This document shows, one piece after another, positions 1 through 6,139 of a stretch of 6,139 nt of DNA. This stretch comes from a virus. Taxonomy: Duplodnaviria; Heunggongvirae; Uroviricota; Caudoviricetes. The notes beneath the pieces are model-generated. The model was not told where the DNA came from and made no database searches. It saw only the letters and a list, made by a program, of their open reading frames with translations. Position numbers and translations under genes: made by a program. The stretch lies in the IMG/VR virus record IMGVR_UViG_2531839449_000026; one strand, 5' to 3'. Numbering within the stretch: position 1 is the first letter of the stretch; each line of letters starts with the position of its first letter.

Positions 1-209
1 TACGCCGCTATACCATGATGATTTATCTCATACCCTTTGAACGTTACCATCTGGCGCGTAATCTCAACTTCGTTCAGGAATCCGCCATCGCATAACTGCC
101 TGGCTATTTTCGATTTGGTCTGGATTATTGGTAGTGCCTGTTCTTTCAAAGCGTATGATATTTGCGCATCCCATGCCTTTTCGAGAATGGCTAATTGTTT
201 TTTATTCAT
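1..209 (-). CDS. Hypothetical protein, partial (first 69 codons; continues past window start). Begins MNKKQLAILEKAWDAQISYALKEQ
   Basis: Own translation of minus strand: ATG at 209..207 shares one base with the helicase TGA (TGATG), no stop before position 1. AAGGAGG lies 6 nt upstream inside the helicase 3' end. Not in ORF track because it has no stop in the window. Function not recognised. Confidence 0.5.
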   Translation of the reverse strand, partial: MNKKQLAILEKAWDAQISYALKEQALPIIQTKSKIARQLCDGGFLNEVEITRQMVTFKGYEINHHGIAA

Positions 210-1645
210 CAGAATCCTCCTTTCTTCTTGGACTGCGGTTCCTCGCGTTCACGTCGGCGCATTTCAGCAGACTGTTGGTCTGTGTCATAAATAGCGCCAT
301 TTGCCTGAATGCAATACACCGTGCCGGTATTGCCATGACGATTGAGACGAAGGATTAGTTCGGTTTCACCATGTGGAACACTGTCATCAAAAGCACCTTC
401 ACGATGGATCCCCACCCAATAATCGCAATCCTGTTCAATCTGCCCTGTATCTCGTGAGTCACTTGGTAATGGGCGTTTATTGGTTCGGCTTTCCAGTGCG
501 CGGTTAAGTTGCGTCAGAAGCACAACAACGCAATCAAGCTCTTTGGCAAGGTTCTTCAGTCCTTTGGTGATCATGCCGTAAGCAAGGTCGTTGCGATCGG
601 CCTTCTCAGCGGTCATTAGTGTCAGGTAATCGACCAGAATCATGCCAACACATCCTTTTTCTCGCTTGATTCGACGGCTTTCGCTGACGATTTGAGCCAG
701 AGATAATCCCGGCGTGTCGTCGATGTAAAGCATGTCGATTTCACTCAAGCGATTGGCTGTTTCGATCGCCCTGTTGAAGTCACCATCGTAATCACCCTGA
801 TAGCCGTCATCGGCGTCATTTGTCGCCGGAAGGTAAAAAATATTCGGGTTAACACCAGACTTCTGCCCTACCAGTTTTTCCAGTATCTGATCACCTGGCA
901 TTTCAAGGCTGAACATCAGAGCGGGCTTTTTCTCATGCACTGCGCAATTGATTGCCATCTGGCTGTATAGCGTCGTTTTCCCCATCTTAGGGCGAGCGCC
1001 AATGACAAACAGAGAGCCTTTCACCAGACCTTTCGGTGACAGCATCCTGTCCAGCGATGGGATCCCTGTGCTCATTCCCCGTTGTTCGCCTGATGGGTCA
1101 AATCGCTTCTCAAGGTCGCTAACCCAGTCTTCCATGACCTCGCCAAATGAGCGAAGGCCGCGACGCGATCCGGTTTTTGCATGGTCTGTCAGTTGCGTGA
1201 AAATCGCCTGAATAGCTTCGTACTTCTGCGTCGCAGTCATTCCGTTGCGGGAATAGAGCAATTCCGTCGCTTCAGTCATGCGGTTGATGGCGTAGCGTTC
1301 CATTGCGGTTTCGCGAACCTGCATTGCATAGGCAACGATGTTTGCGGCGCTCGGCGTGTTCTTTGCGATCTCAGCGATATAAGCAAAACCGCCAACAGAC
1401 GCCGTTAACGATTTACGCTCCAGTTCATCGAAAAGCGTCAGGCCATCTACTGGCTTTTGCTCCCGGTGCATTCTGGTTATTTCTTCGAAAAGGATTTTGT
1501 GTGGTCGGCTGTAAAATGAATCGGGCTTCAGCATCGCCAGAACTTTCTGGACGCGCTCACTGCTGTCATCATCCAGAAGCAATCCACCAATCTCCGCCTG
1601 CTCTGCCTCGATGCTATGGGGCGGCGCATAAAAATTATCGGTCAT
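209..1645 (-). CDS. DnaB-family replicative DNA helicase (phage P22 gp12-type)
   Basis: Translation has Walker A GARPKMGKTT, FSLEMP, YIDD, ILVDYLTLM, LTQLNR and IEQDCD motifs that align with E. coli DnaB (recalled from memory). The ORF track extends to GTG at 1660; I prefer ATG at 1645..1643 (MTDNFYAPP), which has GAGGGTG 7 nt upstream and overlaps the O-like stop by 11 nt. Confidence 0.85.
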   Translation of the reverse strand: MTDNFYAPPHSIEAEQAEIGGLLLDDDSSERVQKVLAMLKPDSFYSRPHKILFEEITRMHREQKPVDGLTLFDELERKSLTASVGGFAYIAEIAKNTPSAANIVAYAMQVRETAMERYAINRMTEATELLYSRNGMTATQKYEAIQAIFTQLTDHAKTGSRRGLRSFGEVMEDWVSDLEKRFDPSGEQRGMSTGIPSLDRMLSPKGLVKGSLFVIGARPKMGKTTLYSQMAINCAVHEKKPALMFSLEMPGDQILEKLVGQKSGVNPNIFYLPATNDADDGYQGDYDGDFNRAIETANRLSEIDMLYIDDTPGLSLAQIVSESRRIKREKGCVGMILVDYLTLMTAEKADRNDLAYGMITKGLKNLAKELDCVVVLLTQLNRALESRTNKRPLPSDSRDTGQIEQDCDYWVGIHREGAFDDSVPHGETELILRLNRHGNTGTVYCIQANGAIYDTDQQSAEMRRREREEPQSKKKGGF

Positions 1646-2534
1646 CGTGTTCACCCTCACGAACTTTCAGGTAGGTATTGTCGTTAAGCAGGAAATCAAA
1701 TCCCTTTTTGTGCCAGACGGTTCCGCGCTGATGGTTTGGGCGCTCTTCGAACATCCATCGGCAATTTTCGCCTACGTAGCTCAAATAATTTCTCCAGTCC
1801 TGCATCGTGAACCCATGCCCGTCAAGCTGGCGGGTTATCACTCCGGCTTTGCGCCAGAACGTTCGGATCTGGTTTTTACGCTTGTCATTCAGTGCGCGGA
1901 TTTTTGGCGCTTCAGGAAGGATTTCGTGGTAAGCATCGACAACATCCTGACAGCTAACGGAAGGTTTTTTCTTGTCAGACTTTTTGTCTGCTGCGGTACT
2001 CTCTAATACGTCAGTATTAGAGATAATATTATTATATTCTTTATCTGTGGTAATTTGCTGGTAATCTGCCGGTACAGTATTGCTTGCAGGCATTGGTATT
2101 GCTGGCTTTGAGGTGGTAATTTGCTGGTAATCTGCTGGTACAAAATTTGACTGATAATCGTCATATTTCTCTACCGAGAAAACTGAGAATTTACCGTGTG
2201 AAACCCAGTCAATCATGCCGAGTTTTTTGAACTTTCTAAGCAGGTACTGAACGCGATCTGGTTTGAGTCCTGTTTCAAACGCCAGAGAGTTTCTACCGCC
2301 AAGTAGCTTCCCTCTGCCTACCAGAATTTCTCCTGCGTCAGTCATTACATACTCAGGCGTATGCTTTGCTTTGAGGATTAAGTGAACCCACAGATGCGCA
2401 GCTTCTGCGTCCTTGTAAAACGGCACATCCATAATTTTACGGTGCAGCAAGGCATACCCCTTACCGCTGCTTTGATGCGGTTGTTGTAGCCTTCTGGCCT
2501 CTCTGGCTTCGGCTAGATTAGATATGTTACTCAT
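1635..2534 (-). CDS. Replication initiation protein, lambda O-like / P22 gp18-like, with origin iterons inside the coding sequence
   Basis: 299-aa ORF immediately upstream of and overlapping the helicase. Its linker region (residues 131-164) is encoded by tandem DNA repeats next to an AT-rich tract, as in the lambda O/ori arrangement. Family assignment rests on synteny (cII - O - helicase) and architecture, not on a search. Confidence 0.75.
2005..2142. other. Putative phage origin of replication: AT-rich tract (about 2005..2046) plus two 30-bp direct repeats (2047..2076, 2113..2142), each made of two 11-bp-phased GGTAATnTGCnGGTA iterons
   Basis: Seen directly: gtggtaatttgctggtaatctgccggtaca at 2047..2076 and gtggtaatttgctggtaatctgctggtaca at 2113..2142 (one mismatch), with a degenerate ggtattgctgg at 2095..2105. 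The flanking stretch agataatattattatattctttatc is AT-rich. In the O-gene transcription direction the iterons precede the AT-rich tract, as in lambda ori. Confidence 0.6.
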
Positions 2535-2673
2535 GACCTTTCTCCTTCTGCATCAGCTTCACTTTTTCCAACTCAGCCCGGAATCGACCAGGCTGCTTGA
2601 AGCTGGACAGGAAGCGATCACGTAGTATGTGTTTGTGAATTTTGTCCTGGTAAGGACTGAGTTGTTTTGTCAT
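2527..2673 (-). CDS. Small hypothetical protein, 48 aa ([48 protein letters not shown]), between cII and the O-like gene
   Basis: Own translation; absent from the ORF track, presumably for length. AGGAG lies 5 nt upstream of the ATG at 2673..2671. The stop at 2529..2527 overlaps the O-like start at 2534, suggesting translational coupling. No family recognised. Confidence 0.45.
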
Positions 2674-2707
2674 AATTACTCCTGTGGATTGATCCAGTCT
2701 TTCTACA

Positions 2708-2986
2708 TCAGGCCTCGAAGAATTCGCCGTTCTTCGGGGCTTTTTCTTTTGTCAGCATTCTGGCTACTTTCTTAGCCAGTTCCGCCAACTCCTCGTCTTC
2801 AACACCCCATTCAAGAACAGCCAGAAGCATTCCCATTTTTGGGATGAAGCTGTCTTTCCATCGCGAAATTTGCGATTCATTAATTCCTAACGCGTCAGCA
2901 ACCTTTCGCTGGCCACGTACAGCAATTCGGTTCAGGATGTTGCTTGTAATTGCATTCGCTTTCTTGCGAGTACTTGTAAGTTGCAT
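2708..2986 (-). CDS. cII: CII-family transcriptional activator
   Basis: 92-aa product aligns with lambda CII as recalled, including the SQISRWK and [10 protein letters not shown] blocks. The 38 bp upstream (2987..3024) match my recollection of the lambda cII translation-initiation region (CATTCAATCAATTGTTATCTAAGGAAATACTTACATATG). Confidence 0.9.
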
Positions 2987-2996
2987 ATGTAAGTAT
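2964..2996 (+). promoter_or_regulatory. pRE-like CII-dependent promoter remnant: TTGC-N6-TTGT at 2964..2977, candidate -10 aagtat at 2991..2996, pointing toward the IS
   Basis: On the strand opposite cII, the tetramer repeat sits at the same distance from the cII ATG as TTGC-N6-TTGC does in lambda pRE (recalled: TTGCGTTTGTTTGCACGAACCAT before the ATG; here TTGCGAGTACTTGTAAGTTGCAT). Its normal target, cI, is missing. Confidence 0.5.
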
Positions 2997-3078
2997 TTCC
3001 TTAGATAACAATTGATTGAATGTATGAACCGCCCCGGAAATCCTGGAGACTAAACTCCCTGAGAAAGAGGTAAACAGG

Positions 3079-3405
3079 ATGACTAAAAATACTCGTTTTT
3101 CCCCCGAAGTCCGTCAGCGGGCGATTCGTATGGTTCTGGAAAGTCAGGATGAATATGACTCACAGTGGGCGGCAATTTGTTCCATTGCCCCAAAGATTGG
3201 CTGTACGCCGGAGACTCTGCGTGTCTGGGTTCGCCAGCATGAGCGGGATACCGGGGGCGGTGATGGTGGGCTCACCAGCGCTGAACGTCAGCGTCTGAAA
3301 GAGCTGGAACGTGAAAATCGTGAACTGCGCCGCAGTAACGATATCCTTCGCCAGGCTTCCGCTTATTTTGCGAAGGCGGAGTTCGACCGCCTCTGGAAAA
3401 AATGA
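3079..3405 (+). CDS. IS629-like transposase OrfA (helix-turn-helix / leucine-zipper subunit)
   Basis: 108-aa ORF with GAGG 8 nt upstream of the ATG. Ends in a leucine-zipper-like [29 protein letters not shown] typical of IS3-family OrfA. Overlaps orfB in the -1 frame. Confidence 0.9.
3397..3402 (+). other. Probable -1 programmed ribosomal frameshift site (AAAAAA run at the orfA/orfB overlap)
   Basis: Six A residues sit just before the orfA TGA (3403..3405), with orfB open in the -1 frame from 3402. IS3-family elements make an OrfAB fusion by slippage on A-rich heptamers (established); the exact heptamer here is inferred. Confidence 0.45.
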
Positions 3406-3914
3406 TGCCACTGCTGGATAAGCTGCGTGAGCAGTACGGGGTCGGACCGGTATGCAGCGAACTGCATATTGCCCCGTCAACGTATTACCATTGTCAGCAA
3501 CAGCGACATCATCCGGATAAACGCAGTGCCCGTGCGCAGCACGACGACTGGCTGAAGAGAGAGATACAGCGCGTATACGATGAAAATCATCAGGTGTACG
3601 GTGTGCGTAAAGTCTGGCGTCAGTTGTTACGGGAAGGAATCAGGGTGGCCAGATGTACAGTGGCACGTCTCATGGCGGTTATGGGACTTGCCGGTGTTCT
3701 CCGGGGTAAAAAGGTCCGTACGACCATCAGCCGGAAAGCCGTTGCCGCAGGCGACCGCGTAAACCGTCAGTTCGTGGCAGAACGACCTGACCAGCTGTGG
3801 GTGGCTGATTTTACTTACGTCAGCACATGGCAGGGCTTCGTCTATGTGGCGTTTATCATTGATGTGTTTGCCGGATACATCGTGGGGTGGCGGGTCTCAT
3901 CGTCTATGGAAACG
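3402..3914 (+). pseudogene. IS629-like transposase OrfB, 3'-truncated (only the first Asp of the DDE triad region is retained)
   Basis: Translation contains DQLWVADFTYV and then leaves the transposase sequence after SSSMET; the ORF ends at 3953 in non-IS sequence (PGRCLRQSRMAQ*). The downstream HHSDKGSQY-type and Glu-bearing regions expected in an intact IS3-family OrfB are missing. Confidence 0.8.
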
Positions 3915-3915
3915 C

Positions 3916-4485
3916 CTGGACGATGTTTGCGGCAAAGCAGGATGGCGCAATGAATACCGCGATATTCCCAACAACGGCGGCGTTGAATGCGGAATATCAA
4001 TAAAGATTGATTCCGAATGGGTAACCAAATGGGATGCTGCTGAAAACACGCAGGTAGAAGCCGTCAAAGGTGGTCGTTCAGGTGCAATGAAGCGTGCTGC
4101 CGTTCAGTGGGGAATCGGTCGGTATCTGTATAACCTTGAGGAAGGTTTCGCACAAACATCTCTCGATAAAAAGCAGGGGTGGCACAGGGCAAAACTGAAG
4201 GATGGAACAGGATTTTACTGGCTCCCTCCATCACTTCCGGGATGGGCAATCCCAGCATCAGATAACAAACCATCACCAGAAAATACCAACCAGAAATCTC
4301 CATCGGTTGACTGCGAACAAATCCTGAAAGACTTCAGCGATTATGCAGCGACAGAAACTGACAAGAAAAAACTCATCGAGCGTTATCAGCGTGACTGGCA
4401 ATTAATGGCTGGCAACGAGGAGGCGCAGGCTAAATGCGTTCAGGTGATGAACATCAGAGTTAACGAACTAAAACAGGAGGCATAA
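3916..4485 (+). pseudogene. Rad52-like (Sak-type) single-strand annealing protein gene, 5'-truncated at the IS junction
   Basis: The frame stays open from the junction to TAA at 4483..4485 and encodes ...GAMKRAAVQWGIGRYLYNLEEGF, which resembles the conserved Rad52/Sak motif (from memory). There is no in-frame ATG with an RBS near the junction. ssb starts right after it (TAAATG), as in phage recombination modules. The only available start is ATG 3844, inside IS sequence. Confidence 0.5.
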
Positions 4486-4998
4486 ATGGGACGTGGAGTT
4501 AATCGCGTAATCATTATCGGTAGATTAGGCCAAGATCCTGAGGTGCGCTATTCACCATCAGGAACGGCATTTGCAAACCTTACAGTTGCTACGTCAGAGC
4601 AATGGCGTGATAAGAAAACTGGAGAGCAAAAGGAGCAGACGGAGTGGCACCGCGTGGTAATGAGCGGAAAACTGGCAGAAATTGCCAGCGAATATCTGCG
4701 AAAAGGCTCTGAGGTTTATCTTGAAGGTAAATTGCGGACAAGAAAATGGCAGGATCAAAGCGGACAGGATAGGTTCACTACAGAAGTTATCGTGGGCGTT
4801 GGTGGAGCCATGCAAATGCTTGGTGGCAAGCAAGGAAGCAATGAACAGTCTTCACCTCAGCGAAATAACGGCCAGCAACAAAGACAGCAATCTCAGCAGC
4901 ATGGGAATTACGGCGAACCACCTATGAACTTCGACGATGAAATCCCCTTTGCACCAGTAACTCTCCCCTTCCCTCGTCACGCTATTCACGCAATTTAA
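4486..4998 (+). CDS. ssb: Single-stranded DNA-binding protein (phage SSB)
   Basis: AGGAGG 5 nt upstream of the ATG. N-terminal OB-fold signature ([22 protein letters not shown]...WHRVV), Gly/Gln-rich linker, and an acidic tip FDDEIPF. Here the tip is followed by 15 further codons ([15 protein letters not shown]) before the stop. Confidence 0.9.
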
Positions 4999-5011
4999 TC
5001 AGGAGAAAATC

Positions 5012-5305
5012 ATGCCAGCGCCTCAGTATGGTGCGGATGACCCGCGCCGCTGTTCCGGCAATTCCGTATCGGAGGTGCTGGATAAATTCAGAAAAAACTA
5101 CGCCCGGATAATGTCGCTACCGCAGGAAACGAAAGAGGAAAAGGAATTTCGCCACTGTATATGGCTTGCAGAGAAAGAAGAGCGCGAGCGAATTTACCAG
5201 ACATCAATCCGACCATTCCGCAAAGCCACATATACCCACTTCCCTGAAATTGACCCGCGCCTGCGTAATTACCGCTCACGCTATGGCGCTATCAGTAATG
5301 ACTGA
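5012..5305 (+). CDS. Hypothetical protein, 97 aa
   Basis: AGGAG 6 nt upstream of the ATG at 5012; tightly packed after ssb in the same operon direction. No recognisable family. Confidence 0.6.
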
Positions 5306-5315
5306 GGAATTTACC

Positions 5316-5483
5316 ATGAGAGGACTTGCATACAATCCCGGCATTCTTCCGGCAGAAATGATTATTCGCCAACGCGTAAAGACAATGCCATCGAGAGAGG
5401 AATTGCTTAAGAGAAATTCTTTTCCGTCAGTGAATCAAAACAAATATCTGAATGCGATGTGGCGTAAAGGAGGCAAGCAGTGA
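5316..5483 (+). CDS. Hypothetical small protein, 55 aa ([55 protein letters not shown])
   Basis: Internal start of the track ORF 5166..5483, chosen because GAGG lies 7 nt upstream of ATG 5316 and the longer form would overlap the previous gene out of frame. Its stop overlaps the next gene's GTG start (GTGA). Confidence 0.45.
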
Positions 5484-5793
5484 GCGAAATTAATTATCAG
5501 GCACTGCGTGAAAAGGCAGAGAAAGCAACTAAAGGAAGCTACATCGTAGGGCATACATCTGTTAACCAGCACGGCAATTTAACAGGAGTTTTTGTTTGCC
5601 AAAAATGGAAAGGAGAACCCGGTGGTGTGATTGCGGAATGTCATGTTAACTGCCTGGTTGAAACAGATGTTCAGGCTTATGCAAACGCTGAATTTATTGC
5701 TGCCTTTAATCCAAATGTTGCGCTGGCGCTTCTGGATGAACGGGAAAGAAACCAGCAATACATCAAACGCCGCGACCAGGAGAACGAGGATAT
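5480..5793 (+). pseudogene. Ead/Ea22-like phage early protein gene, interrupted by IS insertion at 5794
   Basis: GTG start with AAGGAGG upstream. The N-terminus [19 protein letters not shown] matches my recollection of Ead/Ea22-like proteins from enterobacterial prophages. After ...QENEDIE the frame runs into the IS inverted repeat ([14 protein letters not shown], stop at 5840..5842). Confidence 0.55.
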
Positions 5794-6139
5794 TGAACCG
5801 CCCCGGAAATCCTGGAGACTAAACTCCCTGAGAAAGAGGTAAACAGGATGACTAAAAATACTCGTTTTTCCCCCGAAGTCCGTCAGCGGGCGATTCGTAT
5901 GGTTCTGGAAAGTCAGGATGAATATGACTCACAGTGGGCGGCAATTTGTTCCATTGCCCCAAAGATTGGCTGTACGCCGGAGACTCTGCGTGTCTGGGTT
6001 CGCCAGCATGAGCGGGATACCGGGGGCGGTGATGGTGGGCTCACCAGCGCTGAACGTCAGCGTCTGAAAGAGCTGGAACGTGAAAATCGTGAACTGCGCC
6101 GCAGTAACGATATCCTTCGCCAGGCTTCCGCTTATTTTG
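5794..6139 (+). mobile_element. Second IS629/IS1203-like copy, left end (continues past window end), same orientation as the first
   Basis: 346 bp identical to 3025..3370, beginning TGAACCGCCCCGG. Confidence 0.85.
5848..6139 (+). CDS. IS629-like transposase OrfA, partial (3' end beyond window)
   Basis: Same sequence as orfA at 3079; the ATG at 5848 is 54 nt from the IS end, as in copy 1. Confidence 0.85.

Follow-up and report, generated by a model that had tools for sequence, protein, structure and literature searches.

A probable theta origin built of helix-phased 11-bp iterons within the O-like initiator gene of an HK022-type lambdoid prophage

The origin of phage lambda consists of four 18-19-bp iterons in gene O, an AT-rich region of 38-40 bp and a palindrome. 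In the iteron origins of plasmids the repeats are bound by initiator monomers (PMC5043065), and in oriL of the Bacillus phage SPP1 the AB boxes, which the replisome organiser G38P binds, lie within gene 38 beside an AT-rich DUE (PMC5737612). Closer to the locus analyzed here, gene 18 of phage L carries six imprecise 11-bp repeats regarded as the likely origin (PMC8022706), and genetics cited in the same paper indicate that the replication region of L functions solely as a complete module. Public phage records carry corresponding annotations: rep_origin features lie on the homologues of Sf6 and L, the rep_origin feature of HK620 (AF335538) covers the same interval as the element described below, and the misc_binding features 'ori iteron 1' and 'ori iteron 2' of VT2-Sakai (AP000422) map exactly to positions 2113-2142 and 2047-2076, respectively, of the sequence studied here. 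The origin is thus already known, annotated in these records and recognized by analogy more than 20 years ago, the GenBank features and the assignment in the L paper being themselves drawn by analogy. In the literature searched, we found no binding or origin-mapping experiment on HK022-type origins. A study of O iterons in Stx phages covers lambda-type O proteins, and Sakai, HK022 and P22 go unmentioned in it.

We analyzed a stretch of 6,139 nt, hereafter the window, whose copy of the element lies inside a Stx1 prophage of E. coli O111 that IS1203 has damaged (Table 1). The arrangement of this locus suggests, with a probability that we put at about 0.85, that positions 2000-2142 are the vegetative (theta) origin of a lambdoid replicon of the HK022/HK620/VT2-Sakai type, placed in the inter-domain linker of its own initiator. 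The locus shares with HK022-type phages the homology of the initiator, the positions of the annotated repeats, the 3 + 3 spacing of the units and a DnaB-like gene directly downstream. The same element is found in HK022, HK620, VT2-Sakai and Stx2 phage 86, in which the O gene is 98.9-99.9% identical and a DnaB-like helicase gene follows downstream in each, as in the window.

Table 1. Positions of the candidate origin, the initiator gene that contains it and the neighbouring helicase gene in the window.
Feature	Position	Strand	Details
DnaB-like replicative helicase ('P' gene of HK022-type phages)	209..1660	-	Pfam DnaB E 4e-29, DnaB_C E 2e-60
O-like replication initiator gene, 299 aa	1635..2534	-	ORF; PHROG 345 'replication initiation O-like', E 4.7e-88
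Initiator C-terminal, presumed partner-binding domain	1635-1999		~aa 179-299
Initiator linker containing the candidate origin			~aa 131-178
Initiator N-terminal putative DNA-binding domain	2145-2534		~aa 1-130
Perfect palindrome	2000..2023	.	10-bp arms TCTCTAATAC/GTATTAGAGA, 4-nt loop TGAC (coding strand)
AT-rich tract, presumed DNA-unwinding element	2024..2043	.	GC 0.225 (40-nt windows over 2000-2059)
Iteron block 2	2044..2076	-	'ori iteron 2' of VT2-Sakai
Block 2 units (coding strand)	2066-2076, 2055-2065, 2044-2054		TGTACCgGCAG, ATTACCAGCAA, ATTACCACAGA
Inter-block spacer, 33 bp	2077..2109	-	length constant, sequence variable
Iteron block 1	2110..2142	-	'ori iteron 1' of VT2-Sakai; tandem 11-bp units
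Block 1 units (coding strand)	2132-2142, 2121-2131, 2110-2120		TGTACCAGCAG, ATTACCAGCAA, ATTACCACCTC

A repeat search of the window revealed direct repeats at 2047-2081 and 2113-2147 with 91% identity across 35 nt, the 30-bp cores of which (2047-2076 and 2113-2142) differ by a single mismatch at base 2070 and start 66 bp apart. Tandem Repeats Finder reported a period of 11 at 2043-2074 (3.0 copies) and at 2114-2140 (2.5 copies), and GGTAATNTGCNGGTA occurs four times (2049, 2060, 2115 and 2126) against 0.01 expected, a count that none of 200 shuffles reached. Each block holds three 11-bp units, giving six in total arranged head-to-tail in two triplets, and the spacing from block to block, 66 bp, is exactly 6 x 11. 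The preliminary description of this DNA had placed two 30-bp direct repeats 66 bp apart, with an AT-rich tract beside them and a duplicated 10-residue peptide encoded in the linker of the O-like protein. The repeats are present as placed, with one mismatch, the low GC content of the neighbouring tract agrees with the description, and the ORF at 1635-2534 on the minus strand does encode two copies of the peptide; of its repeat units the 11-bp period held, while their number is three per block and not two. The palindrome, which is part of the same element, was absent from that description. The repeat search gave no inverted repeats within or between the two blocks, and no further exact copies of the units, which might have served as operators, were found outside the array in the whole window. 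The start of the spacer (2099-2109; AAAGCCAGCAA) agrees with the unit, in phase, at 8 of 11 positions and, judged by this resemblance, may be a vestigial fourth unit; the C at offset 64 is nearly invariant across related loci.

The initiator shares 98% amino acid identity with O of HK022 and 99-100% with O of VT2-Sakai, Stx2 phage 86 and CP-1639, and its true homologues further include 'gp18' of L, ST64T and SE1. RefSeq labels it 'hypothetical protein', and an annotation model for the initiator and origin of HK022-type replicons would be useful. Its N-terminal part matched DnaD-like helicase-loader PHROGs (E 4.5e-21 to 5.7e-08). The initiator gave no match to Pfam PF04492 (Phage_rep_O) even at E <= 10, a family to which P22 gp18 scores E 6.9e-38; the N-terminal domain reached PF09681 (Phage_rep_org_N) at E 0.097 and 13.1 bits, below the cut-off of 23.3, and no Rep-family Pfam domain was found in the protein. 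Remote homology to lambda O, suggested by a full-length profile comparison (96.8% probability), was dropped because this value came from one member of the alignment, Erwinia phage EhrS59, whose C-terminal domain is lambda-like; hhalign with the N-terminal domains only gave 3% probability against both lambda O and P22 gp18. A single-sequence AlphaFold model, chosen because the homologues listed by a protein search were near-identical, was poor (pLDDT 60.8) and contains an HTH-like helix pair at residues 81-88 and 92-104; a Foldseek search of the PDB with this model returned nothing below E 0.4, the weak top hits being CRP and MarR-type proteins. A helix-turn-helix or winged-helix fold is a candidate for the N-terminal domain. 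The helicase ORF overlaps the end of the O-like gene, with the RefSeq start at position 1645 of the window, and its product is presumed to be the partner of the C-terminal domain of O. Across loci, the type of the initiator C-terminal domain tracks the downstream partner, lambda-P versus DnaB-like.

The copy in the window differs from those of HK022-type phages in one private substitution in an iteron core, in its IS1203-disrupted prophage and in the missing immunity region. The substitution, base 2070, lies in the first unit of block 2 (unit 4) and changes CCA to CCG, so that five of the six units in the window keep the CCA core, which is otherwise invariant (305 of 312 units across related loci). 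Over 900 bp it is all that separates the gene from O of Stx2 phage 86; a stretch that includes it was matched exactly by none of the complete E. coli genomes, and the nearest complete genome carries a different base here. Given that the region upstream of cII is replaced by IS1203, with cro, cI, N and the rightward promoter absent from the prophage, and that one unit reads CCG, the origin is probably silent here. We consider the chances about even that in this genome the element has ceased to fire and is a relic, irrespective of its role in intact phages. These losses and the altered unit 4 speak for a relic, while the O-like and helicase ORFs are intact, and phage 86 has the other five units, the AT-rich tract and the palindrome in identical form. 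It is also possible that read-through from the IS or from other promoters reaches the region, and one changed unit in six may be tolerated.

Between the last unit and the palindrome, all 52 loci compared carry a tract of 11-26 nt (median 21), in which A and T make up 0.89 of the bases on average. Folding of the palindrome as DNA gave -8.6 kcal/mol (z = -4.6). A perfect stem of 9-10 bp was present in 55 of the 56 loci examined, built from 19 different arms; L, Sf6 and HK75 share the arms of the window (TCTCTAATAC). In the alignment 97% of cells were paired and all 10 pairs had changed on both sides, with a covariation score of 0.864 compared with 0.20 for shuffles and at most 0.21 for slid controls. 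Among 23 distinct variants there were no one-sided changes in the 10 pairs, and the only two G-U cells fell in the outermost pair. These alignments indicate that the structure of the palindrome is conserved and its sequence is not. A hairpin or cruciform in DNA is the form that we favour. That the palindrome acts instead in RNA, as an antisense terminator or an mRNA hairpin, or as the site of a co-evolving dimeric protein, seems improbable to us. A consensus scan did flag it as terminator-like on the plus (antisense) strand, and the record of phage L carries automatic antisense terminator calls at 798-840 and 845-891, just downstream of the origin. However, G-C pairs make up only 3 of the 10, and the tail, TAATATTATT, makes a poor U-tract; the lack of one-sided, G-U type changes fits a need for pairing in both DNA strands and would be uncommon in an RNA helix. 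Rfam gave no match in the origin region, and in the lambda origin, too, a palindrome occupies this position. Were it a protein site, co-variation through 19 arms of unrelated sequence would be required.

Comparison of related phage and prophage loci showed six units at identical positions in 52 of 60, with unit cores at +28, 39, 50, 94, 105 and 116 nt from the KYDDYQ motif in these 52. Identity at a lag of 11 was 0.68 versus about 0.2 at other lags. Within a specificity type, divergence per site was 0.18-0.37 in the spacer and 0.04-0.09 in the units, i.e. the units diverged 4-8 times more slowly, and at third codon positions they were 3-5 times less divergent than the spacer. DnaA boxes were considered and rejected: the last unit of some relatives (GTGTCCACA) agrees by eye with TTATCCACA at 7 of 9 positions, and the agreement is inconsistent, the unit of the window reaching 6 of 9. 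The Salmonella phages L and ST64T (gene 18) and phage Sf6 (gene 43) encode a homologous initiator of about 66% amino acid identity with repeats TGTCCAACGGA (PMC8022706). Their geometry is identical to that of the window, the six units forming two triplets at a distance of 66 bp that precede an AT-rich tract and then a palindrome, while the unit sequence differs (TGTCCAACG in L versus TTACCAGCA in the window) together with the matching part of the N-terminal domain, and therefore a different initiator-origin specificity is expected. Across loci the iteron type tracks the N-domain subfamily.

Natural variants carry three or four exact 66-bp blocks, and the copy number of the block varies between strains. 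Such variation would also suit units that bind the O-like protein or another factor for regulation (autoregulation, copy-number pairing or titration), with the true start of replication elsewhere, all the more as plasmid iterons also exert control by handcuffing (PMC5043065). We give this explanation only a slight chance: wherever the units occur, an AT-rich tract and a palindrome follow them in the order found in lambda, the L replication region behaves as a self-contained specificity module (PMC8022706), and the window holds no extra copies of the units; in addition, regulation and origin function are compatible.

Since 11 is not a multiple of 3, successive copies of the unit fall in three different reading frames, and what is maintained is therefore the DNA repeat. 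Units of one block lying in different frames share an identity of 0.719, which fell to 0.451 after synonymous recoding, and only 2 of 15,600 recodings reached the observed value. The linker peptide differs between phage types, while the 11-bp period of the DNA and the positions of the units are invariant. According to the preliminary description, selection on the protein only would have left a conserved peptide with freely varying synonymous sites; the opposite was found, with a varying peptide and constrained third positions. Together, these data indicate that the duplicated linker peptide is a by-product and that the linker tolerates whatever the iterons encode in three frames. That the repeat is a duplication of the peptide alone, perhaps as a docking motif, with the DNA playing no role, is very improbable, for although the peptide copy is exact and a duplicated peptide of some kind occurs at the linker of every homologue, the peptide differs completely between types over a fixed DNA period, the reading in three frames leaves no repeat internal to the peptide, and the periodicity is destroyed by recoding.

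In the mechanism that we propose for the origin, the N-terminal domain of the O-like protein would bind the units. Because the units run head-to-tail at about one helical turn each, copies of O would probably align next to each other along a single face of the helix, and not as dimers on dyad sites as lambda O does. In relaxed B-DNA (10.5 bp per turn) 66 bp correspond to 6.3 turns, and the two triplets would therefore share one face only on underwound or wrapped DNA. With both triplets occupied, the DNA may then be bent or wrapped in an O-some-like complex, which on negatively supercoiled DNA would open the adjacent AT-rich tract, after which the C-terminal domain would recruit the DnaB-like helicase that the phage itself encodes in the next gene. 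Bordering the unwound region, the palindrome would probably form a hairpin or cruciform in the DNA. A further proposal, which we hold as tentative and on balance unlikely, is that an initiator fold unrelated to lambda O, binding six phased 11-bp repeats head-to-tail in plasmid style, is combined in this widespread replicon family with a sequence-independent dependence on a hairpin or cruciform by the unwinding tract. If this is true, the hairpin, with its at least 19 variants and compensatory changes and its presence in lambda too, would point to a general, unexplained structural step in the firing of lambdoid origins; its candidate roles are helicase loading, priming, or formation of a structure detected by origin-sensing defence systems such as Lamassu.

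Current understanding is unchanged by this analysis, given that the origin had been recognized by analogy. Many Shiga-toxin-converting phages, and other lambdoid ones, of E. coli, Salmonella, Shigella and Klebsiella replicate by means of the HK022-type replicon, and knowledge of the origin and its specificity class helps to predict which prophages are still able to amplify after induction, raising toxin gene dosage, and which replicons compete for one initiator. The locus also illustrates, in clear textbook fashion, how a cis-acting DNA signal dictates protein sequence, its 11-bp unit being read in three frames.

Among known systems, P22 and other lambdoid phages had been suggested as the comparison for the origin. 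The annotations of VT2-Sakai and HK620 coincide with the element, and P22 proved to be the wrong comparator: its gp18 is of the lambda-O type (PF04492) with unrelated iterons of about 20 bp. In P22, too, the iterons are followed by an AT-rich tract. The iteron origins of plasmids (P1, F, RK2, pSC101 and R6K) share with the window helix-phased direct repeats beside an AT-rich element. Plasmid iterons are typically longer and about two turns apart, and the plasmid Rep initiators belong to a different family and are encoded beside the origin, not across it. SPP1 resembles the window in having the origin within the initiator gene, direct repeats with an unwinding element (PMC5737612) and a phage-encoded helicase. 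The N-terminal domain bears a weak resemblance to Phage_rep_org_N, far under the Pfam threshold, and to the DnaD-like PHROGs; the repeat sequences of SPP1 are unrelated to those of the window, and SPP1 has a separate loader, G39P. With respect to lambda, the partner there is P together with host DnaB, whereas in the window it is presumably the phage DnaB-like helicase, and the dyad-symmetric iterons of lambda are bound by O dimers, whereas the window carries contiguous 11-bp direct repeats without dyad symmetry. The N-terminal domain lies outside the Pfam Phage_rep_O family, unlike lambda-O-type proteins, and the earlier expectation of a specificity unlike that of lambda is supported. The lambda pattern of iterons inside the initiator gene, likewise proposed in the preliminary description, is borne out by the layout. 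In both lambda and the window the origin lies between the N- and C-terminal domains of a modular initiator, the former domain serving origin recognition and the latter partner recruitment (PMC3349717, PMC5043065), roles that are predicted for the window from sequence, and in both the iterons are followed by an AT-rich tract and then by a palindrome with a 4-nt loop, the arms of which measure 12 bp in lambda.

The O-like gene contains two 30-bp direct repeats, 2047-2076 and 2113-2142, with a single mismatch between them and a start-to-start distance of 66 bp, equal to six 11-bp units. Tandem Repeats Finder returned period-11 arrays in both blocks, and the pattern GGTAATNTGCNGGTA occurs four times where 0.01 is expected, a count reached in 0 of 200 shuffles. 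The preliminary description of an origin-like iteron array with 11-bp phasing, an AT-rich neighbourhood (GC 0.225 in the adjoining DNA) and a 10-residue peptide encoded twice by the O-like ORF was borne out, except that it had placed two units in each 30-bp repeat; each block instead holds three 11-bp units. A repeat search of the window showed that these are contiguous direct repeats lacking dyad symmetry. The spacer's opening 11 bp, 2099-2109 (AAAGCCAGCAA), are in phase with block 1 and share 8 of 11 positions with the unit, and the C of this segment is nearly invariant across the family; judged by its sequence, the segment could be a fourth unit that is weak or vestigial. The palindrome that follows the AT tract folds as DNA at -8.6 kcal/mol (z = -4.6).

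Coordinates of the origin elements and neighbouring features
Feature	Position	Strand	Basis or remark
DnaB-like helicase gene	209-1660	-	ORF and Pfam annotation
O-like gene, 299 aa	1635-2534	-	ORF
Palindrome	2000-2023		perfect 10-bp arms, 4-nt loop
AT tract proper	2024-2043
Iteron block 2	2044-2076		unit 4 at 2066-2076
Spacer	2077-2109
Iteron block 1	2110-2142
DUF2740 gene	2527-2673	-	ORF and Pfam annotation
cII	2708-2986	-	ORF and Pfam annotation
IS1203 (IS629-type, IS3 family) copy 1, truncated	3025-3914		upstream of cII
ALIL (IS frameshift pseudoknot)	3360-3476		Rfam
IS1203 copy 2	5793-6139		start near 5793

Identity of the O-like gene to its counterparts in VT2-Sakai, Stx1/Stx2 converting phages, Stx2 phage 86, CP-1639, mEp235, HK620 and HK022 is 98.9-99.9%. 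Comparison with annotated origin regions revealed two misc_binding features in the VT2-Sakai record (AP000422), labelled 'ori iteron 1' and 'ori iteron 2', that correspond exactly to 2113-2142 and 2047-2076 and name 'O protein' as the bound moiety. The HK620 record has a two-part rep_origin covering the same span as the blocks, the Sf6 record a rep_origin described as 'repeat region reminiscent of the phage lambda origin; similar to phage HK620', and the phage L record a 'putative origin of replication' at the equivalent place. The phage L paper regards six imprecise 11-bp repeats within gene 18 as the likely origin, and according to genetic evidence that it cites, the replication regions of L and P22 are exchangeable solely as whole modules (PMC8022706). 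A literature search for experiments on initiator binding or origin mapping in the HK022/VT2-Sakai-type initiator-origin family returned none. Public annotation and published work already record the feature; what is added here is detail and not a new kind of system, namely the geometry shared across the family, the reading of the unit in three frames, the covariation of the palindrome and an initiator domain unlike lambda's.

The comparison covered 10 phage homologues plus 51 prophage loci taken from bacterial assemblies sampled at one genome per species, with protein identities of 25-99%. The six unit cores lie exactly at +28, 39, 50, 94, 105 and 116 nt from the KYDDYQ motif in 52 of 60 usable loci, and 305 of 312 units have CCA at positions 5-7. 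By the bases around CCA the units are of types TGCCAAC (18 loci), GTCCAAC (10), GTCCAGC (8), TACCAGC (7, the window included) and a few others. An 11-bp unit is not a whole number of codons, so its copies are translated in all three frames, and the peptide consequently lacks an internal repeat and is wholly different between types; in phage L the repeated TGTCCAACGGA reads C-P-T-D-V-Q-R-M-S-N. Lag-11 identity within blocks was 0.68 versus about 0.2 at other lags, and unit identity within blocks was 0.719 versus 0.451 after synonymous recoding of the same peptides, the observed value being reached by 2 of 15,600 recodings. Within a type, per-site differences were 0.04-0.09 in units and 0.18-0.37 in the 33-bp spacer (0.04-0.14 versus 0.20-0.39 at third-codon positions). 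Selection on the protein only would conserve the peptide and leave synonymous sites free, whereas the opposite was seen in peptide types, recoding and third-codon divergence. Together, the existing annotation and the comparative tests support the interpretation of lambda-pattern iterons inside the initiator gene.

In some E. coli and Salmonella prophages the 66-bp stretch of iteron block and spacer is present in three or four exact copies rather than two, so that the family is polymorphic for iteron copy number; initiators of these variants have 321 aa (protein P0002) and 343 aa (P0001; prophage locus L067:1501-2532), 22 aa more per extra copy. Distant relatives from Spongiibacteraceae, Elusimicrobia and Bacteroidia (L058, L061, L062) have five or six contiguous GAACA-type units at 11-12 bp, about 20-100 nt past a conserved [YW]..[YWH]Q motif. 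Units are spaced by 12 bp in loci L059, L035 and L036, and in a Prevotella locus (L063) ten 12-bp units lie in frame and encode TNEQ repeats.

A perfect 9-10-bp stem with loop T[A/G]A[C/A] follows the AT tract (11-26 nt, mean AT content 0.89) in 55 of 56 loci examined, and its arms take 19 different sequences. Across 23 distinct sequences, 97% of cells were paired, two-sided changes occurred at 10 of 10 pairs and one-sided changes at none, with a covariation score of 0.864 versus 0.20 when shuffled and at most 0.21 with the partner slid. Given that G-U-type intermediates are absent, the pattern argues for a constraint on DNA, in which both strands pair, rather than on RNA; Rfam had no match at the palindrome. 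Palindrome type does not track iteron type across loci, which is what mosaic exchange at the origin would produce. A consensus scan scored the palindrome and following T-rich run (2000-2033, +) as terminator-like on the antisense strand, and the phage L record has automatic antisense terminator calls directly downstream of its origin. An antisense ORF of 119 aa (1647-2006, +) within the O-like gene, which the Stx1 converting phage record lists as 'ORF b66, hypothetical protein', is unlikely to be a real gene.

One N-terminal domain and origin module was found joined to three C-terminal domains, lambda-O-like, HK022-like and P22-gp18-like (loci L053, L054, L056 and L010 versus L016, L020, L046, L050 and L051). 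Iteron type tracks the N-terminal domain subfamily, including a predicted helix-turn-helix segment (residues ~80-112), an association confounded by shared ancestry. C-terminal domain type tracks the downstream gene: a lambda-O-like C-terminus is paired with a Phage_lambda_P loader (L053, L054, L056, EhrS59), and HK022-type or P22-gp18-type C-termini with a DnaB-like helicase. The C-terminal exchange point is at or near the origin, and this modularity fits the classical scheme in which one half of the initiator recognises the origin, the other recruits the partner, and the two meet at the origin.

The O-like protein matches PHROG 345 ('replication initiation O-like'), its N-terminal part also matches DnaD-like helicase-loader PHROGs, and its likeness to Phage_rep_org_N is weak (E 0.097). 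NCBIfam and Pfam hold no model for this initiator, which is named by a PHROG only, occurs on more than 1000 contigs and is labelled 'hypothetical protein' by RefSeq/PGAP in O111 genomes. Homology of the N-terminal domain to lambda O was rejected: the N-domain-only profile comparison gave 3% probability, and the 96.8% obtained with full-length profiles was due to the lambda-like C-terminus of a single member. Structure modelling from a single sequence gave a poor model, and a fold search with it was uninformative.

The minus strand of the window carries early-right genes of a lambdoid prophage. Among complete genomes, those of E. coli O111 strains are nearest to the window, and in them the region belongs to an Stx1a prophage without cro, cI, N and the rightward promoter. 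IS1203 copy 1, joined at about 3904-3914 to a 5'-truncated Rad52-family recombinase gene, stands in place of the cro/cI/N immunity region, and the promoter normally driving and activating the replication module has therefore been lost in that prophage. Base 2070 (C on the + strand; A to G at gene position 465) is the sole mismatch between the 30-bp blocks and turns the otherwise invariant CCA core of unit 4 into CCG, a synonymous proline codon. It is the only difference from Stx2 phage 86 in the 900-bp O gene and one of three from the closest O111 genome in 5,795 bp. None of 228 complete E. coli genomes holding the 89-nt stretch 2024-2112 matched it exactly (best identity 98.9%), and by this comparison the change is private to this copy. 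The unit 4 change and the promoter region loss together suggest that the origin in this prophage is silent or decaying.

By analogy with lambda (PMC5043065; PMC3349717), we infer a scheme in which copies of the O-like N-terminal domain would occupy the six units, the complex would distort negatively supercoiled DNA so that the AT tract opens, and the C-terminal domain would then recruit the phage DnaB-like helicase. Judged by sequence, the element is a putative origin of the HK022/VT2-Sakai type whose architecture is common with lambda: the lambda ori has, in the same order, four iterons, an AT-rich tract and a palindrome with 12-bp arms and a 4-nt loop. Unlike the lambda O-type family, the window's initiator falls outside Pfam Phage_rep_O (no PF04492 match at E <= 10, compared with 6.9e-38 for P22 gp18). 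Lambda uses dimers on symmetric sites, whereas plasmid iterons are bound by monomers in helical phase (PMC5043065), and the window's units are likewise phased. Since they are contiguous, repeat at about one helical turn and lack dyad symmetry, head-to-tail binding on one face of the DNA in the manner of plasmid iterons would be more likely than lambda-style dimers.

What the first reader, a model, noticed from the sequence alone, without database searches (positions are those of the whole stretch)
2987..3916. Prophage immunity region replaced by a truncated IS629: cII abuts the IS and the recombination gene is decapitated
In lambdoid phages the cII-O-helicase operon (PR) and the recombination/ssb/ead operon (PL) diverge from an immunity region holding cro, OR/PR, cI, PL/OL, N and usually cIII/kil. 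Here lambda-like sequence ends 38 bp upstream of cII at 3024. An IS629 left end follows, the IS is cut off inside orfB at about 3914, and the next sequence is already the middle of a Rad52-like gene. So the repressor, cro, both early promoters and N are missing. The remnant therefore cannot establish or maintain lysogeny, and the replication genes and ori have lost PR. The missing IS right end means a second deletion event occurred, not a simple transposition.
Basis: partly seen in the sequence, partly recalled or inferred. Interest (0 to 1): 0.6.

Follow-up and report, generated by a model that had tools for sequence, protein, structure and literature searches.

The report
Truncated IS629 scar in Stx1 prophage
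This is the already published cryptic Shiga-toxin-1 prophage CP-1639 of E. coli O111, whose roughly 5-kb control region (repressor, cro, early promoters, N) is replaced by the first 890 bases of insertion sequence IS629, so it is a real but ordinary and already known genetic scar.

Summary
Window 3025-3914 is nucleotides 1-890 of the 1310-bp IS629/IS1203, with 0 mismatches to full copies. Its left end lies 38 bp upstream of cII, and its broken end is fused to a Rad52/Erf-type recombinase gene. The fusion lies in a 6-bp overlap, GAAACG (3909-3914), shared by IS629 orfB and the intact recombinase gene. That fits a second, microhomology-mediated deletion. One correction: the recombinase is not cut in the middle; it has lost about 45 of its 235 codons. 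In relatives that carry both flanks, the missing interval is about 5.0 kb and holds tR1, nutR, cro, OR/PR, cI, OL/PL, nutL, N, ral, cIII and kil. No homologue of these genes was found anywhere in the prophage. The arrangement is not an assembly artefact. Both junctions occur in 32 complete O111-lineage genomes each, and in the Sanger record AJ304858 (cryptic Stx1 prophage CP-1639, Creuzburg et al. 2005). The window differs from that record at 4 of 5793 bases. What this work adds is the exact junction anatomy and evidence of continuing IS-driven decay around the orphan IS end in O111 strains. Interest is low.

The parts
209..1645 (-). DnaB-like replicative helicase gene (the 'P' position of the replication module), intact
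   Evidence: Pfam DnaB and DnaB_C. RefSeq WP_000131492.1. Annotated P in CP-1639.
1635..2534 (-). O-type replication initiator gene, intact. It contains the iteron origin at about 2047-2147.
   Evidence: ORF of 299 aa. Direct repeats D2 at 2047-2081 and 2113-2147. These correspond to the annotated rep_origin of HK620. Annotated O in CP-1639.
2527..2673 (-). Small DUF2740 gene (hkaW / P22 orf48 homologue)
   Evidence: RefSeq annotation and HK620/P22 matches.
2708..2986 (-). cII transcriptional activator gene, intact
   Evidence: Pfam Phage_CII positions 1-91 of 91, E = 1.8e-42. 98.9% identical to Sf6 gene 41 protein.
2963..3002 (+). Sequence homologous to the cII-dependent pRE promoter of HK620. 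It now points into the IS.
   Evidence: HK620 annotation, pRE at L004 7437-7476, transferred with an offset of 4474. Assigned by homology only; activity not tested.
2987..3024 (.). Last 38 bp of phage sequence upstream of cII. The sequence that would continue into tR1, nutR and cro is cut here.
   Evidence: Identical to Sf6 up to 3024, or 3026 if the shared TG is counted. Sf6 then continues into tR1, nutR and cro.
3025..3914 (+). IS629/IS1203 nt 1-890 of 1310. The left inverted repeat is present; the right 420 bp and the right inverted repeat are missing.
   Evidence: 0 mismatches to a full copy. RefSeq pseudogene 'IS3-like element IS1203 family transposase, missing C-terminus'. IS629 inverted repeat annotated in CP-1639 at the equivalent of 3025-3049.
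3079..3405 (+). IS629 orfA, intact
   Evidence: 108-aa ORF. Pfam HTH_Tnp_1 positions 1-74 of 75.
3360..3476 (+). IS3-family programmed-frameshift element (ALIL pseudoknot)
   Evidence: Rfam RF01497, 121.5 bits, full length.
3402..3914 (+). IS629 orfB, truncated after codon 171 of 296. The reading frame runs on out of frame into recombinase sequence, to a stop at 3953.
   Evidence: Pfam rve positions 2-48 of 102, against 2-101 in the full copy. ORF 3402-3953.
3909..3914 (.). Deletion joint: 6-bp microhomology GAAACG shared by IS629 nt 885-890 and recombinase gene nt 132-137
   Evidence: Base-by-base comparison with intact genes of Sf6 and E. coli 09-00049. Intact E. coli Rad52 genes align from window 3909.
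3915..4485 (+). Rad52/Rad22-type (Erf-like) single-strand annealing protein gene lacking about 45 N-terminal codons. A chimeric ORF at 3844-4485 starts inside the IS.
   Evidence: Pfam Rad52_Rad22 positions 40-153 of 153. RefSeq pseudogene 'missing N-terminus'. CP-1639 depositors annotated the chimeric ORF as erf.
4486..4998 (+). Phage ssb gene, intact
   Evidence: RefSeq WP_000532424.1.
5012..5305 (+). Anti-RecBCD gene (P22 abc2 type), intact
   Evidence: Pfam Anti-RecBCD_p2 positions 1-97 of 97.
5316..5483 (+). Small DUF2737 gene
   Evidence: RefSeq annotation.
5480..5793 (+). ead/Ea22-like gene, interrupted at 5793
   Evidence: Pfam Ead_Ea22 positions 1-94 of 139. In other O111 genomes the gene continues to the equivalent of 5914.
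5794..6139 (+). Second IS629 left end (nt 1-346). It has the same orientation as the truncated copy and runs off the window.
   Evidence: 346 of 346 nt identical to IS629. This junction was found in none of 5426 complete E. coli genomes.

Best explanation
The window is the early region of the cryptic Stx1a prophage CP-1639, carried at ssrA by E. coli O111:H8/NM.

Proposed history (inferred): an IS629 inserted 38 bp upstream of cII, between the cII start/pRE and tR1, with its transposase genes pointing towards cro. A later deletion then joined IS nt 890 to nt 132-138 of the Rad52/Erf-type recombinase gene at a 6-bp microhomology (GAAACG). That deletion removed the right 420 bp of the IS and about 5 kb of phage DNA carrying tR1, nutR, cro, OR/PR/PRM, cI, OL/PL, nutL, N, ral, cIII and kil.

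Consequences (inferred): the prophage has no repressor, no SOS-responsive switch, no early promoters and no N antitermination. The intact cII-O-helicase module and the ori have no known promoter. The prophage cannot enter a lytic programme by itself. Other lesions in the same prophage (int, lysis genes, the gpU tail gene) point the same way. stx1AB keeps its own upstream region. Published work shows that region contains a Fur-regulated promoter independent of phage induction, so the toxin genes remain expressible from a fixed chromosomal locus.

The enzyme behind the deletion is not established. Microhomology-mediated end joining after an IS-end break, possibly promoted by the IS-excision enhancer IEE reported in O111:H8, is the most likely route.

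Shown here: the anatomy, the junctions, the absence of the immunity genes, the lineage-wide distribution, and the identity to CP-1639. Inferred: the order of events, the enzymology, and the transcriptional consequences.
For: - **IS identity and truncation point:**
- **Left junction:** it maps between the cII start and tR1 by comparison with Sf6 and HK620.
- **Right junction:** it lies in the 6-bp GAAACG.
- **Size of the missing interval:** 5011-5019 bp in Sf6 coordinates, with a similar gene set in E. coli 09-00049.
- **Absence of the immunity genes:** no cI, cro, N, cIII, kil or ral homologues in 45.8 kb of prophage context or in the CP-1639 record, with positive controls. None are annotated.
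- **Distribution:** the same two junctions occur in 32 complete genomes each, all of O111 type where a serotype is given.
- **Identity to CP-1639:** the window differs from AJ304858.2 at 4 of 5793 nt. A 2026 preprint calls the same prophage cryptic and CP-1639-like, inserted at ssrA, with three IS629 elements.
- **Other lesions in the prophage:** IS in gpU, a lysozyme remnant, a truncated integrase.
- **stx1 upstream region:** it is intact and has a Fur-box-like element. Fur-dependent, induction-independent Stx1 expression is described in PMC8065619 and PMC5552940.
- **IEE:** its microhomology end-joining activity on 4- and 6-nt overlaps and its presence in O111:H8 are reported in PMC9943667. 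IEE-associated deletions next to IS629 are described.
Against: - The ancestor with a complete IS629 plus an intact immunity region was not found, so the two-step order is inferred rather than observed.
- Published IEE-associated events usually remove the whole IS. Here 890 bp of it remain, so IEE involvement is only a possibility.
- No expression data were available. The promoter scan is a crude consensus test, and it also failed to pick up pRE and the IS promoter.
- Only four immunity types were used in the tblastn screen, so a very divergent repressor could in principle be missed, although none is annotated.
- The original 2005 paper could not be read. Its exact statements about this junction are unknown to me.
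Confidence: 0.88

Rival explanations
1. Assembly artefact. The cII/IS and IS/recombinase joins are chimeric, produced by collapsing IS629 repeats, and the real genome has an intact immunity region.
For: IS629 is present in dozens of copies per genome. The window ends inside a second IS copy, and the junction at 5794 is found in no complete genome. That part could therefore be strain-specific or doubtful.
Against: Both junctions of the truncated copy occur as uninterrupted 161-nt matches at 100% identity in 31-32 independently assembled complete genomes. They also occur in the Sanger clone-based record AJ304858.2. A collapsed repeat would not give a joint at IS nt 890 with a 6-bp microhomology.
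Confidence: 0.01
2. A single-step, transposition-coupled event. During an aberrant copy-out reaction, an IS629 end or its replication primer switched to a distant site (the 'sloppy strand transfer' or strand-switch models). The IS truncation and the 5-kb loss would then be one event, not an insertion followed much later by an unrelated deletion.
For: Models of this kind are proposed for IEE-enhanced IS629 deletions, and for ISApl1 loss at 2-4 bp microhomologies, some of which intrude into the IS. The joint is a 6-bp microhomology. Further deletions in sister strains end at or within 2 bp of the same IS left end.
Against: The IS must still have inserted next to cII first, so at least two steps are needed. 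The published events mostly remove the IS rather than leave two thirds of it. Nothing in the sequence distinguishes this route from ordinary RecA-independent illegitimate recombination.
Confidence: 0.3
3. The full-length IS629 seen at the same cII junction in strains RM9131 and RM9975 is the ancestral state, and the truncated copy derives from it.
For: RM9131 has a complete IS629 at exactly the same left junction. A complete IS is the expected first step.
Against: In RM9131 the IS right end is joined to window position ~4298, so that strain retains less of the recombinase gene than the window does (3915 onwards). The window state therefore cannot be derived from it. The simplest history is the reverse. 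A new IS629 inserted at ~4298 in the same orientation and recombined with the truncated copy, which restored a full IS and deleted 3915-4297. The window's own second copy at 5794 is exactly such a precursor configuration. An independent adjacent deletion from a common full-IS ancestor cannot be excluded.
Confidence: 0.05
4. The remnant is not just a scar but a rewired expression unit. The IS629 promoter, and the cII-dependent pRE upstream of it, would now transcribe through orfA and orfB' into the chimeric recombinase ORF, ssb and the anti-RecBCD gene, giving the host constitutive expression of these functions.
For: pRE-homologous sequence, the IS genes and the ssb/abc2 genes all lie on the same strand. 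Only one weak terminator-like site lies between them, at 3792-3807. ssb and abc2 are intact. An ATG at 3844 opens a 213-aa chimeric ORF that the CP-1639 depositors annotated as erf.
Against: There are no expression data, and the consensus scan found no promoter. The same genes are lost in several sister strains (RM9131 partly, OkiPb01689 entirely), which argues against selection for them. The O111 copies are too similar (99.9%) to test for purifying selection.
Confidence: 0.1

Closest known systems
Cryptic Stx1 prophage CP-1639 of E. coli O111:H- strain 1639/77 (GenBank AJ304858.2; Creuzburg et al., Microbiology 2005, 151:941)
   Same: Essentially the same sequence: 4 differences in 5793 nt. 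It has the same cII/IS629 and IS629/erf junctions and the same gene order. The record annotates cII, one IS629 inverted repeat, orfA, a shortened orfB (552 nt instead of 891), erf and ssb, with no cI, cro or N.
   Different: The window has an additional IS629 left end at 5794, inside the ead gene. This is absent from CP-1639 and from all complete genomes searched. The GenBank record annotates the chimeric 213-aa ORF as 'erf' without flagging it as truncated.
IS629 / IS1203 (IS3 family)
   Same: 100% identical over 890 nt to full 1310-bp copies. It has the left inverted repeat, orfA, the ALIL frameshift pseudoknot and the start of the orfB DDE domain.
   Different: It lacks nt 891-1310: more than half of the rve catalytic core and the right inverted repeat. 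It cannot encode transposase or move as a unit. It is an orphan left end.
Early regions of intact P22-like and lambdoid phages Sf6 and HK620, and the E. coli 09-00049 prophage
   Same: The flanks are homologous: cII/DUF2740/O/helicase on one side and Rad52-type recombinase/ssb/abc2/ead on the other, diverging from a central region.
   Different: In those phages 5.0-5.2 kb lie between the two points: tR1, nutR, cro, operators and promoters, cI, N, ral, cIII and kil. All of this is absent here.
IS629-associated genomic deletions and IEE-promoted microhomology end joining in EHEC (Kusumoto et al. 2011; Calvo et al. 2023, PMC9943667)
   Same: A deletion of several kb next to an IS629, with a joint at a 6-nt microhomology. 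That is the overlap length at which IEE is most active in vitro. The lineage is reported to carry IEE.
   Different: The described events typically excise the IS completely or delete outward from it. Here one endpoint lies 420 bp inside the IS. No test of IEE or transposase dependence was possible.
Other 'grounded' or defective Stx and lambdoid prophages of EHEC (for example the defective prophage pool of O157 Sakai)
   Same: Prophage inactivation by IS insertion and deletion, with retention of virulence cargo.
   Different: The specific lesion here removes the whole immunity and early-control region rather than integration or morphogenesis genes alone.

Membership tests
IS629/IS1203 (IS3 family) | Near-identity of nucleotide sequence to reference copies | tested here: met
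   890 of 890 nt identical to a full 1310-bp copy in the same prophage.
IS629/IS1203 (IS3 family) | Two terminal inverted repeats (TGAACCGCCCCGG...) | tested here: not met
   The left repeat is present at 3025. The right repeat is absent because the element stops at nt 890. It is a fragment, not a complete element.
IS629/IS1203 (IS3 family) | orfA (HTH) plus a -1 frameshift signal plus orfB with a complete DDE (rve) domain | tested here: not met
   orfA is complete and the ALIL pseudoknot is present. orfB keeps only rve positions 2-48 of 102.
IS629/IS1203 (IS3 family) | Short target-site duplication flanking the element | not testable with these tools
   The right end and its flank have been deleted.
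Cryptic Stx1 prophage CP-1639 | Sequence identity and the same rearrangement junctions as AJ304858.2 | tested here: met
   4 mismatches in 5793 nt, with identical cII/IS and IS/erf joints.
Cryptic Stx1 prophage CP-1639 | Carries stx1AB and is integrated at ssrA | tested here: inconclusive
   The window does not reach stx1 or ssrA. In genomes matching the window at 99.9-100%, stxA1a/stxB1a lie about 5.6 kb beyond window position 1, to its left. ssrA is annotated in the CP-1639 record. The window's own source genome was not identified.
Functional lambdoid immunity region | cI-type repressor, cro, OR/PR and OL/PL, and N with nut sites between cII and the recombination genes | tested here: not met
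   Only IS629 sequence lies between cII and the recombinase. No homologues were found in the prophage by tblastn, and none are annotated.
Lambda CII family activator | Full-length Phage_CII domain | tested here: met
   Pfam PF05269 positions 1-91 of 91, E = 1.8e-42.
Rad52/Rad22-type phage single-strand annealing protein | Complete Rad52_Rad22 domain in an ORF with its native start | tested here: not met
   The profile is matched from position 40 only, against position 7 in Sf6 gene 28. About 45 of 235 codons are missing. RefSeq marks it as a pseudogene.
IEE-promoted IS629 deletion | Joint at a short microhomology | tested here: met
   6-bp GAAACG. IEE extends 4- and 6-nt overlaps in vitro.
IEE-promoted IS629 deletion | Dependence on IEE and on active transposase | not testable with these tools
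   This needs genetics. The literature only reports that IEE occurs in O111:H8. The IEE gene was not looked for in these genomes.

The most novel reading that the evidence does not exclude
The orphan IS629 left end is not inert. It may still be recognised in trans by transposase (and IEE) from the other IS629 copies, and may act as a seed for stepwise erosion of the prophage. Sister O111 genomes show several such changes: deletions ending at or 2 bp from this end (UTAK-8, OkiPb01689), a nested IS629 (2013C-3250), restoration of a full IS by recombination with a newly inserted copy (RM9131, RM9975), and inversions (7-32 9A, 2009C-3675). If so, the locus would be a natural time series of one-ended IS activity and of how a toxin prophage is whittled down while stx1 is kept.
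Probability: 0.3. Interest if true: 0.35.

Novelty: already known. Interest (0 to 1): 0.15.

Why it matters
The lesion explains why the Stx1 prophage of the O111 lineage is a fixed chromosomal island rather than an inducible phage. It has no repressor or SOS switch, no early promoters and no N. Toxin output should therefore depend on the iron/Fur-controlled stx1 promoter rather than on prophage induction, and the toxin genes should not spread by themselves.

This bears on risk assessment, for example whether antibiotics that trigger the SOS response would raise Stx1 in these strains. It also bears on using this locus as a stable lineage marker. All of this was in essence established for CP-1639 in 2005.

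The new value here is limited to the base-level junction anatomy (6-bp microhomology, IS nt 890, recombinase codon ~45) and a catalogue of further IS-linked variants in complete genomes.

Tried and rejected
- **Original paper:** Creuzburg et al. 2005 (doi 10.1099/mic.0.27632-0) is not held. What it says about this junction rests on the GenBank record and on my memory of the abstract.
- **Ooka et al. 2009 (PMC2765283):** this paper on IS629-adjacent deletions is not held.
- **Other O111 papers:** two further papers added nothing specific about this prophage's early region.
- **Source of the 5794 junction:** a search for the ead/IS629 junction found no complete E. coli genome with it. The apparent 100% matches of H1 and H2 were joins of separate IS pieces.
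- **Promoter scan:** the consensus scan of 2650-4550 found nothing on either strand. This is uninformative, because it also missed the activator-dependent pRE and the IS promoter.
- **Fur box:** the consensus with up to 3 mismatches did not hit the stx1 promoter. The element seen by eye has 5 mismatches by my count.
- **phi296 as an intact reference:** this Stx phage has the closest cII region (98.3%), but it carries a RecT/exonuclease module rather than Rad52 and could not be used to map the right endpoint. HK620 likewise lacks the Rad52-type gene.
- **ECP1 gene start:** the annotated ECP1 start suggested that only 14 codons were lost. I rejected this because the ORF clearly extends upstream, and Sf6 and E. 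coli 09-00049 give 235 codons.
- **Rejected readings:** assembly artefact, and RM9131-type as ancestor (see the rival explanations).
Full report
**What is in the window**

ORF listing and domain searches give a lambdoid early region split into two divergent arms.

- On the minus strand: a DnaB-like helicase (209-1645), an O-type initiator with iterons at about 2047-2147 (1635-2534), a small DUF2740 gene, and a full-length cII (2708-2986).
- On the plus strand: a Rad52/Rad22-type recombinase fragment (to 4485), ssb (4486-4998), a P22 abc2-type anti-RecBCD gene (5012-5305), a DUF2737 gene, and an ead/Ea22 gene (from 5480).
- Between the arms lies only IS sequence.

**Checking the observation**

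Window 3025-3914 is identical, with 0 mismatches in 890 nt, to nt 1-890 of a complete 1310-bp IS629/IS1203 copy elsewhere in the same prophage.

- orfA is complete. The IS3-type ALIL frameshift pseudoknot is found by Rfam at 3360-3476.
- orfB stops after rve profile position 48 of 102, so the transposase catalytic core and the right inverted repeat are gone.
- On the left, the phage sequence is identical to phage Sf6 up to 3024, 38 bp upstream of the cII start codon. Sf6 then continues into tR1, nutR and cro, while the window continues into the IS. The TG at 3025-3026 is common to both.
- On the right, IS-specific sequence ends at 3908 and recombinase-specific sequence begins at 3915. The hexamer GAAACG (3909-3914) is present both at IS nt 885-890 and at nt 132-137 of the intact recombinase genes of Sf6 and E. 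coli 09-00049.

The one correction concerns the recombinase. Intact homologues have 235 codons, and about 45 are missing. The gene has lost its head, not its first half.

**What was lost**

In Sf6, which carries close homologues of both flanks, the interval between the two breakpoints is 5011-5019 bp. It contains tR1, nutR, cro, OR with PR/PRM, the repressor, OL/PL, nutL, N, ral, cIII, kil and several small genes. A prophage in E. coli 09-00049 with a 98.9% identical recombinase segment shows a comparable 5.2-kb set.

tblastn with cI, cro, N, cIII, kil and ral proteins from HK620, Sf6, 09-00049 and phi296 found no match in 45.8 kb around the locus in an O111 chromosome, nor in the 50-kb CP-1639 record. 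The cII and Rad52 controls both matched. Neither RefSeq nor the original depositors annotate any such gene.

**Not an artefact, and where it comes from**

- The whole window up to 5793 matches 27 complete E. coli genomes at 99.8-100% identity, over at least 80% of the query.
- A 161-nt probe across the left junction is found uninterrupted in 32 genomes, and a probe across the right junction in 32 genomes. All are O111:H8/NM/H2 where a serotype is given.
- The best phage-database hit on both flanks is AJ304858.2, 'Bacteriophage CP-1639 and chromosomal integration site', from E. coli O111:H- 1639/77. The window differs from it at 4 of 5793 positions.
- That record already annotates cII, a single IS629 inverted repeat, orfA, a shortened orfB, erf and ssb in this order.
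- A 2026 preprint on an O111:H8 strain describes the same element as a cryptic Stx1a prophage at ssrA, at least 99% identical to CP-1639, with three IS629 elements and several pseudogenes.
- In the matching genomes, stx1AB lies about 5.6 kb to the left of window position 1. The prophage also has an IS629 in the gpU tail gene, only a remnant of the lysozyme gene, and a truncated integrase next to another IS629.

**How it most likely arose**

A complete IS cannot lose one end by transposition, so at least two events are needed: insertion next to cII, then a deletion with one endpoint inside the IS. The 6-bp microhomology at the joint is the signature of illegitimate, microhomology-mediated joining.

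EHEC lineages, including O111:H8, are reported to carry the IS-excision enhancer IEE. This polymerase extends ends paired through 4- and 6-nt microhomologies, and it is associated with deletions from a few bp to more than 40 kb next to IS629. It is therefore a plausible agent. Published IEE events usually remove the IS, however, and I could not test dependence, so this step is inference. The predicted intermediate (full IS plus intact immunity region) was not found.

**How it works now (inference from established lambdoid biology)**

- With cI, cro, PR, PL, N and both nut sites gone, there is nothing to repress and nothing to induce.
- cII, O, the helicase and the ori are intact but have lost the only known promoter and the transcriptional activation of ori.
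- Q downstream would not be reached by early transcription.
- stx1AB keeps its own upstream region, with a Fur-box-like element. The literature states that this promoter gives iron-regulated Stx1 expression independent of phage induction.
- The prophage is thus a fixed toxin island.
- A consensus scan found no replacement promoter in 2650-4550, but the test is weak.
- On the plus strand, the pRE-homologous sequence and the IS genes point into the recombinase remnant, ssb and abc2. Read-through is possible but untested.

**Beyond the finding**

The window has a second IS629 left end at 5794-6139, in the same orientation, interrupting ead. This junction exists in no complete genome searched.

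Sister strains show that the region keeps changing.

- RM9131 and RM9975 have a full-length IS629 at the same cII junction, joined to window position ~4298. Because they retain less of the recombinase gene, this state cannot be ancestral to the window. It is best explained by a new insertion followed by recombination with the truncated copy. That is the configuration the window's two copies would allow.
- UTAK-8 has lost window ~1018-3022, ending 2 bp outside the IS left end.
- OkiPb01689 has lost everything from lar to cII on the left, and ssb to ead on the right.
- 2013C-3250 has a complete IS629 nested in orfA of the truncated copy.
- In 7-32 9A and 2009C-3675 the two junctions are inverted or 700 kb apart.

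**Verdict**

The feature is real, lineage-wide and mechanistically ordinary: IS insertion plus microhomology deletion leading to prophage grounding. It corresponds to a prophage published and deposited two decades ago.

- **Novelty:** already known.
- **Interest:** low (0.15).
- **Most novel reading still open:** the orphan IS end remains an active seed of erosion. Probability about 0.3, with modest interest if true.

Noticed in passing
window 5794-6139: A second IS629 left end (346 of 346 nt identical), in the same orientation as the truncated copy, interrupts the ead/Ea22 gene after 5793. The junction is absent from CP-1639 and from all 5426 complete E. coli genomes searched. It is either a strain-specific new insertion or the edge of an assembly. 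Together with 3025-3914 it forms a direct repeat that could delete 3915-5793 by recombination.
   Followed up: partly
L010 (E. coli RM9131) 3325-4640; also RM9975: A full-length IS629 sits at the identical cII junction, with its right end joined to window position ~4298. The truncated IS seems to have been 'healed' and a further 383 bp of the recombinase remnant lost. This is most simply explained by a new same-orientation insertion plus IS-IS homologous recombination.
   Followed up: partly
L011 (UTAK-8) 4120-4260; L013 (OkiPb01689) 3040-5780: Further deletions abut the orphan IS left end. UTAK-8 lacks cII, DUF2740, O and the helicase N-terminus, and its joint lies 2 bp outside the IS end. 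OkiPb01689 lacks everything from lar to cII. It also has a full IS629 inside the recombinase remnant, followed directly by the truncated integrase.
   Followed up: partly
L012 (2013C-3250) 3635-5783: A complete IS629 is nested inside orfA of the truncated IS629 (an IS within an IS remnant), so the two junctions are 2203 bp apart instead of 890.
   Followed up: no
NZ_CP077585.1 (7-32 9A) and NZ_CP077531.1 (2009C-3675): The cII/IS and IS/recombinase junctions lie on opposite strands in 7-32 9A, and about 700 kb apart in 2009C-3675. This indicates inversions or large rearrangements with a breakpoint inside the truncated IS.
   Followed up: no
window 3844-4485: A 213-aa chimeric ORF starts at an ATG inside IS629 (an alternative frame of orfB) and continues in frame into the recombinase remnant. 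The CP-1639 GenBank record annotates exactly this ORF as 'erf', without marking it as truncated. RefSeq calls it a pseudogene.
   Followed up: partly
L001 2475-3784, 12673-12753, 16114-16837, 27702-28670; L002 14892-15325: The same prophage carries other lesions: IS629 in the gpU tail gene, only an 81-bp lysozyme remnant, a frameshifted KilAC antirepressor, and an integrase truncated by another IS629. Strain E2855 also has a frameshifted Q antiterminator.
   Followed up: no
window 1335-1348 and 3920-3933: An exact 14-nt direct repeat (ACGATGTTTGCGGC) is shared by the helicase gene region and the recombinase remnant just past the deletion joint. It is probably chance.
   Followed up: no
L005 (phage ECP1) 3722-4333: The annotated start of the ECP1 Erf-like gene looks too far downstream. 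The reading frame and its homology to Sf6 gene 28 extend upstream of the annotated ATG.
   Followed up: partly

Follow-up and report, generated by a model that had tools for sequence, protein, structure and literature searches.

The recruitment of more than 12 bacterial replication, repair, and recombination proteins to ssDNA has its paradigm in the free Phe at the C-terminus of SSB. When a single glycine is added to the C-terminus of E. coli SSB, binding to the chi subunit (PMC3045619) and to the DnaG primase (PMC3632105) ceases to be detectable, given that the pocket can no longer accommodate the Phe with its carboxylate, and the modified protein (SSB+Gly) complements only under slow growth (PMC3045619, PMC3632105); these data pertain to E. 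coli SSB and two partners only. Similar pockets are present also on ExoI, RecQ, and RecO (PMC3632105). Among phages, the SSB analyzed here corresponds to the 'SSB-1' type of the lambdoid Rec modules; in the accessible portion of a 2025 survey of these modules, SSB-1 proteins are presented as being without experimental study, and the tail described below is not mentioned for them (PMC12315714).

The window (the entire stretch of 6,139 nucleotides that was analyzed) is a defective lambdoid prophage of the CP-1639 type and contains the following features:

209..1660, minus strand: DnaB-like helicase gene
1635..2534, minus strand: O-like initiator gene
Minus strand: DUF2740 gene
2708..2986, minus strand: cII
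3025..3909, plus strand (right end approximate): incomplete IS3-family element, with HTH_Tnp_1, HTH_21, and partial rve domains
3910..4485, plus strand (left boundary approximate): 3' part of the gene for a Rad52-like single-strand annealing protein (Pfam PF04098)
4486..4998, plus strand: ssb of the lambdoid recombination module, 170 codons plus TAA
4996..4998, 5001..5005, and 5012..5014, plus strand: TAA stop of ssb, AGGAG ribosome-binding site, and ATG of abc2, respectively
5012..5305, plus strand: abc2, the gene for anti-RecBCD protein 2 (Pfam PF11043, E=4.7e-62, full length)
5480..5842: open reading frame containing the Ead_Ea22 domain of an ead/Ea22-like gene that is interrupted by the second IS copy
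5794..6139, plus strand: second, identical IS copy (direct repeat D1), which cuts the ead/Ea22-like gene

The ssb-abc2 stretch is 100% identical to the cryptic prophage CP-1639 and to prophages of E. coli O111 genomes. The ssb gene resides on a mobile element, surrounded by prophage genes (cII, O-like, DnaB-like, Rad52-like, abc2, and ead), and abc2 starts 14 bases past its stop. The IS3-family element at 3025 is broken off within the integrase domain and stands in place of the immunity region; a 300-nt block of this element is repeated with 100% identity at 5794..6093, and comparison with the full-length product of Sf6 gene 28 shows that the Rad52-like gene has lost its 5' end to the IS element. 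With the Rad52_Rad22 remnant upstream and the Anti-RecBCD_p2 gene downstream, ssb has the SSB-1 layout of lambdoid Rec modules, and the same order of annealing gene, ssb, and anti-RecBCD gene is found in Sf6, HK75, ES18, epsilon34, and mEpX2.

The product of ssb is a bacterial-type SSB that matches Pfam PF00436 over residues 5-104 (E=3.5e-38), scores 178.7 bits with TIGR00621 (cutoff 53.95), and matches the E. coli SSB structure 1EQQ (E=6.8e-62). From the 60-70% identity of the OB domain to that of E. coli SSB, we infer that the protein is homotetrameric and binds ssDNA. Along the gene, the following parts can be delineated:

4498..4797, plus strand: OB-fold ssDNA-binding domain, residues 5-104 (PF00436), with AF2 pLDDT of ~93 (138-sequence alignment)
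4798..4917, plus strand: disordered linker, residues 105-144, rich in Gln, Gly, and Asn
4918..4950, plus strand: canonical SSB tip region, residues 145-155
4950..4951, plus strand: boundary of tip and tail (F155|A156), which coincides with a mosaic breakpoint and is occupied by an HNH gene in Sf6-type and ES18-type phages; empty here
4951..4995, plus strand: post-tip tail, residues 156-170, 15 codons, which renders the tip internal

Fold, linker, and tip assign the protein to the bacterial SSB family, but it fails to show the terminal tip with a free Phe carboxylate: the DDEIPF motif comprises residues 150-155 (bases 4933..4950, gac gat gaa atc ccc ttt), and 15 residues lie beyond the Phe. An earlier note on this DNA had drawn attention to the extension, and its placement of the reading frame (4486..4998), the motif, the 15 further codons, and the TAA stop (4996..4998) proved exact to the base. 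In curated SSB models, TIGR00621 among them, coverage stops exactly at residue 155 of 170, the tail falls outside every curated SSB and HNH profile examined, and PDB sequence searches, run both with the complete protein and with the peptide of tip and tail, yielded nothing like the tail. The block-mean pLDDT of the AF2 model declines along the linker from 92 (residues 101-110) to 58 (111-120) and then to ~31-34 (121-140), with all residues from 116 to 145 below 50, and the tip and tail have pLDDT of 44-48 and are devoid of secondary structure (138-sequence alignment); the tail is predicted to be disordered. Docking of the tail on the OB fold was not seen, at low confidence, in AF2 models based on 61- and 138-sequence alignments, which represent the monomer and are blind to contacts between subunits or with partners.

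Comparison with homologs was one of the routes by which the earlier note expected its reading to be refuted, and it gave the refuting outcome: related prophages and phages carry the same conserved extension. Several independent complete E. coli genomes contain the 535 bases from 4486 to 5020 with 100% identity, and at least 80% of this query is present in 319 of the 5426 complete E. coli genomes. The identical 15-residue tail is found on the SSBs of the isolated phages HK75, epsilon34, and mEpX2, the bodies of which show only 66% DNA identity to that of the window. Among the 120 best SSB clusters from a collection of 5.8 billion proteins, 116 possess a post-tip tail, with variants that include a Klebsiella form and SPVGLQYGKHRVYAL. 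A tailed SSB is encoded in 54 of 80 viral loci, and an SSB with a terminal tip in 25. For cellular SSBs, the statement of the earlier note that the protein ends at the tip is borne out: 74 of the 80 species-representative genome loci, nearly all of them host chromosomal ssb genes, end in this manner (IPF, or IPW in locus L021), four are extended, and two were left without a call; this search of genome contigs retrieved mainly host chromosomal ssb genes and served only as a control.

The tails of the four extended genome loci are IGFGYDCSRVAIHAL, two forms of LGHGYG[VI][SC]RKAIYAIS, and ARLGMQWRGGELII. Three of these four loci are adjoined by a DUF3577 gene, and one (L056) also has a type IA topoisomerase gene nearby, whereas neither an annealing-protein gene nor abc2 is present at the DUF3577-linked loci. 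Given that DUF3577 and topoisomerase neighbors are typical of ICEs, these extended SSBs are assigned to an ICE context. A search with one ICE-type SSB retrieved 119 clusters, 99 of which have an alignable tail of 15-16 residues, and between the phage type and the ICE type, the tail sequences grade continuously. Tailed SSBs are also encoded on 41 plasmids, 32 of them conjugative (in one example, beside a type IA topoisomerase gene), and in Klebsiella prophages, where the gene follows that of a Sak4-like AAA_24 ATPase rather than a Rad52-like protein. In a library of representatives at 50% identity, a rough source with many frameshifted or chimeric predictions, 11 of the 78 recognisable tips are extended. 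In sum, the SSB clusters with a diverged but still alignable tail number in the hundreds and come from prophages, ICEs, and conjugative plasmids.

In a gapless profile built from 138 tailed SSBs, the tail has the consensus x-[PG]-Φ-[GT]-[LY]-x-[FVI]-x-R-x-A-[IL]-[YH]-A-[IL]-(S), where Φ is a hydrophobic residue. The tip, which in the tailed subgroup reads PPMDFDD[DE]IPF, is nearly invariant (its F, P, and F are present in 138 of 138 sequences), and the tail begins directly after the Phe in every one of them. The conserved positions are +4 (G/T), +5 (L/Y), +7 (F/V/I), +9 (R), +11 (A), +12 (I/L), +13 (Y/H), +14 (A), and +15 (I/L), all of which are fitted by the tail of the window; the most conserved stretch consists of the last seven, R-x-A-[IL]-[YH]-A-[IL], and about half of the tails add a terminal Ser. 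As for the length, readthrough of 15 codons past a lost stop is not improbable in itself; the conservation exceeds chance.

Pairwise comparison of the coding sequences indicates what is being conserved. The tails of the window and of locus L136 differ by seven synonymous and no non-synonymous substitutions, all in third positions (P=1.2e-4), two ICE tails (L029 and L056) differ by nine synonymous and two non-synonymous substitutions (P=1e-4), and the amino acid replacements seen in the 138-sequence profile are conservative. Because distant tails differ almost exclusively at synonymous sites, the peptide is under selection, which demonstrates that the tail is translated and that, as a peptide, it is subject to purifying selection. 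The uniformity of the tail in E. coli phages and those of Salmonella (48 of 48 bases) may be due in part to recent recombination or gene conversion. We are all but certain that the post-tip tail is a genuine, selected feature of a family, and the window SSB is part of a large subgroup of mobile-element SSBs with an internal tip, which had not been described before; neither papers describing the tail or extended SSB tips nor experiments on any tailed SSB were found in the open-access literature and preprints.

The boundary between tip and tail has a history of its own. When the window is compared with HK75, epsilon34, and mEpX2, DNA identity is 66% in the SSB body, 76-79% in the tip, complete in the tail, and 91-97% in abc2, so that a mosaic breakpoint falls precisely at F155|A156. 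The SSB of Sf6 ends in ...NFDDSDIPF*, and a 159-codon HNH endonuclease gene (gene 26) starts at once; this gene carries the tail at its end, followed by the same stop and abc2 ribosome-binding site as in the window. The record of Sf6 remarks that gene 26 has '14 contiguous amino acids identical to E. coli SSB', a string that fits the tail, so that the tail was seen in 2004 and left uninterpreted. Such a tail-carrying HNH open reading frame is present in 21 of the 25 terminal-tip loci among the 80 viral loci. In ES18, a different endonuclease gene (HNH_3) follows straight after the Phe codon, and the tail is absent. In the window, no HNH open reading frame (~155-160 codons) separates the Phe codon from the tail; tip and tail are contiguous, and the window thus represents the unoccupied site.

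In 532 phage records, the alignment with relatives of the Sf6-type HNH endonuclease, among them the intron endonuclease I-KsaII, does not extend beyond residue ~134-143 of 159; relatives with 75-86% identity end in ...KPIYPE/D followed by unrelated residues, and the PHROG endonuclease profile ends at residue 143. In a Cronobacter prophage, an HNH gene of the same type, with its own C-terminus, follows an unrelated SSB body that also ends in DDSDIPF*, which suggests that the HNH cassette brings its own recoded tip and stop. These observations establish that the tail is not native to the HNH endonuclease and is ancestral to these SSBs, the latter because of its distribution and the selection acting on it, not because of the junction sequence. 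Our conclusion is that the unoccupied, tailed allele represents the ancestral state and that the tip/tail boundary is taken repeatedly by endonuclease genes of the homing type. Upon insertion of an HNH gene, the SSB gains a terminal Phe and the tail passes to the endonuclease. Two further readings of these loci were considered and dropped or downgraded. The sequence 'gacgaggaa' that precedes the tail in Sf6 gene 26 could be taken for a remnant of an FDDE tip, in which case a deletion could not have produced the allele of the window, but ...KPIYP[DE]E is native to the HNH relatives. Two tail-fused HNH lineages that are ~47% identical are weak evidence of independent insertions because their last ~35 residues are nearly identical; they probably share a recombined 3' segment.

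Three explanations would deprive the tail of a role as part of the SSB protein. The earlier note had raised a sequencing or frameshift artefact, with the real gene ending straight after the Phe codon, and had pointed to a nearby TAA that a single-base indel could bring into frame. A TAA does lie in frame +1 at 4958..4960, but the removal of one base within 4951-4957 leaves IPF plus two residues before the stop (HQ*, for instance); a terminal Phe is thus not regained through any single-base indel. Given, in addition, that the same 535 bases recur without a single difference in independently sequenced complete genomes and in the Sanger-era record of CP-1639, and that the tail is kept with synonymous variation over many taxa, an artefact is excluded for practical purposes; in annotation, extended SSBs of this kind are not to be 'corrected' as frameshifts. 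A different possibility is that conservation operates at the DNA level, on a homing target, a recombination boundary, or a translational signal for abc2, with the peptide being incidental. The perfect identity of the tail next to a diverged SSB body, the breakpoints at both of its ends, and the HNH genes at its 5' edge all fit such a scenario. It would not, however, account for the identical peptide that L136 encodes despite seven silent changes or for the ICE tails that retain the amino acid pattern in very different DNA; the gene after the tail is not abc2 in epsilon34 and mEpX2, and scans of 4800..5150 revealed no promoter, terminator, or stable RNA structure, the folding being poorer than that of shuffled controls. 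We consider this explanation improbable. Finally, the tail could be a neutral scar, that is, the native C-terminus of an Sf6-type HNH endonuclease whose gene was deleted such that ssb became fused to its last 15 codons, with subsequent spread by recombination. The presence of the tail at the end of the HNH frame in Sf6-type loci, the junction ...YPDE|[A/E]PVTLPF, which is compatible with a deletion, and the mosaic ancestry of the tail, which goes with the abc2 side and not with the SSB body, could all be interpreted in this manner. This scenario appears highly improbable given that HNH relatives elsewhere lack the tail and close ones end differently, that tails of the same length and pattern are found on diverged SSBs of ICEs and plasmids with no HNH gene nearby, and that the changes are mostly synonymous, so that the peptide is selected in the SSB frame.

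Under the reading of the tail as a selected part of the SSB, the most immediate consequence concerns the tip. The masking of the tip suggested in the earlier note stands as structural reasoning and has a precedent in the loss of chi and DnaG binding by SSB+Gly, whereas the artefact that it offered as the alternative is contradicted by the identical independent sequences. Because one added residue abolishes both interactions, a tail of 15 residues should block such contacts more thoroughly. The alpha-carboxylate of the Phe would become part of a peptide bond and the space beside the Phe would be filled, which would keep the tip out of the hydrophobic pocket and basic rim of chi, DnaG, ExoI, RecQ, and RecO. 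The mobile-element SSB could then coat the element's own ssDNA without recruiting or titrating the host SSB interactome, while the tail would present another short linear motif, one recognized by a partner that phages, ICEs, and plasmids have in common. By analogy with SSB+Gly, it is a reasonable but tentative proposition, which we rate somewhat short of probable, that the tail blocks host contacts and retargets the SSB. As an overall explanation, an intact ssb of a CP-1639-type prophage that belongs to the tailed subgroup and would act by blocking and retargeting is slightly favored.

Tailed SSB genes adjoin an annealing-protein gene of either the Rad52-like or the Sak4-like (AAA_24) kind, whether abc2 is present or not, and those in ICEs and plasmids have neither neighbor. 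Given this range of contexts, the partner of the tail is most likely a host protein or the SSB itself. The near-invariance of the tip under the tail is hard to square with simple inactivation of the tip. Being invariant in the tailed SSBs, the tip still has a role and must still do something, be it binding to the OB fold, binding to partners that tolerate an internal tip, or exposure by processing. The viability of Sf6 and ES18 with tail-less SSBs implies that the tail is modulatory and not essential for phage growth.

Two alternatives to blocking and retargeting accept the tail as functional but assign it a different function. The main one is that the tail is a degradation or processing signal, which either limits the level of the SSB or is clipped to expose the tip. 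C-terminal tags of the ClpX type include ...RRKKAI (MuA) and ...YALAA (ssrA), and the basic residue followed by A-[IL]-[YH]-A-[IL] in the tail is reminiscent of them. The most conserved positions of the tail are at its extreme C-terminus, the tail is predicted to be disordered, the tip stays conserved as expected if it is exposed later, and a host protease is something that phages, ICEs, and plasmids would share. Nevertheless, about half of the tails end with the extra Ser, which changes the terminal residue, and the N-terminal half, [PG]-hydrophobic-[GT]-[LY], is conserved as well, which a simple tag would not need; on balance, we regard a processing signal as unlikely but worth keeping in view. 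Docking of the tail to a partner from its own element (the annealing protein or Abc2, for instance) appears still less likely. The location of ssb between the annealing-protein gene and abc2 and the mosaic ancestry that the tail has in common with abc2 are compatible with docking, and there is a precedent in the HK620 SSB, the last six residues of which are needed for the stimulation of Sak4 (PMC5928155). Yet tailed SSBs are combined with both Rad52-like and Sak4-like annealing proteins and occur in ICEs and conjugative plasmids that encode neither an annealing protein nor Abc2, and conversely, Sf6 and ES18 have the same annealing protein and Abc2 but a tail-less SSB. Binding of the tail to the beta clamp was also considered on account of the likeness between PVTLPF and the comparison sequence QLSLPL, and was rejected because the tails of the ICE type (GHGYGV) do not fit.

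If blocking and retargeting is the function of the tail, a more general, speculative, and in our estimate doubtful scenario would be a 'stealth' SSB common to lambdoid and P22-like phages, ICEs, and conjugative plasmids of Enterobacterales, in which the conserved tail would hide the tip from the host interactome (chi, DnaG, ExoI, RecQ, RecO, and PriA) and would itself be recognized by a shared host factor or an unmasking protease, with the HNH genes at the boundary acting as natural on/off toggles. Should this be the case, the ssDNA of the element would be protected without engaging host nucleases and helicases, RecFOR-dependent RecA loading, or SOS induction. More broadly, the tailed SSBs suggest that phages, ICEs, and plasmids deliberately alter the SSB recruitment code, with a bearing on the protection of element ssDNA, on the avoidance or use of host repair and the SOS response, and on defence systems that sense phage SSBs, and are relevant to recombineering tools that pair annealing proteins with SSBs. 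Natural controls are at hand, namely the same SSB with and without the tail, as set by the insertion of an HNH gene.

Compared with the known systems, the window SSB shares with the E. coli chromosomal SSB (PDB 1EQQ / 4MZ9) the OB fold, the disordered linker, and the tip PPM[DN]FDD[DE]IPF, but the E. coli protein stops at the Phe whereas the window SSB runs on for 15 conserved residues. The gene for SsbB of the gonococcal genetic island lies, as do those for the tailed SSBs of the ICE type, in an ICE-type cluster alongside DUF3577 and topoisomerase genes; the C-terminus of SsbB has been described as short and acidic, and no post-tip tail is reported for this protein (PMC3334931). The HK620 SSB (HkaK, 'SSB-2') is likewise an SSB of a phage recombination module, in which the C-terminal residues mediate a specific contact with a partner, Sak4 (PMC5928155); in sequence it belongs to another type (PMC12315714), and its NDYPPF motif lies unmasked at the terminus. 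The SSB-1 proteins of Sf6 (gene 27) and ES18 (gene 48) belong to the same family as the window SSB and are encoded in the same place, between the annealing-protein gene and abc2, with ~97% DNA identity to the window in the body of the Sf6 gene; unlike the window SSB, they end in IPF* because an HNH endonuclease gene directly follows the Phe codon. The engineered E. coli SSB+Gly (Naue et al., PMC3045619, PMC3632105) also has a tip that is made internal by a C-terminal extension, but that extension is artificial and consists of one residue, whereas the tail of the mobile-element SSBs is natural, 15-16 residues long, conserved, and widespread.

A sharp mosaic breakpoint lies at the SSB tip/tail boundary when window positions 4486-5305 are compared with L002, L004 and L005 (the set HK75, epsilon34 and mEpX2): identity is 66% in the SSB body and 76-79% in the tip, followed by 48/48 in the tail and 91-97% in abc2. 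The stop codon of the tail is followed immediately, in epsilon34 and mEpX2, by an inserted gene for an Rv2179c-like 3'-5' exonuclease. The surroundings of this segment in the window include two insertion elements and a pair of repeats:

2047-2081 and 2113-2147, 35-base direct repeats inside the O-like replication initiator gene
3025-3909, IS3-family element, copy 1, truncated inside the integrase domain
5794-6139, IS3-family element, copy 2, interrupting the ead/Ea22-like gene

The two IS3-family copies have at least 300 bases in common at 100% identity. Copy 1 has taken the place of the immunity region and has cut away the beginning (5' end) of the Rad52-like gene; the ssb-abc2 pair is therefore bracketed by IS copies, and the native pL promoter is gone. 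The 35-base repeats, which are 91% identical and 66 bases apart, look like origin iterons.

Extended tips account for 11 of the 78 recognisable tips among the SSB representatives, although some of these may be prediction errors. Seven representatives (P0141, P0145, P0149, P0192, P0199, P0248 and P0266) carry post-tip extensions unrelated to the tail, for example APVPFY, SNYELRSVI, FPAFNPG, NYGEHDPR and a 24-residue hydrophobic stretch. On ICEs and plasmids, the following genes were found beside or close to a tailed ssb, i.e., one encoding the tip followed by the conserved tail:

L006 (ICE-type), 254-724, DUF3577 gene just upstream of ssb
L029 (ICE-type), 2256-2918, DUF3577 gene just upstream of ssb
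L056 (ICE-type), 2162-2698, DUF3577 gene just upstream of ssb
L056, 25-1578, type IA topoisomerase gene near ssb
L171 (plasmid NC_019343), 4545-7437, type IA topoisomerase gene and ssb

The C-terminus of these DUF3577 proteins reads ...AENSF or ...DYDPNSF; the stretch is acidic, its last residue is Phe, and it is reminiscent of the SSB tip. In the conjugative plasmid and ICE loci L171 and L056, the type IA topoisomerase gene adjoins or stands close to the tailed ssb; Topo III of E. coli is a known partner of the SSB tip.

Two unrelated types of endonuclease genes are inserted in these recombination modules:

L001 (Sf6), 2918-3397, HNH gene, PHROG 2340 family
L166, 2501-2968, HNH gene, PHROG 2340 family
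L169, 2501-2974, HNH gene, PHROG 2340 family
L003 (ES18), 2941-3462, HNH_3 (Pfam) gene
L166, 1560-2027, HNH_3 (Pfam) gene

The PHROG 2340 family, to which I-KsaII is related, is also present in 21 viral loci within L111-L141, in every case immediately 3' of ssb. The SSB encoded upstream terminates in ...DDSDIPF* with recoded tip codons, and in Sf6-type loci the HNH frame runs through the SSB tail and ends at the old ssb stop. The same recoded codons occur in a Cronobacter prophage whose SSB body is unrelated. Judging from these sequences, the gene looks like a homing cassette aimed at the tip-coding sequence of ssb. Chimeras were detected among the predicted proteins (P0400, P0403, P0413, P0442, P0449 and P0452), some joining an N-terminal part of SSB to a C-terminal part of HNH with the tail, others an N-terminal HNH fragment to the Rv2179c-like exonuclease; they point to frequent deletions and rearrangements among the three genes.

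The HNH_3 gene directly follows the SSB Phe codon in ES18, where the tail is lost, and is placed between the Rad52-like gene and ssb in L166. Homing-endonuclease genes seem to have a hotspot in the ssb recombination module, a reading that differs from the view expressed by the 2025 survey of lambdoid Rec modules, where such nucleases are considered probable functional members of the module (PMC12315714).

Follow-up and report, generated by a model that had tools for sequence, protein, structure and literature searches.

The window analysed in this work, that is, the whole stretch of 6,139 nucleotides, carries on its plus strand two small open reading frames packed between a phage ssb gene and an Ead-like gene, and the question raised by this locus is whether these frames are novel genes or members of known phage systems. 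The first-pass annotation had favoured novelty. It described both genes as matching no family that it recognised and as occupants of a variable accessory slot, and it considered them candidates for an undescribed function. Our overall explanation, which we hold with considerable confidence, is that they are abc2, from a recombination (Rec) module of the P22/HK75 type, and a DUF2737-family gene that follows it, both in the cryptic prophage CP-1639. The identity of both genes, the state of the prophage that carries them, their linkage and the possible role of the second one were studied.

Identity of the two small genes

Both frames were confirmed on the plus strand, at positions 5012-5305 (97 aa) and 5316-5483 (55 aa). 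The Shine-Dalgarno sequence of the first gene, AGGAG at 5001-5005 on the same strand, was read from the sequence 6 nt ahead of its ATG at 5012. The two genes meet at a junction covering positions 5303-5318 of the plus strand, in which the TGA stop codon of the first (5303-5305) overlaps the Shine-Dalgarno sequence GAGGA of the second (5304-5308), and a 10-nt spacer separates the two coding sequences. The second gene starts with ATG at 5316 and ends with TGA at 5481-5483, and this stop codon overlaps the GTG start of the Ead/Ea22-like gene (GTGA, 5480-5483), which runs on the plus strand from 5480 to 5793 (PF13935, E 1e-27). The 55-aa frame can also be read as a longer TTG-initiated ORF at 5166-5483; the extension from 5166 onward is an alternative frame of the 3' end of abc2 and its start is not conserved, the conserved start being the ATG at 5316. 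The gene calls, the ribosome binding sites, the tight packing, the stop-start overlap with the Ead-like gene and the early-left (PL-side) position given in the first-pass annotation are all correct. Judged by their homologues, both frames are real genes and not chance ORFs, because both give full-length Pfam matches, each protein has hundreds of conserved homologues and the dN/dS values with respect to P22 are low (0.17 for the 97-aa gene and 0.12 for the 55-aa gene), which indicates purifying selection.

The 97-aa protein matched PF11043, entitled 'Bacteriophage P22, anti-RecBCD protein 2', along its whole length (residues 1-97 on profile positions 1-97; E 4.7e-62, 206.7 bits for a cut-off of 25) and also phrog_656, 'abc2 anti-RecBCD' (E 3.8e-54). 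In addition, it matched P22 Abc2, chain A of the PDB entries 8B1T and 8B1U, with an E value of 2e-56 and about 90% identity over residues 1-97, and the RefSeq name of the identical protein (WP_001111331.1) is 'phage anti-RecBCD protein'. Within the RecC-bound segment, which covers residues 6-52 in the cryo-EM structure (PMC9836394), the protein of the window differs from 8B1T chain A at residues 31-32 only. The R67-P68 pair is present and is invariant across eight homologues down to 27% identity, and Y87, R90, Y91 and G92 are invariant even in the homologues with 27-30% identity. The high charge of the protein had been pointed out before, and the strings KEEKEFRH and EKEERER are indeed present, both located in helix 2 of the Abc2 fold; the protein as a whole is net basic (pI 9.2, charge +3.7). 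This sequence evidence identifies the 97-aa gene as abc2, which belongs to the canonical genes of the Rec module.

The genes upstream of it agree with this assignment. The phage ssb gene (4486-4998, plus strand; PF00436, E 3.5e-38; phrog_44), another Rec module member, lies directly upstream of abc2 and is preceded by a 5'-truncated pseudogene of the erf/Rad52 strand-annealing type (3904-4485, plus strand), whose product aligned with PF04098 and phrog_1097 only from profile position 44 and which is marked in RefSeq as 'incomplete; missing N-terminus'. The order erf'(Rad52/Erf-like)-ssb-abc2, with no nuclease gene, corresponds to the HK75 functional type of lambdoid Rec module, composed of an anti-RecBCD protein, an SSB and a SAP without nuclease (PMC12315714), and HK75 itself was among the nucleotide matches of the window. 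The PL-side position between ssb and ead was correctly described in the first-pass annotation, but the notion of a variable accessory slot does not hold for the 97-aa gene.

The GenBank record of CP-1639 gives the product of this gene as a 'putative ABC transporter ATP-binding protein'. This possibility was rejected: the protein has only 97 aa and no ABC_tran match, and an ABC ATPase domain has about 200 aa, with Walker A/B and the signature motif. The gene symbol abc2 was apparently misread when this product name was given. The same misannotation has spread to other phage records.

The 55-aa protein matched PF10930 (DUF2737) with its residues 1-51 on positions 1-51 of the 53 of the profile (E 1.7e-30, 105.1 bits for a cut-off of 25) and phrog_1117, labelled as 'unknown function' (E 1.5e-36), and in RefSeq WP_001214463.1 is named 'DUF2737 family protein'. 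Its orthologues are ORF56 of P22, gp23 of Sf6, HkaI of HK620 and orf10 of ST104. P22 ORF56 is 75% identical to it by tblastn and 71% in a MAFFT alignment, and occupies the same position after abc2 in the P22 gene order erf-abc1-abc2-ORF56-eae-eaf-ead. The conserved core of the family, of about 22 aa, has the consensus P-x-[RK]-E-E-L-x-x-R-N-S-F-[PG]-...-N-[KR]-[YH]-L, its invariant part being also written as P-[ST]-R-E-E-L-x-x-R-N-S-F-...-N-K-Y-L, and is represented in the 55-aa protein by P25, E28, E29, L30, R33, N34, S35, F36, N42 and L45; the invariant columns of two family alignments are all present in it. The N-terminal 23 residues, approximately, are variable among the members. By match and by position, the 55-aa gene is a member of the DUF2737/P22 ORF56 family, an assignment that concerns its identity only.

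The 55-aa protein is very basic (pI 11.0, charge +7.5). An AlphaFold2 model obtained with a 27-sequence alignment showed three short helices with low confidence (pLDDT 66.5, pTM 0.27); the Foldseek search of the PDB with this model gave only noise (best E 2.8), and the sequence search of the PDB yielded nothing at E<=10. The remote-homology check that had been suggested for both proteins therefore led to a solved, about 90%-identical homologue for the 97-aa protein, whereas for the 55-aa protein it ended in a low-confidence model with no relative by Foldseek or in the PDB. The NCBIfam scan gave no match for either protein. With PADLOC-DB, the 97-aa protein had only a chance-level match (E 0.042) and the 55-aa protein none, which indicates no membership in the defence systems of that database.

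The DUF2737 family is a small one, restricted to Enterobacteriaceae and the phages that infect them. It comprised 348 clusters at 90% identity in a search of 5.8 billion proteins, 88 clusters at 50% identity, all of short proteins, in an exhaustive HMM search of 1.84 billion representatives, and nine loci among 185,579 species representatives. The six longest matches were considered as possible domain fusions and rejected, none of them being informative: three, with N-terminal extensions, are deletion chimeras formed via the alternative frame of the abc2 3' end, and three, with C-terminal extensions, continue into sequence of the neighbouring genes (DUF7739, DUF551). In the literature searched no function was reported for DUF2737, PF10930, hkaI or ORF56, and the family was not mentioned.

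All these data make it exceedingly improbable that both genes lack a family and are undescribed candidates for some new function in host takeover, anti-restriction or exclusion. What speaks for such a view is that no function of the 55-aa family was published in the literature searched and that the family has no structural match. However, both proteins match curated families over their full length (PF11043 and phrog_656, PF10930 and phrog_1117), the 97-aa protein has a solved homologue with about 90% identity, and the pair is known from P22, Sf6, HK620, HK97-like and Stx phages; neither gene can be taken as an undescribed candidate, since RefSeq already names both. The homology to a characterised family that would speak against novelty was found for the 97-aa protein, which is Abc2, and the 55-aa protein belongs to a family that is catalogued without a reported function. 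The general expectation of a host-takeover function in this region was sound, Abc2 being exactly that. Both genes are already known: Abc2 is well studied, with genetics, biochemistry and a cryo-EM structure (PMC9836394), DUF2737 is catalogued, and the prophage was previously sequenced and annotated. The finding as it had been flagged is consequently of little weight, as it consists of a textbook Abc2 and a catalogued DUF in a known cryptic Stx1 prophage.

Expected action of Abc2 and state of the prophage

According to the structural study of the P22 protein (PMC9836394), Abc2 is an extended helical protein that lies on the Chi-recognition, inactivated-helicase domains of RecC and adjoins the proposed exit channel for the recombinogenic ssDNA loop. 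The helicase and nuclease activities of RecBCD remain largely intact with Abc2 bound, and Abc2 alone barely alters RecBCD in vitro; it is thought to divert the enzyme from RecA loading towards the phage recombinase Erf. Furthermore, Pro68 of Abc2 is placed in the active site of PpiB, a prolyl isomerase of the host that co-purifies with it, and the roles of Abc1, Arf and PpiB are described as unknown (PMC9836394). By extension, the Abc2 of the window would bind RecC and stop RecBCD from responding to Chi and from loading RecA, with the enzyme not blocked, and the ssDNA made by RecBCD would thereby become usable by the phage annealing protein; its Pro68 would engage the host PpiB. We infer RecC binding and the loss of the Chi response and of RecA loading from the identity of about 90% to the protein studied biochemically.

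The prophage in which this gene resides is defective. Positions 3844-5842 of the window matched CP-1639 (AJ304858.2), a cryptic Stx1 prophage from the E. coli O111:H- strain 1639/77, with 100% identity, and the whole window was 99.9-100% identical to O111 STEC chromosomes. The minus strand carries cII, a DUF2740 gene and the O and DnaB-type replication genes. On the plus strand, a truncated IS629/IS1203 copy (3025 to approximately 3914, according to the annotation of CP-1639 and of the O111 chromosome, and to the start of the repeat at 3025) begins 39 nt after the start codon of cII (2986) and takes the place of cro, cI, N, PL and the 5' end of erf. A second IS629/IS1203 copy, in direct orientation and also on the plus strand, occupies positions 5794-6139 and continues beyond the end of the window, its direct repeat being 100% identical to 3025-3324. 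This second insertion cuts the Ead-like gene at about codon 105; in the CP-1639 record the gene is intact and encodes 199 aa. As a result, the array erf'-ssb-abc2-DUF2737-ead' lies between two direct IS629 copies and no longer has the promoter and the antiterminator native to it. The segment is the distal part (erf'-ssb-abc2) of a P22/HK75-type Rec module together with the first gene of the 'ea' accessory region.

With PL and N lost and erf lacking its 5' end, the Rec module in this prophage should no longer be able to work as a recombination system, and abc2 and DUF2737 would be expressible here only by read-through from IS629. The chances are evenly balanced that both genes are now silent, decaying cargo of a defective prophage, whose intactness comes from a recent inactivation and not from selection. 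This would agree with the replacement of PL, N, cI and cro by IS629, with the truncation of erf and the interruption of ead, and with the fact that no sigma-70-like site was found upstream of abc2 and DUF2737 on the plus strand. The O111 copies are also in line with it; as they are 99.9-100% identical, they provide no test of selection. However, the transposase promoter of IS629 could give read-through into erf'-ssb-abc2, and ssb, abc2 and DUF2737 are all still intact. In any case, silence of the two genes would concern their present activity and not their identity, and it is compatible with our explanation of the locus as abc2 in a Rec module of the P22/HK75 type, followed by DUF2737.

Linkage of abc2 and DUF2737 and possible role of the 55-aa protein

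The two genes are found together well beyond this prophage. The phage database contained Abc2 at full length in 224 records and full-length DUF2737 in 221. Among IMG/VR loci, which are closely related within each lineage and whose counts are not independent events, DUF2737 lay downstream in 79 of the 80 found with the Abc2 of the window (the same 10-nt spacer in 63 of these close-type loci, and a single Sf6-gp24-like gene between abc2 and DUF2737 in 15) and in all 79 evaluable loci found with the Stx2a/ST104-type Abc2, which is 60% identical. A distant group of 94-101-aa proteins, reached via Pseudocitrobacter and Pseudescherichia prophages, proved to be homologous to Abc2 over the full length (hhalign probability 97.5%, E 5e-12). 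Within this group, with the same limit on the independence of the counts and with DUF2737 located by domain coordinates in the divergent loci, the gene was present at the same 10-nt spacing in 39 of the 40 loci of subtype B, in 4 of 10 loci of subtype C, with inserted genes, and in none of the 14 of subtype A.

Most linked loci share the 10-nt spacer, and they do so across three Abc2 lineages down to about 30% mutual identity. The junction with overlapping stop codon and Shine-Dalgarno sequence is kept despite differing nucleotides (TGAGGAatttaccATG vs TAAGGAGttaaccATG); the same layout is present in P22, ST104, Stx2a phages, HK629 and S135, and the clade B of Abc2, about 30% identical, has TAAGGAG..ATG. 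The genes immediately upstream of abc2 vary: Abc1 in P22, SSB in this window, HK620-type genes in HK629, and SSB plus a further ORF in S135. The association is not absolute, as DUF2737 is missing in about one of the 80 loci and in CUS-3, and genes of 0.3-1.3 kb can stand between abc2 and DUF2737. Nor do the divergences of the two proteins track each other: with respect to the window, Abc2 and DUF2737 are 60% and 91% identical, respectively, in Stx2a phages, and 92% and 75% in P22.

The junction apparently has a translational-coupling architecture, and since the stop codon of abc2 overlaps the Shine-Dalgarno sequence of the next gene, DUF2737 would be translated in step with Abc2. Taken with its conservation, this layout suggests that abc2-DUF2737 is a stable, translationally coupled two-gene cassette, maintained in Abc2 lineages that share only about 30% identity. 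How deep and how regular this coupling is was not found stated in the literature searched, and the observation is modestly new.

With respect to the role of DUF2737, our proposal is a tentative one. In temperate phages the protein would be made in step with Abc2, and this small, basic and largely unstructured polypeptide would probably fold on a conserved enterobacterial partner via its REELLxRNSF...NKYL core. It may be a self-contained binder of a conserved host factor of enterobacteria that acts in the same early takeover step as Abc2, at DNA ends and in DNA repair, as a complement to Abc2 that is not required for the binding of Abc2 to RecBCD; we regard this as a possibility of clearly less than even probability. 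It is unlikely that DUF2737/ORF56 is, more specifically, an unrecognised component of the Abc2 RecBCD-hijack system, kept in a fixed ratio by translational coupling. If this were true, DUF2737 would provide what is lacking in vitro, where the behaviour of RecBCD is hardly altered by Abc2 on its own, and the candidate activities would be the hand-over of ssDNA to the phage annealing protein or SSB, the blocking of RecA loading, or the blocking of a defence that monitors RecBCD; in Guernseyvirinae, the homologues would in that case act through this core motif on an identical host target, without the aid of Abc2.

It comes close to an even chance that DUF2737 is unrelated to RecBCD and is an autonomous small accessory protein of the 'ea' or nin type with a host target of its own, for example as a modulator of lysis-lysogeny, of cell physiology or of another defence. 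The adjacency to abc2 would then reflect only the conserved lambdoid gene order and the sites of mosaic recombination junctions. DUF2737 does occur alone in hundreds of Guernseyvirinae genomes: about 466 records of these virulent phages carry it without a detectable Abc2, in a small-gene cluster with NinH/NinZ-like genes, and a search with a merged Abc2 HMM and the filters off revealed no Abc2-like sequence in the whole SETP3 genome, in the 5-kb Golestan locus, or in L091 and L093. It is also alone in a Superficieibacter prophage, directly after a replication gene of the lambda P type and with no Abc2. Conversely, Abc2 works without DUF2737, the Abc2-RecBCD complex having been formed and purified without ORF56 (PMC9836394), and the 14 loci of Abc2 subtype A dispense with it. 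The tolerance of insertions between the two genes and the lack of covariation between their allele divergences point in the same direction, as does the position of ORF56 as the first gene of the P22 ea region; in the survey of lambdoid Rec modules, the DUF2737 gene was not counted as a module member (PMC12315714). Against a chance neighbourhood of this kind, the adjacency and the stop/Shine-Dalgarno overlap are kept between Abc2 clades that are only about 30% identical, the pair is kept behind unrelated upstream Rec genes, and its persistence exceeds the synteny usual in the mosaic early-left operons of lambdoid phages. What remains of the probability, beyond action in the same step as Abc2 and a role unrelated to RecBCD, is left to other possibilities.

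Two further ideas on DUF2737 were considered and rejected. One was that F36-P37 could be a second PpiB site like P68 of Abc2; it is not such a site, because many members of the family have Gly at this position. The other was that the Abc2-linked members of DUF2737 have an N-terminal half of their own; the clade-B Abc2-linked proteins have a Guernseyvirinae-like N-terminus.

The mechanism of Abc2 is still incomplete and P22 ORF56 is a candidate additional player; as the abc2-DUF2737 cassette is stable and apparently coupled, ORF56 is a cheap and well-motivated target for deletion.

Comparison with known systems

Inhibitors of the acidic DNA-mimic type (lambda Gam, T7 gp5.9, Ocr, ArdA) were considered for both proteins and rejected, both being net positive and matching none of these families; specifically, Abc2 of the window is not an acidic DNA mimic, because it is net basic. 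Abc2 has in common with lambda Gam and T7 gp5.9 its target, RecBCD, and its purpose, namely the protection of phage DNA ends and the favouring of phage recombination. [quoted passage not shown] Abc2 is related to these two inhibitors neither in sequence nor in fold.

The closest known counterpart of the 97-aa protein is P22 Abc2. Both have 97 aa and are about 90% identical, with a nearly identical RecC-binding segment (residues 6-52), and the protein of the window keeps Pro68, the PpiB site, and the C-terminal RxYxxRYG motif. The comparison with the PDB chain gave ten substitutions (Q5L, A31D, R32L, S65A, H76K, P78I, N86D, G92A, A93G and D97N). In both cases abc2 occupies the distal end of a Rec module within the PL operon, with the same small gene after it. 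In contrast to P22, abc2 of the window is preceded by ssb and not by abc1, which corresponds to a module of the HK75 and not of the P22 type, and it resides in a defective prophage without PL and N and with a truncated erf.

Regarding the 55-aa protein, the DUF2737 proteins of Guernseyvirinae (gp58 of the Jerseyvirus SETP3 and gp71 of the Kagunavirus Golestan), of 51-53 aa, are about 70-75% identical to it in the core (residues 24-51), whereas the 23 N-terminal residues are unrelated. Their genes belong to a late/early small-gene cluster with NinH/NinZ-like genes, with no Abc2 or Rec module nearby. Finally, P22 ORF56, Sf6 gp23, HK620 HkaI and the HK97 gp38-like protein are of equal length and 71-98% identical to DUF2737 of the window and share its core motif; in the window the gene lies, as in these phages, 10 nt after abc2, and there is no substantive difference between it and these known members of the family.

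IS629 copies and the lost immunity region

The segment that carries the truncated erf gene, ssb, abc2, the DUF2737 gene and the truncated ead gene is flanked on both sides by direct copies of IS629/IS1203. The first of these, truncated in orfB, occupies positions 3025–3914 of the window, and the second, in direct orientation relative to it, lies at 5794–6139. The second copy is missing in the GenBank record of the cryptic prophage CP-1639 and in most O111 chromosomes, where ead is uninterrupted, and the window is therefore a variant that carries an additional IS insertion or is the product of an IS-mediated rearrangement. At the boundary of the first copy (window 2986–3079), the cII start codon is found at 2986 and IS629 begins 39 nt further, at 3025. 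The entire cro-cI-N-PL immunity region is absent from the window and, as a consequence, its early-left genes are without their native promoter or antiterminator.

In addition, the interval that separates cII from the O-like replication gene contains a gene of the DUF2740 family (48 aa; 2527–2673, minus strand), a further conserved small lambdoid gene with no assigned function.

Naming and divergent homologues of Abc2

In older GenBank records, such as AJ304858.2 (L001, 6988–7281) and that of phage g341c (gene 28), abc2 is labelled as a putative ABC transporter ATP-binding protein. This is an error in which the gene symbol was mistaken for the ABC superfamily. Other records name the product as a DUF2856 family protein.

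A divergent clade of proteins of 94–101 aa, with about 30% identity to P22 Abc2, was also found (IMG/VR loci L104–L165; L092, 2395–2691; L094, 1363–1662). The L094 protein, the single member scanned against Pfam, did not match PF11043 at E≤0.1. The comparison of the clade with Abc2 by hhalign gave a probability of 97.5%, the homology being clear, and the clade retains both R-P at the position of Pro68, the residue engaging host PpiB, and the C-terminal RYG.

Two records look like contamination with enterobacterial phage DNA or mislabelling: OR850339.1 ("Staphylococcus phage SA 1298 Kay", 1698 bp), encoding a 91%-identical Abc2, and the Bacteroidota assembly of Taishania pollutisoli (contig NZ_JACVEL010000022.1), whose DUF2737 gene is 94% identical to gp58 of Salmonella phage SETP3.

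Loss, duplication and interruption of the DUF2737 gene

Relatives with a degraded or missing DUF2737 frame are rare. In phage CUS-3 (L099, 2487–2581) residues 28–54 alone remain, in the unannotated gap after hkaJ/abc2, and the IMG/VR locus L048 is without the gene, which is therefore dispensable, at least in some phages. In the metagenomic DUF2737 proteins P0121 and P0124 the conserved core (PTREELMKRNS...) occurs as two tandem internal copies, which would fit a role of the core as a short modular binding motif or else assembly artefacts. Finally, the DUF2737 gene of phage HK629 harbours an endonuclease gene inside its 3′ end, and the part coding for the DUF2737 C-terminus (residues 31–54) is repeated beyond the endonuclease gene (L097, segments 2501–2650, 2664–3242 and 3215–3286), an arrangement that looks like a homing-endonuclease-type insertion regenerating its own target.
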